Origin: Rhodobiaceae bacterium UBA7804
GTDB taxonomy: Bacteria; Pseudomonadota; Alphaproteobacteria; Parvibaculales; Parvibaculaceae
Assembly (NCBI GenBank): GCA_002480495.1
Contig: DLCG01000008.1
Location: 88,036 to 152,035, forward strand
Reading direction: 5' to 3'
Length of the DNA: 64,000 nt
In this document: in pieces, positions 1 through 64,000 of the stretch
Layout: every line of letters begins with the position of its first letter
Numbering within the stretch: position 1 is the first letter of the stretch
The notes under the pieces: model-generated
What the model saw: the letters and a program-made list of their open reading frames with translations, nothing else
What the model was told of the DNA's origin: nothing
Database searches by the model: none
Program-made: the position numbers and the translations under genes

Positions 1-1
1 C

Positions 2-274
2 GCGGTGCGCGAGCAGACGGTGAAGGCCGAGGTCATGGCCGCCGGTGCGCTGATGCGCTCAGGCAATGCCGAGGCCATGAGCGCGATCGCCGTGGGCACC
101 GTTTCGTCCGGAGGCGGATCGTCTTCCGGCGGCGCGGGCATGTCGCGTGTCGTCGAAGCCCGCATGAAGGGCTATGAGGGCGAAGCCTGCAGCGAATGCG
201 GCAACTTCACCATGGTCCGCAATGGTACGTGTCTGAAGTGCGACACGTGTGGCGGCACGAGCGGGTGTAGCTGA
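2..274 (+). CDS. nrdJ: Class II (adenosylcobalamin-dependent) ribonucleotide reductase, C-terminal fragment; 5' end lies outside the window
   Basis: The reading frame is open to the window edge. The tail KGYEGEACSECGNFTMVRNGTCLKCDTCGGTSGCS is the Cys-rich C-terminus I associate with alphaproteobacterial NrdJ. Confidence 0.8.
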   Translation, partial: AVREQTVKAEVMAAGALMRSGNAEAMSAIAVGTVSSGGGSSSGGAGMSRVVEARMKGYEGEACSECGNFTMVRNGTCLKCDTCGGTSGCS

Positions 275-320
275 GGTCGCTGTACGGCATTGTCCAGCCG
301 GCACCCACCACACCCCTTAT

Positions 321-345
321 GTCATTCCGGCGGAAGCCGGAATCC
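321..345. repeat. REP-like palindromic repeat, GTCAT family (gtcattccggcggaagccggaatcc)
   Basis: An 8-bp stem attccggc/gccggaat with a 4-nt loop, preceded by GTCAT. It is related in reverse orientation to the copy at 381-403. Confidence 0.7.
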
Positions 346-380
346 ATGTGCTGTCCTCAATATCATCGAGTCAGATGGAC

Positions 381-403
381 CCCGGCTTTCGCCGGGATGA
401 CAT
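381..403. repeat. REP-like palindromic repeat, same family, inverted copy (cccggctttcgccgggatgacat)
   Basis: This 23-mer is identical to 55566-55588. It has a 6-bp stem cccggc/gccggg, and its reverse complement reads atgtcatcccggcgaaagccggg. Confidence 0.8.
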
Positions 404-692
404 TTGGGAGTGCAGGCCACGCTCGAAATAAACTTATCCCCTTCCCTTCCTCCGTACCCATATTGATGTGATCTCGCTCCACCGAAGGGCGCGTCCGGAC
501 TGGCCGAATGCGTGGAGAGGGAACCGATCCTGCGGCGTGGGGAACAGTCCCGCGTCCCGGGCGATTTCAGGAGGTTGGCGGGTAATACGGCCCGCGGATC
601 GCCCCGGCCGATAAAAGCCGGAAGCGGTTCATGAGGTGGAGGAATCGTAACAGTCGGTGCGCGGAGCGTCGGAGGAGGACGCACCCCGCCTA

Positions 693-722
693 TCAAATAA
701 AATCATTGGCGGCGTCGCCGCC
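693..722 (-). terminator. Probable rho-independent terminator of the hybrid histidine kinase gene
   Basis: On the minus strand a ggcggc/gccgcc hairpin (708-722) is followed by AATGATTTTATTTGA. It lies about 70 nt after the stop at 790. Confidence 0.4.
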
Positions 723-789
723 GCTCCGCGCAACCTTCCCTTGAAGGCCGCACTCCATGCACAACTCCGAAGGCTCAGGCCTTGCGGAG

Positions 790-2742
790 CTATCCGTGTT
801 CCCGTACGACGCCATGCGCCTTCAATGCACCGAGAATATCTGCCGGGCGGAAGGGCTTTGCGATGTGGTCGTCCATACCCGCTTCGAGGCAGGCTTCCCG
901 GTGATGCGCCATCGCATTGGCGGTGAGGCCAAGGATCGGCGCCTTGAAGCCCATCTCCCGCAGCTTGCGGGTTGCGGTCAATCCGTCCATCACCGGCATC
1001 ATTACATCCATGAAGACAACGTCGAACTCCCGTTCCTTCACGGCCTCCAGCGCCGCCGCACCGTCAAAGGCATAAACGGGCTCGATACCCGCAATTGAAA
1101 GCACGGAGCCGATCACCTTGCGGTTGACCGGATTATCCTCGACGACGAGCACCGAAAGCGGTGCATCCGGCGTCGCCTCCACGGGTGCGGGCACGGGCGC
1201 AGCAGGCGCGGGCGCGGCCTTCGGCTCCGCGGGCGGCGGCACCTTTGCCTCCGCAGTCTCAATGCCCGCGACGAGCGGCAGCGTCACGGTGAAAAGCGAA
1301 CCCTTGCCTTCGATGCTCTCGACGGCAATGCGCCCGTTCATGGCGTCGACAAGACGCTGCACGATGGCAAGGCCAAGCCCCGTGCCCTCGATGCGGCTCG
1401 ACTTGCTATCCTCGATCCGCTCGAACTCGCGGAAGATGCTGTCGATCTTGTCGGCGGGAATGCCGCGGCCCGTATCGGCCACGCGAAGCACGAGATCGAG
1501 GCCGCTGGCGGTCTGCCGCGTTTCGGCGGTGAGCGTCACGTCGCCCTGCTCGGTGAACTTCACCGCATTGCCGAGCAGATTGAACAGTATCTGCGAGATG
1601 CGGTCCGGATCGCCCTTCAGCCAGGTGCGCGTCGACAGCGGCAGCACGGCGTTGAAGTTCAGCCCCTTGCTTTCGGCGCGCGAGGCCATCATGTCGCAAA
1701 CGGTACGCAGCAGCGTTTCGGCGTGAAAGTCACGGCTCGCGATCTCCACCTTGCGGGCTTCGAGCTTCGCCATGTCCAGCACGTCGTTGATGATCGAGAG
1801 CAGCATCTCGGCGGAGGAGCGCGCGGTGCGGATCAGTTCGAGCTGGTCGCCCGAGACTTCCGTCTCCTGCAGCATGTCGAGCATGCCCATCACGCCGGTC
1901 ATGGGCGTGCGGATTTCATGGCTCATGGAAGCGAGAAAAGCGCTCTTGGCCTCGCTTGCCCGCTTCGCGTCGTCCCGCGCCGCCACGAGCTCGGCTTCCG
2001 CCTGCTTCTGCGCGGTAATGTCCTGAATCTGGGAGATGAAGTAGAGCGGCTCACCGTTTTCCGCGCGCAGAATGGCGACAGCGAGATAGCCCCAGATGAT
2101 CTCGCCATCCTTGCGGATGTAGCGCTTCTCCATCTGATAGCCGTCGCGCTTGCCTTCGATGCACTCATGCATCAGGTCGAGATCGGCTTCGAGGTCGTCC
2201 GGCCAGGTGATGTCCTGGAAGGTGCGCGCGCGCAGCTCCTCCGCCGTGTATCCAAGCATGCGGCAGAGCGCCTCGTTCATCTGCAGCCATTCGCCGTCAA
2301 TGCCGACAAGCGCGATGCCATGCGCCGCGCCCATCAGCGCCATGCGGAACCGCAGATCGTTTTCCTCGTTCAAACTGCCAGAGGTGCAGTCCTGCACGAG
2401 GCCGCGAATGAGGTCTCCCTGCCGCTCAGTACAGAAAATACGCACGGCCACGGGATCGTCGCGAAAAGTGAAGCTGACGGTGAACGCATCGCCGGGCGCG
2501 CAGGTTTCCAGCCAGCCATGAAGCTGCTTCATGGAAGGCGAGCGGTCCGCCCGGCAGGGATAGAGCCGGCGGGGAACATTGCGGAAGTCGAGTACAGGCG
2601 AAAGGAGATCGAGCACGCCTTCGCCAAGGTCACAGGTCCAGGTTCCGATGGAAAAGGCACTGGCGAACGCTCCCACAAGATGTTGCGGCAGGTCGATCTC
2701 GCCGGACGGTGCCGGCATGAATTCAGCTCTGGAAGCGTTCAT
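790..2742 (-). CDS. Hybrid sensor histidine kinase / response regulator (N-terminal unknown region, PAS, HisKA, HATPase_c, Pro/Ala linker, REC)
   Basis: H-box SHEIRTPMTGV and G-boxes DTGRGI and GTGLGLAIV are present. The C-terminal receiver has VLVVEDNPVNRKV...DVVFMDVMMPVMDG...LTANA. A PAS-like segment (MNEALCRMLGYTAEEL) is also present. Confidence 0.9.
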   Translation of the reverse strand: MNASRAEFMPAPSGEIDLPQHLVGAFASAFSIGTWTCDLGEGVLDLLSPVLDFRNVPRRLYPCRADRSPSMKQLHGWLETCAPGDAFTVSFTFRDDPVAVRIFCTERQGDLIRGLVQDCTSGSLNEENDLRFRMALMGAAHGIALVGIDGEWLQMNEALCRMLGYTAEELRARTFQDITWPDDLEADLDLMHECIEGKRDGYQMEKRYIRKDGEIIWGYLAVAILRAENGEPLYFISQIQDITAQKQAEAELVAARDDAKRASEAKSAFLASMSHEIRTPMTGVMGMLDMLQETEVSGDQLELIRTARSSAEMLLSIINDVLDMAKLEARKVEIASRDFHAETLLRTVCDMMASRAESKGLNFNAVLPLSTRTWLKGDPDRISQILFNLLGNAVKFTEQGDVTLTAETRQTASGLDLVLRVADTGRGIPADKIDSIFREFERIEDSKSSRIEGTGLGLAIVQRLVDAMNGRIAVESIEGKGSLFTVTLPLVAGIETAEAKVPPPAEPKAAPAPAAPVPAPVEATPDAPLSVLVVEDNPVNRKVIGSVLSIAGIEPVYAFDGAAALEAVKEREFDVVFMDVMMPVMDGLTATRKLREMGFKAPILGLTANAMAHHREACLEAGMDDHIAKPFRPADILGALKAHGVVREHG

Positions 2743-2925
2743 TCGGACATTCCATCGGGGGTGAAGCCCGGCCCGGAGGCCGAGATACCATCCAGCGATT
2801 TAACCCTGCGATGCTTAACCACAGGTTTCCTCCGGGATTTGGATGCCCCCCTCGAGAATCCCGGATTTGAGCCACAGCCGCGGCGGACCTAGACTTTTGC
2901 GGCACATCCGGAGGGGAGATTTCCC

Positions 2926-4158
2926 GTGAACGCCTATGAAGCCCTCGTCGCGGTCGCGGTGCTCATTATCGCCTATGGGCTTGTCTCGGGCGGCCGCATC
3001 GGACGCCATGTCACCGCGCCCATGGTTTTTACCGCGGCGGGTGCCCTGCTCGCGTTTCTCGGCTTCGGAAGCAGCGCGGGCGCCGCCGAGAACGAAATCG
3101 TTAACGAAGCCATGCGTCTTCTGGCCGAGTTCGGGCTCGCGATTCTGCTCTTCACGGATGCGGCGCGGATCAACCCTTCCCATCTCCGGAAGGACGATCG
3201 CCTTCCCGCCCGAATGCTGCTCATCGGGCTGCCGGGTGCCGCCCTGTTCGGTTTCGGGGTCGCCTGGGCCATGTTTCCGGGTGAAACATGGTGGGCGCTG
3301 GCGCTGATGGCCCTCATACTGGCACCGACCGACGCAGCGCTCGCCCAAAGCGCCATCGCCAATGAGAAGATGCCCGAGCGCATCTCCCAGACGCTCAATG
3401 TCGAGAGCGGGCTCAATGACGGGCTGGTGCTGCCACCGATCCTCATCGTGCTTGGCATCGCGGCCGGGGAAGCGGCCACATCGGGAGCGGCGGCGACGCT
3501 TGCCGGCCATCTCATTCTCGGGCCCCTTGCAGGCATCGTCATCGGCTATGGCGGCGGCTGGCTGATCCGCCATGCCGTTCGCGCCCATGAGATGACGCCG
3601 CTCTTTCAGCGGCTATCCGCGCCAGCGCTCGCCATCATCGCCTATGCGGGCGCGGAGGCCGTGGCGGGAAACGGCTTTATCGCCGCCTTCGTCGCCGGTC
3701 TCATGATGCCCCTTACGCTGCACAGGGACCGCCCCGCGCAGCGGCTGGAGGAATTCGCCGAAGCGGAGGCAAGCATTCTCACCTCGGCGCTTTTCCTGCT
3801 TTTCGGTGCCCTCATCCTGCCGGTCGGCGCGCCGCTCTGGGATCTCAGCGCCCTCTTCTACGCCCTGCTCAGCCTGACGGCGGTCAGGATGGTGCCGGTC
3901 GCCCTCTCCCTCATCGGCGCCGGCCTGGGGCCCGGCACGACCGGACTTCTGGCCTGGTTCGGCCCGCGCGGTATCGCCTCCGTCCTCTATCTGCTGATCG
4001 TCATGCAACAACTGGCCGGCGAGACGCCCGAACGCCTCATCTCGATCGTTTCGCTGACGGTCCTGCTGTCGATCTTCCTGCACGGCATATCGGCAAGCCC
4101 GTTGGCAAACCTCTATTTCCGTTTCAGCCAGGAAAAGGGAGGCAAGGAAGACGGCTAG
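2926..4158 (+). CDS. Cation:proton antiporter (Na+/H+ exchanger family), multi-pass membrane protein
   Basis: 410-aa hydrophobic protein with a GTG start. Motifs LAPTDAAL and ESGLNDG are typical of the CPA1 Na_H_Exchanger family. Confidence 0.8.
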   Translation: MNAYEALVAVAVLIIAYGLVSGGRIGRHVTAPMVFTAAGALLAFLGFGSSAGAAENEIVNEAMRLLAEFGLAILLFTDAARINPSHLRKDDRLPARMLLIGLPGAALFGFGVAWAMFPGETWWALALMALILAPTDAALAQSAIANEKMPERISQTLNVESGLNDGLVLPPILIVLGIAAGEAATSGAAATLAGHLILGPLAGIVIGYGGGWLIRHAVRAHEMTPLFQRLSAPALAIIAYAGAEAVAGNGFIAAFVAGLMMPLTLHRDRPAQRLEEFAEAEASILTSALFLLFGALILPVGAPLWDLSALFYALLSLTAVRMVPVALSLIGAGLGPGTTGLLAWFGPRGIASVLYLLIVMQQLAGETPERLISIVSLTVLLSIFLHGISASPLANLYFRFSQEKGGKEDG

Positions 4159-4245
4159 GCTCTGTCGCAATCCGGTCAAAATCCGAGCCTAGAGACTCAC
4201 CGCTTGGGGCTTTTTGAGGCAACCAGCAATTCGAAAGGCAGAACG

Positions 4246-4776
4246 ATGAAAAGAACCGGAATTTTTCTTGCGGCCCTCGCGATGTGCGCCATGGGCGCCG
4301 CGCCTGCTTTCGCCGCCAATGTCTACGAGACACTGAAAGGCAATCCGCAATTCTCGACGCTGACGAAGATCATCGAAGCGAACGAGCTGAAGTTCCGCTA
4401 CACGGAGGGCAACATCACGGTCTTCGCGCCCACCGACGAAGCGCTTGCGAACCAGCCCGGCGGCATCGACGATCTGCTCGCAGGCGACAATCCCAGCAAC
4501 AAGGAGAATGCACGCGCCCTGCTTCTCTACAGCATCGTGAGCGGCCGCCTGACGCCAGCGCAGCTCGAGGGCAAGGTGACTGATGCGACGACGCTCCAGC
4601 GCGGCAAGGTGAAGATCGACGGCACGCGGACGCCGATCCATTACGGCAGCGAGAAGTTCGGCGCCAATGTTTCCGGCGATGCCATCGAGGCGTCCAACGG
4701 CGTCATTATTCCGGTGGACGCGTTGGCGATCCCCGTCTTCGACGAGGAGACGCCGCATTCGCCCGAGGCGCAATAG
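4246..4776 (+). CDS. Secreted fasciclin (FAS1) domain protein
   Basis: Signal peptide MKRTGIFLAALAMCAMGAAPAFA. FAS1 motifs TVFAPTDEAL and NGVIIPVD are present. The start was moved to the internal ATG that precedes the signal peptide. Confidence 0.8.
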   Translation: MKRTGIFLAALAMCAMGAAPAFAANVYETLKGNPQFSTLTKIIEANELKFRYTEGNITVFAPTDEALANQPGGIDDLLAGDNPSNKENARALLLYSIVSGRLTPAQLEGKVTDATTLQRGKVKIDGTRTPIHYGSEKFGANVSGDAIEASNGVIIPVDALAIPVFDEETPHSPEAQ

Positions 4777-4784
4777 ACGCGCTT

Positions 4785-5231
4785 TCAGACGTTGTAGCTT
4801 TCCGAAAGCTGTTCCTTGATCTCGCGCGGGGTGAGCTGGGTATAGTCCTTGTTCACCTCGCCGAGCAGCTTTTCCTTCGTCTCGGGAGAGAGAAGCGGGC
4901 GCAAGTTGCCCAGCATTTCCGGCGGCGCGACGAGGATCAGCTTGTCGAAATCGCCATTGCGCGACTTCTCCTTGAGAAGCCCCGCAATCTCCCGGGCGAA
5001 GTCGCGTTTCGCCTGCTCGTGCCAGTCGGCCGGGGGCTCATATGCGGAACGGCGATTGCCGACACTTTCGAAGGTGCGCCCGGGTTTGTCGGTGCCTTGC
5101 TCCCGCGTCGGCGGGTTAGGCATGTTGAGATCCGGCATGGCAATCGCGGGATCGGCATTCCGCTTCTCGCTGGCGAGAAACCGGCACATGCCGCCATCCG
5201 TCACGACGATCCAGATTCGCTTCGGCTGCAT
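4785..5231 (-). CDS. Host-attachment-protein family (eRF1-like fold) protein
   Basis: 148 aa, with N-terminus WIVVTDGGMCRFL and LILVAPPEMLGNLR, as I recall for this family. The gene is convergent with the fasciclin gene. Confidence 0.6.
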   Translation of the reverse strand: MQPKRIWIVVTDGGMCRFLASEKRNADPAIAMPDLNMPNPPTREQGTDKPGRTFESVGNRRSAYEPPADWHEQAKRDFAREIAGLLKEKSRNGDFDKLILVAPPEMLGNLRPLLSPETKEKLLGEVNKDYTQLTPREIKEQLSESYNV

Positions 5232-5323
5232 CTATACCTCCGCTTTCTGCCCCATCCACAGGGACATAGTGGCAGGAGCGAAGGCGACAAGGTAGTCCCC
5301 GCAGGGGGCTGCGCCGAATAGCC

Positions 5324-7153
5324 TCAGCCGTCCTTCTTCTTCTCGAGCGGGGGCACGACGCGAATATGCAGTTCTTTCAACTGCTTCGGTTCGACTTCCG
5401 AAGGCGCCTGCATCAGCAGATCCTGCGCCTGCTGGTTCATCGGGAACATGGTCACCTCGCGCAGGTTTTCCACGCCCGCGAGCAGCATCACCATGCGGTC
5501 GATACCGGGCGCAAGGCCGCCATGCGGGGGCGCGCCATATTTGAAGGCATTCAGCATGCCGCCGAACTTCGTCTCGACCACGGACTTGTCATAGCCCGCG
5601 ATCTCGAAGGCCTTGTACATGACATCCGGCTTGTGGTTACGCACGGCGCCGGAGGAAAGCTCCACGCCATTGCAGACGATGTCGTACTGGAAGGCGGTTA
5701 TACCGAGGATCTCGTCCGCATCGGCCTTGTCGAGCTGGAGGAACTTGTCGAGCGGGTAGTTCGGCATCGAAAACGGATTGTGCGAGAAGTCGATCTTCTT
5801 CTCGTCCTCGTTCCACTCATACATCGGGAAGTCGACGATCCAGCAGAACTTGAAGACGCCCTCTTCGACAAGGCCAAGCTCCGTGCCGATGCGCGTGCGC
5901 GCCTGGCCGGCAAAGCTCGCGAACTTGGCGGGCTGGCCGGCGACGAAGAAGACGGCATCTCCCGCTTCAAGGCCGAGCTGGGTGCGGATCGCCTCGGTGC
6001 GTTCCGGGCCGATATTCTTCGCGACGGGGCCCGCACCTTCCAGCGCGCCGCCCTCTTCGCGGAAGAAAATATAGCCGAGGCCCGGCTGGCCCTCTCCCTG
6101 CGCCCAGGAATTCATGCGGTCGCAGAAGGCGCGGTTGCCGCCGCCCGGCGCCGGGATCGCCCAAACCTCGACCTTCGAGTCCTTCTCGATCATGCCGGCG
6201 AAGACCTTGAAGCCGGAGCCGCGGAACTGCTCCGTCACGTTCTGCATCTCGATCGGGTTGCGCAGGTCCGGCTTGTCGGAGCCGTATTTGCGCATCGCTT
6301 CGGCGTAGGGGATACGCGTGAAGGGATAAGGCGAAACTTTCCTGTCGCCCGCGAACTCCTCGAAAAGCCCATGCAGCACGGGTTCGATGGCAGCAAAAAC
6401 ATCGTCCTGCGTGACGAAGCTCATCTCGACATCGAGCTGATAGAATTCGCCGGGCGAGCGGTCGGCGCGGGCATCCTCGTCGCGGAAGCAGGGCGCGATC
6501 TGGAAGTAGCGGTCGAAACCCGCCACCATGATGAGCTGCTTGAACTGCTGCGGCGCCTGCGGCAGCGCATAGAACTTGCCGGGATGCATGCGCGAGGGCA
6601 CGAGGAAGTCGCGCGCGCCTTCCGGGCTCGAAGCGGTCAGGATCGGCGTCTGGAATTCGTTGAAGCCTGCTTCCGTCATCCGGCGGCGCACCGATGCGAT
6701 GATCTTCGAGCGGAGCAGGATGTTCCGGTGCAGCGTCTCGCGGCGCAGGTCGAGAAAGCGATAGGTGAGCCGGATGTCTTCGGGATAGTCCGGCTCGCCG
6801 AAGACCGGCAGCGGCAGGTCCTGCGCTTCCGAGAGTACCTCCATAGACGCAACGGCGATCTCGATATCCCCGGTGGGCAGATTGGGGTTTACCGTTTCCG
6901 CGGAGCGGGCGAGAACCTTGCCTTCGACCGACACCACGAATTCGGAACGAACCTTTTCGGCGAGCCCGAAGGCCTCTGCCCGGTCGGGATCGAAGACGAG
7001 CTGGGTCAGCCCGTAATTGTCGCGCAGGTCGATGAAAAGGAGGCCGCCATGGTCGCGCTTGCGGTGGACCCAGCCCGATAGACGGACGGTCTCGCCCACA
7101 TGCGACTTGCGAAGCTCGCCACAGGTGTGGCTGCGGAAACTGCTCATTGTCAT
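5324..7153 (-). CDS. aspS: Aspartate--tRNA ligase
   Basis: Class II aaRS motifs [14 protein letters not shown]-like ([19 protein letters not shown]) and [14 protein letters not shown] are present. The N-terminus RSHTCGELR...[19 protein letters not shown] fits AspS. The start was set at the internal ATG (MTMSSFRSH); the upstream 107 codons look like a spurious extension. Confidence 0.95.
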
Positions 7154-7316
7154 AAAGCCTTGAGATTCAAGCACGAATCGGCGCGAGATAACTAACGATA
7201 TACCCGGCGACGGGGGAAAAGCGCATGGATCGGCGGCTCTTGTCAAGGGCGGGAGGCCCATCCCGTTCCATATCTCTGGCAGGACAGCGCAATCAGGATC
7301 GGCTATAGAGCGGCGC

Positions 7317-8474
7317 ATGGAAATCATTACGACGAACGAGGCCCTGAAGGCCGCCTGTGACCGGCTTTCCGACGCCGGCTTTGTCACCGTCGATACCGAG
7401 TTCATGCGGGATTCGACATTCTGGCCGGTTCTGTGCCTGATCCAGCTTGCGGGGCCCAGGGACGAAATCATCATCGACCCTCTGGCGCCGGATATCGACC
7501 TCGCCCCCTTCTATGCCCTGATGAAGAACCGGAAGGTCGTGAAGGTCTTCCATGCGGCGCGGCAGGACATCGAAATCTTCTATCACGAGGGGGACGCGAT
7601 CCCGGACCCGCTGTTCGACACGCAGGTGGCAGCGATGGTCTGCGGCTTCGGCGACTCTGTCGGCTATGAAACGCTGGTCCGCAAGCTTACGGGGGGCAGC
7701 GTCGACAAGTCCTCCCGCTTCACCGACTGGTCGCGCCGGCCGCTTTCCGAAAAGCAGCTCCAATACGCGATGGCGGACGTCACCTATCTGCGTACGATTT
7801 ACGAAGTGCTGGCAAAGCGCCTCACACAGACCAAGCGCTCGCACTGGGTAGCCGAGGAGATGGCGGTCCTCCAGGACCCCGAGACCTATGCCATGCGGCC
7901 CGAGAACGCATGGAAACGGCTGAAGATGCGCTTCCGTGGGCGGCGCGGGCTCGCGGTGCTCGTCGAGGTCGCCGCCTGGCGCGAAAGGCAGGCGCAGGAG
8001 CGCGATATGCCGCGCTCGCGCATCATGAAGGATGATGCGCTCTATGAAATCGCGACCCAGCTTCCCAAGAGCGTGAGCGACCTCGACGCGCTTCGTGCCG
8101 TGCCCAAGGGCTTCTCGAACAGCCGCTCCGCGGCGAGCCTGATGGAAGCCGTCGAGCGAGGCCTCGGAATGAACGAGGAAGACATTCCCGTCGTCGAGGG
8201 GCCGGAGCCCCTGCCCGCCGGGATCGGTCCGCTGGTCGAACTTCTGAAGGTACTGCTCAAGCAGAAATGCGAGGAGCATGACGTGGCGCAGAAGCTGGTC
8301 GCCAATGTCAGCGACCTCGAACTCATCGCCGCCCACACGGAGGCGGACGTACCCGCGATGAAGGGCTGGCGCCGCGAACTTTTCGGAGAGGACGCCCTCA
8401 GGCTCAAGCGTGGCGAACTCGCCATCGGCGCAAAGGGCAAGCGCATCGTGCTGATCGAGACGGGGAAGAAGTAG
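7317..8474 (+). CDS. rnd: Ribonuclease D
   Basis: DEDDy exonuclease motifs VDTEFMR and [11 protein letters not shown] are present, with YAMADVTYL and a downstream HRDC-like region. The size of 385 aa fits RNase D. Confidence 0.9.
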
Positions 8475-8479
8475 CGGCC

Positions 8480-9976
8480 CTACTTGCCGATCCTGATGTC
8501 GCTCTTGCGGCCAAGCGCCTTGGCAAGTGCGGCAAGACGCTTCGCCACGATCTCTCCCACAAGTGCTTCGTACTTCTTGGGTACGACGAGGGTGAGAGAA
8601 TTCTTGCCGATATCGAAGCGCGTCTTCGGAAGCATACCCATCGTGGCCCCGGAGAGCGTGAAGGCAAGGCGCAGCGCAAGGCCAAGAATGAGCGCGCGTT
8701 CATTGTCGCGCTCCGGAATATAGGCCGAGCGATTGCCAAGCATTTCCGGTTCGCCCCTGCCTTCATGGCGATGATAGCCGACGCGGGCGAGGTAAAGCCT
8801 GCCCTGATGATCGATGCCCGAGAAGGGGGCGAGCAGGATCTGAGTCATGGCGTGATGCGCCCGGTAGTCCGGATGCACATACCAGCCGATATCGGCGAGA
8901 ATACAGGCGGCATGGCGAAGCCTCGACTCTTCCGCCGTCTCGCCGAGAACATCATCGGCAAAGAGCGGCGCCGTCCATTTGAAGAACTCATTGCCATGCT
9001 GCGGAAAGCGCGCCAGGCGCCCGGCGAGATCACGGCAGCCCTCGATCAGCGGGTCCTTCTGCTGCTCCTTCTTGTCGAGCCGTTCGAATAGCAACCCTTC
9101 CCGAAGGCCATAGGCCGATATGACGATTTCCTTCGCCCTGGAAGCGGAGATCAATTTGTCGAGCACCAGCGCGCCGAAGGGAAGCGCCTCCACACGGCGC
9201 TCCGACACGTCCGGTATTTGCGCCAGCGATTTCGGTCCCAGCTTCTCGATCACTCGCGAGATATCCGCGGCATCGCGAGCCGGGATTACATACTGGTGCA
9301 GAACATGAATCGGATAATTGCGTTGCGCCATATGGATACGGGCGAGGTTTCGCCACACACCGCCCACGGCATAAATCGGCTTGCCCTCATAGTTCTTCAG
9401 CCATTTCTGTTCGCCGAAGGCGCGCTCGACGAAGGATTCCGCCTCCGCGAGACTGCCATGGGAAAGATCCATCAGGCGAAGCGGCCCGAGAGGAAGGGTT
9501 GCCCCCTCGCCCGGCTTGCCATTGGCGACCGGTACCAGCTCAAGACTTCCGCCACCCAGATCGCCGACCAGGCCCTCCGCTGTTGGAATGCCGGACAGGA
9601 CGCCTTGAGCGGATATACGCGCTTCGTCGAGGCCCGAAAGCAGCATGATCTTGAAGCCGCATATGCTTTCGGCGCGCTCCAGAAAATCGGCGCCGTCCTC
9701 CGCGTCGCGCACGGCCGCCGTGGCGGCGACGACGAGATTGGGCACGCCGATCTGTTCGCGCAGCGCCATGAAGCGCCGCAGCGCATCCAGCGCGCGCTCG
9801 ATACCCTTGGGGTCGAGACGACCGGTCGAGGCAAGGGAACGGCCAAGACCCGCCATGACCTTTTCGTTGAAAACAAGCACGGGATTCCGCTCGACGCCCG
9901 CATAGACGACGAGGCGCACCGAGTTCGATCCGAGATCGACGATGCCGAAACGGCCTCCGGCCTTCCCACGGCTCAC
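8480..9976 (-). CDS. ppx: Exopolyphosphatase / Ppx-GppA family phosphatase
   Basis: The N-terminal FGIVDLGSNSVRLVVY ASKHA-fold motif is present. The size is 498 aa and the gene lies next to ppk1. Confidence 0.85.
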   Translation of the reverse strand: MSRGKAGGRFGIVDLGSNSVRLVVYAGVERNPVLVFNEKVMAGLGRSLASTGRLDPKGIERALDALRRFMALREQIGVPNLVVAATAAVRDAEDGADFLERAESICGFKIMLLSGLDEARISAQGVLSGIPTAEGLVGDLGGGSLELVPVANGKPGEGATLPLGPLRLMDLSHGSLAEAESFVERAFGEQKWLKNYEGKPIYAVGGVWRNLARIHMAQRNYPIHVLHQYVIPARDAADISRVIEKLGPKSLAQIPDVSERRVEALPFGALVLDKLISASRAKEIVISAYGLREGLLFERLDKKEQQKDPLIEGCRDLAGRLARFPQHGNEFFKWTAPLFADDVLGETAEESRLRHAACILADIGWYVHPDYRAHHAMTQILLAPFSGIDHQGRLYLARVGYHRHEGRGEPEMLGNRSAYIPERDNERALILGLALRLAFTLSGATMGMLPKTRFDIGKNSLTLVVPKKYEALVGEIVAKRLAALAKALGRKSDIRIGK

Positions 9977-10009
9977 AGCTCAACCTCCGCTGTTTGCCGC
10001 AAGATAGAT

Positions 10010-12217
10010 TCAGGCCGACTTGATGTCGAACTTGGGAGGAATGTTCTTCTTGAGAGAGGTGCCACGCCCGGAGAGGCTCGCATTATTCATGAAATAGGTA
10101 TGGGCGTTAAACGGCTCATCGCCCTCGCGCACCCCGATCCGCGTATACTTGCCGTCCGGCTGCAGTTCGTAACTCTGCTGGTTGTCCTTCAAATTGGCAA
10201 CCATGATCTGATCGAGAACCTGGTCATGGACCGTGGGGTTCAGGATCGGAACAAGAATCTCGACCCGGCGGTCCAGATTGCGGGGCATCCAGTCGGCAGA
10301 GCCGATATAGACCTTTGCCTTGTCGTTCGGCAAGCCATAGCCGTTCCCGAAGCAGACAATGCGGGAATGTTCGAGGAAGCGGCCGATAATGCTTTTCACT
10401 CTGATGTTGTCGGAAAGGCCGGGCACACCGGGACGCAGACAGCAGATGCCGCGCACGACGAGATGAATTTGCACACCGGCCTGGCTCGCCTTGTAGAGCG
10501 TATCGATGATCTGGGCGTCCACCAGAGAGTTCATCTTCGCCCAGATCGCCGCCGGCCGGCCCGACTTGGCATGCTCCATCTCGGCATGGATATCGGCGAT
10601 CAATCGCGAGCGCATGTTGATCGGCGAGATTGCGAGAAGTTCGAGATCCTTGGGCTCGGCATAGCCGGTAATGTAGTTGAAGACCTGCGCGGCATCATGC
10701 GCGAGGCGCGGATCGCAGGTGAACATCGAGCAGTCGGTGTAAATCTTCGCCGTGACAGCATGATAGTTGCCGGTGCCGAAATGCACGTATGAACGCAGGT
10801 GGCCGCCTTCGCGACGCACGACGAGCGAAATCTTCGCATGCGTCTTGAGCTCGATGAAGCCGAACACGACCTGCACGCCCGCCCGCTCAAGATTGCGTGC
10901 CCAGACGATGTTCGCCGCCTCATCGAAACGGGCCTTGAGCTCGACCAGCGCCGTCACCGACTTGCCGGCCTCCGCCGCCTCGATCAGCGCCTGAACGATG
11001 GGGCTGTCCTTCGAGGTCCGATAGAGCGTCTGCTTGATGGCGACCACATCCGGATCGGCAGCGGCCTGACGGATGAACTGCACCACGACGTCGAAGGATT
11101 CATAAGGATGATGGACGATGATGTCCTTGGAACGAATTGCTGCGAAGCAATCACCGCCATGGTCGCGGATACGCTCCGGGAAGCGCGCATTATAGGGCGG
11201 GAACTTGAGGTCCGGACGGTCGTCGACAATGAGCTGGCTCGTCTGCGCAAGGCCGAGCAGACCTTCGACGGAAACGAGTTCCCGCTCCGTCACACCGAGC
11301 TCATGCACCACGAACTGGCGGAGCGAGGGCGGTGTGCGCGCCTCGATCTTCAGACGAATGACGCTGCCGCGGCGGCGGCGCTTCAATGCGCTTTCGAAAT
11401 AGCGAACGAGGTCTTCGGCCTCTTCCTCGATTTCGATATCGCTGTCGCGCAGCAAGCGGAAGGCGCCCTGCCCGATCACCTTGTATCCGGGGAAGAGCCT
11501 GTCGAGGAACAGGCCGATCATGTTTTCGAGGCTTACGAAGCGGATACCCGTTTCACCTTCGCGCGAGGGAAGACGGATGAAGCGCTCGACCTGCGTCGGC
11601 ACGGGCAGCAACGCATCCATGAGCTTGCCGTCCGAGATACGGCGAAGCTGGAGCGCCAGCGCGAAGCCCAGATTGGGGATGAAGGGGAACGGATGCGCCG
11701 GGTCGATCGCAAGCGGCGTCAGAACCGGGAAGACCTGTTCGAGGAAGCGCGTTTCGAGCCAGGTGAATTCGTCCGGCGTCACTTCTTCGGGTTCAAGCAC
11801 GGCGATGCCATTGTCGCGCATCTCATGGCGGAGCGACACCCACTGCCGCTGCTGCTCGCGCATGAGCTCGTTCGCCATCGCGTTCACGAGGTCAAGCTGC
11901 TGAGCCGGAGTACATCCGTCCTGGCTCAGCGTCGTCACGCCCGCGCTCACCTGCCCGCGAAGGCCGGCAACACGGACCATGTAGAATTCGTCGAGATTCG
12001 ATGCGGAGATCGAAAGAAAGCGAAGACGCTCAAGCAGCGGGTGGTTCTTGTTCTGCGCCTCTTCCAGCACGCGCATGTTGAAGGCGAGCCAGGAAAGCTC
12101 CCGATTGATGAAGCGGTCCGGACTATCCGCGCTCACGGTCGCAACGCCTGGCGCGGGGGCTTGGGAAAGCTCTCCGGAGGCGTCTTCTACGGCCGGGCTC
12201 TGCGGGGCGGTCGTCAT
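10010..12217 (-). CDS. ppk1: Polyphosphate kinase 1
   Basis: 735 aa, with [19 protein letters not shown] at the N-terminus. The PLD-like segments [11 protein letters not shown] and RFLEHSRI are typical of PPK1. Confidence 0.95.
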
Positions 12218-12293
12218 GGGATCACTTCTGCAAAAACGGGAATAAGTCTCTGCTATGGCTGAATATTATGACAAACATATGACTGAGTCATGA

Positions 12294-12983
12294 CTATGGC
12301 CTTACGATTGAGTTGAATTGCTCTCGGCCGAGGATTTCCGCCGCCAAAGGTACCGTTACGGGCCGCTTGCCGGAGAGCGAGGCGCGATCGAGCTCTTCCA
12401 CGATACTCCTGGCCGCCGCGATCGAGCGCTCGATCCGGCTGGCGAGATAGGACACGACCTGCGGCGAAACGCGGATTTGCCGGTCGTCGAAAAGCTTCAC
12501 GAGAATGCCCGCCAGGAGCGCATCGTCCGGTTCTCCCAACACGGCCTGCGGAATGGCGCGCAGCCGCGAAACGAGGTCGGGCAGCTTCAATGGGAGGCGG
12601 GCGACAGGCTTCCTGGAAGTGATCAGGAGAGAAGCTCCCTCGCTCCGAACGAGATTGATCAGGTGGAACAGCGCGCGTTCTTCCGCCGCCTCCAGCGATG
12701 AGAGATCCTCAAGGATGAGGCTCCGCATCCCGACCAGGGAGGGAATATCGGACGCAGCAAGCCCCTCAGCCTGAATGGAAGATGCGCCCGATGCTGCCCG
12801 CCAAACCTCTGCCAGATGTGTCTTGCCACTCCCCTCGGGCCCGGAAAGCGCGACGATACGATCCGGCCATTCCGGCCATGAATCGATCAGCGCCACCGCC
12901 GCCTCGTTCGACGGCGCCACGAGGAAATCCTCCCGGCCCGATGCCGGACGGTGGCCAAGTTCGAGAACGAGCTGGCGATTCAT
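12294..12983 (-). CDS. hdaA: DnaA regulatory inactivator HdaA (DnaA/Hda family AAA+ protein)
   Basis: 229 aa with Walker A GPEGSGKTHL. Its position between ppk1 and the AI-2E transporter gene is conserved in Rhizobiales. Confidence 0.8.
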   Translation of the reverse strand: MNRQLVLELGHRPASGREDFLVAPSNEAAVALIDSWPEWPDRIVALSGPEGSGKTHLAEVWRAASGASSIQAEGLAASDIPSLVGMRSLILEDLSSLEAAEERALFHLINLVRSEGASLLITSRKPVARLPLKLPDLVSRLRAIPQAVLGEPDDALLAGILVKLFDDRQIRVSPQVVSYLASRIERSIAAARSIVEELDRASLSGKRPVTVPLAAEILGREQFNSIVRP

Positions 12984-12985
12984 TT

Positions 12986-14083
12986 TTAGCTGTCGTTATC
13001 GCGCGACGGGATGGAACTGCCCGGCGACGATCCCAGGTAGAGCTGGCTGCGCCGGTACTGCGCGACACCGAACCGCGCAAGCACTCCCAATGCGGCAGCG
13101 ATCGGCAGAGCGAGCAAGGCCCCGACAAAACCGAAGAGCGCCGCAAAGGCAAAAATCGCGAACATGACCCAAACAGGATGAAGCCCGACGCGATCTCCGA
13201 CCAGTTTCGGCGACAGGAAGTTTCCCTCGATGAACTGGCCGACCGCAAAGACGCCGACGACGAGACCGATCTGCACATAGTCGGGCCAGAACTGGAAAAG
13301 CGCGAGCGCCACGCCCACGACAAATCCCAGGATGGTGCCGAGATAGGGAATGAAGCTGATAATGCCGGCAAGAATTCCGACGATGAGTCCGAATTTCAAT
13401 CCGACCAGGCTGAGGCCCACTGCGTAGATCACACCGAGCACGAGGCAAACGATGACCTGACCGCGGACGAATCCTTCCAGAACTGCGTTTATGTCGCGCG
13501 CCAATTGCCGGATGGTCTGCTTGTGATCAAGCGGCAGCAAGGCATCGACGCGCTCCACCATGCGATCCCAATCGAGCAGCATGTAGAAAGCGACCACGGG
13601 CGTCACGACGATCAGGGACACCAGAGCAACAAGCTGAAGCCCCTGCGAGCCGAGCGAGGTAACAAGGTTTACCAGCCAGTCGAACGAACCACCGAGACTT
13701 TTCGAAATGGCGTCCTTCACGTCGGGGCCGTGCACGCCAAGGAGGCGGCCGAGACGGCCGTCTCCGACCTGCAGGAGAAATTCCTGTCCGCGCTGAAGCA
13801 CAGTCGGCGCAATTTCGACGAGCGCCACAAGCTGATTGTAGAGCACGGGCACAAGCACGATACCGAGCACGATGGCAACCAGTATGAAGGACACAGTTAT
13901 GACGCCCGTCGCGGCGCCACGCGACAGACCATAGCTTTCCAGCTTGTCCGCAAGCGGGTCCAGGAAGTAGGCAATCGCCATGCCTGCAACAAAAGGCAGA
14001 AGAATGCCCTTCAGCAGCCAAAGCATCGCAATGAAGACTGCAATGACGGCCGCCCAGATGGCTATCTGCCTCTGAATGCTCAT
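12986..14083 (-). CDS. AI-2E family (PerM-like) transporter
   Basis: 365-aa polytopic membrane protein. The pattern FIPYLGTILG and the C-terminal LALPIAAALGVL are typical of the family. Confidence 0.8.
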   Translation of the reverse strand: MSIQRQIAIWAAVIAVFIAMLWLLKGILLPFVAGMAIAYFLDPLADKLESYGLSRGAATGVITVSFILVAIVLGIVLVPVLYNQLVALVEIAPTVLQRGQEFLLQVGDGRLGRLLGVHGPDVKDAISKSLGGSFDWLVNLVTSLGSQGLQLVALVSLIVVTPVVAFYMLLDWDRMVERVDALLPLDHKQTIRQLARDINAVLEGFVRGQVIVCLVLGVIYAVGLSLVGLKFGLIVGILAGIISFIPYLGTILGFVVGVALALFQFWPDYVQIGLVVGVFAVGQFIEGNFLSPKLVGDRVGLHPVWVMFAIFAFAALFGFVGALLALPIAAALGVLARFGVAQYRRSQLYLGSSPGSSIPSRDNDS

Positions 14084-14113
14084 GCGATTATGGCTCCTTC
14101 GAACGCGAGGTTC

Positions 14114-15292
14114 CTATTGGCGAACGCTGAGATGCCAACGCGGCGCCGATTTCACCGGCGCCATGCCGGGCACGCCACCCATCGGTGCGACATCGTCCGG
14201 CTGCATGCCCATATCGTCAGTGGTTTCGGGCGCTACGTCGTCGAGCGTGACGTTCTGCTGAGCGAGCGAAAGGGCGAGCATTTCGACGGAACCCTTGTGC
14301 GAGATACGGATTTCGGCGCCGTGCGAAGCAATGCCGGCCACCTCCATTCCTTGCACCAGCGGCGTCGAGGTGAGGCCCTTGCGGATCGTCTCCCACTCGG
14401 AAAGGGTTGCGAAATCGGCCTGTACTGTCAGCGTCGAAAGCGTGCCGTCACGAACGATGATCTGACGTTTCCATTGAACGGCGATGGCGCTCATCGTGCC
14501 TGCCGCCGCCGATTGCATCAGCTTGGCGAGGTCGCGGCCTTCCGCCTGGTAGGAAGCGCTGATGGGCTCCGCCGGAACGAGGCCGCCATGACGCGTGACG
14601 TTGACCTGAACAGAGGCTTCATCACCGCTCAGCGTGGCTTCCGCGACGAGCACTTCGGACGCGCCATAATTTGCCGCAAGACCGTCAAGTGCCGCCTCCG
14701 CCTCTTTGCTGTTCGAGACCGCGGTTTCTGCAGGTACGGCACTCATCTCCATGATTTCGCCGATGGGGAGGATCAATGGCGCAAGCTCGTCTGCGGGACG
14801 AAGCGAGGCCCAGGCGTCACGCCAGGGATTGTTCTCCTCCCAAAGCGTGAGTTCTCCTCCCCTCCGCAGCACCGGCAAAAGAAGGGTTGGCCTTGCCTGA
14901 GTTTCCGCAAAGGGAATTCCGGCCCCGCGCAGGAGGCGGCGTACCGCTTCCGGCTGGAAGCTCACGATCATCTCCGCGATGTAACGGGTAGAGCTCGTCT
15001 TCTCGCCGGCAACCTGAAAGCCCCGAACGGCGTTCTGGGCCGTAGCATCATCCACCTCGGGTAATGATTGCCAATCCTCGGGCAGGGTGAGCTTCTTCAT
15101 CATGGCGACCAACGCCAGACGCTGGCCTTCGGCTTGAGCGGCGCTTCGGGCGGCTGTCGCGCTCTCCGCAGTCTTGTCCACGTGGATGCCACGCACCTTG
15201 AAAATGTCCGAGGCAGCGGCAGGCGAAACCAGAATGGCGGAGAAGACAAGGGCGCAAAATGGCGCCAGCAGAAGCCTGAAGGCAGAAATCAT
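14114..15292 (-). CDS. Secreted DUF2066-like protein
   Basis: Signal peptide MISAFRLLLAPFCALVFSAILVSPAAA. The gene is divergent from purM in the position where Rhizobiales carry a DUF2066 gene. The family assignment is from memory and synteny only. Confidence 0.55.
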   Translation of the reverse strand: MISAFRLLLAPFCALVFSAILVSPAAASDIFKVRGIHVDKTAESATAARSAAQAEGQRLALVAMMKKLTLPEDWQSLPEVDDATAQNAVRGFQVAGEKTSSTRYIAEMIVSFQPEAVRRLLRGAGIPFAETQARPTLLLPVLRRGGELTLWEENNPWRDAWASLRPADELAPLILPIGEIMEMSAVPAETAVSNSKEAEAALDGLAANYGASEVLVAEATLSGDEASVQVNVTRHGGLVPAEPISASYQAEGRDLAKLMQSAAAGTMSAIAVQWKRQIIVRDGTLSTLTVQADFATLSEWETIRKGLTSTPLVQGMEVAGIASHGAEIRISHKGSVEMLALSLAQQNVTLDDVAPETTDDMGMQPDDVAPMGGVPGMAPVKSAPRWHLSVRQ

Positions 15293-15474
15293 GGATAGTC
15301 CCTTGATCCGTCACGACATTCGGCGATTCCCGGGGCCGCCGTGCCGCACACTATAGCACCGGGAAAGGGGCGCGAAGGCCAAGCCTCAAGGTTTTTCGCC
15401 TTTCTCTTGCGTCGGGGAACGATTTCGGGTGATTTGTGCGCTCCACAGCCCATTCGAGTCCCGCAGAGAGCGAC

Positions 15475-16566
15475 ATGGCCCCCAATCCCCCCAAGGACCG
15501 TCCGAACCGCTACACCTATGCAGGGGCCGGCGTCGACATAGACGCCGGAAACGAACTGGTACGCGCCATCGGCCCGCTGGCCGCATCCACGAAACGGACC
15601 GGCTCCGACGCGGCACTGGGCGGCTTCGGCGGGCTGTTCGACCTCGCGGCCTGCGGCTTCAAGGATCCGGTGCTGGTGGCGGCCAATGACGGCGTCGGCA
15701 CCAAACTCAAGGTTGCCATCGAGGCGGATATTCACGACACGGTCGGCATCGACCTCGTCGCCATGTCGGTGAACGACCTTGTGGTGCAGGGCGCGGAGCC
15801 GCTTTTCTTCCTCGACTACTACGCGACGGGCAAGCTCCATGTGGATGTGGCGCGGGACGTGGTGGCTGGCATTGCCGAAGGCTGCCGTCAGGCAGGCTGC
15901 GCGCTGATCGGCGGGGAGACGGCGGAGATGCCCGGCATGTATGCCAAGGGCGACTACGATCTGGCAGGCTTCGCGGTGGGCGCGGTCGAACGCGACAAGA
16001 TCCTGCCCCGGGGCGACGTGGCGCCGGGCGACATCCTGCTCGGCCTCGAGTCCTCCGGTTTCCATTCGAACGGCTACTCGCTCGTTCGCCGGATCGTCGA
16101 GGACAACCGCCTCTCCTACTCCGCTCCCTTCCCGCATGGCGACGGGGTGAGCATCGGCGAAGCGTTGCTCGCGCCGACGCGCATCTATGTGAAGGCAATG
16201 CTGAAGGCGATCCGCGAGACGGAAGCCGTGAAAGCCATGGCCCATATAACGGGCGGCGGCTTCGTCGAGAACATTCCACGCGTGCTGCCGGATGGGGTCG
16301 CGGTCGAGATCGACGGCGCGTCATGGGCGATGCCGCCCGTCTTCCGCTGGCTGATGGAACTTGGCGGCCTGGACGATGCGGAAATGGGCCGCACGTTCAA
16401 CTGCGGCATCGGCATGGTGGTCGTCGTGCGCGAGGACCAGTCGCTAGAAGTCGCAGACGCTCTCGCCGAGGCGGGCGAGACGGTCCACTATATCGGACGC
16501 CTCACGGAAGCGGTCGCGGGCGGGCCACGCGTCAGCGTGAAAGGCGCATTGGGCAGCAAGGCGTGA
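15475..16566 (+). CDS. purM: Phosphoribosylformylglycinamidine cyclo-ligase (AIR synthetase)
   Basis: [14 protein letters not shown] is at the N-terminus, with DGVGTKLK and GGETAEMPG further in. The start was set at the ATG giving MAPNPPKD. Confidence 0.95.
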
Positions 16567-17213
16567 AGATCGGCGTTCTCATTTCGGGCCGGGGCTCGAA
16601 CCTCAAGGCGCTGATCGAGGCCTGCGCCGAGCCGGACTTTCGCGGGAAAATCGCGCTCGTCATTTCCAACCGGCCGGGCGCGGCCGGGCTTGCCATCGCA
16701 GAAGCGGCGGGCATCCCGACGCTGGTGATCGACCACAAGGAATTCTCGACACGCGAGACATTCGACGCGGAACTCGACCATGCGCTGACCAAAGCCGGGG
16801 TCGATCTTGTCTGCAATGCGGGCTTCATGCGTATTCTCACGGACGGTTTCGTTGAGAAGTGGCGCGACCGGCAGCTCAACATCCACCCTTCCCTGCTGCC
16901 CGCCTTCAAGGGCCTGCATGTGCATCAGCGGGCGCTCGACGCGGGCGTGAAGATCACCGGCTGCACGGTGCATTTCGTGCGGCCGGAAATGGACGAGGGG
17001 CCGATCGTGGCGCAGGCGGCAGTGCCCGTGCTGCCCGGCGACACGGCCGAGACGCTCGCCGCGCGCATCCTGGAGGCCGAACACAAGCTCTATCCGCTGG
17101 CGCTCAGGCTCGTCGTGAACGGCCAGGCGCGCGTCGTGGGCGAACATGTGGTGCTGAGCGATGCCGATGGCACGGAAGTGCCGGCGCCGTTGTTTGTGCC
17201 GGGGATTGCATGA
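16563..17213 (+). CDS. purN: Phosphoribosylglycinamide formyltransferase
   Basis: [18 protein letters not shown] is followed by [12 protein letters not shown] and TGCTVHFV. The GTG start overlaps the purM stop (GTGA). The upstream part of the 296-aa track ORF is a spurious extension. Confidence 0.9.
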
Positions 17214-17746
17214 CAAATCGGGCACGCAACATTGCCGTTATGGGAAGCGTTGTCGTTGCCGCCGTTCTTGCTGTGCTTTGGGCCGTCAACCGGCCTGTCG
17301 ATCCGCCGCTCGCGGACGGCACCACGGCCGATTTCATTCTCGTCGAAAAAAGCGCGCACCGGATGACGCTCTATGCCGGTGGTCAGGAGTTTCGCAGCTA
17401 TCGCGTTTCGCTTGGCCGCGGTGGGATTGCGCCCAAACAGCGGGAGGGCGACCGGCTGGTACCAGAAGGGCGATACCATATCGATGCGCGTAACCCGGCC
17501 AGCGCCTATCACCTGTCGCTGAAGATCAGCTATCCCGATGCTGCCGATCAGGCGGCTGCCGCAACGCGCGGCGAAAGCGCGGGCAGCAACATCATGATCC
17601 ACGGCATAAGAAACGGCCTTGGATGGCTTGGGCGCGCCCATCTGCTTGTCGATTGGACCGCGGGATGCGTCGCGGTGACGAATAGCGAAATGGAAGAAAT
17701 CTGGCGCGTCGTGCCGGATGGCGCAGAGATTGAGATACGCCCATAA
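17210..17746 (+). CDS. L,D-transpeptidase (YkuD) family protein, membrane anchored
   Basis: N-terminal TM segment IAVMGSVVVAAVLAVLW. The catalytic region IMIHG...TAGCVAVTN carries the YkuD His and Cys. The ATG overlaps the purN stop (ATGA). Confidence 0.8.
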   Translation: MTNRARNIAVMGSVVVAAVLAVLWAVNRPVDPPLADGTTADFILVEKSAHRMTLYAGGQEFRSYRVSLGRGGIAPKQREGDRLVPEGRYHIDARNPASAYHLSLKISYPDAADQAAAATRGESAGSNIMIHGIRNGLGWLGRAHLLVDWTAGCVAVTNSEMEEIWRVVPDGAEIEIRP

Positions 17747-17748
17747 CA

Positions 17749-17776
17749 AAAGCCCCGCCGTTTCCAGCGGGGCTTT
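17749..17776. terminator. Bidirectional rho-independent terminator between the ldt-like gene and ndk
   Basis: A 10-bp stem aaagccccgc/gcggggcttt has an 8-nt loop, with an A-run on one side and a T-run on the other. It sits between convergent stops at 17746 and 17799. Confidence 0.65.
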
Positions 17777-17798
17777 CGCAATTCAGCGGCCAGTGAAA

Positions 17799-18221
17799 TC
17801 AGCCGACGATCTCTTCGTCCTTGAAGAAATACTTGATCTCTTCGGCGGCCGTTTCCGCGGCGTCGGAGCCGTGGACCGAGTTCGCCTCGATCGACTCGGC
17901 GAAGTCCTTGCGGATCGTGCCCGCATCGGCATTGGCCGGGTTCGTCGCGCCCATGACTTCGCGGTATTTCGCGATGGCGTTTTCGCCTTCGAGGACCTGG
18001 ACCACGACCGGACCCGAAATCATGAAGGAGACGAGATCGTTGAAGAAGGGGCGCTCCTTGTGGACCGCATAGAAGCCTTCGGCCTGCGCCTTCGACATGT
18101 GGATGCGTTTCGAGGCGATGACCCGGAGGCCCGCGCTTTCAATGCGGTCGATGATCTTGCCGGTGATGTTCCGCCGGGTCGCGTCCGGCTTGATGATCGA
18201 GAAGGTCCGTTCGAGGGCCAT
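17799..18221 (-). CDS. ndk: Nucleoside-diphosphate kinase
   Basis: [18 protein letters not shown]...NSVHGSDA. Taking the internal ATG gives the canonical 140-aa size. Confidence 0.95.
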
Positions 18222-18318
18222 GCTCAGCTTTCCCAAATTGTGCAGGTGGAAGATTTGGCGCGGGTTATAGCGGGGCTTGGTGACGCGGGCAACCGCGAGT
18301 GCTAAAAGCCCGCTCACC

Positions 18319-20229
18319 ATGCTTCATATCAACGATCTCACCTTCCGGATGGAGGGGCGTCTCCTCCTCGACCGGGTCACGGCGGCCATTCCGCCGGGAC
18401 AGCGGACGGGCTTTGTTGGCCGCAACGGCACCGGCAAATCCACCCTGCTGAAGCTCATAACCGGGGAATACGGCCCGGAAAGCGGCGGCATTTCCTATCC
18501 GAAGAGCTGGCGCGTGGGCATGGTCCGGCAGGAGGTGCTTGCCGGGCCGACCTCGCTGATCGACACGGTGCTGGCCGCCGACAAGGAGCGGGCCTCGCTG
18601 CTGGAGGAGGCCGAGACGGCGACGGACCCTAACCGGATTGCCGAGATTCACACGCGGCTGGCCGATATGGGAGCCCATGCGGCCCCTGCCCGCGCGGCGA
18701 CCATTCTCTCCGGTCTCGGCTTCGACGAGGCGGCGCAGGCACGGCCCTGCTCGGACTTTTCGGGCGGCTGGCGGATGCGCGTGGCTCTGGCCGGTGTGCT
18801 CTTTTCCGAACCCGACCTTCTGCTGCTCGACGAACCTACCAACTATCTCGACCTCGAAGGCACGATCTGGCTCGAGGACTATCTGCGAAACTATCCCTAC
18901 ACGGTTCTCATCGTCAGCCATGACCGCGACCTGTTGAACAATGTCGCGCAGAACATTCTGCATCTCGAGAACCAGAAGCTCACTTTTTATACGGGCAATT
19001 ACGACCGCTTCGACCGGACGCGACGCGAGAAGCTGATGCTTCAGCTCTCGATGAAGAAGAAGCAGGACGATGCGCGCCGCCACATGGAAAGCTTCATCGA
19101 GCGCTTCAAGGCGAAGGCGTCGAAGGCACGGCAGGCGCAGAGCCGCATGAAGGCGCTTGCCAAGATGCAGCCCATCGCCGACGTACTGGAAGAGCGCGTG
19201 CTGCCGTTCCACTTTCCGGCGCCGGAAAAGCCCCTCGCCTCGCCGATCATCCGGCTCGAACATGCAAGCGTCGGCTATGAGCCTGAGAAGCCTGTCCTGT
19301 CAAATCTCGATCTCCGCATCGACCAGGACGATCGGATCGCTCTGCTCGGAGCAAACGGCAACGGCAAATCCACTTTCGCCAAGCTGCTCTGCGACCGGCT
19401 GCGCGTGACGGCAGGGCATAAATATGCGTCGAAAAAGCTGCGCATCGCCTATTTCGCGCAACACCAGCTCGACGAGCTCAATATGGGCGAGACACCTTAT
19501 GAGCATTTCCGGGAGCTGATGCCCGACGCGACGATCGCACAGGTGCGCGCGCGTGCCGGCTCATACGGATTCGGCGCGGACAAGGCGGATACGAAGGTCG
19601 AGAAGTTATCTGGCGGTGAGAAGGCGCGTCTGCTGTTCGCCATCGCGACCTTTCACAAACCGCACATGATCATCCTCGACGAACCGACGAACCACCTGGA
19701 TGTCGACAGCCGCGAGGCGCTCGTCATGGCGATCAACGAATATGACGGGGCCTTCATTCTGATTAGCCACGACCGCCACCTCGTCGAGACCTGTGCCGAC
19801 AGGTTGTGGCTCGTGGCGGACGGCACCGTTGCGCCCTATGAGGGCGACCTCAATGACTACCGGAAATGGCTGCTCGATCCGGCGAGGCGCGTAAAGCCTC
19901 TCGTCGCGGAAGATGGCGAGGAGATCGTTGTCGAAGCACCGCGTGTGCAGGTGGACAAACGCGAAGCGCGCCGCCTTGCCGCGCAGAAGCGCGAGCAGAT
20001 TGCGCCGCTGAAAAAGAAGGCGCAGGAGGCGGAGCGGGAAATCGCCCGCCTGCAGAAACTCGTCGAGGAGCTCGATGCGAAACTCGCACGGCCCGAGATC
20101 GCAAGCGACCCCGCAGCCATGACGGCGACCGCAAAAGAGCGGGCAGATACTCTGAAACTCGTCGCTGCAGCGGAAGAACGCTGGCTTGAGGCAAGCGCCG
20201 CCTATGAAGACGCGATGACGGCAGATTGA
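18319..20229 (+). CDS. ABC-F family ATPase (two ABC domains, no transmembrane domain)
   Basis: Two Walker A sites ([18 protein letters not shown]) and two signature motifs ([16 protein letters not shown]) are present, plus a charged coiled-coil C-terminal tail. The start was set at MLHINDLTF. Confidence 0.9.
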
Positions 20230-20239
20230 TCGATCGGCG

Positions 20240-21175
20240 TCAGTTTATCGCGTCTGCAACGTCGAAACCTTCCGTCAGGACACCTGCTTCGACAAGGTTT
20301 CCGACAATCTCGCCATCGTGACCCGGAATGATCGATATCTCGGGCTCCGCCTCGCTCAAATCCTTGAGCGCTTTCAGTTGCCCGAAGACTGCGCTCCGAT
20401 CTTCCTTGAGAAAAAACTGCGTAACGAGGCGCGCGCGTTCTCGCTGCACGAGAATGTTCCGGTATTTCCAGGCAACGTCGCCAATGAAGAGCACCTCCGA
20501 ACCGTCGGCCAACTGCACATAGACCATCTGGCTGCCCGGCGAATGACCGGGTGACTTGATAACGGCGACACCGGGTGCCAACACCTCGTATTGTTCATAG
20601 ACCAGCGGTTCGTAACCATCGAGCGCACCTTCTGGAAAGCGGGCTGGAACGCTGCGCTCCGGATGATCGACCTGTTCTTGAGTGAGGCGCGTGGCCGGAA
20701 GCACTGCGGGAAGGTCCGGATGAACGGTGAGGCCACCGATATGGTCCATATGTTCATGCGTTATGACGATGAGAGAGGCGGCGCCCATCGCTCTTTCCAT
20801 GCGCGCGAAAGCGTCCGCATCGAAGGAAACAAGGTTGTCGCCTCCCAGCTTGTCGTCGAGCGCCGTGTCAATGATAACGCTGCGGTCGGGATAAACGAGC
20901 CGATAGGAGAAAACCGGCATCTCGCTAGCGCGCCAGCCGTCACCGGCAACGATCGCGGTTGCAGGAAAGCTGAACGCCCCAACGCGCTCAAACTCAATCT
21001 TTTGCGGTTTGTCGCCGGGAACAGCCGCCACCATGCGGCGCACCTTGTCGATGTCGAGCTCGTAATAGGCATTCGCAGGCATGGTGCTTTCCACCACGAA
21101 CCAGTAGTACCCCGCACCCGCGACAGCGAGAAAAACCCCCAAAGCGCCCAGTGCGACGCGAAGCCTTTTAGACAT
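20240..21175 (-). CDS. MBL-fold metallo-hydrolase with N-terminal membrane anchor
   Basis: HxHxDH motif ITHEHMDHIGG and SPGHSPGS are present. The N-terminal hydrophobic helix is LGALGVFLAVAGAGYYWFVV. Confidence 0.75.
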   Translation of the reverse strand: MSKRLRVALGALGVFLAVAGAGYYWFVVESTMPANAYYELDIDKVRRMVAAVPGDKPQKIEFERVGAFSFPATAIVAGDGWRASEMPVFSYRLVYPDRSVIIDTALDDKLGGDNLVSFDADAFARMERAMGAASLIVITHEHMDHIGGLTVHPDLPAVLPATRLTQEQVDHPERSVPARFPEGALDGYEPLVYEQYEVLAPGVAVIKSPGHSPGSQMVYVQLADGSEVLFIGDVAWKYRNILVQRERARLVTQFFLKEDRSAVFGQLKALKDLSEAEPEISIIPGHDGEIVGNLVEAGVLTEGFDVADAIN

Positions 21176-21284
21176 GTTTCTCTCCCCCTGGCTCTGCCGT
21201 CATCAGCCGCGACATGATGAGACGGGCCGATTTGCAAAGCAATCTTCAGAAATGAATAGCAACGGCGCTATTTCCGGATAGAAC

Positions 21285-21734
21285 TCAGGCCTTTTTTTCC
21301 CATCGCCCTTCAGCATTCTGCTGCCAGTAGGTCGCTTCATGCCCCTCGGCCTTGATAGACTTCCATTGCTCGCGTGCGGCGGCAACGGCCTCCTCGTCCC
21401 TGCCATCGAACATCAGCACACACCGTTCATACCCCTCCAGTGAAGCGGGCTCCGCGCCGTCGACAAGGAAGAGAACATTAGCACCGTTCGGATTATCGTC
21501 GTCGACAGTGAGATAGACGGGCATGAGCGCCGAGGGGCCGTCGTCGCGCGTGCCATGCGGCAGGAAACTCTCATCGCTGAACGTCCACAAGCTGTTGTTG
21601 ATCGCGTCGAGGCGTTCAGCTCCCCCTACTTTGACCACAGCCTTCCAGCCGCGCTCGAGCGAACGCCCTAGAAGTTGCGGCAAAACCCGCTCCAGAGGTG
21701 CGTTCTGCAGATGATAGAACAAGACCTCCGTCAC
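21285..21734 (-). CDS. holC: DNA polymerase III subunit chi
   Basis: 149 aa, beginning MTEVLFYHL. The gene lies immediately downstream of pepA, as in many proteobacteria. Confidence 0.8.
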   Translation of the reverse strand: MTEVLFYHLQNAPLERVLPQLLGRSLERGWKAVVKVGGAERLDAINNSLWTFSDESFLPHGTRDDGPSALMPVYLTVDDDNPNGANVLFLVDGAEPASLEGYERCVLMFDGRDEEAVAAAREQWKSIKAEGHEATYWQQNAEGRWEKKA

Positions 21735-21744
21735 GAAGCTCGCC

Positions 21745-23238
21745 TCAACCTTCGTAGTGGTCGGTCACGAGGCGGTTGAGAAGCCGCACACCCCAGCCCG
21801 AGCCCCAGCTCTGATTGGTTGCGGTCTGGGGCGAGGCCATAGCCGTCCCCGCAATATCTAGATGTGCCCAAGGGAGCTTGTTCACGAAGCGCTGGAGGAA
21901 TTGGGCCGCCGTAATCGACCCGCCATCGCGTCCGCCGACATTCTTCATATCCGCGAAACGCGACTCGATCATCTTGTCATAGGCATCGCCCATCGGCATA
22001 CGCCAAACCTTCTCTCCTTCGACTTCTCCCGCCTCGATGAGCTGCTTGGACAGCTTGTCGTCATTGGAGAAGAGACCCGCATACTCCTTGCCAAGCGCCA
22101 CCATGATCGCACCGGTGAGTGTTGCCAGATCGATCATGAACTTCGGCTTGAAGCGGCCTTGCGTGTACCAGAGCGCATCCGCGAGGACGAGCCGTCCCTC
22201 TGCGTCGGTATTGATCACTTCGATTGTCTGGCCAGACATTGATGTGACGATATCGCCGGGGCGCTGCGCCTTGCCGTCAGGCATGTTTTCAACCACGCCG
22301 ATAACACCGATCACATTTGCCTTCGCCTTGCGCGCTGCCAAGGTGTGCATAAGACCGGTGACGCAAGCCGCACCGCCCATGTCGCCTTTCATATCCTCCA
22401 TGCTTGCAGCCGGCTTGAGCGATATACCGCCCGTGTCGAAACAAACACCTTTTCCAACGAAGGCCACGGGCTTCTCACCCGACTTGCCGCCCATCCAACG
22501 CATGACGATCAGCTTGCTCTCATGCTCGGAGCCATGCCCGACACCGAGAAGAGACCCCATGCCGAGCTTCTTCATCTGTGCTTCGCCGAGCACCTCCACC
22601 TTCACGCCGAGCTTCGTCAGTGCCTTCGCCCGCTTCGCAAACTCGCCGGGGTGGAGGATATTTGCAGGCTCATTGACCAGGTCGCGCGTCAGAAAGATGC
22701 CCTCGGCCACCTTGGAGAGAGGAAGGTACTGCTTCCGGGCGGTAGCCGGCGCCCGGGTCAGAACGGCAAGCGAGGTGAGTTTGCCTTTCTTGTCCTCGTC
22801 CTTCTTCTTGGTCTTGTACTTGTCGAAACTGTAGGAGCGGAGCTTGGCTCCGAAGGCGACGTGAGCCGCCGCGTCGGCGGCAGGAAGTTTCGGTGCCGAA
22901 ATGCCATCCAGAACAATCGACAAGGAAGCCTCTTTTGCCTTAACCGCGCGCCCGGTCAGTTCACCACCCGCCTTCTCAAGGTTCGCAGCCGTCAAGTCAC
23001 CCGACTTGCCCAGCCCTGCCAGCAGCACGCGGTTCGCGCTGGTGCCCTGGGGGCCCACTATTTCGAGAACCGAACCAGCCTTTCCGGTGAAACTCGCGGC
23101 TTTCATGGCCCGTTTAAGCGCCCCACCGAGTTTTGAATCGAGCTCTGCCGCCACGCCGCGCAGCGTCGAGCCTTCGGTGACGAGGATGGCGAGAGCCCCC
23201 TGCTTCGAGAGCGAAATATCGGCGAAAGTCACATTCAT
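21745..23238 (-). CDS. pepA: Leucyl aminopeptidase (M17)
   Basis: M17 signature [14 protein letters not shown] is present with [16 protein letters not shown]. The size is 497 aa. Confidence 0.95.
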
Positions 23239-23473
23239 CTAGGGGCCTCATTTGATCTGCCGCGCGAGGACGGACTGCCTCGCATCTTTTACCGGGGCAT
23301 GAAATAGGATAACCATTGCCGGGAGCGGCCCGGTAACAAGGCGCGTATCCTAAACGAATTGCTGCGGAGGAAAAGCCGTCCCTCGTAGCGGAGGCCTCTT
23401 CCCGAAGCGGATGCAGGCCACCCCGAGAACCGGCGGGCATCAATCCCGGAAGCCGGTGGGAGCCCGGAGGCCA

Positions 23474-24622
23474 ATGCTGAAAAGCCTGTCCCATTATCTT
23501 TTGCTGCAGGCGCTGGGCCCCTTCATCGTCGCGAGCATCGTTCTTACCGGAATCATCTGGCTGACCCAGGCGTTGAGGATGCTCGACGTACTCATCACCC
23601 AGGGGCAGACGCTACTCACCTTTTTCGAGCTGACGGCGCTTGCCTTGCCGAGCACCCTGGTGATCGTACTGCCAATCTCGCTTTTTTGCGCAATGCTCTA
23701 CACGCTGCACAAGCTGATCAGCGACAGCGAAATAGTCGTCATGTTTTCTGCCGGGATCAGCCGGCCGGCAATTGCCTCACCGTTCATGGCGATAGCTTTG
23801 GGCACTTCCTTCCTCATTCTGATCTTCAGCATCTATGTGGCACCGGCCGGCCTCAGGGAACTGAAAAGCAGGCTCTACGAAATCCGCTCCGACGTCGCCA
23901 CGGCGATGATAAGGGAAGGAACCTTCACAAACCCGGCCCAAGGTCTCACCGTCTATGTCCGTGAGCGCTCGTCCGACGGCACGACCAACGGCATACTTGT
24001 GCATGACAGTCGCAATCCGAAAGAACCCATCACCTATATGGCTGAGACCGGGAGCCTTGTAGACGGCCCCAACGGACCGCTTCTGGTGATGTTCAACGGA
24101 AACATCCAGCGCGTATCGCGCGAAGACGGCAAGGATATGGGTGCCGCCACGCTCCTCTACTTCGACAAGTACACCTACGATCTGTCGCAATATATCGATA
24201 GCGAACCCAATTTCACTTATGAGGGCCGTGAACGATACTTCAGCGAACTTGTCGATCCTGCCCGCGACGACACATATGGCTGGACCAACCGCAAGAAGCT
24301 TCTGGCCGACGCGCATGAAAGGCTCGTCGAGGGTATCTATCCCACCATGTTTGCGCTGATTGCGCTCGCGGCCCTGCTTCCAGCCCCCTTCAACCGGCGC
24401 GGCTATGCATCGCGCATGGCATTCGCCGCAATTCTCGCCCTGGTGATACGCATACTTGGATTTATCCTTGCGAACGGTGCCGCAACCTCCTCCTACCTGA
24501 TCACAACCATGTATGCACTGCCTCTTGCGGTCTGCGGCATCTGTATTGCCATCCTTGCAGGCGTCCGCTTCGATCTTCTTCTCCAGAGGTTCATGACGGC
24601 AATTCCGAAGGTGCGCACATGA
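23474..24622 (+). CDS. lptF: LPS export ABC transporter permease LptF
   Basis: YjgP/YjgQ-type polytopic protein, divergent from pepA and followed by lptG with an overlapping stop/start. The start was set at MLKSLSHYLL. Confidence 0.85.
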   Translation: MLKSLSHYLLLQALGPFIVASIVLTGIIWLTQALRMLDVLITQGQTLLTFFELTALALPSTLVIVLPISLFCAMLYTLHKLISDSEIVVMFSAGISRPAIASPFMAIALGTSFLILIFSIYVAPAGLRELKSRLYEIRSDVATAMIREGTFTNPAQGLTVYVRERSSDGTTNGILVHDSRNPKEPITYMAETGSLVDGPNGPLLVMFNGNIQRVSREDGKDMGAATLLYFDKYTYDLSQYIDSEPNFTYEGRERYFSELVDPARDDTYGWTNRKKLLADAHERLVEGIYPTMFALIALAALLPAPFNRRGYASRMAFAAILALVIRILGFILANGAATSSYLITTMYALPLAVCGICIAILAGVRFDLLLQRFMTAIPKVRT

Positions 24623-25713
24623 ATCTCTCCTGGACCCTCTCACGCTATCTCGGGCGGCAGTTTCTGGCCGTCACACTGATCACGTTCTCGATTTTTCTCG
24701 CCCTCATTTTCATAATCGAGTTGGTGGAATTGTTGCGGCGGGGCGCGGACAAGCCGGGTGTTACAGTAAGTCTCCTCTTTTCCATGGCGTTACTTGAAGT
24801 TCCGAGACTTGGCGGAAGAACGCTCCCTTTCGCAATCCTGTTCGGCGGAATGGCAGCATTTCTCAGGCTCAGCAGGAATAACGAACTCATCATTGCGAGG
24901 GCAGCAGGCGTTTCCGTCTGGCAGTTCATCATGCCCGCGCTCGTCGTTGCCTTCGCTGTCGGCACTTTCGTCGTGACGGTCTACAATCCGGTCTCTTCCA
25001 CGCTCACAACGCGCTTTGGACAGCTTGAGTCGAAGTATCTCGAGCAGCGCGCAAGCTTTATAGCCGTGTCGGCAAATGGCTTGTGGCTCCGTCAGGCCGA
25101 CTCAAACGGGCAATCCGTCGTTCACGCCCAGCACATGGACGGCAAAGGCCTAAAGCTCGACGAGGTCACCATTTTTCTCTATGGGCAGGGTGACACCTTC
25201 CTTGGGCGCATCGATGCTGCGACAGCTTCTCTGAAGCCCGGGTTCTGGCAGCTTGAGGATGTATGGGTCTTGATGGTTGACGATCAGCCCAGGCATTTCG
25301 ACAGCTACAGGCAGGAGACCTCTCTAACGGAAAGTCAGATCGAGGAGAGTTTCGCCCGAGAGGAAAGCATTTCCTTCTGGGAACTGCCTCATTTCATCAA
25401 TACCGCCGAGGCTGCAGGGTTCTCCGCGCGGCGTTACCAGATATATTTCCACCAGCTTCTGGCCACGCCGGTTATGCTGTGTACGATGGTTTTGCTGGCA
25501 GCGGTCTTTTCCATGCGCACAAGCCGGATGGGCGGCCTCCTCCAGATGGTTCTAGGCGGCATTCTCGCCGGATTCGTGGTCTATTTTTTGGGCAATCTGT
25601 CTCTCGCGCTGGGCCTGTCGGGGATTCTCCCCGCGGCTCTGGCCGCCTGGGCCCCGTCGGTGGTGGTGATGCTTTTGGGGCTTGCGGTTCTCTTTCACCT
25701 CGAAGACGGTTAG
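24619..25713 (+). CDS. lptG: LPS export ABC transporter permease LptG
   Basis: N-terminus LSRYLGRQFL. The protein is a paralogue of the preceding gene's product, and there is a 4-nt overlap with lptF. Confidence 0.85.
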   Translation: MNLSWTLSRYLGRQFLAVTLITFSIFLALIFIIELVELLRRGADKPGVTVSLLFSMALLEVPRLGGRTLPFAILFGGMAAFLRLSRNNELIIARAAGVSVWQFIMPALVVAFAVGTFVVTVYNPVSSTLTTRFGQLESKYLEQRASFIAVSANGLWLRQADSNGQSVVHAQHMDGKGLKLDEVTIFLYGQGDTFLGRIDAATASLKPGFWQLEDVWVLMVDDQPRHFDSYRQETSLTESQIEESFAREESISFWELPHFINTAEAAGFSARRYQIYFHQLLATPVMLCTMVLLAAVFSMRTSRMGGLLQMVLGGILAGFVVYFLGNLSLALGLSGILPAALAAWAPSVVVMLLGLAVLFHLEDG

Positions 25714-25771
25714 AAGACAGGGATCGGCCCGAATGGGGCCGATTCTGGATGGTCGGGGGACTTAAGCACAG

Positions 25772-28009
25772 GTGAGCGAGGGGCAGCGGATGAGTGTGGG
25801 TGGCAAACGCAGCCTCCTTGTTCTGGCAGCAGCGCTGTTGGCTGCGCATGCTTTCGGCAAGCCCGCAAACGCCCAGGCGATCCGCGAGGATGCCCGCCCC
25901 AGCCCCAACATCTCCTTTCCCGAGTCGGGAGAGGTGCTCATGCAGGCGGATGAGCTCAGCTACGACAAGGCAACCCGAGTGGTTACCGCTTCCGGCAATG
26001 TGGAACTTGCCTATGGAGAGCGCGTGCTGCTGGCAGACAAGGTCAGCTACGATGAAACAACGGGCATTGTCACGGCTGAGGGCAATGTTGCCCTGCTCGA
26101 CCCTCAGGGCGATGTCGCGTTCGCAGATCAACTCGTTCTGAGAAACGAGATGCGCGATGGCGTGATCGACACGCTGAGGGTGCTCCTGAGCGACAATTCC
26201 CGACTGGCCGGACACAGCGTCGTCCGCAGCGGCGGGAATCTCACCACGCTTCATCGCGGCGTCTATAGCCCTTGCGATATTTGCGAGGAGAAAGGCCAGA
26301 CTACGCCTCTCTGGCAAATCAAGGCATTCCGCGTCGTCCACAACAAGCAGGAAAAGCGCATCGTATACGAAGACGCCTTCATGGAGTTCTTCGGCGTACC
26401 CGTTCTATACGTTCCCTATTTCTCTCATCCGGATCCCAGCGTAAAGCGGCAGTCGGGTTTCCTTCCACCTACAATCGCCAGTTCGACAGAGCTCGGACAG
26501 CAACTCGAAGTTCCTTATTTCTGGGCCATATCTCCTGACAAGGATCTGACGCTGATTCCTCGCTTCACCACGAAGGAGAACATCGTCTACCAGGGAGAAT
26601 ACAGACAGCGTTTCGAGACCGGGCGAATGAAAGTCTTCGCGACTGGCACCTGGCCGAGAACGCAGCAGGCCAATTCTCCCAGCAACAACGATTTCCGGGG
26701 CAGCCTGTTCGGTAATGGCGAATTCGATATCGACGAGAACTGGAGCTGGAGTTTCCGCACCGAGCTCGCGACTGACGACACTTACCTCAGAAAATACGAT
26801 CTGTCGGGAACCACGGACCTCATCAACAACCTCAATGCAACCTATGTAGACGGGCGTAACAGCTTCACCGCGGACACCTATTATTTTCGCGGCCTGCTTG
26901 CGACCGACAGCGAGTCGACCACGCCTTGGGTCGCGCCCGTGCTCCAGTACGAATATGCATTTCCGGATCAGATTCTGGATGGCAATGTCAGCTTTTCCGC
27001 AAATGCGATGATTCTGGGCCGCAGCCTCGGTCCGCAGTCGAGGCGCGTTTCGAGTACCGTGAGATGGGACCGGCGGGAGACGTCTGCGAACGGTTTTGTC
27101 TATCGGTTCTTTGGGAGCCTGAGAGGCGACTTCTATTCGGTCGAAGACGTTCCCAACACTGCCGTTCCGGGTGCCGATTTCGAGCCGCAAACGATCGTCC
27201 GCGGTCTTCCAACGATCGGCGCCGAATGGAGTTATCCTCTGGCGCGCTCGGAAGGAGGGGTTCATCAGGTTCTCGAACCCATCGTGCAACTGATTTCTTC
27301 GCCTAATGTAGGGAATACGGTTGAGATTCCGAACGAAGACTCCCTGAGCTTCGAATTCGACGATACAAACCTGTTTTCCGAAGACAGGTTTGCGGGACTG
27401 GATCGCTGGGAAACAGGCACGCGCGCCAATGTCGGTTTGCGCTATTCGGTCTATACGCCCAGCGGTGCGCAAGCGAATGCACTCTTCGGCCAGAGTTACC
27501 GGCTGGAAGAGAATACGAGCGTCGCGGCGGAAACCGGCCTGAGGGATGAAACCTCGGACTATGTAGGCCGCATCATGGTGTCACCGTCCAACAATTTGCT
27601 TGCCGTCTATCGCTTCCGTATTGATGACGAGCGTTTCAAAATTCGGCGGAATGAGGTGAATCTCCTTGGGCGCCATGGACCTGTCAGCGCAGAGCTGGGC
27701 TATGGCTACTATGCCGCAGACCAGTCGGTGACATTCCAGGAGCGAGAAGAGGTCTATCTCGGATCGGTCGTGAAACTGGACGAATACTGGCGCCTTTTCG
27801 GTCAAACCCGGCAGGATCTCGCCGATCACCGCACGGTCGCAAACCGGGTCGGCATCGGATATGAGGATGAGTGTCTGGACGCCTCGCTCATGTTCAGCCA
27901 GTCGTTCTATCGGGATCGCGACTACGAGCCTGACAGTTCGGTGATGTTCCAGGTCACTTTCAAGACCTTGGGCACAGGTTCCCCGGCCGGCGCGCGCGGC
28001 TTCGAGTAA
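25772..28009 (+). CDS. lptD: LPS-assembly outer membrane protein LptD
   Basis: 745 aa with a signal peptide. An OstA-like N-terminal region (LMQADELSYDKATRVVTASGNVEL) is followed by a large beta-barrel-type C-terminus. The gene precedes surA-pdxA-rsmA as in E. coli. The start is uncertain (GTG at 25772 or ATG at 25790). Confidence 0.85.
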   Translation: MSEGQRMSVGGKRSLLVLAAALLAAHAFGKPANAQAIREDARPSPNISFPESGEVLMQADELSYDKATRVVTASGNVELAYGERVLLADKVSYDETTGIVTAEGNVALLDPQGDVAFADQLVLRNEMRDGVIDTLRVLLSDNSRLAGHSVVRSGGNLTTLHRGVYSPCDICEEKGQTTPLWQIKAFRVVHNKQEKRIVYEDAFMEFFGVPVLYVPYFSHPDPSVKRQSGFLPPTIASSTELGQQLEVPYFWAISPDKDLTLIPRFTTKENIVYQGEYRQRFETGRMKVFATGTWPRTQQANSPSNNDFRGSLFGNGEFDIDENWSWSFRTELATDDTYLRKYDLSGTTDLINNLNATYVDGRNSFTADTYYFRGLLATDSESTTPWVAPVLQYEYAFPDQILDGNVSFSANAMILGRSLGPQSRRVSSTVRWDRRETSANGFVYRFFGSLRGDFYSVEDVPNTAVPGADFEPQTIVRGLPTIGAEWSYPLARSEGGVHQVLEPIVQLISSPNVGNTVEIPNEDSLSFEFDDTNLFSEDRFAGLDRWETGTRANVGLRYSVYTPSGAQANALFGQSYRLEENTSVAAETGLRDETSDYVGRIMVSPSNNLLAVYRFRIDDERFKIRRNEVNLLGRHGPVSAELGYGYYAADQSVTFQEREEVYLGSVVKLDEYWRLFGQTRQDLADHRTVANRVGIGYEDECLDASLMFSQSFYRDRDYEPDSSVMFQVTFKTLGTGSPAGARGFE

Positions 28010-28152
28010 TTTCAGACCAGGCCGAGCCCAAGCTCCTGAAAAATGGTGTTTTTCCGCCCTTCGGGTCGGTTGATCGGGGCCTTGTTTCAAGTATTCTGTC
28101 GCCCCGGAACTGGTGCAGACCGGACACCTGATGTGTCCAGAAGAAAGAAGCG

Positions 28153-29496
28153 ATGAAATCAGTGGATGTACTTGCGAGCGGCTCACCGCGCGGGGGGCGC
28201 AAACTGCTCCAGAACTCGAGTATCGCGCTAGCCAGTCTGGCCATAGTCCTCACTGCCCTCCTGGGCCATCCAGCGCTGGCACAGGATCGTGCCGTTGATA
28301 GCGTTTCGGATTCCCAAGCGATCGCAGCTATCGTCAATGACCACGTCATTTCCTCCTATGACCTGGACCAGCGCATCAAGCTCGTCCTGCTGAGTTCCGG
28401 CATTCCGAACAATCCCGAGAATATCGCACGAATTAAAGGTCAGGTTCTGCGCAACCTTGTCGACGAACATCTTCAACGACAGGAAGCACAGCGCCTCAAT
28501 ATCGAAGTTCAGCAGGAAGAAGTGGATCGGGCGTTCGAGCGTATCGCGCAGCGCTCCAATATGTCTGTGGAACAGATCAACAAGACTCTTGAGGAAGGCG
28601 GCGTTTCGCGCGTGACGCTCGAAACCCAAATCAGAAACGACATCGCCTGGAACCGGGTAATCCAGCAACAATTCGGCCCCCTCGTTACCGTCGGCGAAGG
28701 CGAAGTCGACGAGGTCATGAAACGCCTTGAAGAAGAGTCCGGAGAACCTCGTTATCTGGTATCCGAGATCCTGATTACGTTCGACAATCCGCAGCATGCC
28801 GAAGAGATCGCGGCCGGAACGCAGAGGTTGGTCGAGCAGATCCGTCAGGGTGCTCCATTTGAAGCAGTTGCACGTCAGTTCAGCCAATCGGCGTCAGCCG
28901 CCAACGGAGGCGATATCGGCTGGGTGCACAAGAGCCAGCTTCCGGATGCCGTCGGTGAAGTCGTTGCTCAGATGCAACCGGGAATGATTTCGAATCCCAT
29001 TCGCACACTGACCGGCTTTTATATCGTTCAAGTGAAAGCAATGCAGACGGGAACCGGCGCCGATCCGATGATGGACCAGTACTCCCTGATGAAAGTACTT
29101 CTTCCCCTTACGCCGGATGCCAATCAGGCTGCAGTCGCTCGCCGGGCACGGGAAGCAGAGGAATTCAGAGCTCAGGTTTCTTCCTGCGAGGAAGCGCCGC
29201 AACTGATCAAGAAATATGTCAGCGGTCAGTCCAGCCCTGCGGAGACCGTTATAGCCGGGCGTTTGCCTGCGCAGACAAGACAGGCCCTTGCAGGTGTTCC
29301 AGTCGGCAAGGCAACGGCTCCAATTCGCTCTGAATACGGGGTGGAAATGCTTGTCATCTGCGGCCACAAGGCCGCGCAAGGCGAAATGCCAACAAGGCAA
29401 CAAATCGATAACACTCTCTACGAGCAGCAGCTATCCATGATGGGGCGCCGCCATCTCCGCGACTTGCGGCGCGACGCGGTGGTTGTCTACCGCTGA
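28153..29496 (+). CDS. surA: Periplasmic chaperone / peptidyl-prolyl isomerase SurA
   Basis: A SurA N-terminal-like region (IAAIVNDHVISSYDLDQRIKL) is followed by a parvulin domain (GGDIGWV...GFYIVQV). The lptD-surA-pdxA-rsmA synteny supports the call. Confidence 0.85.
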   Translation: MKSVDVLASGSPRGGRKLLQNSSIALASLAIVLTALLGHPALAQDRAVDSVSDSQAIAAIVNDHVISSYDLDQRIKLVLLSSGIPNNPENIARIKGQVLRNLVDEHLQRQEAQRLNIEVQQEEVDRAFERIAQRSNMSVEQINKTLEEGGVSRVTLETQIRNDIAWNRVIQQQFGPLVTVGEGEVDEVMKRLEEESGEPRYLVSEILITFDNPQHAEEIAAGTQRLVEQIRQGAPFEAVARQFSQSASAANGGDIGWVHKSQLPDAVGEVVAQMQPGMISNPIRTLTGFYIVQVKAMQTGTGADPMMDQYSLMKVLLPLTPDANQAAVARRAREAEEFRAQVSSCEEAPQLIKKYVSGQSSPAETVIAGRLPAQTRQALAGVPVGKATAPIRSEYGVEMLVICGHKAAQGEMPTRQQIDNTLYEQQLSMMGRRHLRDLRRDAVVVYR

Positions 29497-30560
29497 TGCC
29501 CTTGCTTGCGGTCCCTGAAGGGGTACCCGGCATGAAACGACTGTCTGATGACTCTATCCTGCCGATCACCCTCACGATGGGCGAACCAGCGGGCATCGGG
29601 CCGGAAATCACTCTGAAGGCTTGGTTGGCGTGCAAGGAAAAGCCACAACCCGTCTTTTTGGTTTTGGGCGATCCGGAGCTTTACCGCAAGACTGCAGCAG
29701 CGCTCGGTCTCAACGTCCCGGTCGCCGAGATTGCCGCGCCTGAGGAAGCTGCCGGAGTCTTCAGCACGGCGCTGCCCGTTCTCCCCGTTGCGCTTTCGGA
29801 GAACATGGTGCCCGGCAAGGTTTCCGTTGCGAATGCCAAGGCAGTGCTTTCTTCAATAGACCTTGCAAGCGATCTCGCGCTCGAAGGAAGAGTGAGCGGC
29901 GTGGTCACAAATCCAATTCAGAAGAGCGTTCTATACGCAGCCGGGCTCAATGTTCCCGGACACACCGAGTATCTCGCGGCACGATGTGGCGGCGCTACCC
30001 CGGTGATGATGCTGTCTTGCCCCGGATTGAGAGTCGTGCCGGTCACTGTGCACCTCTCGCTCAAGGCAGCAATCACGGCGCTCAGTACGGCAAGTATCGT
30101 CGAACAAGGCATTATCCTCGCCCGCGCCCTATCGACTGATTTCGGCATAGAGAAACCAAGGATCGCCGTCGCCGCTCTCAACCCCCATGCGGGCGAAGAA
30201 GGGCATCTCGGCCGGGAAGAAATAGAAATCATCACCCCCGCCATAGCGGCGATAAGCAGCAAGGTTCAGACGGCCGAAATCCGGGGGCCGTCTCCAGCAG
30301 ACACACTTTTTCATGCGTCAGCCCGCGAGCGTTACGATGCCGTTCTCTGCATGTATCACGATCAGGCGCTCATTCCCTTGAAGACGATCGATTTCGAGCG
30401 CGGCGTGAACACGACACTCGGCTTGCCCATCGTGCGCACCTCGCCGGACCATGGCACAGCGCTCGACATTGCCGGACTGGGGAAGGCGCATCCGGCCAGC
30501 CTCATCGAAGCCATCCGAATGGCTGCCGAAATCGCAGGCCACCGGGCATCGGCCACATGA
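29496..30560 (+). CDS. pdxA: 4-hydroxythreonine-4-phosphate dehydrogenase
   Basis: Motifs [36 protein letters not shown] and [10 protein letters not shown] are present. An alternative start is the ATG at 29532. Confidence 0.9.
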
Positions 30561-31405
30561 CCAGTCCATCGCTGCCTCCCCTTCGCGAGGTCATTGCCCG
30601 GCATGGGTTGGCCGCGCAAAAATCTCTCGGGCAGAATTTCCTGCTCGATCTCAATCTGACGGGGCGTATCGCCCGTTCTGCCGGCTCGCTGGATGATCAC
30701 GACGTTGTAGAGGTGGGACCTGGCCCCGGTGGACTGACCCGAGCTTTGCTCGATGCCGGAGCGAGGCGTGTGGTGGCAATCGAGAAGGACCGGCGATGTA
30801 TCTCGGCGCTCGAAGAGATTGCGGCGGTCTATCCGGGCAGGCTTGAGATCATCGAAGGCGACGCCCTTGCAACGGACATGGCTGCGCTTGTAAACGCACC
30901 CGCCCGCATAATTGCGAATCTGCCCTACAATATCGCCACTCCACTTCTCGTTGGATGGCTTCAGACGGAGCCCTGGCCGCCTTGGTATGACAGTCTGACG
31001 CTTATGTTTCAGCGGGAGGTAGCCGAGCGGATCGTGGCAAGGCCAGGTACCAAGGCATATGGGCGGCTCGGCGTGCTTGCTCAATGGCGGACGCGCGCCC
31101 GTATCCTGTTCGATGTCGATCGACGCGCCTTCACGCCGCCGCCTTCGGTGACCTCGTCCGTGGTCGAGTTGGTACCACGGAACGCTCCGCTCTCGGAGGC
31201 CGACCCTCGTGCGCTTGAACGTGTCGTCGCTGCCGCTTTCGGCCAGCGGCGAAAGATGCTGAGGGCGAGCCTCAAATCGCTTGGAAGAGACCCTCTTCCT
31301 CTGCTGGAACAAGCACAAATCGATCCCACGAAGCGGGCGGAAGAGCTCGATATCGAAGCCTTCTGCGCCCTGGCACGAGCCTTCGCGGCCGAACGTCCTT
31401 CCTGA
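30557..31405 (+). CDS. rsmA: 16S rRNA (adenine1518/1519-N6)-dimethyltransferase
   Basis: [22 protein letters not shown] and IIANLPYNI are present. There is a 4-nt overlap with pdxA. Confidence 0.95.
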
Positions 31406-31503
31406 CGTTACCGAGGTTGTAGCCTCGCCCGGCGCGTGCCACATTGTCCGCCAAACGGGCCGCCAGACGGCCTGAAAACGTAGCGTTCAGGAGGCGTTTC
31501 CCC

Positions 31504-32553
31504 ATGAAGTCCGAAGCCATCGTCGAATACGGCCAGCCCTTGCAGATCGTCGAAAGCGAGACGCCGGAGCCCAAGGGCACGGAAGTGCTCCTCAAGGTGA
31601 CCCATTGCGGCGTTTGCCATTCCGACGTGCATATCCATGACGGTCATTTCGACATGGGGAGCGGCAACCAGCTCGACGTACGGGCCGGCAGAAAGCTTCC
31701 CTTCACGCTCGGTCACGAGATCGAGGGCGAAGTCGTGGCGGTCGGGCCGGACGCCGAGGGCGTGGAAATCGGGTCCCATCTCGTCGCCTATCCCTGGATC
31801 GGCTGCGGGGAATGCCCTACCTGCAATCGCGGCGACGAACATCTCTGCAACAAGCCGCGCAGCCTCGGAATCAATGTCGCGGGCGGCTATGCCACCCATG
31901 TCATCGTGCCGCATCCGCGCTATCTGCTCGATTACAAGGGCGTCGCCGATGGGCTGGCCGCTACCTATATGTGCTCGGGCCTCACCGCCTACAGCGCCAT
32001 GAAGAAGCTGGGCGATATCAGCGCGGAAGAGCGCGTGATGGTCGTCGGTCTCGGCGGCGTCGGGATGATGGGCCTGCAGTTTGCCAAGGCGCTGTTTCCC
32101 TCAGCCCCGCTCGGTGCGGACGTCGATGAGAACAAGCTTCAGTCCGCGCGCGGCAGTGGCGCTCACGAGGTCTACAATCCGAAAGATTCGGATGCGATCA
32201 AAAAGGTGCTCGCCGACACGAATGGCGGTGTTCCCGCCGCGGTCGACTTTGTCGGGTCCGAAGCGTCGCTCAAATTCGCGAGCAGCGTGGTCCGCAAGGG
32301 CGGCAAGGTGGTCGTGGTCGGCCTGTTCGGCGGCGGCTTCTCCATGCCGATCCCGCTGTTCCCCATGCGCGCCATCTCCATCGGCGGTTCCTATGTCGGC
32401 TCACTCGCGGAAACGCATGAAATGATGGAACTTGTGAAAGCGGGCAAGATCGACCCCATTCCGGTTAGCGAGCGCCCGCTCGGCGAAGGATCGAAGTCTC
32501 TCGACGATCTCCGCAAGGGTGGCGTCATGGGCCGTGTTGTCCTGAAGCCTTGA
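31504..32553 (+). CDS. Zinc-dependent alcohol dehydrogenase family oxidoreductase
   Basis: CGVCHSDVH and GHEIEGEVVAVG zinc-site motifs are present, with the Rossmann motif VVGLGGVG. The start was set at MKSEAIVEYG. Confidence 0.85.
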   Translation: MKSEAIVEYGQPLQIVESETPEPKGTEVLLKVTHCGVCHSDVHIHDGHFDMGSGNQLDVRAGRKLPFTLGHEIEGEVVAVGPDAEGVEIGSHLVAYPWIGCGECPTCNRGDEHLCNKPRSLGINVAGGYATHVIVPHPRYLLDYKGVADGLAATYMCSGLTAYSAMKKLGDISAEERVMVVGLGGVGMMGLQFAKALFPSAPLGADVDENKLQSARGSGAHEVYNPKDSDAIKKVLADTNGGVPAAVDFVGSEASLKFASSVVRKGGKVVVVGLFGGGFSMPIPLFPMRAISIGGSYVGSLAETHEMMELVKAGKIDPIPVSERPLGEGSKSLDDLRKGGVMGRVVLKP

Positions 32554-32560
32554 GTGGAAG

Positions 32561-33730
32561 ATGCGCGGTACCGAGCCGGAGAGTGTTGTGGAAAATTCCT
32601 CTACGCCTATCCCTGTTGCAGGCCCGTGGATTACAGAACGGGAGATCGAGTATGTTGCAGACGCGGCTCGCAATGCCTGGTTCAGCAACCACTACGAGTA
32701 TAACCGCCGCTTCGAAGAAACCTTTGCAGCCTATGTTGGCGCGAAATATGCCGTGTCATTGCCACACTGCACGGCGGCAATTCATCTTTCCCTCGCAGCG
32801 GCTGGGGTCGGGCCCGGCGATGAAGTCATCGTCCCGGATGTCACATGGATCGCGTCTGTCGCACCTGTAGTCTACGTTGGGGCCACCCCTATATTCGCCG
32901 ACATAAGGAACGATACCTGGTGTATCGACCATGTGTCTGTTGAAAGCGCGATTACCACCCGTACGAAAGCGATCATCGGGGTCGATCTTTACGGCTCTAT
33001 GGCCAACTGGACGGAGCTACGGCGAATTGCAGATCGGCACGGTCTGTTGCTGATCGAGGACGCAGCTGAAGCACTCGGGTCGGAATACGGAGGTCGGAAG
33101 GCTGGCTCACATGGCGATACGGGTGTCTTCTCATTTCATGGGTCCAAGACGCTGACGACTGGCGAAGGCGGGATGCTCGTTACCAATGACGACCATCTGC
33201 ACCAGCGCGTGATGACGCTGCGCGACCACGGACGCCCACCGGGCGACAAACTGTTCCTCAACACGGAAGTCGGTTTCAAATACAAGATGAGCGCGCTACA
33301 GGCGGCCTTCGGGCTCGCGCAGATAGAGCGGGTGGAAGAGCTCATCACGAAAAAACGCGAGATTTTCTCCTGGTACAGGCAGGCCCTGGAGGGCGTGGAA
33401 GGGATCACGCTCAACGCCGAGCCGCAAGGAACTCTGAACTCCTACTGGATGGTGACGGTCATCCCCGACACTTCCTTCGGAGTGGACAAGTTCGCGCTAA
33501 TGGATGCATTCCGTAAACGGAAGATCGACACGCGACCGTTTTTCTCTCCCCTGTCAAGCTTGCCCGCATTTGCAGACAGGCCAGAATCGTCGGCTCATAT
33601 GCCAGCCCAGCCCGTTGGAGAAGTCATCGCGAGACATGGCATCAATCTTCCGTCCGGATATCACATGACAAAAGAGAAGGTTCGGACCGTGTGCACTACT
33701 TTGCGCGAAGTACTTTCCGGCGCCTCCTGA
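32561..33730 (+). CDS. DegT/DnrJ/EryC1/StrS family PLP-dependent nucleotide-sugar aminotransferase
   Basis: Family pattern NHYEYNRRFEETFAAYVGAKYAVSLPHCTAAIHL, then SFHGSKTLTTGEGG carrying the PLP lysine. This is the first gene of the sugar cluster. Confidence 0.85.
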   Translation: MRGTEPESVVENSSTPIPVAGPWITEREIEYVADAARNAWFSNHYEYNRRFEETFAAYVGAKYAVSLPHCTAAIHLSLAAAGVGPGDEVIVPDVTWIASVAPVVYVGATPIFADIRNDTWCIDHVSVESAITTRTKAIIGVDLYGSMANWTELRRIADRHGLLLIEDAAEALGSEYGGRKAGSHGDTGVFSFHGSKTLTTGEGGMLVTNDDHLHQRVMTLRDHGRPPGDKLFLNTEVGFKYKMSALQAAFGLAQIERVEELITKKREIFSWYRQALEGVEGITLNAEPQGTLNSYWMVTVIPDTSFGVDKFALMDAFRKRKIDTRPFFSPLSSLPAFADRPESSAHMPAQPVGEVIARHGINLPSGYHMTKEKVRTVCTTLREVLSGAS

Positions 33731-33778
33731 TCAGATACAGTTCTCTCCGAGAGAATCGCAACGCGTAGAACTTTAAAG

Positions 33779-34936
33779 ATGGCAACGGAAGCACTCCCTA
33801 GGTTCACGGTTATTATCCCGACCAGAGAAAGGGCCGATGTACTTGGTGCCGCGCTCCGCACAGTTGTAGCGCAAGATTATGAGAATCTCAGAATACTGAT
33901 TAGCGACAATTTCAGCCAAGACAATACTGCCGACATCGTCGAGTCATTTAAGGATCAACGTATCCACTATATCAACACCGGCCGCCGACTCAGCATGTCA
34001 CATAATTGGGAGTTCGCGCTTTCACATATCGAAGACGGATGGGTTTCCATACTTGGTGACGATGACGGCCTAATGCCGGGCGCTATTGCCAAAGTCGCGG
34101 AACTCGCTGTGACAAGTGGCGCTTCGGCCATCCGGTCGTCAACATGCAAGTACAGATGGCCCTCAAGAGACGGTAAGGGCGCGCGATTGAGCGCGCCAAC
34201 GCAACGCGGCGTCGAGTTGCGTGACTCGCGGATTTGGCTTCAGCGCGCCCTCGACGGACAGGCGGGCTACATGGATTTGCCGATGCTCTACACAGGCGGA
34301 TTCGCTGATATCCGACTTATGCTTGCCATTAAGGCTAGAATGAGAGCGTTCTATTCCTCTTGCGTGCCGGATGTTTACTCCGGTGTGGCCATTGCCAGCA
34401 TAACTGATAGGTACCTCTACTCATATGCTCCCTTAGCAATTGCCGGAATTTCGCGACACAGCACCGGCACGGCACATTTCTCTCGTCCAAATAACCGGAC
34501 TGAACTTAGCCCGGCAAAGTTATTCATGTCGGAAGGCAACATTCCCTTTCACTCGGACATACCTGTGTGCAGTGACGGCATTACCCCCCGATCCCCGCAA
34601 GTAACACTGTTAGAGTCCTTCCTTCAATCCTCTGAACTGCGAGGTCCTGTCTCCCCTGATCTCTATGCAAGGCAATTAGCCATCGTGGCGGCCACGTGCG
34701 CTCCTGACGACAGGGATCTTGCGCAATGGATAGAAGATTTCGCTACATTGCATGGCCTCGATACGAAGAAGGTGCTCAAATCGAACATGCTGCGCCGCCT
34801 GCGAAACAAAATCCGCGAAATACCGAAAAAGAATTGGCGTAGACTTAAGACTGCAAAACTACGCCCCCCTCAATATGAAATAAACGACGTGTACCTTGCT
34901 AGCCTAGCTGCTCAGCAGCGGCTTGGAGGCGGCTGA
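33779..34936 (+). CDS. Family 2 glycosyltransferase
   Basis: FTVIIPTRERADVL...ILISDNFSQDNT...ILGDDDGL gives a GT-A fold with a DxD motif. The region is AT-richer than the flanks (29/60 G+C counted in 34381-34440). Confidence 0.8.
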   Translation: MATEALPRFTVIIPTRERADVLGAALRTVVAQDYENLRILISDNFSQDNTADIVESFKDQRIHYINTGRRLSMSHNWEFALSHIEDGWVSILGDDDGLMPGAIAKVAELAVTSGASAIRSSTCKYRWPSRDGKGARLSAPTQRGVELRDSRIWLQRALDGQAGYMDLPMLYTGGFADIRLMLAIKARMRAFYSSCVPDVYSGVAIASITDRYLYSYAPLAIAGISRHSTGTAHFSRPNNRTELSPAKLFMSEGNIPFHSDIPVCSDGITPRSPQVTLLESFLQSSELRGPVSPDLYARQLAIVAATCAPDDRDLAQWIEDFATLHGLDTKKVLKSNMLRRLRNKIREIPKKNWRRLKTAKLRPPQYEINDVYLASLAAQQRLGGG

Positions 34937-34946
34937 ATGAGGACAT

Positions 34947-35975
34947 ATGCGTAGTACAAGTCGAAAGGTCATGGTCGCCGGTATTGGTGGGGCTTCACTT
35001 GGCACAGAAATAGGCAAATGCCTCGCGCTGGCGGGAAACTACGAGGCTTTTGGGTGCGATATATCACCCACAGCGTACGGCCTCTATGATGGCTCCTTTA
35101 AAGAGACATTCAGAATCGACCGTGAGAACTATATCTCCGATGTCATCAATGCCTGCCACGCCTCCGGGGCGATCTGGCTGATTGCGGGAGGTGAGCAGCC
35201 GACGGCTCTCTTGTCTGCTGCGGAAGCGGAACTGGCTGACCACGGCATCGCACTTGTCGCTAACTCTCCGGAGATCGTGCGTCTATTTTCAGACAAAGCC
35301 GAAACTTTCCGCAAACTTGGTGCAGCGGGCTTCCCTATTCCTCGAACACGGTTGGCCGATGGCACAGAGGCGATTTTCGCTGTCGGCTTGCCTTGCATAA
35401 TAAAGCCGGCCACGGGCTCGGGCGGCAGCGCATCTGTTTTTTTTGCTGTTACAGCTGACGAAGCACACATTTATGCAGATTTCATCCGACGAAGCGGGGG
35501 GGTTCCCATTGCGCAGGAGTATGTCGGTCTGGAAGAGGGAGAGTTTACTATCGGCGTTCTCTCTCTTCCCGACGGAAACCTCGCCGGGTCGATCGCACTT
35601 AAGCGAACGCTTGATGCAAAACTCTCTCTCTCCTATCGCGGGCGTGGAGGTGTTATATCCAGCGGCTATTCTCAGGGGTATATCGGAGATTATTGCTCGC
35701 TGCGCCAACAGGCCGAGCGCATTGCCGAAACAATCGGGAGCCGTGGCCCCATCAATATCCAGGGCAGAGTTCGCGACGGCGTATTAATTCCCTTTGAGAT
35801 AAACCCTCGCTTCTCCGCCTCCACCTACTTGCGTGCTTTGGCGGGGTTCAATGAAATTGATATTATGCTGCGCTTCCTGATCGGCGGCGAACGTCCCGGT
35901 TTGCTGGAGGTAAAATCAGGCTGGTACCTCCGGAGCCTGACGGAGACTTATGTTCCGGATGAGGGGCTGAAATGA
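34947..35975 (+). CDS. ATP-grasp domain protein (carboxylate-amine ligase type)
   Basis: The layout resembles the PylC/carbamoyl-phosphate-synthase-like ATP-grasp fold: KVMVAGIGGASLG, then CIIKPATGSGGS, then EINPRFSAST. The stop overlaps the next gene's ATG. Confidence 0.7.
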   Translation: MRSTSRKVMVAGIGGASLGTEIGKCLALAGNYEAFGCDISPTAYGLYDGSFKETFRIDRENYISDVINACHASGAIWLIAGGEQPTALLSAAEAELADHGIALVANSPEIVRLFSDKAETFRKLGAAGFPIPRTRLADGTEAIFAVGLPCIIKPATGSGGSASVFFAVTADEAHIYADFIRRSGGVPIAQEYVGLEEGEFTIGVLSLPDGNLAGSIALKRTLDAKLSLSYRGRGGVISSGYSQGYIGDYCSLRQQAERIAETIGSRGPINIQGRVRDGVLIPFEINPRFSASTYLRALAGFNEIDIMLRFLIGGERPGLLEVKSGWYLRSLTETYVPDEGLK

Positions 35976-37213
35976 CCGTCAGATGGATTACCCCTCTTCT
36001 CGGCACGGCGCCCGGTTCAGAAATTGCCGAGATCAGCGATGCTGTAATCGTGGACGTTCGAAACTTCGTCGACCGAGCAGGCAACCTTCCTGATTCCATT
36101 GCCCCAAAGCTAATCGCTGGTTCGAACGCACTTCGCGAAGGCCGGAAGACGGTCATATGTTGTGATCACGGTATATCCCGAAGTAACGCCTTCGCTGCAG
36201 GTATATTAGCTCTCTTTGGAGGCATTTCAGTCAACGAAGCCCTGCATAAAGTCATAAACACGACGGGAGAAAGCGAAATCCGCCCCGATGTATTGGCGGC
36301 AGTTCGGCGAGCGCTTTCAGATATGCAAGCAGCGAAAACTAAGGAAGGCTCAGAAAGATGGCTGCTTACCGGTGGTAGCGGAGCTCTCGGAAGGCTGATC
36401 CAACGAACTGTGCCAAGCGACCTAGAGCTGCTTGCACCCAGCCGAACTGAACTTGACCTGCTTGCAGGGAGCATGTCGTTAAGTCTTTATGCCGAGACCC
36501 ACAATGTGAGCCGTATTCTTCACTTCGCTTCGCCCCGGGTCGGAAACACAAACAGGGCGATGGGCGAGGCTCTTACCATGTTGCGCACAGCGCTGGAAGC
36601 AGCTCGCTACCTCTCTGTGCCTGTCATCATCCCTTCTCGTTGGAACGTTTTTGCCGGCTACTACGACACGCTGATTGCTTCCGAGACCACCCCGGCACGG
36701 CCCGACGACATTCTCGGCGAAACGAAATTCTTATGCGAGTCGCTCGCCCTAGCATGGGAGTCCCAGAAGTTTGCATCAGTGACTGTACTTCGAAGTGGAC
36801 TTGTTTTCGGAGACGAAATAGCCCCTCACTTTATGCGTGGATTCATCCGGAAAGCCAGGTCTGGAGAATTGCTGATGACTCATAGTTACGCCAATGGCTC
36901 ACCAGCACTCGATCTCATGGCGTCAGACGATTGGGCTCGTGCCTTCTGGAGCCTTGCCCGATCCGGACTAACCGGGCTTTTTCAAGCTGGCGGGGGCGAC
37001 CTTCTTAGCACGCGGCAAATTGCGGAAATGGCGGTCGCCGCCGAAGGGCGAGGATGCCAAATCGAGGAACTTCGTGTAGAAGGCAAGGCTGCCAATGTTA
37101 AGCTCGACTTTACTAAGTTGAGAGATGCGGTCGGCTGGAGCCCTTCTCGTCCTTCATTCGAAGCGTTGGGCAGCTTTCTTTCGCACGCCCGCACAGTCAA
37201 ACTTTTTCCCTGA
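35972..37213 (+). CDS. Fusion protein: N-terminal dual-specificity-phosphatase-like domain (CX5R loop) + C-terminal RmlD-like extended SDR domain
   Basis: Residues ~70-90 read VICCDHGISRSNAFAAGIL, a PTP/DSP P-loop of the C-x5-R-S type. From ~aa 138 come WLLTGGSGALG (the Rossmann TGxxGxxG), ELDLL, HFAS, and LGETK where RmlD-type enzymes carry YGxxK. Confidence 0.7.
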   Translation: MTVRWITPLLGTAPGSEIAEISDAVIVDVRNFVDRAGNLPDSIAPKLIAGSNALREGRKTVICCDHGISRSNAFAAGILALFGGISVNEALHKVINTTGESEIRPDVLAAVRRALSDMQAAKTKEGSERWLLTGGSGALGRLIQRTVPSDLELLAPSRTELDLLAGSMSLSLYAETHNVSRILHFASPRVGNTNRAMGEALTMLRTALEAARYLSVPVIIPSRWNVFAGYYDTLIASETTPARPDDILGETKFLCESLALAWESQKFASVTVLRSGLVFGDEIAPHFMRGFIRKARSGELLMTHSYANGSPALDLMASDDWARAFWSLARSGLTGLFQAGGGDLLSTRQIAEMAVAAEGRGCQIEELRVEGKAANVKLDFTKLRDAVGWSPSRPSFEALGSFLSHARTVKLFP

Positions 37214-37226
37214 GAACGGGTCGATC

Positions 37227-38012
37227 ATGAATACGGACGAAAAAGCACGACAAGAAACGTTTATGTGGTCACGCACCACCTTTCATAGCGAGTACAATCG
37301 ATATCTCGCTCAATTCAAAGTCGAATCTTGTATAGAAAACATTCGTGGTAATTCATTGCTTGATCTCGCATGTGGCGACGGTCTCATGACGGGGATGTTT
37401 GCGCAGAAGGTCCCCCGGGTAGTCGGTGTGGACGCAAACAGCAAGATACTTGCCGAAGCACGCAAGCGTCAGCCGGAAATCGAATTCCATGAAAGCCTTG
37501 TTGAAGACCTCGATTTGAGCGAGAAATTCGATACGGTCACTATGCTCGACCTTCTTGAGCATGTCGTGGACCCGATTGCGTTATTGAAGAAGGCTGCCAG
37601 CTTTCTTAATAACGACGGCGTCTTGATCGTTCACGTTCCTAACGCGCAAGCCATCAACCGCCGATTAGCGGTCCTTATGGGCACACTAGAGAACTGCGAA
37701 GAGCTGTCTCCCTTTGACATCAATGTAGCAGGTCATCGGCGATCTTATTCCCTGACATCACTGAAGGCAGACATCGCCGCAGCAGGACTGAAGTGCGAAA
37801 GCACCGGCGGGATCTTCTACAAAATTCTTTCCACGCCCCAGATGGACTGGTTTCTCAAGAACGGCCCGTGGGAAGAAGGTGGATTCGGATGGGGGCGTGT
37901 CGGCGCGGAGAAAGCCAAAGATTGGCGCGCCGAGTTCTGCCGCGCTTCCTATGAGCTTGGCAAACAGCACCCGGAAGATTGCAATGTCATTTATGCCTGC
38001 GTGACGAAGTAA
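37227..38012 (+). CDS. Class I SAM-dependent methyltransferase
   Basis: SAM motif I LLDLACGDGLMT and post-I VVGVDAN are present. The start was set at the ATG giving MNTDEKARQ. Confidence 0.8.
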   Translation: MNTDEKARQETFMWSRTTFHSEYNRYLAQFKVESCIENIRGNSLLDLACGDGLMTGMFAQKVPRVVGVDANSKILAEARKRQPEIEFHESLVEDLDLSEKFDTVTMLDLLEHVVDPIALLKKAASFLNNDGVLIVHVPNAQAINRRLAVLMGTLENCEELSPFDINVAGHRRSYSLTSLKADIAAAGLKCESTGGIFYKILSTPQMDWFLKNGPWEEGGFGWGRVGAEKAKDWRAEFCRASYELGKQHPEDCNVIYACVTK

Positions 38013-38057
38013 GTTTCTGCCAACTAGTTCCCGCCAACATGGTCGAGCGATTTCACG

Positions 38058-38807
38058 ATGAATCCAGTCGAGACTTTTAAAAAGCAGATCAACAACAACA
38101 TCAAACGTCTAGGCGAGGATAAGGACGTTCAGGGCCTCTCGCGTGTCTGGTCGCGAGAAACAAATCGCAACGGCTATACCTATAATTTCTCGTGGATGGG
38201 GCGCCCGATCATTCAGTACCCGCAGGACATCGTGGCTATGCAGGAATTGATCTGGTTGACGCAGCCGGATTTGATTATCGAAACAGGGATTGCCCATGGC
38301 GGGTCACTGATTTTCTCCGCGTCAATGCTGGAGTTGAATGCCGCCTGCGGAGGCAAGAAGAATGCTCGAGTGCTGGGCGTTGATATCGATATCCGCGAAC
38401 ACAACAGAGCTGCTATCGAGGCACATCCTCTCGCCCGCCGCATCGACATGATTCAAGGGTCGAGCATTGCTCCCGAAATCGTTGCTCAAGTCAAAGAGGC
38501 CGCTAAAGGGCAAGAAAGCATCTTGGTTATTCTCGATTCAAACCACACTCATGATCACGTGCTTGCCGAACTTGAAGCGTATGCGCCGCTCGTCACGCCC
38601 GGTAATTACTGCGTCGTCTTCGATACACTGATCGAAGACATGCCGGCGGAGTTTTTTCCGGACCGTCCGTGGGGGCCGGGTGATAATCCCAAGACTGCCG
38701 TCTGGGAGTATCTCAAATCGCATTCAGAGTTTGAAGTCGACCAAAGTATTCCGCACAAGCTGCTGATTACGGTAGCGCCGGACGGCTACCTAAAGCGCGT
38801 CAGCTAA
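38058..38807 (+). CDS. CmcI ('cephalosporin hydroxylase') family methyltransferase, likely sugar O-methyltransferase
   Basis: FSWMGRPIIQYPQDIVAMQELIW...LIIETGIAHGGSL...LDSNHTHDHV matches my recollection of the CmcI family. Confidence 0.7.
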   Translation: MNPVETFKKQINNNIKRLGEDKDVQGLSRVWSRETNRNGYTYNFSWMGRPIIQYPQDIVAMQELIWLTQPDLIIETGIAHGGSLIFSASMLELNAACGGKKNARVLGVDIDIREHNRAAIEAHPLARRIDMIQGSSIAPEIVAQVKEAAKGQESILVILDSNHTHDHVLAELEAYAPLVTPGNYCVVFDTLIEDMPAEFFPDRPWGPGDNPKTAVWEYLKSHSEFEVDQSIPHKLLITVAPDGYLKRVS

Positions 38808-40026
38808 TCCTCAATTCCGGCACCGCCGTCACAAACCGCGCTCCCCAGCCTCGTGCATGATCGAGTTGGCGCATAACCTCATCGCGAATATTCCACGGCA
38901 AGATCACGATGATATTCGGCCTGTCAGCTTCAAGATGCACTTCGTCGACGATCGGAATGCGGCTCCCCGGCATATGTTTACCCTGCTTGGCGGCCGCCCG
39001 ATCCACGACATAGGGTATGAGATCGGGCCTTATCCCCGCAAAATTCATCAGCGTGTTGCCCTTGGCCGCAGCCCCGTAGGCGCCAACCTTCAATCCCTTG
39101 CGTTTAGCTTCAATGAGAAAGTGGACGAAGTCGTCCTTCACCTTCTCTGCCTTCGCCTGGAACCCCTCATAGAAAGCGAGGCTTTCAATTCCCGCCTCGG
39201 TTTCCGCTTTCTGCAGTGCCCTCAGGCGGTCGCTAGGCGGGTGTTTTCCTGTGTCTTTCCGCTGCGCATAGACGCGGAGGCTTCCTCCATGCGTCGGCAG
39301 CTCTTCAACGTCGAACACGGTGAGACCGTTCGCCGCGAAAATGCGCGAGACGGCAGTCAAAGAGAGGTAGGAATAGTGCTCGTGATAGATGGTGTCGAAC
39401 TGGTTCTGACGCACGAGGTTGAGAAGGTGCGGGAATTCGAAAGTCGAAACGCCTTCAGGCTTAAGCAAACGGGCGAAGCCTGAAACAAAGTCGTTGATGT
39501 CCGGCACATGGGCGAGAACATTGTTGGCAGCCGTAAGGTCGGCCTGCTTGCCTGCATCGGCTAGCTCCGATGCGAGTTCTACCCCAAAGAAGCGCTCGAC
39601 GATCTCGATCCCCTTTTCGCGAGCTGCGGCAGCAGTACTTGCCGTTGGCTCCACGCCATAACAAGGAACGCCAGCGGCCTTCACATATTGAAGCAGGTAG
39701 CCGTCATTCGCGGCAACTTCGACCACCAAGCTCTCAGCGCTCAGGCCAAACCGCTCAATCATCGCATCGACATAAGCGTGTGAGTGGGCGAGCCAGCCTG
39801 AGGAAGTCGAACTGAAATAGGCGTAGTCATGAGCGAAAAGCTCTTCGCGGCCTGCATGATCGTCCGTCTGAACAAGCCAGCAGTTCGTGCAAACGAGCAC
39901 GCGCAGCGGATACCAGACTTCCGGCCTTCCCAGTGCTTCTCGCGTCAGATAGGCATTTGAGGGCGGCGACGCACCCAGATCTACGAACGTCTTCTCAAGC
40001 GGCGTTCCGCAATGACGGCACTTCAC
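38800..40026 (-). CDS. NDP-hexose C-methyltransferase family protein (Zn-ribbon + class I MTase + C-methyltransferase C-terminal domain)
   Basis: The N-terminus is MKCRHCGTPL...FVDLGASPPSNAYL...VCTNCWLVQT, followed by VVEVAANDGYLL and a C-terminal region typical of TylCIII-like enzymes. It overlaps the convergent CmcI-like gene by 8 nt. Confidence 0.75.
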   Translation of the reverse strand: MKCRHCGTPLEKTFVDLGASPPSNAYLTREALGRPEVWYPLRVLVCTNCWLVQTDDHAGREELFAHDYAYFSSTSSGWLAHSHAYVDAMIERFGLSAESLVVEVAANDGYLLQYVKAAGVPCYGVEPTASTAAAAREKGIEIVERFFGVELASELADAGKQADLTAANNVLAHVPDINDFVSGFARLLKPEGVSTFEFPHLLNLVRQNQFDTIYHEHYSYLSLTAVSRIFAANGLTVFDVEELPTHGGSLRVYAQRKDTGKHPPSDRLRALQKAETEAGIESLAFYEGFQAKAEKVKDDFVHFLIEAKRKGLKVGAYGAAAKGNTLMNFAGIRPDLIPYVVDRAAAKQGKHMPGSRIPIVDEVHLEADRPNIIVILPWNIRDEVMRQLDHARGWGARFVTAVPELRIS

Positions 40027-40035
40027 GACACTACC

Positions 40036-40587
40036 TCAATCATTCGGGCCGCCGAGCAGCGGGTGGTTCAAGTCCCGTTCCGAGCGATCACCGATCGGGA
40101 GCGGCCAATCAATGCCGATTACCGGATCATCCGCCCTGACGCCGCCTTCCGCGTCCGGAGCGAAGGGCGCTGAATGAACGTAGAACATCTCCACATTGTC
40201 TGTCAGCGTCTGAAACCCATGGGCGAAGCCCGGAGGAATGAGCAGGCTCGTTGCGTTTTCATTGGAGAGCTGTTCGCCATGCCAGCGCAAATAGGTAGGC
40301 GAGTCCGGCCGCAGGTCAACCGCAACATCATAGACCTCCCCAGCGAGGCAGGTGACGAGCTTAGCCTCCTCATGAGGGGGGTGCTGGAAATGCATGCCCC
40401 TTACGGTTCCCTTCCGCGCCGTGAAAGTCCGGTTCATCTGCGCGACGGACCAAAGCCAGCCTGCATCGCGCAATTCCTCGGCACAGAAAAGGCGTTCGAG
40501 CCATCCTCGTTCGTCGCCCATGCGCTTTCTTTTCAGCGCGACGACGCCTTCGAGCGAGGCCCGCACGATATCGAAGCGGGCGGTCAT
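40036..40587 (-). CDS. dTDP-4-dehydrorhamnose 3,5-epimerase-like cupin (RmlC family)
   Basis: RGMHFQ, GEVYDVAVDLR and PPGFAHGFQTL are present. The size is 183 aa. Confidence 0.8.
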   Translation of the reverse strand: MTARFDIVRASLEGVVALKRKRMGDERGWLERLFCAEELRDAGWLWSVAQMNRTFTARKGTVRGMHFQHPPHEEAKLVTCLAGEVYDVAVDLRPDSPTYLRWHGEQLSNENATSLLIPPGFAHGFQTLTDNVEMFYVHSAPFAPDAEGGVRADDPVIGIDWPLPIGDRSERDLNHPLLGGPND

Positions 40588-41669
40588 GCCCCCCCGCCTC
40601 GGTAGAGATTTTCATAAGCGGCGATCTGAGCAAGTGTGCGCCCGCGCATATCCTCGCCGGAATTGAGCGCCCGGTACCACTCGGCTAGCCAGGACACACA
40701 AGGCGCGCCGGCGAGTTGATCCCGCCAGCCAAGAACGGCGCGCGCCTTCCTGCTATCGATTTCAAGCGTCATCATTTCGCGCGGGCCCGGATCGTTCGCC
40801 GGCTCCCACCTACCCTTCGCGCCCAATGCAGACTGCACGGCATTCGCGAGTTCGGCCACCGTCAGCGGGGGCGCATCGTGAGGTGGACCGAAATTGAGAG
40901 CAGCGGGAAGCGGAACCTGGTCGGTCAACCCCCGCGCATAGGTGAAGTAGCCGCAGAGGCAATCCAGCACATGCTGCCACGGCCGCGCGGCAGCGGGATT
41001 GCGAAGCATGAGAGGCTTTCCAGCCTTCAATGCGCGCCAGATGTCGGGCACGAGCCTGTCTTCGGAGAAATCCCCACCGCCGATGACATTGCCGCCCCGC
41101 GCTGTCGCGACCCGCACCCCGCGCTCCTCGAAGAAGGACCGGGCATAAGACGAGGTCACGATTTCAGCGGCGGCCTTGGAGGCCGCATAAGGATCATGCC
41201 CACCTAGCGGATCCTCCTCCTTGAAGGAAATCCCCTGTTCGGCATTCTCGTAAACCTTGTCAGTCGTCACGACGAGAACAGACTGCAGCTCCTCCTGATG
41301 ACGCAATGCGTCGAGAAGGTGGACAGTGCCCATCACATTCGCATCGAAGGTACCGACAGGATCTGCATAGGAGCGCCGCACGAGAGGTTGAGCGGCCATA
41401 TGAAGAACGATCTCGGGCCTCGCCTCGCTCACCACCTGGCGGACGGCGTCGGCATCACGCAGGTCGCCGAAGTGGGACCGGACCACCGTTTGAATGTCAG
41501 CGAGCTCGAAAAGGTTCGGATCGGTCTCCGGGGCAAGCGAAAAGCCCGTTACCTCTGCCCCCATCGCAGAGAGCCAGAGCGAGGCCCACGCCCCCTTGAA
41601 GCCGCTATGGCCCGTCAGCAGGACGCGCTTGCCGCTCCAAAACGCCTTGTCGAGACCGTCGATCGCCAA
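40584..41669 (-). CDS. rfbG: CDP-glucose 4,6-dehydratase
   Basis: FWSGKRVLLTGHSGFKGAW..., DKVYEN and YAASKAAAE (YxxxK) are present. The size is 361 aa, directly downstream of the cytidylyltransferase gene. Confidence 0.85.
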   Translation of the reverse strand: MAIDGLDKAFWSGKRVLLTGHSGFKGAWASLWLSAMGAEVTGFSLAPETDPNLFELADIQTVVRSHFGDLRDADAVRQVVSEARPEIVLHMAAQPLVRRSYADPVGTFDANVMGTVHLLDALRHQEELQSVLVVTTDKVYENAEQGISFKEEDPLGGHDPYAASKAAAEIVTSSYARSFFEERGVRVATARGGNVIGGGDFSEDRLVPDIWRALKAGKPLMLRNPAAARPWQHVLDCLCGYFTYARGLTDQVPLPAALNFGPPHDAPPLTVAELANAVQSALGAKGRWEPANDPGPREMMTLEIDSRKARAVLGWRDQLAGAPCVSWLAEWYRALNSGEDMRGRTLAQIAAYENLYRGGGA

Positions 41670-42449
41670 CTAGTCCCTCCAGACCTTCCAGGGCGCCTTG
41701 CCGGTGGCCCACAGCTCCTCAAGGTAGTTCTTTTCCCGCAGCGTATCCATCGGCTGCCAGAAGCCGCCATGCTTGAAGCTCATCAACTCTCCATCGGCGG
41801 CAAGTTGCATCAGGGGTTCGGCCTCGAAAGGCGTCTTGTCCCCCTCGATACGATCGAGAACATCCGGCTGAAGCGCAAAGAACCCGCCATTGATCCAGGC
41901 GTTGTCTCCCGGCGGCTTCTCGATGAAGCGGCGCACCTGATTACCTTCGAGTTCAAGCGCGCCGTAGCGCCCCGGCGGAATGACGCTTGTCAGCGTTGCC
42001 TGTTTGCCATGCTTCCGGTGGAAGTCCAGCAGCGCACCGATATCGACATTCGCAACACCATCACCATAGGTCATGAAGAAGGTTTCATCCGGCTCCAGAT
42101 AATCGCGAACACGTTTGATGCGTCCTCCGGTCATGGTTTCCTGTCCCGTATCGACCAGCGTGACGCGCCATGGCTCGCTCGCTTTCTGGTGATAGGTGAT
42201 CTCGTGGTTCGCCATGTCGACCGTCACATCCGACGAGTGCAGGACGTAATTGGCGAAGTATTCCTTGATCATGTAACCGCGATAACCGACGCAGATGACG
42301 AAGTCGTTGAACCCGAAATGAGTATAGATCTTCATGATGTGCCAAAGGATCGGCCGCCCGCCGATTTCGATCATCGGCTTCGGCCGAAGCTGGCTTTCCT
42401 CGGAGATGCGCGTACCAAGCCCCCCGGCCAGTATCACCACCTTGGTCAT
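41670..42449 (-). CDS. rfbF: Glucose-1-phosphate cytidylyltransferase
   Basis: MTKVVILAGGLGTRISEES...PKPMIEIGGRPILWHIMKIY, and the C-terminus FWQPMDTLREK. The size is 259 aa. Confidence 0.9.
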   Translation of the reverse strand: MTKVVILAGGLGTRISEESQLRPKPMIEIGGRPILWHIMKIYTHFGFNDFVICVGYRGYMIKEYFANYVLHSSDVTVDMANHEITYHQKASEPWRVTLVDTGQETMTGGRIKRVRDYLEPDETFFMTYGDGVANVDIGALLDFHRKHGKQATLTSVIPPGRYGALELEGNQVRRFIEKPPGDNAWINGGFFALQPDVLDRIEGDKTPFEAEPLMQLAADGELMSFKHGGFWQPMDTLREKNYLEELWATGKAPWKVWRD

Positions 42450-42462
42450 CTTGTCCCCCGGC

Positions 42463-43101
42463 CTAGCGCGCCTCGCGCAACTGTTTCACGAAGTTGGACA
42501 AGCCGATGAGCCGGCGGCGGCGCTGACGCTCGGCGACCAGGATCGCGCGCAGATCCTCGAAGGTCCTGTCCACATTCTCGTTGATGATGACGTAATCATA
42601 TTCCTGATAATGACTGATTTCGTCCAGCGCCTGCCCCATTCGGGATGCCACAACCTCCGCAGAGTCCTGCGCCCGGGTCATAAGGCGTTTTTCAAGCTCC
42701 TGAACCGAAGGCGGCAGGATGAAGACCTTCACAAGGTCTTCCGGAGCCGTCTCATCAAGCTGCTGCGTGCCTTGCCAGTCGATATCGAAAAGGACATCCC
42801 GCCCACGCGCCAGAGCCTCCTCGACCGGCTTTCGCGGGGTGCCATAGTAATTGCCGAACACCTTGGCATGCTCCAGGAACTCCCCCCGGTTACGCATGAT
42901 GCCGAAGTCTTCCGTACTCAGGAAAAAATAGTCCTTGCCGTCCTGCTCACCGGGACGCGGCCTGCGCGTCGTGGCGGAAACGGACATTTCGATCTCGGAA
43001 TCGCTTTCGAGCAGGCGGCGCGACAGCGTCGTCTTGCCCGCGCCGGAAGGCGAAGACAAAACGAGCATCAATCCGCGGCGGTGAATGGCGATCCCGGTCA
43101 T
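42463..43101 (-). CDS. gmk: Guanylate kinase
   Basis: P-loop LSSPSGAGKTTL is present, with YFFLSTEDF and VFDIDWQG. Confidence 0.9.
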   Translation of the reverse strand: MTGIAIHRRGLMLVLSSPSGAGKTTLSRRLLESDSEIEMSVSATTRRPRPGEQDGKDYFFLSTEDFGIMRNRGEFLEHAKVFGNYYGTPRKPVEEALARGRDVLFDIDWQGTQQLDETAPEDLVKVFILPPSVQELEKRLMTRAQDSAEVVASRMGQALDEISHYQEYDYVIINENVDRTFEDLRAILVAERQRRRRLIGLSNFVKQLREAR

Positions 43102-43110
43102 CTGTCGGCG

Positions 43111-44001
43111 TCACTCCACATTCTGAATCTGCTCGCGGAACTGATCGATCACGGCTTTCAGATCAAGTCCGATCCGCGTGAGGATGACATCTGCGGCCTT
43201 GGAGCAGAGTGTATTCGCCTCCCGATTGAATTCCTGTGTCAGAAAGTCCAGCCGCCTGCCCACCGCCTCTCCGCTTGAAAGCAGTTCGCGCGCCTGCTCG
43301 ACATGCGCCTTGAGTCTGTCGATCTCTTCCCGAATATCGGCACGTGTTGCCAGCAACGCCGCTTCCTGTGCGACACGGTCTTCGGCAATCGCTGCTCCGT
43401 CGCCCAGCATCTCCTGTAGCTGTTCCTTCAGGCGGGCTTGAAGCGCGGAAGGCGCCGCGGCCGGGCAGTCCTCCGCATTCCGCGTCAAACGCTCGATTTC
43501 GTTTACATGCCCGGTCAGAACGGTCTCGAGCTTCGCGCCTTCCTCGGCTCGCGCGGACGCCAACGCCTTCACGCCTTCGGTAAACGATGAAACCAGCGCC
43601 TCCTCCAGCGCCGTTCTGGCATCTTCGTCCTCGACGGCATCATCGGCATTTTCAAGAACGCCCTTGAGGGCGAGGATACCCTCCGGCCTGGGAGGCATCA
43701 CCTCCATGACTTTCTGAATGTCGCCGATTGCCTCCATGACCACGGCAAGCGCTGCGCGATTGACCCTCAGCGGCGCGGCCATCTCCGACCGGTCTAGCAC
43801 AAGGTTGATCTGGCAGTTGCCGCGCTTGAGATGGCGAGCGAGTTCGGTGCGGAGGCGCTGCTCGATCCCGTCCATGCCGGGAGGAAGACGCAGCCTCGCA
43901 TCCAGCCCCTTGCCGTTCACGCTTCGCAGTTCCCAATGCCAGCGCACGGCACCGTGGATGCCCTCGACGCGGGCAAATCCTGTCATGCTGTTGAGCGGCA
44001 T
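43111..44001 (-). CDS. YicC family stress-induced protein
   Basis: N-terminus MPLNSMTGFAR and C-terminus EFNREANTLCSKA...REQIQNVE. The gene is adjacent to gmk, as is typical. Confidence 0.85.
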   Translation of the reverse strand: MPLNSMTGFARVEGIHGAVRWHWELRSVNGKGLDARLRLPPGMDGIEQRLRTELARHLKRGNCQINLVLDRSEMAAPLRVNRAALAVVMEAIGDIQKVMEVMPPRPEGILALKGVLENADDAVEDEDARTALEEALVSSFTEGVKALASARAEEGAKLETVLTGHVNEIERLTRNAEDCPAAAPSALQARLKEQLQEMLGDGAAIAEDRVAQEAALLATRADIREEIDRLKAHVEQARELLSSGEAVGRRLDFLTQEFNREANTLCSKAADVILTRIGLDLKAVIDQFREQIQNVE

Positions 44002-44078
44002 TGCGTTTTCCCGGAATCACTTTCGAACTTGAATGAACTATATCAGCCGCAAACGAGCTTTCGCTTGCCTATCTGATC

Positions 44079-45167
44079 CTATTGCCCCTGCCGGCGTTCA
44101 ATCTGACGCCACTCGCGAACCCGCTGCTGGTGCTCCCTGAGGGTCTTCGAGAAGGCGTGACCGCCCGTCCCGTCGGCCACAAAGTAGAGCTCATCCGTTT
44201 CGGGCGGGTTCAACACCGCCTCGATGGAGGCCCGGCCGGGGTTGCAGATGGGCGTCGGCGGCAAACCATCGATGAGATAGGTATTGTAAGGCGTATGCCG
44301 GTCCAATTCACTCCGGCGGATCGGGCGGCCAAGAGCCCCCTTTCCTCCCACAAGGCCATAGATGATCGTGGGATCGGACTGGAGCCTCATCGGTTTGCTG
44401 AGCCGGTTGACGAAGACTGCAGCAACGCGGGGCCGCTCCGACGCGACGCCTGTTTCCTTCTCCACAATGGATGCCAGGGTGATGGCCTCCTCCCTTGTAT
44501 CGAAGGGCAGGTCCTCGGCTCTCTTGTCCCAGAGCTCATCCATCAGCGCTTTGGCGGCGGCTTTCATCTGGGAAACGATTTCCTTGCGCGTGGCGCCGCG
44601 GGTGAAGCTGTAGGTCTCGGGCAGGAGCGATCCTTCGGGAGGTGTCGGCGGCATATCCCCGACGAGGACGGGATTTGCCTCAACCAGAAGCATGATCTGC
44701 TCGCTGGTCAGCCCTTCGGGGATGGTGATGCGGTGAAGAATCGATCGGCCTTCCCGAAGGATGCGCAAAATCGACGACATGCTTGCATGGGCGGGGATTT
44801 CATATTCCCCGGCCTTGAGATCACCCTCCGCCCGGTTGAGGCGGACACCAGCAAGAAAGACAAATTCTCCGGAAATAACGCCGGCCTTTGCGAGGCGGCT
44901 TGCGATTGCCCTGACGCCGAGCCCCTGCTCGAGCATGACAATCCTTGCCTGATCGTGAGGCCCATCCGCTTCGAAGAGGTATTTGCCATAGAGGAAAGTG
45001 GCACCAGCGGCGAGAGCACCGAGCAAGGGCAGGCAAATTGCCGCGATCAAGGCGATGCGAATAAAACCGCGACGAGGCTGCGTGTCGGTTGCCACGCTGC
45101 TGTCTTCTGCCGGAGGCGCCTTATCCTCATCTTCAGGCGCGGCGGTGGTATCGCCGTTGCCTGTCAA
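44079..45167 (-). CDS. mltG: Endolytic murein transglycosylase MltG (YceG family)
   Basis: N-terminal TM anchor. ASIVEKET, NRL and YNTYLIDGLPPTPICNPG motifs are present. Confidence 0.85.
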   Translation of the reverse strand: MTGNGDTTAAPEDEDKAPPAEDSSVATDTQPRRGFIRIALIAAICLPLLGALAAGATFLYGKYLFEADGPHDQARIVMLEQGLGVRAIASRLAKAGVISGEFVFLAGVRLNRAEGDLKAGEYEIPAHASMSSILRILREGRSILHRITIPEGLTSEQIMLLVEANPVLVGDMPPTPPEGSLLPETYSFTRGATRKEIVSQMKAAAKALMDELWDKRAEDLPFDTREEAITLASIVEKETGVASERPRVAAVFVNRLSKPMRLQSDPTIIYGLVGGKGALGRPIRRSELDRHTPYNTYLIDGLPPTPICNPGRASIEAVLNPPETDELYFVADGTGGHAFSKTLREHQQRVREWRQIERRQGQ

Positions 45168-46420
45168 CCATCGACCTTTTTCATGACCAGCGACGCATTT
45201 GTGCCGCCGAAGCCGAAGGAATTGCTGAGCGCGTAATTCACTTCCTTCTGGCGTGCCTTGTTCGGCACCAGATCGATCATCGTATCGACCGCAGGATTGT
45301 CGAGATTGATCGTGGGCGGCAGGATGCTGTCGCGCATGGCGAGGAGACAGAAGATCGCTTCCACCGCGCCGGCGGCACCAAGCAGGTGACCGATGGATGA
45401 CTTGGTGGAGGACATAGACACTTTCTCGACCGCATTGCCGAGAAGGCGCGTTACGGCGCCGAGTTCGATCGTGTCCGCCATGGTGGATGTGCCGTGGGCG
45501 TTCACGTAATCGAGGTCGGAAGGCGAAATACCCGCGCGCTTGAGAGCAGCCTGCATGGAACGGAAGCCGCCCTCGCCGTCTTCCGGTGGTGCCGTCACGT
45601 GATAGGCGTCGCCCGAAAGGCCATAACCGACGACCTCGCCGTAGATCTTCGCGCCGCGCGCCTTTGCGTGTTCATATTCTTCGAGAACGACGATGCCTGC
45701 GCCCTCACCCATGACGAAGCCGTCGCGATCCTTGTCATAAGGACGGGAGGCCTTTTCCGGCGTGTCGTTGTAGCCGGTCGAAAGGGCACGGCAGGCCGCA
45801 AAGCCGGCAATGCCGATGCGGCAGATAGCGGATTCGGCGCCGCCGGCCACCATTACGTCGGCGTCGTCGAGCGCGATGAGCCGGGCAGCATCGCCGATGG
45901 CATGAGCACCGGTCGAGCAGGCCGTGACAACCGAATGATTGGGACCTTTCAGGCCATGCTCGATGGAAACATAGCCGGAGGTGAGATTGATGAGGCGGCC
46001 CGTGATGAAGAAGGGGCTGACGCGGCGCGGGCCCTTTTCCTGAAGCGTGAGTGCCGTCTCGGCAATGCCTTCAAGGCCGCCGATACCCGACCCGATCATG
46101 GTGCCGGTGCGGCACCTTTCTTCTTCGGTGGAGGGCTTCCAGCCTGCGTCGTTGAGGGCCTGGGTCGCGGCCGACATGGCATAGACGATGAAGTCGTCGA
46201 CGCGCTTCGATTCTTTGGGATCCATCCAGTCGTCCGGATTGAACGCCCCTTCGCCTTCACGGGGAACCGGCATGGCAATCTTGCAGGGAAGATCGGAGAC
46301 GTCGAACTTCTCGATCTTCCGGGCGCCCGATTCACCGTTCAGAATACGCTTCCAGGTCGTCTCGACCCCACAGCCGAGCGGAGAAACCATCCCCAGACCC
46401 GTAACGACTACACGCCTCAT
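45164..46420 (-). CDS. fabF: 3-oxoacyl-ACP synthase II
   Basis: MRRVVVTGLGMVSPLG, the active-site region ACSTGAHAIG, then HGTST and NSFGFGGTN. The start was set at the internal ATG. Confidence 0.95.
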   Translation of the reverse strand: MRRVVVTGLGMVSPLGCGVETTWKRILNGESGARKIEKFDVSDLPCKIAMPVPREGEGAFNPDDWMDPKESKRVDDFIVYAMSAATQALNDAGWKPSTEEERCRTGTMIGSGIGGLEGIAETALTLQEKGPRRVSPFFITGRLINLTSGYVSIEHGLKGPNHSVVTACSTGAHAIGDAARLIALDDADVMVAGGAESAICRIGIAGFAACRALSTGYNDTPEKASRPYDKDRDGFVMGEGAGIVVLEEYEHAKARGAKIYGEVVGYGLSGDAYHVTAPPEDGEGGFRSMQAALKRAGISPSDLDYVNAHGTSTMADTIELGAVTRLLGNAVEKVSMSSTKSSIGHLLGAAGAVEAIFCLLAMRDSILPPTINLDNPAVDTMIDLVPNKARQKEVNYALSNSFGFGGTNASLVMKKVDG

Positions 46421-46523
46421 GCCGATGATAACTCCCACCTCGGTCCGATGGCCGGAAACAGATCGCAAAGATGCCGGAGGGCCGGGTGCTCGCGCGCGCC
46501 CGACCCTGCCGATCAAACCGGAA

Positions 46524-46763
46524 TCAGGACTTGGCGTTCGCCTTGACGAACTCGATCGCGTCCTTGACGGTCAGGATCTTCTCGGCGGCATCGTCCGGAA
46601 TTTCCACCCCGAACTCTTCTTCGAACGCCATCACCAGCTCGACGTTGTCGAGACTGTCAGCGCCCAGGTCGTCGATGAAGCTCGCATTCTCGGTGACCTT
46701 GTCCGCGTCGACGCCCAGGTGCTCGACCACGATCTTCTTCAAGCGTTCAGCGATATCACTCAT
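46524..46763 (-). CDS. acpP: Acyl carrier protein
   Basis: 79 aa with the phosphopantetheine site LGADSLD. Confidence 0.95.
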
Positions 46764-47021
46764 TTCAAGTCCTCAGATCTTTTGGTTTTAACCGGCCTCG
46801 CACATCCCGCTGCTCGCTGTAAGGCATCGAGGACTGGATGTGATCGAATTCGGTGGAAAGGATGCCCCTCTTCTGGCCCATTTCAAGGCAGAACCGCAAG
46901 CCAAATCGAGGGCTTAGGTAACACACTTTTTCGCCCTGTACCAGCAAACGCGCGCGGGCAACGCGACTCTCTACACACCTGAATTCGCTAATGTTTTCAG
47001 GTCCTTACAAGCACTTATGCG

Positions 47022-47759
47022 TCAGATCATCGCCATGCCGCCATTGACGTGCAAGGTCTGCCCTGTGACATAGGCCGCTTCCTCGCTCGCGAGATAGACC
47101 GCGGCGGCGGCAATCTCCTTCGCCTCGCCCAGCCGTCCTGCCGGAATCGTGGACATGATCCGGCCTTGCTGCTCCTCGTTCAACGCGTCCGTCATGGCGC
47201 TGCGAATGAAGCCGGGCGCAATGCAGTTCGCGGTGATGTTGCGGCTGGCGACCTCCTGGGCGAGCGACTTCGTCATGCCGATCATGCCGGCCTTGGAAGC
47301 GGCATAGTTGCCTTGTCCAGGGTTGCCCATGACGCCCACGACGGAAGTTATTCCGATGATGCGGCCCCAACGGCGCTTCATCATGCCGCGCAAGACGCCG
47401 CGAGAGAGACGAAAGGCGGCGGTGAGGTTCACACGGATCACCTCCTCCCACTCCTCGTCCTTCATGCGCATGAAGAGATTGTCGCGCGTGAGGCCCGCAT
47501 TGTTCACGAGAATGTCGAGATTGCCGAGCGCCTCTTCCGCCTGCTTCGGCAGCGCATCGACGGCAGCCGCGTCCGAGAGATTGCAGGGCAGGACATGCGT
47601 GCGTTCACCCAGTTCTGATGCAAGCGCATCAAGGGCTTCCTTGCGGGTACCGGAGAGCACGACCGTTGCACCCTGACCATGCAGCGCGCGCGCGATATCG
47701 GAACCGATGCCGCCAGATGCGCCTGTTACCAGCGCGCCCTTGCCTGTGAGATCGAACAT
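47022..47759 (-). CDS. fabG: 3-oxoacyl-ACP reductase
   Basis: ALVTGASGGIG, NNAG and YAASKAG are present. The gene is in fabD-fabG-acpP-fabF order. Confidence 0.9.
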   Translation of the reverse strand: MFDLTGKGALVTGASGGIGSDIARALHGQGATVVLSGTRKEALDALASELGERTHVLPCNLSDAAAVDALPKQAEEALGNLDILVNNAGLTRDNLFMRMKDEEWEEVIRVNLTAAFRLSRGVLRGMMKRRWGRIIGITSVVGVMGNPGQGNYAASKAGMIGMTKSLAQEVASRNITANCIAPGFIRSAMTDALNEEQQGRIMSTIPAGRLGEAKEIAAAAVYLASEEAAYVTGQTLHVNGGMAMI

Positions 47760-47774
47760 GCCGGCTCCTATGGT

Positions 47775-48728
47775 TCAGACAGATTTCAGAAAGGCTTCAA
47801 CATCGGCGGGAGTGCCGACGGCCGTTATCTCGGGTTCCTTGGCGATGCGCTTCACCATGCCGGAAAGCGCCTTGCCTGCGCCTACCTCAACATAGGAGGT
47901 CACGCCTTGCTCTTCCATGTAGAGGACGCTTTCGCGCCAGCGCACCATCCCTGTCACCTGCTTGACTAGAATGTCGCGGATCGTTGCCGGATCGGCAACT
48001 TTAGACGCCGTGACATTCGCGACAAGCGGCACGGAAGGCGCCTTGAGCTCGACCGCGCCGAGGGCTTCGGCCATTTCATCGGCGGCGGGCTGCATGAGCG
48101 GACAATGGAACGGTGCGCTTACGGGAAGCAGCATGCTGCGCTTCGCGCCCTTGGTCTTCGCGATCTCAATGGCGCGTTCCACGGCGGCCTTGGTGCCGGA
48201 TACGACAACCTGCCCGCCACCATTGTCGTTCGCGGCGGTGCAGACTTCTTTTCCATTTGGGCCCTGAGCGGCTTCTGCGGCCACTTCCGCCGCCTGATCG
48301 AAATCGAGGCCCAGAAGCGCTGCCATGGCGCCCTCGCCCACGGGCACGGCGCGCTGCATCGCCTGGCCGCGACGCTTCAGAAGGCGCGCCGTATCGGCAA
48401 TGCTGAAGGTGCCTGCGGCAGCAAGCGCCGAATATTCGCCAAGCGAGTGACCGGCGACGAAGGCTGCCTTGTCCGCAAGTCTGAAGCCCCCTTCCCTTTC
48501 AAGCGTCCTCGTGACCGCGAGGCTAACCGCCATGATGGCGGGCTGAGCGTTCTCAGTCAGCGTCAGATCGTCCTGGGGGCCTTCCCACATGAGCTTCGAC
48601 AGGTTCTGGCCGAGCGCGTCATTCACCTCGTCGAAGACTTCCCGGGCGGCGCCGAAGGCCTCCGCGAGTTCCCGGCCCATACCGACCGATTGCGACCCCT
48701 GGCCGGGGAAGATCAAGGCCCTCGTCAT
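47775..48728 (-). CDS. fabD: Malonyl CoA-ACP transacylase
   Basis: FPGQGSQSVGMG and GHSLGEYSAL are present. The start was set at MTRALIFPGQ; the 111-codon upstream extension in the track is spurious. Confidence 0.9.
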   Translation of the reverse strand: MTRALIFPGQGSQSVGMGRELAEAFGAAREVFDEVNDALGQNLSKLMWEGPQDDLTLTENAQPAIMAVSLAVTRTLEREGGFRLADKAAFVAGHSLGEYSALAAAGTFSIADTARLLKRRGQAMQRAVPVGEGAMAALLGLDFDQAAEVAAEAAQGPNGKEVCTAANDNGGGQVVVSGTKAAVERAIEIAKTKGAKRSMLLPVSAPFHCPLMQPAADEMAEALGAVELKAPSVPLVANVTASKVADPATIRDILVKQVTGMVRWRESVLYMEEQGVTSYVEVGAGKALSGMVKRIAKEPEITAVGTPADVEAFLKSV

Positions 48729-49074
48729 CGTCACTCCCTTTGTCCCGCCTGAGCCCCTAAAGAAGGGCCGATTTCCGGGCTTTTTCACCGCCGGGAGACT
48801 CGCCTCCCCGGAGGCGCCAAGTGATACCCTGTGCGGACCCCGAGTCAAGCCGCCCGAAAGACCAGATACCCCTTGCTTCGCCTCGGCTTTTCCGTATATT
48901 CCGGCGCTTCTGAAGGCCTTGGTTGGAGGCTGAACGGAACGCCGCTCCCGCTTCGGGGACGGCAGGATGAAAGTCCGGGTTCCGGTGTCTCCGCTTCTTT
49001 GGTGGTCCTTTCGAGCCTTTACGGGGCTCAAAGGGGGCTTTGCGCCAGGGCCGGTTAACAAAGGGAAAGGCTCG

Positions 49075-49524
49075 ATGGCTCTTTACGAGCATGTATTCAT
49101 TGCGCGACAGGACGTGTCGCAGCAGCAGGTCGAGGCGCTCACCGAGCAGTACTCGACCGTGATCAAGGAAAATGGCGGCAGCGTCGGCAAGACCGAATAT
49201 TGGGGTCTTCGCAACCTTGCGTTCAAGGTGAAGAAGAACCGCAAGGGTCACTACACGCTCATGAACATCGATGCGCCGCATGCCGCGGTTGCCGAGATGG
49301 AACGCCAGATGGGCATCAGCGACGACGTCATCCGCTTCCTCACGATCCGTGTGGAAGAACACGAGACCGACCCGTCGGCCATGATGCAGAACCGCGGCGA
49401 CCGTGGCGAACGCCGCGGCGGAGACCGCTTCGGCGATCGCGGGGATCGCGGCAGCCGCTTCGGCGACCGTGACCGTGGCCCGCGCCGCGACCGCGACGAC
49501 AATTCGGAAGGAGGCGACGAATAA
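49075..49524 (+). CDS. rpsF: 30S ribosomal protein S6 (with Arg/Gly/Asp-rich C-terminal tail)
   Basis: [13 protein letters not shown]...[19 protein letters not shown]. The start was set at the internal ATG. Confidence 0.9.
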
Positions 49525-49769
49525 TGAGCACCGCACCGCAGCCCGCGCGCCGGCCCTTCTTCCGCCGCCGCAAGACCTGCCCGTTCTCCGGCGCCAACGC
49601 CCCGAAGATCGACTACAAGGATGTGAAGCTTCTGCAGCGCTATATTTCCGAGCGCGGCAAGATCGTTCCTTCGCGCATCACGGCCGTTTCGGCCAAGAAG
49701 CAGCGTGAGCTCGCCCGCGCCATCAAGCGCGCGCGCTTCCTCTCGCTCCTTCCCTACGTGATCAGCTAA
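49524..49769 (+). CDS. rpsR: 30S ribosomal protein S18
   Basis: [12 protein letters not shown]...[25 protein letters not shown]. Confidence 0.95.
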
Positions 49770-49790
49770 GGCCCGAAAGGAGAGACAACG

Positions 49791-50393
49791 ATGCAAGTCG
49801 TACTTCTGGAACGGGTCGAAAAGCTCGGCCAAATGGGCGATGTCGTCAAAGTGAAGGACGGTTTCGCGCGGAATTTCCTGCTGCCCCGCAAAAAGGCGCT
49901 TCGCGCCACGAAAGCCAATCTTGAGCAATTCGAGAAGCAGCGCGCGCAGCTTGAAGCCCGCAACCTCGAACTCAAGAAGGAAGCCGAACAGGTTCACGCC
50001 AAGGTGAACGGTCAGGCTTTCATCGTGCTGCGCCAGGCAGGCGAGACCGGTATTCTCTACGGTTCGGTCAGCACACGCGACATCGCGGACGCCATGACGA
50101 ATGGCGGCTTCTCGACCGCCCGCAACCAGGTCGTTCTCGACAAGCCGATCAAGACGATCGGCCTGCACGAGATACGCATCGTGCTGCATCCCGAGGTTTC
50201 CGCCACGATCTCGATCAACGTGGCGCGCACCGAGGAAGAGGCACAGCGCCAGGCGGCAGGCGAAGACCTGACGCAGACGCGCGAGGAGCGCGAGGACGAG
50301 GAACAAGAGGCCGCCGAGTTCTTTGAGAACGAAGAACTGGCGCCGCAGGACGGGGAAGAGTCTTCGGAAGACGAAGGCGAGACTCAGGCCTAA
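49791..50393 (+). CDS. rplI: 50S ribosomal protein L9 (with long acidic C-terminal extension)
   Basis: [32 protein letters not shown]. The gene follows rpsF-rpsR. Confidence 0.95.
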
Positions 50394-50419
50394 GTTCTTT
50401 TCCTGGAAGGGAAATTCAG

Positions 50420-50453
50420 AGGGGCGCTCCGACGGGGCGCCCCTTTTTTGTTT
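50420..50453 (+). terminator. Rho-independent terminator of the rpsF-rpsR-rplI operon
   Basis: GC stem aggggcgc/gcgcccct is followed by TTTTTTGTTT, about 27 nt after the rplI stop. Confidence 0.75.
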
Positions 50454-50606
50454 CGGAACCGGCACCGCATCCCGGCGTTCCTCTTGCAACGGCTTGAGGA
50501 TTAACTTTAGATACATTCCAGAAAGCTTGTCCGCGCCGCATCCCCCCAAAGGCGACGGGACCGGATGGGGCACCTGAAATTTCAATCCTCGGTACGGGAG
50601 GGTTCG

Positions 50607-51857
50607 ATGGTTTTCAGCGCGCTTCTCAGGAAAGTCGTGAAACGCGGCTCACTGACGATTGTCGGAGCCGACGGCAAACGCACGGAATTCGGAGACGGCT
50701 CCGGCGAGCCGGTGACCATCCGCTTCCACGACAAGACGGTCTCGACCGAGATCGCGCTCAATCCCTATCTCAAACTCGGCGAAGCCTTCATGGATGGCAG
50801 GCTGACCATCGACAAGCCCGCGACGATCTACGAACTTCTCGATCTGCTGACCTCGAATCTGGGCCGGAACTTCGCCGGCCCCGTCTTCGAAATCTATGGC
50901 GCGCTCAGGCGGATGAAGCGGCGGATCGACCAGCACAATCCCGTGGGCAAGGCGGAGAAGAATGTCGCCCATCACTACGACCTCGACGGCGGCATCTACG
51001 ACCTCTTCCTCGACCGCGACAAGCAATATTCCTGCGCCTATTTCCAGCGGCCGGACATGACGCTCGAAGAGGCGCAACACGCGAAAAAGCGCCATATAGC
51101 AGCGAAACTCGGCATCGAGCCGGGCATGCGCGTGCTCGATATCGGCTGCGGCTGGGGCGGCATGGCGCTGACGCTGGCGGAGGAAACGGGCGCGGAAGTC
51201 GTGGGCGTCACGCTCAGCCACGAACAACTGAAAGTGGCGCAGCGCCGCGCGGAAGAGCGCGGCCTCGCCGACAAGGTCGAGTTTCGGCTGCAGGACTATC
51301 GTCTGATCAAGGAGAATTTCGACCGCGTCGTTTCCGTCGGCATGTTCGAGCATGTGGGCGTCGGCCACTACCGCGAATATTTCGACGGGGTGACGAATCT
51401 CCTCACCCATGACGGCGTCGCGCTGATCCATACGATCGGACGGCTGGACGGGCCGGGATCCACTAACCCATGGATTGCAAAGTATATTTTCCCGGGCGGC
51501 TATATCCCTGCGCTGAGCGAAATGTCCGGCGTGGTGGAGCGGACGGGCCTCTTCATGACGGATGTCGAAATCCTCCGCCTCCACTATGCGGAGACCTTGC
51601 GCGAATGGCGGCGGCGCTTCATGGAAAGGCGCGAAACGGCGGCGCGCATCTATGACGAACGCTTCTGCCGCATGTGGGAGTTCTACCTGGCGGGCTCCGA
51701 AACATCCTTCAGAAACGAGGGGATGGTCGTTTTCCAGATGCAGCTGGCGAAGAAGATCGACACGCTGCCGCTGACCCGCGACTACATGCTGGAGGAGGAA
51801 CGCCGCCTTGCCGGGGCCGAGCGGACCCCTCAGCAGCGGCTCATGGCGGGCGACTGA
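50607..51857 (+). CDS. cfa: Cyclopropane-fatty-acyl-phospholipid synthase family methyltransferase
   Basis: HYDLDGGIYDLFLD...YSCAYF, then VLDIGCGWGG and EHVG. The start is uncertain (50565 or 50607). Confidence 0.8.
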   Translation: MVFSALLRKVVKRGSLTIVGADGKRTEFGDGSGEPVTIRFHDKTVSTEIALNPYLKLGEAFMDGRLTIDKPATIYELLDLLTSNLGRNFAGPVFEIYGALRRMKRRIDQHNPVGKAEKNVAHHYDLDGGIYDLFLDRDKQYSCAYFQRPDMTLEEAQHAKKRHIAAKLGIEPGMRVLDIGCGWGGMALTLAEETGAEVVGVTLSHEQLKVAQRRAEERGLADKVEFRLQDYRLIKENFDRVVSVGMFEHVGVGHYREYFDGVTNLLTHDGVALIHTIGRLDGPGSTNPWIAKYIFPGGYIPALSEMSGVVERTGLFMTDVEILRLHYAETLREWRRRFMERRETAARIYDERFCRMWEFYLAGSETSFRNEGMVVFQMQLAKKIDTLPLTRDYMLEEERRLAGAERTPQQRLMAGD

Positions 51858-51858
51858 T

Positions 51859-51915
51859 CTATCCCCGCCTGCGGGGATAGGCGAGGCTGCACTTGTCCCC
51901 GGGGGCGGGGACAAG
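51859..51915 (+). terminator. Two tandem perfect GC-rich hairpins directly after the cfa stop (possible terminator; no T-run)
   Basis: ctatccccg-cctg-cggggatag (51859-51880) and cttgtccccg-gggg-cggggacaag (51892-51915). Confidence 0.35.
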
Positions 51916-52021
51916 AAGACCCCACCGTCATCGTAACGTCACCGAACCGTCACAAAAGGCAGCTTTATCCCCGCTTGCGGGATAACCCTCCCCCGCCCCG
52001 CGACTCACGGTAAAATCGAAT

Positions 52022-52159
52022 TCATCCACAGGCTATTCCGCGCGAAAGCCCCGCTATTTCAAGGGTATGGCGGAATCCGTTCCACTTATCCACAGTGGCG
52101 GGAAAATTAAGCTGTGGGTGAGCGGATAAATCTCCGCATGGGGCGGAAATTTATCCGCA
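52022..52159. promoter_or_regulatory. Cluster of DnaA-box-like 9-mers upstream of dnaB
   Basis: Perfect TTATCCACA at 52086-52094. One-mismatch boxes TCATCCACA at 52022-52030 and TTATCCGCA at 52151-52159. A weaker inverted AGCGGATAA lies at 52121-52129. The dnaB ATG is at 52181. Confidence 0.55.
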
Positions 52160-52180
52160 GCTTCGTTTACAAATGACGCC

Positions 52181-53671
52181 ATGGAACAGACCGCCGCCTA
52201 CTCCCCCTCGCCCGACGACGAAACCCACGACGCCTATCGCGTGCCGCCGCACAATATCGATGCGGAACAGGCGCTCCTGGGCGCGATCCTCGTCAACAAT
52301 GAGAGCTATGACCGCGTCGCGAGCTTTCTCGACCCGATTCATTTCTTCGATGCCGTACACGGACGAATTTACGAGGCGGCGGCGAAGCTTATCACGGGCG
52401 GCCACCTCGCCTCGCCCGTGACGCTGAAGAATTTCTTCGAGCGCGACGAGGCGCTGGCCGAGATCGGCGGACCCGCCTATCTCGCGCGGCTCGCGGGCGC
52501 GGCGACGACGATCATCAATGCGGAGGAATACGGGCGGACGATCTACGACCTCGCGATCCGCCGCGAACTCATCCGCGTCGGCACCGACATTCACAACCGC
52601 GCCTATGACGCGCCGGTGGACGACACGCCGAGCGCGCAGATCCTGGAAGCCGAACAGGCGCTCTACCAGCTTGCCGAACAGGGCAAATATGAGGGCGGCT
52701 TCCAGAGCTTCCACGAGTCGCTGAAAACCGCCATCGACATGGCGGCCGAAGCCTACAAGCGCGACGGCGGGCTTTCCGGCATCTCGACCGGGCTTCGCGA
52801 CCTCGACCACCGCCTTGGCGGGCTTCAGCCCTCCGACCTCATCATCCTTGCGGGCCGCCCCTCCATGGGCAAGACGGCGCTCGCGACGAACATCGCCTTC
52901 CAGGCGGCCAAGGCCTACAAGGCGGAGCATCACGCGGACGGCACGGTCGAGGCGAAGGACGGCGCCATTGTGGGGTTCTTCTCGCTCGAAATGTCGGCCG
53001 AGCAGCTCGCGACGCGATTGCTCGCCGAACAGTCCGGCGTGCCGTCGGAGCGCATCCGGCGCGGCAACATCCATGAGGACGAGTTTCATCAGCTCGTCGA
53101 CGCCGCGCAGCAACTGCAGAGCATTCCGCTCTATATCGACGATACGGGCGGCCTCACCATCGGCACGCTCGCCGCGCGGGCGCGGCGGCTGAAGCGGCAG
53201 CGCGGCCTCGGGCTTCTCGTGATCGACTATCTGCAGCTTCTCGCGGGCTCCGGCAAGTTCGGCGACAACCGCGTGCAGGAAGTGACGCAGATCACGACCG
53301 GCCTCAAGGCGCTGGCGAAGGAATTGAATGTGCCCGTGATCGCGCTGTCACAGCTCTCGCGACAGGTGGAAGCGCGAGAGGACAAGCGGCCGCAGCTCGC
53401 CGACCTTCGCGAGTCGGGCTCGATCGAGCAGGACGCGGACGTCGTCATGTTCGTCTTCCGCGAGGAATATTACGTCTCGCGGCGCGAGCCGACCGAGGGC
53501 ACGCCCGAACATCTTCAGTGGCAGGAGGAAATGGAGCGCGTGCACGGGCTCGCCGAATGTATCATCGGCAAGCAGCGCCACGGCCCCACGGGCACCGTCA
53601 AGCTGCAGTTCCAGGCGGATGTGACGAGGTTCTCGGACCTCGATCAGGTGCATACGGAGGGGTTTGAGTAA
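52181..53671 (+). CDS. dnaB: Replicative DNA helicase
   Basis: PPHNIDAEQALLGAILVNN at the N-terminus, Walker A AGRPSMGKTA, then LIVIDYLQLL-like LLVIDYLQLL, and SQLSR...DLRESGSIEQDADVVMF. Confidence 0.95.
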   Translation: MEQTAAYSPSPDDETHDAYRVPPHNIDAEQALLGAILVNNESYDRVASFLDPIHFFDAVHGRIYEAAAKLITGGHLASPVTLKNFFERDEALAEIGGPAYLARLAGAATTIINAEEYGRTIYDLAIRRELIRVGTDIHNRAYDAPVDDTPSAQILEAEQALYQLAEQGKYEGGFQSFHESLKTAIDMAAEAYKRDGGLSGISTGLRDLDHRLGGLQPSDLIILAGRPSMGKTALATNIAFQAAKAYKAEHHADGTVEAKDGAIVGFFSLEMSAEQLATRLLAEQSGVPSERIRRGNIHEDEFHQLVDAAQQLQSIPLYIDDTGGLTIGTLAARARRLKRQRGLGLLVIDYLQLLAGSGKFGDNRVQEVTQITTGLKALAKELNVPVIALSQLSRQVEAREDKRPQLADLRESGSIEQDADVVMFVFREEYYVSRREPTEGTPEHLQWQEEMERVHGLAECIIGKQRHGPTGTVKLQFQADVTRFSDLDQVHTEGFE

Positions 53672-53678
53672 GGGGCCA

Positions 53679-54545
53679 TCAATCAAAATCAAACAAAATG
53701 TCGTCTTCCTCAGATATCGGCGTTTCAACCCTAAACCGAAGCCCCGGCCCCGCGTTTTCCCACTCTAACTTAGGAAGCCCCTCCGCCTGAGCGTCCATCA
53801 ACTCAGGCGCACCGAAAAATCCGACAATGCGGCGAGATTTATTCCATTCCAGCGCAAACGCCCTAATAGCAGAATCGTTTTCTTGCCTGCGAATAATTAT
53901 TCTGAAGAAACCCTGCGCTCCGTAGCCATGAAGACAGGTGCTCCATGGTCGGGTAATATCTGCAAAAGCTCTTATCGTTCGATTTCCCCAATCAGCAAAA
54001 TCCACCTCTCCAACAAAGCAAATCTCACCGGGGATTGCACTCCCTCTTCCGATAGAAGAATTGAAAGTGATGAGGTAGTAAAACGCTTGAAGCTGCATCG
54101 CAGCGAGTTTGAACACTCTTTCTGGTTCAATCTGCGGCGGACCGACGAAACCGAAACTTACACTGGCGCCCCCTAATATCTCTCCCGATACCTCATCCTT
54201 CACGAAACTATCTGCGATAGCCTTACGCGTGAGACGACTCGTGGAATTCGTCACTTTGCGCTGAGCATGAGTCTGGCAGTCACGGTTAAGCTTCCTTGCC
54301 TTTGACGCGCGGAGCAGCGTAATTGCGGATATGTCATCTTCGAGATCAGATTTGGCGTTATTGCATTGACGGCAAGCCCTGACGATTACAGACCAGCAGT
54401 TGTCTAACGATCCCTTCGGCACAAACCGACGGGCGACGACATGATCATCCGTGAGCGGATTTTCTGGAGTCTCTTCGCGACCACAGTAAGTGCACAAAAC
54501 CCCCACTACACGAGTAGCTTTGCCATTGGGTAGGAAGTTGTCCAA
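53679..54545 (-). CDS. HNH (His-Me finger) endonuclease domain protein with ~210-aa uncharacterised C-terminal region
   Basis: CTYCG...LTDDHVVARRF...CRQCNNAKSD lies in the first ~70 aa. I recognise no motif in the remainder. The ORF-track start is TTG at 54545 and a GTG four codons before the CTYCG motif is an alternative. The segment is AT-rich. Confidence 0.7.
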   Translation of the reverse strand: MDNFLPNGKATRVVGVLCTYCGREETPENPLTDDHVVARRFVPKGSLDNCWSVIVRACRQCNNAKSDLEDDISAITLLRASKARKLNRDCQTHAQRKVTNSTSRLTRKAIADSFVKDEVSGEILGGASVSFGFVGPPQIEPERVFKLAAMQLQAFYYLITFNSSIGRGSAIPGEICFVGEVDFADWGNRTIRAFADITRPWSTCLHGYGAQGFFRIIIRRQENDSAIRAFALEWNKSRRIVGFFGAPELMDAQAEGLPKLEWENAGPGLRFRVETPISEEDDILFDFD

Positions 54546-54612
54546 TTTTGAGGCCCTTAGAACAAATCTCTCTTGTTGATAAGCTGAAAAGAGACATCAT
54601 CCGAGATTAATT

Positions 54613-55281
54613 TTATCTCTGAGCGCCGAGGTCAGCAGCCTCAGCAGCCATCTTTCGCCAAGTCGCATTCTCAATCAAACTCGAGCGCACTATCTTCAAA
54701 TCACTGCACCCCGGAATCGACTTTAGTGTCTGCTTGACTGACTCTTTCTGAACTGGAGGCATCCAAGGGCTCAGCGTGATGCTTTTTATCCAGCTCAGAT
54801 CGAAGGGGAGATCGAGAGAGTCGAGATCTTCATTCTTGCTCACATACACCGCTCTGTATTCCATTTCATCCGTGTACGGTGCACGCTTAAGAAAAGGCAA
54901 ATCAACAACATCGATTCGATCTCCGCGCTTGATATCACCTAGCATTTTGTAGCTGACATATCGCGCCGTAACGCCGTCAGCGTTGTCAAACATCTTGACC
55001 AGCGGGCTACGTAGGAAATCAATACATACGCCATTCGGCCCCCCGGAAAACACTCGCCAGTGATGATAAGTTTCCTGACTTTGTGTAAAGCAAAGCGCAA
55101 GGACGGTTTGAGCATCGACCTTCCGCTTGTATTCTGCCATGAAATGCGCGTCGTTCTTGTCATCCCATGCCGCTGGGTTGAGTAAAGTTATACTTTTGGT
55201 CTGCAAAATGTGAATGAGGGACGCAAGGTTAGTGAATCTGCGCAATACGGTCTTCAGTACCCGTGGTTTCGCCTCCGCCAT
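54613..55281 (-). CDS. DUF2971-like protein
   Basis: The ATG at 55281 is preceded by GGAGG at 7-nt spacing; the track start at 55305 is TTG. Motif layout is LLNPAAWDDKNDAHF, LCFTQSQETYHHWRVFSGGPNGVCIDF and EMEYRAVY, as I recall for DUF2971. The family call is from memory only. Confidence 0.6.
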   Translation of the reverse strand: MAEAKPRVLKTVLRRFTNLASLIHILQTKSITLLNPAAWDDKNDAHFMAEYKRKVDAQTVLALCFTQSQETYHHWRVFSGGPNGVCIDFLRSPLVKMFDNADGVTARYVSYKMLGDIKRGDRIDVVDLPFLKRAPYTDEMEYRAVYVSKNEDLDSLDLPFDLSWIKSITLSPWMPPVQKESVKQTLKSIPGCSDLKIVRSSLIENATWRKMAAEAADLGAQR

Positions 55282-55447
55282 TGCCACCCTCCAGTTGCAG
55301 AGCAAACTTCAGTAGTCTTCTAATGATGCCATAACTGCCGTTATCTCAGAGAGTTTTCTGTGGGCGTTGCCCATTGCGCACGAGGGCGGAGAATATCTCT
55401 TGCGAAGCGGGACGGCGCGCAGAGCGCGCCTTCTGGATTGCCGGGTT

Positions 55448-55464
55448 CCCGGCTTTCGCCGGGA
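55448..55464. repeat. REP-like palindrome, partial copy (cccggctttcgccggga)
   Basis: The 17 nt are identical to the core of the 381-403 and 55566-55588 copies. Confidence 0.7.
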
Positions 55465-55565
55465 CAGGAGCCGGGGACCATTCGCGGTGCTCTTTGCCGC
55501 AGCGTTGGTTGATGGGGTGGCGCTCACGCCGAATTCAATCGTTCTTGCTGAGAGAACCAATGGGT

Positions 55566-55588
55566 CCCGGCTTTCGCCGGGATGACAT
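55566..55588. repeat. REP-like palindromic repeat (cccggctttcgccgggatgacat)
   Basis: Identical 23-mer to 381-403. The flanks are also similar (atgg.. before, ..tg.ggg after). Confidence 0.8.
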
Positions 55589-55613
55589 CTGTGGGTGTGG
55601 CAAGCGCGGCGGC

Positions 55614-56990
55614 TCAAGCCGCTTTCTCCGTGGGCAGATCGAGTTTGTTCCAGGCCGTCATGCCGCCCAGCAGGTTCGAGACGTTGGTGAACCCTGAGCG
55701 AGCGAGGATGCTGGCGGCGAGGCCGCCGCGATGGCCGACGCTGCAGGTGACGGCGACGGGTTCATCCCGCTCGAGGCCGAGCTCGCCGAGCTTCTCCTCG
55801 ATGCGGCCGGCATGGACATGGCGGGCGCCGGGGATGTGACCCGCCGCGAAGGCGCTCTCCTCGCGCACGTCGAGAACGGCGGTGCCGTTCGCATCGAGCC
55901 GGAGCGAGAGTTCACGCGGGCTGGTGGTGGCGAGCGTCTGGACGGGGCGGCCCGCATTGCGCCAGGCGGGAAAGCCGCCCGTAAGCGCGCCCTTCACCCG
56001 GTCGAGCCCGATGCGGGCGAGCGCGAGGCGCGCATCGAGCGCGGCCTCGGGGCTTTCGGCGACGAGCCAGACGGGATCATGCGCGCAGGCGACCCAGCCG
56101 CCATAGATCGACATGCCGCCCTGCCAGACATTGACCGAGCCCGGCACATGGCCGCCCGCGAAGGCCTCGACGTCGCGCGTGTCGATGACAACGCCCTCGC
56201 TCGCGCGCGCCGCGAACTCCTCCGGCGAGAGCCAGTCGAAGGGGCGCGCGTCGAGCGGACGGCCGCCCCCGAGGTTCACCTCCTCCATCAGCCGGAAGTA
56301 AGGCGGCCGCGCCATCCGCTCGGAAAGCTTGTGGCGGACGAAACCGTCGCGGCCGAGCCTTGCGGCCGCATTGGCGCTGCGCTCGATCCCGATGGTCGAC
56401 CATTCGCGGTCGGCGACATTGCCGCCGCAGGCCGAGCCCGGTCCATGCGCGGGCAGCACCAGCGCTTGGTCGCCAAGCGGGAAGACGCGTTCGTGGAGCG
56501 CATCGTAGAGCTCGCCCGCATGCTCGCCGGTCTTCTCCGCGTCGATGAGATCGGTGCGGCCGGTGTCGCCCATGAAGAGCGCATCGCCGGTGAAGACGCC
56601 CCAGACGGTCTCCGGCGCCTCGTCGAGCGTGACGGCGTAGCACATGCTCTCCGGCGTGTGGCCCGGCACATGAAGGGCGCGAAAGGAAATGCCGCCGCCG
56701 AGGCCGAGCGTGTCGCCCTGTTTCAGCGGACGGCCGGCATGGGGCATGAGTTCGTGATCGCAGGCGACGATCTCGGCGCCGGTGACGTCGCGCAGCGCCG
56801 CACCGCCCATCTCGAAATCCTCCTGGCGGTGCGTTTCCAGCACGTAACGCAGCGTGAGTCCGTTCTTTCGCAGAATGTCGAGATAGCGTTCGACATCGCG
56901 GGCCGGGTCCACAATGGCGGCGGCGCCGCCACCGCCGATGATATAGGCGAAATGGGCGATGCCGGGCGTCTCGATGCGCTGGAAAAACAT
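55614..56990 (-). CDS. MBL-fold hydrolase fused to two rhodanese domains (persulfide-dioxygenase/sulfurtransferase-like)
   Basis: MBL core LETHRQEDF... / HVPGHTPES, followed by two rhodanese-like segments. The second has the active-site loop CSVGHRGG. The start was set at MFFQRIETPG (cat at 56988-56990). Confidence 0.75.
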   Translation of the reverse strand: MFFQRIETPGIAHFAYIIGGGGAAAIVDPARDVERYLDILRKNGLTLRYVLETHRQEDFEMGGAALRDVTGAEIVACDHELMPHAGRPLKQGDTLGLGGGISFRALHVPGHTPESMCYAVTLDEAPETVWGVFTGDALFMGDTGRTDLIDAEKTGEHAGELYDALHERVFPLGDQALVLPAHGPGSACGGNVADREWSTIGIERSANAAARLGRDGFVRHKLSERMARPPYFRLMEEVNLGGGRPLDARPFDWLSPEEFAARASEGVVIDTRDVEAFAGGHVPGSVNVWQGGMSIYGGWVACAHDPVWLVAESPEAALDARLALARIGLDRVKGALTGGFPAWRNAGRPVQTLATTSPRELSLRLDANGTAVLDVREESAFAAGHIPGARHVHAGRIEEKLGELGLERDEPVAVTCSVGHRGGLAASILARSGFTNVSNLLGGMTAWNKLDLPTEKAA

Positions 56991-57111
56991 GGGGCGTCCT
57001 CTCCTTCCGTCGGTCGGGAAGATAACGCGAGGCGGCGGCACGGGTTCCCGCGGCGAGGCGGCGCGTGGAAGGCGCGCAGAAGAAGGAGCGAGGCTCGCGC
57101 TGGCGAAGCGT

Positions 57112-59217
57112 TCAGCCTGCGGCGGCAGAGCCGAGGGACGCGGGGGCGAGAATGCGTTCGGGCGGGAGCGTGACGACGACCATTGTGCCGCGGCCGGGCT
57201 CGCTCTCGATTTCGAAGCGGCCGCCATGCTGCTTCGTCAGTTCCTGCACGATGGGCAGGCCGAGGCCGAGGCCGCCATATTTGCGGCAGAACTGGTTTTC
57301 GAGCTGGCCGAAGCGGGCGAGCGCCTTGGGAATGTCCGCCGCGGCAATGCCGATGCCCGTGTCCGAGACGGCGATGACATAGCCCCTCGCATCCGCCGAG
57401 AGGGACACGGTGACGGTACCGCCCTCGACATTGAACTTGATGGCGTTGCCGGCGAGGTTGGTCAGGATCTGCCGGATCTTGCGCTCGTCGGCGATGACGG
57501 CGGGGAGCGCGGACGGCACGTCGAGGCGGCAGGCGACGCCCGCCTCCTCCGCCTTCAACCTCACCGTATCGAGCACGCGGGCGGCGATTTCCTCGATCCG
57601 GACTTCCTCCTCGTAGAGCGCGTCCGTGCCGGCCTCGACGCGCGAGATGTCGAGAATATCGCTGACGAGATCGAGAAGATGGCTGCCGCTGTCGTTGATG
57701 TCCTTCGCATAGTCCGCATATATCCCGTTGCCGAGCGGACCGAACAATTGCAGCTTCATCGCCTCGGAAAAGCCGATGATGGCGTTCAAGGGCGTCCTGA
57801 GTTCGTGGCTCATGGTGGCGAGGAATTCGGACTTGGCCTGCGAGGCCTCCTCGGCGAGAAGGAGTGCGCGCGACAGATCGGCGGCGCGGGCTTCCAGCGC
57901 CTCGTGGCTTTCGAGGAGATTGCGGTGGAGCGCATCGCGCTCGCGTTCGACGCGGCGGTAATTCAGCACGAAGGCGCGAATATGAAGCGTGGTGACGAAG
58001 ATCACGAGCAGGTTCGACAGCTCCATCGAACTGCCGATGACCTTCATGCTCGAAAGCATCTCATAGACCAGATAGGCCAGCGCGGCGAGAAGCACGGCGA
58101 GCACATCGCCGCGCGGCGCCTTCTCGACAATCAGGGCACGGAGGATCGTGCCGCCGACGGACAAGGCAATGAGCGCCCAGAGCGCCTGGAAGGGCTCGCG
58201 CAGAAGCGTGATCGTGCCCGGCGCCATGAAGGGCGCGACGAAAAGCGCGAAGCCGCAGAAGAGCGCGGAGACGGCATAGATCAGCTTGTCGATCCAGAGG
58301 ACGCGGCCATCGCGGAAGAGATAGTTGATGAAGGCGTAATAGGCGGGCGCGATGAGAAAGAGGGAGAGATATTCGAGGTCGTATTTCCGCGCTTCGGGAA
58401 AATCGGGCAGATAGTCCCAGATGAGATTGCTGACGAGGAAGACGCGGAGCGCGGAGGCGGCGGACAGCGCGGCGAAGATGATGTGCCCGCCGGGATGATC
58501 CGTGGAACGGCCGACCGCCAGCGCGGCGACGGCGACGAGAAAGAGGACCAGCGCCAGGGCCGTGGGCAGCGCGCTGGCGCGACGCTCCATCGACTCCATT
58601 TCCTGCAGATAGCCGATGGAGGGCACATCGACGATGCCGCCCTGCTTGTGGACATGGTTCGCGAGCTGGACGACGAGACGCAACTCGCGCAGATCGTGCG
58701 GCAGGGGGATGATGGGCGCCGTCGGGTTGACGGCGGTGATGTTCGCGGCGGCGGCGGGATCGCCATTCTGGTGGAGGAGCACCGCCTGCACATCCTCCGG
58801 GCCGGAGGAGACGGCATGGATCGCATAGATGGAGCGCGTGGTGCCCATCGAGAGGGCGAGGAATTGCGGCGTGGCCGGAAGCACGAGATCGAGGCAATAG
58901 GTGGCGGCGCCGTGGCCGGTGGTGACGTCCGTGGTGAGGGCCGGGCCCCAGATGTCCGGGAGGGAGATGCGCTCGCCCGCGACGCGCCCATCGGGAAGCA
59001 TGCAGGAGGCTGCGAAATCGGAGGGCGGCAGGAGCGCATCGCGATAGACGGTCCAGCCGTTCTTCAGCGCGAGGCGGCCTTCCCGCGCGAACTCGACCGC
59101 GGCCGCGCCCCGGCCCGCATCGCGGGACGCGGCAGGGCCCGCGGCGGCAATGACCGCCACGCCAAGAAGGAACAGGACGAAGGTCCCCCTCCAATGTCCA
59201 GGCGCAGTCCGAAACAT
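57112..59217 (-). CDS. Sensor histidine kinase with N-terminal periplasmic domain and multi-TM block (7TMR-DISM-like architecture)
   Basis: Signal/anchor at the N-terminus, a ~200-aa extracytoplasmic region, then about 7 hydrophobic helices, then H-box MSHELRTPLNAIIGFSE and DTGIGI / GLGLGLPIV. The 7TMR-DISM label is inferred from layout only. Confidence 0.8.
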   Translation of the reverse strand: MFRTAPGHWRGTFVLFLLGVAVIAAAGPAASRDAGRGAAAVEFAREGRLALKNGWTVYRDALLPPSDFAASCMLPDGRVAGERISLPDIWGPALTTDVTTGHGAATYCLDLVLPATPQFLALSMGTTRSIYAIHAVSSGPEDVQAVLLHQNGDPAAAANITAVNPTAPIIPLPHDLRELRLVVQLANHVHKQGGIVDVPSIGYLQEMESMERRASALPTALALVLFLVAVAALAVGRSTDHPGGHIIFAALSAASALRVFLVSNLIWDYLPDFPEARKYDLEYLSLFLIAPAYYAFINYLFRDGRVLWIDKLIYAVSALFCGFALFVAPFMAPGTITLLREPFQALWALIALSVGGTILRALIVEKAPRGDVLAVLLAALAYLVYEMLSSMKVIGSSMELSNLLVIFVTTLHIRAFVLNYRRVERERDALHRNLLESHEALEARAADLSRALLLAEEASQAKSEFLATMSHELRTPLNAIIGFSEAMKLQLFGPLGNGIYADYAKDINDSGSHLLDLVSDILDISRVEAGTDALYEEEVRIEEIAARVLDTVRLKAEEAGVACRLDVPSALPAVIADERKIRQILTNLAGNAIKFNVEGGTVTVSLSADARGYVIAVSDTGIGIAAADIPKALARFGQLENQFCRKYGGLGLGLPIVQELTKQHGGRFEIESEPGRGTMVVVTLPPERILAPASLGSAAAG

Positions 59218-59444
59218 GCAGCTCTCTCCCGACCTGCCTCAAATATCGGAACAAAACCTTAAGGAGTTCTCTAGGACCGGCGGGCGGAGGGTGACGGCGC
59301 ATACGCAATTTCGCCGTATTAACTCTTTAATCCGGCTCAACTTTCCCTTCATGGGCGATCCGCTATGATCGCTCGCGAGCCCGAGAAACCATCCCGAACA
59401 AGCGGCCCGGAGGGCCAGGCGCCCTGCCCGATACGTCGAGACCC

Positions 59445-60632
59445 ATGACATCCGAAAGCACGGCCGAAAAGGCAGCGGGCGCGATCCTCACCGTCGATCT
59501 CGGCGCGCTGGCGGCGAATTACGCGCTGCTGTGCGAGAAGGCGGCCGGGGCGGAGGTTTCCGCCGTGGTGAAGGCGGATGCCTATGGGCTGGGGCTCGGG
59601 CCGGTCGCGGAGCGGCTCTGGATGGAGGGCTGCCGGACTTTCTTCGTGGCGGACGTGAACGAGGGCAAGGCGCTGAGGGCCGTGCTGCCGGAGGCCGTCA
59701 TCTATGTGTTGAACGGCATCTTTCCCGGTACGGCGGGGCTTTACGCGGCGGCGGGGCTCAGGCCCGTGATCGCCTCGCTTGCCGAACTCGCCGAATGGCG
59801 GGAGGCGGGCGCCCCCCTGCCCGCGGCACTTCATTTCGATACCGGCATGAACCGGCTCGGCATGAGCGCCGCCGATGCCGACGCCATCGCGCAGGACGAG
59901 ACGCTGACCAGGGGCATCGAGGTCTCGCTCGTGATGAGCCATCTTGCCTGCTCGGATGACGAGGGCCACCCGAGGAACGCGCTGCAGCTCGCGCGGTTCA
60001 GCGGGATATGGGAGCGGCTGCGCCCGCGCTTCCCCGGCGCCGTGGCGAGCCTCGCCAATTCGGGCGGCATATGGCTCGGGGCGGACTATCACTTCGGGCT
60101 CGTTCGCCCCGGCGTCAGCCTCTACGGCGGCAACCCCTTCACGGGCAAGGAGAACCCCTTCCGGCCCGTCGTGCGGGCGGAGGCGCGGGTGATCGCGCTG
60201 CGCGAGGTGGAGCCCGGCGAGACGGTCGGCTACAGCGCGACCTGGAGTGCTCCCGGGGAAGGCGACAGCGGGCGCAAGCGCGTGGCGATTCTCGGCGCGG
60301 GCTATGCGGATGGCTATTTCCGCGCGCTCTCCTCCACCGGCAACCCCGAATCGGGCGGCGTGGTGCATATTGGGGGCCGGGCCTGCCCCATCGCGGGCCG
60401 CGTCTCCATGGACATGGTGGCGGTCGATGTGAGCCAGGTGCCGGAAGGCGCGGTGACGCGCGGCGACATGGCGGAACTGATCGGCCCCAACATCACGGTG
60501 GACGATGTGGGCCTCCGGGCGGGCACGCTCGGCTATGAAATTCTGACGGCACTGGGCAGGCGCTACATGCGACGCTACATTGCCGGGCCCGAAAGGGACG
60601 CAGTGGAAAAGGAAGGCAGGGGGCAGGCTTGA
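59445..60632 (+). CDS. alr: Alanine racemase
   Basis: PLP-lysine motif AVVKADAYGLG is present, with SHLACSD and MDMVAVDV. Confidence 0.9.
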   Translation: MTSESTAEKAAGAILTVDLGALAANYALLCEKAAGAEVSAVVKADAYGLGLGPVAERLWMEGCRTFFVADVNEGKALRAVLPEAVIYVLNGIFPGTAGLYAAAGLRPVIASLAELAEWREAGAPLPAALHFDTGMNRLGMSAADADAIAQDETLTRGIEVSLVMSHLACSDDEGHPRNALQLARFSGIWERLRPRFPGAVASLANSGGIWLGADYHFGLVRPGVSLYGGNPFTGKENPFRPVVRAEARVIALREVEPGETVGYSATWSAPGEGDSGRKRVAILGAGYADGYFRALSSTGNPESGGVVHIGGRACPIAGRVSMDMVAVDVSQVPEGAVTRGDMAELIGPNITVDDVGLRAGTLGYEILTALGRRYMRRYIAGPERDAVEKEGRGQA

Positions 60633-61402
60633 ACGTCTTCGCGATCATCGGGCGGGTGGTGCTGGCCACGCTCGCCGAAATCGGCGCGCTGACGCGCTTC
60701 ATCTGGCTCTCGGTGAGCCATATCTTCCGGCCGCCCTTCTTCTGGCGGCTTACCGCGCAGCAGATGCTCAGGATCGGCTATTTCTCGCTGCCGGTGGTGG
60801 CGCTCACCGCCTTCTTCACCGGCGGCGCGCTGGCCTTGCAGATCTATTACGGCGGCAACTCGCTCAACTCGGAATCGATCGTCGCGACCATCGTCGCGCT
60901 CGGCATCACGCGCGAACTCGGCCCCGTGCTCGGCGGGCTGATGGTGGCGGGGCGCGTGTCGGCGGCAATCGCGGCGGAGCTCGGCACGATGCGCGTGACC
61001 GAACAGATCGACGCGCTGACGACGCTTTCGACCAACCCGCACAAATATCTCGTCGTGCCGCGCGTGGTCGCGGCTGTCATCACGCTCCCTGCCCTCGTCT
61101 TCGTCGCCGACATCATCGGCATCATGGGCGGCTTCGTGGTCTCCACCGGGTCGCTCGATTTCAATGCCGGCGTCTACATCAAGAACACGGCGGACTTCCT
61201 GAAATTCGACGACGTGATGTCGGGCCTGACCAAGGCGGCGGTGTTCGGCTTCATCATCGCCATCATGGGCTGCTTCCACGGCTTCAACTCGAAGGGCGGC
61301 GCGCAAGGCGTGGGCCGCGCGACGACGAACGCCGTGGTGACCGCCTCGATCCTCATCCTCGCGGCGAACTACGTGATGACGTCGCTGCTGTTTGCGAATT
61401 GA
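60629..61402 (+). CDS. mlaE: MlaE-family ABC transporter permease
   Basis: 257-aa polytopic protein with ITRELGPVL and EQIDAL motifs. The TTG start overlaps the alr stop. An ABC ATPase gene follows. Confidence 0.8.
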   Translation: MNVFAIIGRVVLATLAEIGALTRFIWLSVSHIFRPPFFWRLTAQQMLRIGYFSLPVVALTAFFTGGALALQIYYGGNSLNSESIVATIVALGITRELGPVLGGLMVAGRVSAAIAAELGTMRVTEQIDALTTLSTNPHKYLVVPRVVAAVITLPALVFVADIIGIMGGFVVSTGSLDFNAGVYIKNTADFLKFDDVMSGLTKAAVFGFIIAIMGCFHGFNSKGGAQGVGRATTNAVVTASILILAANYVMTSLLFAN

Positions 61403-61410
61403 GGCCGGAT

Positions 61411-62184
61411 ATGAGCGAAGCGAAGATCGAACTCAGGAACGTCCACAAGCGCTTCGGAAGCAAGGTGGTGCTGGACGGCATCAACCTCACCGTGCCGAAG
61501 GGCGAGTCGCTCGTCGTGATCGGCGGATCGGGCACCGGCAAGTCGGTGATGATCAAATGCGTGCTCGGCATCATCCGTCCCGACAGCGGCGAGATCTTCG
61601 TCGACGGCAAGAACGTGCTGAAGATGGATACGGGCGAGCGCGAGAAGGTGTTGCGCAAGTTCGGCATGCTCTTCCAGGGCGCGGCGCTCTTCGACAGCCT
61701 GCCCGTCTGGGAGAATGTCGCCTTCGGGCTCATCCAGGGCCGCAAGATGAAGCGCAAACAGGCGAAGGACATCGCCATCGAGAAGCTCGCCAAGGTGGGG
61801 CTCGCGGCGGAGGTGGGCGAACTCTATCCCGCCGAGCTTTCGGGCGGCATGCAGAAGCGCGTGGGCCTTGCGCGCGCGATCGCGGCTGACCCGGAGATCA
61901 TCTTCTTCGACGAACCGACGACGGGCCTCGACCCGATCATGGCGGACGTGATCAACGACCTCATCGTGGACAGCGTGAAGGATCTCGGCGCGACGACGCT
62001 TTCGATCACGCATGACATGGCGAGCGTGCGCAAGATCGCCGACAAGGTGGCGATGATCCACAAGGGCAAGATCATCTGGGCGGGCAGCCGCGCGGAAGTG
62101 GACAATAGCGGCAACGAGTATGTCGACCAGTTCATCCACGGACGCGCGGAAGGGCCGATCCAGATGGAAGTGCTGAAGCCGTAG
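61411..62184 (+). CDS. mlaF: MlaF-like ABC transporter ATP-binding protein
   Basis: Walker A GGSGTGKSV, signature LSGGMQKRV and Walker B IIFFDEPTTGLD are present. The start was set at the ATG at 61411 within the longer track ORF. Confidence 0.85.
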   Translation: MSEAKIELRNVHKRFGSKVVLDGINLTVPKGESLVVIGGSGTGKSVMIKCVLGIIRPDSGEIFVDGKNVLKMDTGEREKVLRKFGMLFQGAALFDSLPVWENVAFGLIQGRKMKRKQAKDIAIEKLAKVGLAAEVGELYPAELSGGMQKRVGLARAIAADPEIIFFDEPTTGLDPIMADVINDLIVDSVKDLGATTLSITHDMASVRKIADKVAMIHKGKIIWAGSRAEVDNSGNEYVDQFIHGRAEGPIQMEVLKP

Positions 62185-62202
62185 GTTTCAACTTTCGCAA
62201 CC

Positions 62203-62304
62203 GTCATTGCGAGCGACCGCAAGGGAGCGAAGCAATCCAGGAGCCACGGGCTCAGCGTTTGCGGCCCCTGGATTGCTTCGTCGGCTTCGCCTCCTCGCAA
62301 TGAC
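62203..62304. repeat. MITE-like element with nested inverted repeats (GTCATTGCGAG...CTCGCAATGAC)
   Basis: Outer arms are gtcattgcgag (62203-62213) and ctcgcaatgac (62294-62304). Inner arms are cgaagcaatccagg (62228-62241) and cctggattgcttcg (62267-62280). The element is non-coding, between mlaF and radA. Confidence 0.75.
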
Positions 62305-62331
62305 GCATTTTTGAAAGGCAAACACGACACA

Positions 62332-63750
62332 ATGGCCCGCCAATCCCGCACATTCGTCTGCCAGTCCTGCGGCGCGGTGACACCGCGTTGGGCGGGGCGC
62401 TGCGAGAGCTGCGGCGAGTGGAACACCATCGTCGAGGAAGCAGGCGCGGCCGGCGGCGTGGGCGCGGGACCGGCGGCAAAATCGCTGCAGGGCAAGGGCC
62501 GCCGGATCGAGCTCGTGGAGATGAGCGGCGAGAGCGCGGAGCCGCCGCGCTATGTGACGGGGGTCGGCGAGTTCGACCGCGTGACGGGCGGCGGGCTGGT
62601 GCCCGGCTCGGCGGTTCTCGTGGGCGGCGATCCGGGCATCGGCAAATCGACGCTGCTCCTGCAGGCGATGGCGGCGCTCGCGAACAAGGGGCATTCGGTC
62701 GTCTATGTCTCGGGCGAAGAAGCGATCGCGCAAGTGAGAATGCGGGCGCGCAGGCTTGGCCTCGCGGAGGCGCCAGTGCAGCTTGGCGCGGAGACGAACC
62801 TCAAGGACATCATCGGCACGCTGGAAGGCCAAAAGGCGCCGGACGCCGTCGTCATCGACTCGATCCAGACCATGTGGGCGGATAATCTCGACAGCGCGCC
62901 CGGCACGGTCAGCCAGGTGCGGGCCTCGGCGCAGGAGCTGGTGCGCTTCGCCAAGAAGAACAACACGGCGATCATTCTCGTCGGTCATGTGACCAAGGAA
63001 GGCCAGATCGCGGGGCCGCGCGTCGTCGAGCACATGGTGGATGCGGTCATCTATTTCGAAGGCGAACGCGGACACCAATTCCGCGTGCTTCGCGCGGTGA
63101 AAAACCGCTTCGGCCCGGCGAACGAGATCGGCGTCTTCGAGATGGGCGAGATGGGACTGGCGGAAGTGCCGAACCCCTCCGCCCTCTTCCTCGGGGAGCG
63201 CGACGGGGGCACGAGCGGTTCCGCCGTCTTCGCAGGGATCGAGGGGACGCGGCCGGTGCTCGTCGAAATTCAGGCGCTGACCGCGCAGAGCCCGCTCGGC
63301 ACACCGCGGCGCGCGGTCGTCGGCTGGGACAGCGGACGGCTCTCCATGGTGCTGGCGGTGCTGGAAGCGCGCTGCGGGCTCTCGCTCGCGGGCCAGGACG
63401 TTTACCTTAACGTCGCGGGTGGCCTGCGAATCAACGAGCCCGCCGCCGACCTCGCGGTGGCCGCAGCGCTCATTTCCTCCATCACCGGGACACCGCTTCC
63501 AAGCGATACCGTGATCTTCGGCGAAATCAGCCTTTCAGGGGCGGTCAGGCCCGTCAGCCAGATGGATGCGCGGCTGAAAGAGGCGGAAAAACTGGGTTTC
63601 GCGCGGGCAATCCTGCCCGCGGGCGCGGGCAAGAGCCGCAGCGGAACCGGGCTCAAATTCACGGAAATTTCGGACCTTGCGGGTCTCATTGCCCATCTGG
63701 CAGCGGCGGGACAAAAGGGCTCGAACGGACGCCGCTCAGGGGATATGTGA
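62332..63750 (+). CDS. radA: DNA repair protein RadA
   Basis: Zn-ribbon FVCQSCGAVTPRWAGRCESCGEWNT, Walker A GGDPGIGKSTLL, KNRFG and a Lon-like C-terminus are present. The start was set at the ATG at 62332. Confidence 0.95.
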   Translation: MARQSRTFVCQSCGAVTPRWAGRCESCGEWNTIVEEAGAAGGVGAGPAAKSLQGKGRRIELVEMSGESAEPPRYVTGVGEFDRVTGGGLVPGSAVLVGGDPGIGKSTLLLQAMAALANKGHSVVYVSGEEAIAQVRMRARRLGLAEAPVQLGAETNLKDIIGTLEGQKAPDAVVIDSIQTMWADNLDSAPGTVSQVRASAQELVRFAKKNNTAIILVGHVTKEGQIAGPRVVEHMVDAVIYFEGERGHQFRVLRAVKNRFGPANEIGVFEMGEMGLAEVPNPSALFLGERDGGTSGSAVFAGIEGTRPVLVEIQALTAQSPLGTPRRAVVGWDSGRLSMVLAVLEARCGLSLAGQDVYLNVAGGLRINEPAADLAVAAALISSITGTPLPSDTVIFGEISLSGAVRPVSQMDARLKEAEKLGFARAILPAGAGKSRSGTGLKFTEISDLAGLIAHLAAAGQKGSNGRRSGDM

Positions 63751-63781
63751 TAGACTTGAACTAGGCTTCCGGGAGAGTGAT

Positions 63782-64000
63782 TTGACGCTGTTCGACATCA
63801 TCGTCATTGGCGTGCTGCTGGTATCGAGCGTGCTGGCGCTGCTCAGGGGCTTCACCAACGAAGTGCTGTCGATCCTCGCCTGGGTGGTGGGCGCCCTTGC
63901 AGCGCTCTGGCTCTTTCCCTATCTGACGCCTGTGTTGCGCGGCGCGATATCGCCGCCCTGGCTTGCGGCCGTCATCGCCGCGGTCGGCATTTTCATCGTT
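63782..64000 (+). CDS. cvpA: CvpA family membrane protein, N-terminal fragment (3' end outside the window)
   Basis: An open frame runs from TTG at 63782 to the window end: LTLFDIIVIGVLLVSSVLALLRGFTNEVLSILAWVVGALAA. This matches the typical CvpA N-terminus and the radA-cvpA synteny. The ORF is not in the supplied track. Confidence 0.7.
   Translation, partial: MTLFDIIVIGVLLVSSVLALLRGFTNEVLSILAWVVGALAALWLFPYLTPVLRGAISPPWLAAVIAAVGIFIV

Follow-up and report, generated by a model that had tools for sequence, protein, structure and literature searches.

A hypervariable interval 3' of dnaB in a marine Parvibaculum carries a DarT-like candidate and a predicted HNH nuclease that probably form no system

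Layout and base composition of the locus

The window, by which we mean the whole stretch of 64,000 nucleotides analysed here, comes from a marine Parvibaculum sp. and holds a two-gene block between two convergent genes, dnaB and an MBL-fold/rhodanese gene (Table 1). Two public loci, L088 and L090, are identical to it in DNA sequence. ORF A is transcribed upstream and ORF B downstream, abutting dnaB; the labels "proximal" and "distal" used for them in the original prediction are ambiguous. The ORF coordinates, minus strands, 67-nt spacer, and dnaB stop at 53671 reported there were all reproduced, and its G+C counts were exact (26/60 in 54061-54120, 45/60 in 56041-56100). Over longer distances, GC content is 49.5% in 53673-55305 versus 62.7% in 50000-53672 and 67.5% in 55618-59000, with near-equal values for the single genes (0.495 in ORF A, 0.502 in ORF B).

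Table 1. Features of the dnaB-3' locus, in window coordinates
Feature	Position	Strand	Description
dnaB (replicative helicase)	52181-53671	+	496-aa ORF; Pfam DnaB/DnaB_C in public gene calls; left core-gene boundary
Strain-variable cargo interval 3' of dnaB	53673-55617		ORF A, ORF B, and REP-like field
ORF B (HNH)	53679-54545	-	288 aa, TTG start; HNH aa 18-67 and family-specific C-terminal region
ORF A-ORF B spacer	54546-54612		67 nt, from ORF A stop to ORF B start
ORF A (DUF2971-like)	54613-55281	-	222 aa from ATG; 230 aa if TTG at 55305
REP-like non-coding field	55306-55613		Upstream of ORF A; inside the variable interval
MBL-fold/rhodanese gene	55614-56990	-	458 aa in public gene calls of L088 and L090; right boundary in this strain

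Mobility genes and tRNAs had been described as lacking next to the block. Its neighbours are indeed dnaB and the MBL-rhodanese gene, and a tRNA search of the window returned none. Flanking direct repeats, att sites, promoters, and terminators were searched for at the block and none were found, nor was a consensus promoter-like or terminator-like site found in the 67-nt spacer. The REP-like palindromes noted at the right edge were borne out by two exact copies of the 18-nt palindrome TCCCGGCTTTCGCCGGGA (55447-55464 and 55565-55582) within the non-coding field. A third copy, with one mismatch, lies at 380-397 (chance expectation 0.01 matches), and a similar REP-like element precedes an ORF A homologue in the related locus L081.

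A hypervariable hotspot 3' of dnaB

We compared the cargo of this interval among relatives whose DnaB is identical or falls in the same 90%-identity cluster, as retrieved by exact DnaB look-ups. The conspecific L089 encodes an identical DnaB protein, and in blastn it aligns to 51000-53672 at 97.7% and to 55618-58000 at 98.4%, with nothing aligning between them and breakpoints exactly at the stop codons of both flanking genes. This comparison gives a variable block of 53673-55617, so the REP-like field, missing in L089 and taken in the original prediction as the right edge, lies inside the block, whose right-hand limit is the MBL-rhodanese stop codon.

In L089, SLFN_AlbA_2 and methyltransferase genes replace the block. 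The cargo of L174 comprises a 306-aa protein and a DUF7946/7947 protein, and that of L187 a 219-aa protein, an HTH_3-Peptidase_M78 protein, and a 147-aa protein. In two sister lineages, L081 (dnaB 88% identical in DNA) and L175 (92% identical in protein), homologues of ORF A (64% and 68% identity) occur without the HNH gene, convergent to dnaB and 34-39 nt from it. At least five alternative cargoes were observed in all, and the relatives reachable by exact DnaB look-ups included no empty site. Cargo genes have 44-53% GC in genomes of ∼61-63%, the exception being the L089 methyltransferase gene (65%).

Because relatives with the same or a near DnaB hold other low-GC cargo, the interval is a hypervariable hotspot in Parvibaculum. 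The proposed horizontal acquisition in a core-gene neighbourhood is also upheld, with exchange presumably proceeding by homologous recombination in the flanks. Defense and integration hotspots between conserved core genes are known, for example from the E. coli pan-genome. The dnaB-3' locus resembles them in its identical core flanks, alternative low-GC cargo in close strains, and stop-codon breakpoints, but lacks an integrase, an att site, and the backbone of a satellite.

ORF A resembles DarT and matches a single-gene defense candidate

ORF A had been likened to DUF2971 by its layout. Its own score against PF11185 is below the gathering cut-off (14.8 bits, E=0.076, versus 22 bits), yet 28 of 32 aligned full-length homologues (47-67% identical) match this Pfam family at E<=0.01 (best 8.8e-7), and several homologues are labelled DUF2971 in public sources. 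The original prediction also proposed a PADLOC search and knew of no named system with this gene composition. In PADLOC, ORF A matches the PDC-S31 HMM PDLC04993 (E=4.6e-14; aa 12-204 against positions 16-235 of 245), and all 32 aligned relatives match PDC-S31 HMMs near full length (E down to 3.4e-19); half of the block thus already has a named counterpart.

PDC-S31 is a single-gene PADLOC candidate predicted by guilt-by-embedding (Payne et al., bioRxiv 10.1101/2024.01.29.577857). The solo organisation that its "S" class implies fits ORF A, which stands alone after dnaB in the two sister lineages and whose homologues have no conserved neighbour across 80 metagenome loci (the commonest, a pyrD-like core gene, occurs in 15 of the 80). 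Unlike the candidate, ORF A lies outside any BREX, DISARM, or RM locus, in the dnaB-3' hotspot.

In a Foldseek search of the PDB with the ORF A model (pLDDT 90.3), the top six matches were all DarT (E 1.6e-4 to 9e-4, TM 0.40-0.46), and DarT was the sole match at E<=0.001, with a probability of ∼1. An alignment of the family shows E139-x-E141, Y111, and H73/H74 to be invariant. DarT of DarTG (PDB 7omv-7omy, 7yk3), a system that defends by ADP-ribosylating viral DNA, is thus the best structural match of the model (TM ∼0.45), with which ORF A also appears to share an ART-type ExE motif. The two differ in that ORF A has large helical inserts and no detectable sequence similarity to DarT, which was not retrieved when the ORF A profile was run against PDB sequences at E<=10. 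The DarG macrodomain/ADP-ribosylglycohydrolase antitoxin is also absent here, the sole co-directional neighbour, ORF B, having only HNH in Pfam. DUF2971 has been classed as ART-like and related to DarT and AbiGi (PMC12522546), and from its predicted structure we regard ORF A as a protein of DarT-like ADP-ribosyltransferase fold that probably belongs to the DUF2971 family and matches candidate PDC-S31.

Aristaios, a 316-aa DUF2971 protein from a lactococcal plasmid, is a validated single-gene abortive-infection (Abi) system with an experimental phenotype in which phage transcription is affected (PMC11381338, PMC13064643). It appears to share with ORF A the DUF2971/ART-fold domain, along with the single-gene format, but is of Firmicute plasmid origin and ∼95 aa longer. 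Since tblastn of ORF A against 72,556 plasmids gave no lactococcal match, the relation holds at the level of the domain family only. The plasmid and phage collections contained no full-length match to either protein; homologues of ORF A occur now and then on viral contigs and beside ORFs resembling phage head or tail genes.

ORF B represents a compact HNH family of fixed architecture

The His-Me finger pattern described for ORF B (CTYCG...DDHVVARRF...CRQCNNAKSD) is present, and the protein scores above the cut-off of Pfam HNH PF01844 (28.8 bits, gathering 21.4; E=1.4e-6). Among 38 homologues, H35, C58, C61, and N62 are invariant, K65 is invariant or nearly so, and C18 and C21 are kept in at least 90%. 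The HNH catalytic His, metal-binding Asn, and Cys4 zinc site are conserved in the family, and the structural Asn of the "WNL" consensus is Ser in ORF B, which aligns to Gme HNH 4h9d and to Cas9 HNH domains. Truncated database versions of 174 and 275 aa do not make it a pseudogene; they are start-codon miscalls of identical DNA, which arise because the true start is TTG.

The region after the HNH domain, in which no motif had been recognised, includes a C-terminal domain of ∼185 aa for which nothing significant was found by PDB profile search, by Foldseek against PDB and BFVD with the ORF B model (pLDDT 88.6), or in Pfam, NCBIfam, and PHROGs. A profile of this domain alone (aa 105-288) retrieved 471 representatives among 1.84 billion proteins, nearly all with one ∼300-aa architecture and with no alternative fusion except one odd methyltransferase-fragment chimera. 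The ORF B family is therefore compact, with ∼470 clusters and a single fixed architecture.

With HNH defense effectors such as Septu PtuB, Cap5, ZorE, and McrA-type type IV enzymes, ORF B shares the ββα-Me HNH core and the CxxC...CxxC zinc site. It differs from them in being always solo, without a PtuA ATPase, cyclase, or Zorya partner, and in its C-terminal domain, for which searches of PDB and BFVD gave no match to SAVED, SRA, or any other known reader domain. The family has no PADLOC entry of its own. ORF B matches PtuB HMMs weakly (E=1.5e-5, 58 of 227 profile positions); Septu was ruled out, as the match is confined to the HNH core and the block has no PtuA ATPase gene. By its sequence, ORF B is best described as a predicted, zinc-stabilised, and so far uncharacterised solo HNH nuclease with a C-terminal domain of unrecognised fold.

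When all ORFs lying +-5 kb around ORF B homologues at 80 loci were clustered against one another, no conserved partner emerged, the largest neighbour cluster covering 5 of the 80. Islands that also contain an integrase, RelE, Mrr, a caspase, ArdC, IetA, PD-Lambda-2, or PD-T4-6 surround some homologues, and many homologues lie among metabolic genes. When 148 ORFs at <=3 kb were compared with 148 controls at 6.5-10 kb using PADLOC and Pfam, defense matches appeared in both sets, so enrichment around ORF B homologues cannot be claimed.

No co-occurrence of ORF A and ORF B at the non-self loci surveyed

The original prediction treated the two genes as a nuclease-plus-partner cassette, which would imply that their families are neighbours elsewhere. 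Within +-10 kb of ORF B homologues at 80 genome loci (32-44% identity, many phyla), tblastn detected no ORF A homologue even at E<10, with ORF B itself found in 80/80 loci as a positive control, and profile HMMs run on six-frame ORFs of the same loci detected none at E<=1. The converse search of 80 metagenome loci with ORF A homologues, 40 of which extend at least 1 kb downstream of ORF A, returned no ORF B homologue either by tblastn or by profile HMM, and a further 9 ORF B loci and 11 ORF A loci likewise showed no pairing. A 224-aa protein downstream of P0082 was considered as a counterpart of ORF A and rejected (hhalign probability 2%).

Adjacency thus amounts to 0/89 non-self HNH loci and 0/91 non-self DUF2971-like loci, and conserved pairing has to be given up, as does the cassette, given that ORF A stands alone after dnaB in two sister lineages. 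Within the species, the two genes occur together in all of the at least 19 conspecific contigs that carry either. Since they are also co-directional, 67 nt apart, without a detectable terminator, and of near-equal GC content, they may be co-transcribed and functionally linked in this lineage. Most probably, however, they lie side by side by chance, through ordinary hotspot stacking, and are not a paired system.

Discussion

We consider it probable that the cargo consists of two unrelated, independently inherited single-gene modules in the dnaB-3' hotspot and not of a system. This reading builds on the anatomy and foreign composition of the locus, the variability of the hotspot, the lack of co-occurrence, the fold of ORF A, and the architecture of ORF B, all of which are shown; for both proteins, an anti-phage role and the biochemical targets are inferred. 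ORF A could be a self-contained abortive-infection toxin, kept inactive until infection, that would draw on NAD+ for the ADP-ribosylation of a nucleic acid or a protein, with the invariant E139-x-E141 as its putative catalytic motif, and so block phage replication or transcription. In ORF B, the C-terminal domain may gate or target the nuclease in the manner of type IV restriction enzymes or Abi effectors. ORF B would have been wedged between dnaB and a pre-existing ORF A gene, or would have arrived separately. That it founds an unrecognised single-gene anti-phage nuclease family, with the C-terminal domain as a new sensor or targeting module, is a tentative proposal on which we remain doubtful.

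Alternatively, neither gene is defensive, which we regard as unlikely: ORF A would act on a cellular target as an ART-like regulator or effector, ORF B would be a nuclease of DNA repair or recombination, and the hotspot a collection point for accessory genes. PDC-S31 is a predicted candidate, its anti-phage activity assigned by prediction alone; predictions for DUF2971 proteins also include secreted effectors and stress-related functions (PMC12522546); the metabolic surroundings of many ORF B homologues would suit such roles; and among the alternative cargo genes, the methyltransferase gene (65% GC) has the look of a housekeeping gene. However, presence and absence at the strain level and the swap for conflict-type genes (SLFN/AlbA_2, HTH-M78) are typical of defense hotspots, and both the validation of Aristaios and the ORF A homologues on viral contigs count against this alternative.

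Quite unlikely, too, is that ORF B encodes a free-standing HNH endonuclease of the homing type, a selfish gene that inserted itself precisely between dnaB and ORF A with no benefit to the host. Its solo organisation without a conserved partner, its GC content below that of the host in most homologue loci, and its insertion no more than 7 nt from the end of dnaB, away from any mobility gene, would fit such an element. Against this, no match was found in 50,697 phage records, and just 2 of 2.9 million IMG/VR contigs carry a homologue. ORF B also has no intron or intein context, the contexts of its homologues are highly heterogeneous with no recurrent homing site, and its large conserved C-terminal domain is unlike the known DNA-binding modules of homing endonucleases.

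A single two-gene defense or Abi system, with one protein as sensor or marker and the other as executor (for example, a DarT-like enzyme ADP-ribosylating DNA and an HNH nuclease cutting the marked DNA), draws on the shared strand, close spacing without a terminator-like site, matching low GC, and constant company of the genes in this species, but is very improbable in view of the zero adjacency in both directions, the lone ORF A at the same site in the sister lineages, and the separate contexts of the two families. A coupling confined to this Parvibaculum lineage, for instance with ORF B cutting ADP-ribosylated DNA, is less likely than the above proposal that ORF B founds an anti-phage nuclease family. 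Of the defense module originally proposed, what stands is that at least one gene, ORF A, has a defense-candidate pedigree through PDC-S31; a new two-gene system does not.

The locus therefore reveals no new multi-gene system, and the main value of the present check lies in preventing that mis-annotation. Read as two independent modules, it offers in ORF A a testable single-gene candidate, a PDC-S31/DarT-like ART without an antitoxin that has in common with Aristaios the question of how self-toxicity is controlled, and in the ORF B family a second testable single-gene candidate with a conserved C-terminal domain that has no known fold. If our reading is right, this marine alphaproteobacterium would offer a clean natural example of a defense-type hotspot at the 3' end of a replication gene that is essential, and the alternative cargoes, at least five in number, would be useful for mining further candidates.

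The variable slot downstream of dnaB

The window derives from a marine Parvibaculum sp., with exact protein matches MAU60529 to MAU60533. The original prediction described an AT-rich two-gene block behind dnaB, and its coordinates, spacer, GC contrast, HNH domain, and palindromes were all confirmed, including G+C counts of 26/60 and 45/60 that proved exact on recount. GC content is 49.5% in the block and 62.7% and 67.5% in its flanks.

Relatives were located by exact look-up of the DnaB protein, which also returned numerous conspecific contigs that match the window exactly at the DNA level; comparison contigs L174 and L187 were reached through a DnaB of the same 90%-identity cluster. Comparison contig L089 (GCA_017643205.1), from another strain, aligns to the window at 97.7% and 98.4% identity in the two flanks; homology breaks at 53672 and returns at 55618. 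Relatives carry alternative cargoes in its place (Table), so the block is what currently fills a hypervariable slot; this slot ends at the stop codon of each of the two convergent core genes, and its variable part includes the REP field. At least five different low-GC cargoes, counting DUF2971 alone, lie 3′ of dnaB in Parvibaculum relatives; the cargo genes have 44–53% GC against ∼61–63% for the genomes, the L089 methyltransferase (65%) being the exception. The MBL-rhodanese gene is absent in L174 and L187, and the variable region is therefore wider in some strains. Cargo would most likely be exchanged through homologous recombination within the flanking DNA; searches of the block revealed no integrase, repeat, or att-like feature, and the window contains no tRNA.

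Table. Features of the dnaB-3′ slot in the window and in relatives
Feature	Position	Strand	Description
dnaB	stop at 53671		left core-gene boundary
ORF B	53679–54545	minus	288 aa, TTG start; gap to dnaB end 7 nt
ORF A	54613–55281	minus	222 aa
Window cargo	53673–55617		HNH + DUF2971
REP-like palindrome	55447–55464, 55565–55582		two exact copies within 55306–55613
REP-like palindrome	380–397		third copy
MBL-rhodanese gene, mechanical ORF	55614–57227		537 aa, ATG at 57227
MBL-rhodanese gene, public calls	55614–56990		458 aa
L089 cargo	L089:9493–11785		441-aa SLFN_AlbA_2 protein + small methyltransferase
L174 cargo	L174:7498–10030		306-aa unknown protein + DUF7946/DUF7947 protein
L187 cargo	L187:7492–10593		219-aa unknown protein + HTH_3-Peptidase_M78 protein + 147-aa protein

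The closest non-self homologues of ORF A (64% and 68% identity) occur in two relatives that retain rpsF-rpsR-rplI-CMAS-dnaB synteny; both are convergent with dnaB, 34–39 nt from its stop, and neither has an HNH gene beside it. Since A stands alone after dnaB in these relatives, its position next to dnaB is the wider arrangement; the HNH gene is an addition in the lineage of the window, where it separates A from dnaB.

The palindrome TCCCGGCTTTCGCCGGGA (18 nt) recurs in the window, and a related ∼75-nt element lies upstream of the DUF2971-like ORF A homologue of L081, a sister species with A alone after dnaB. A REP family spread across the genome could account for this recurrence, as could common ancestry of the A-upstream region. 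The longer, Ala/Pro/Ser-rich N-terminus of the mechanical MBL-rhodanese ORF is probably not translated.

Independence of ORF A and ORF B

Full-length homologues number 593 for B and 795 for A, and adjacency of the two families was tested in both directions. On the B side, an HNH-family alignment searched against species-representative genomes yielded 80 loci, each with flanking DNA of up to ±10 kb; among the groups represented are Alpha-, Beta-, Gamma-, and Deltaproteobacteria, Planctomycetota, Acidobacteriota, and Verrucomicrobiota. ORF A was absent from 80/80 by tblastn, even at E < 10, with ORF B recovered in 80/80 as a positive control, and an ORF A-family profile HMM gave no match at E ≤ 1 among all six-frame ORFs of these loci. 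On the A side, the ORF A family alignment searched against metagenomes yielded 80 loci, half of them (40/80) with ≥ 1 kb downstream of A, and neither tblastn with 38 queries nor a profile HMM detected an HNH-family member. Loci fetched individually and IMG/VR loci likewise lacked A–B adjacency, giving totals of A at 0/89 non-self B loci and B at 0/91 non-self A loci. When ORFs within 5 kb were clustered, neither gene showed any other conserved partner.

The two families are thus not neighbors at any of these non-self loci, contrary to the proposal that they form one nuclease-plus-partner system. What stands of the proposed foreign defense cassette is a real and foreign block; a new two-gene defense system it is not. 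A lineage-specific functional link between A and B would fit their common strand, 67-nt spacer, equal GC, and the lack of any detected terminator motif between them, but the comparative data lend it no support. The block consists of two single-gene modules, independent of each other, that are stacked in a hotspot.

ORF A belongs to a listed candidate family

ORF A is a member of PDC-S31, a single-gene family already listed among the 145 PDC systems, candidate phage defenses predicted by guilt-by-embedding (bioRxiv 10.1101/2024.01.29.577857). PADLOC PDC-S31 models match 32/32 aligned family members, ORF A at E = 4.6e-14 across almost the entire protein; Pfam DUF2971 (PF11185) matches 28/32 aligned relatives, with ORF A itself below threshold.

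Searched against the PDB with Foldseek, the AlphaFold2 model of ORF A (pLDDT 90.3, pTM 0.84) matched DarT alone at E ≤ 0.001 (six matches, E 1.6e-4 to 9e-4, TM ∼0.45), followed at weak scores by SopF and the Tpt1/KptA NAD+-dependent transferases. The DarT-like model agrees with published work that places DUF2971 among the ART families, near DarT and AbiGi, and gives it a conserved Tyr plus an ExE motif (PMC12522546); Y111, E139-x-E141, and H73/H74 are invariant in the family alignment. In contrast to DarT, a DarG-type neighbor was found nowhere among ORF A family loci, and similarity to DarT was not found at the sequence level. For Aristaios, a lactococcal DUF2971 protein, experiments have validated abortive infection by a single gene, with an effect on phage transcription (PMC11381338, PMC13064643). 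The best-supported mechanism would make ORF A a self-contained, infection-triggered NAD+-dependent ADP-ribosylating toxin.

A few ORF A homologues lie on viral contigs or beside ORFs resembling phage head/tail genes: six IMG/VR viral contigs carry one, and at seven loci (L111 and six others) the homologue is convergent with such ORFs. At 15 metagenome loci (L093 and 14 others) it lies downstream of a pyrD-like dihydroorotate dehydrogenase, probably as lineage synteny.

ORF B represents an uncharacterized HNH family

Pfam HNH matches ORF B at aa 18–67 (28.8 bits vs a cut-off of 21.4), and nothing is recognizable in the remaining ∼220 aa. The HNH core is intact, with zinc site C18/C21/C58/C61, catalytic His H35, and conserved N62 and K65; the consensus structural Asn is Ser in the ORF B sub-clade. 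From residue 105, ∼185 aa are strongly conserved, with motifs DWGN, ALEWN, and RxxGFFG. The model has a confident fold (pLDDT 88.6, pTM 0.88), and Foldseek returned no analogue of the C-terminal region (best PDB E = 0.08, TM ≤ 0.2; best BFVD E = 0.018). A profile restricted to this region, searched against 1.84 billion proteins, retrieved only 471 representative clusters, nearly all of them ∼285–320 aa long and with the domain at an unchanged position. PADLOC models do not represent the family, giving only weak matches to the HNH core, and it was not found in phage and plasmid collections. B is an uncharacterized, architecturally uniform HNH family.

Short forms in the family are start-codon miscalls or partial sequences. 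Public calls of ORF B (database entries P0246–P0248 and P0251), on DNA identical to the window, are 174 or 275 aa long because the true start is TTG; the N-terminal residues are conserved in homologues, and these calls are annotation artefacts rather than truncations. P0386, a 529-aa protein of the representative library, is a chimeric ORF: the part of a B-family protein that follows the HNH domain is joined in frame to an N-terminus resembling an N6-adenine methyltransferase (GNPPW motif). A rearrangement, or disruption of a gene beside an RM-type methylase, may explain it.

The closest non-self B homologues (50% identity) occur in contexts other than dnaB. One lies in an ICE- or defense-island-like region with ArdC, HEPN_Toprim_N, CTD9/MC5/AAA_23, and caspase-helicase, and another adjoins an unrelated 203-aa ORF. 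Around the 50%-identical homologue P0003, L085:148–18770 is a dense conflict-system island comprising a caspase-DEAD helicase fusion, HEPN_Toprim_N, ArdC-MPTase, and CTD9/MC5/AAA_23, together with a DnaJ-domain protein and a large AAA_11/AAA_12/MTES_1575 helicase.

Across the family, neighborhoods are heterogeneous, some clearly islands and others metabolic; island contexts include an integrase-RelE/HTH-[HNH]-Mrr-caspase arrangement and IetA, PD-Lambda-2, PD-T4-6, or MADS components. Control ORFs 6.5–10 kb away gave comparable PADLOC matches, so enrichment near B cannot be claimed. That B is a selfish gene of homing type is a minor alternative. Most likely it is a regulated nuclease acting alone, either type IV-restriction-like or as an Abi effector, whose C-terminal domain would act as the gate or targeting module of the nuclease.
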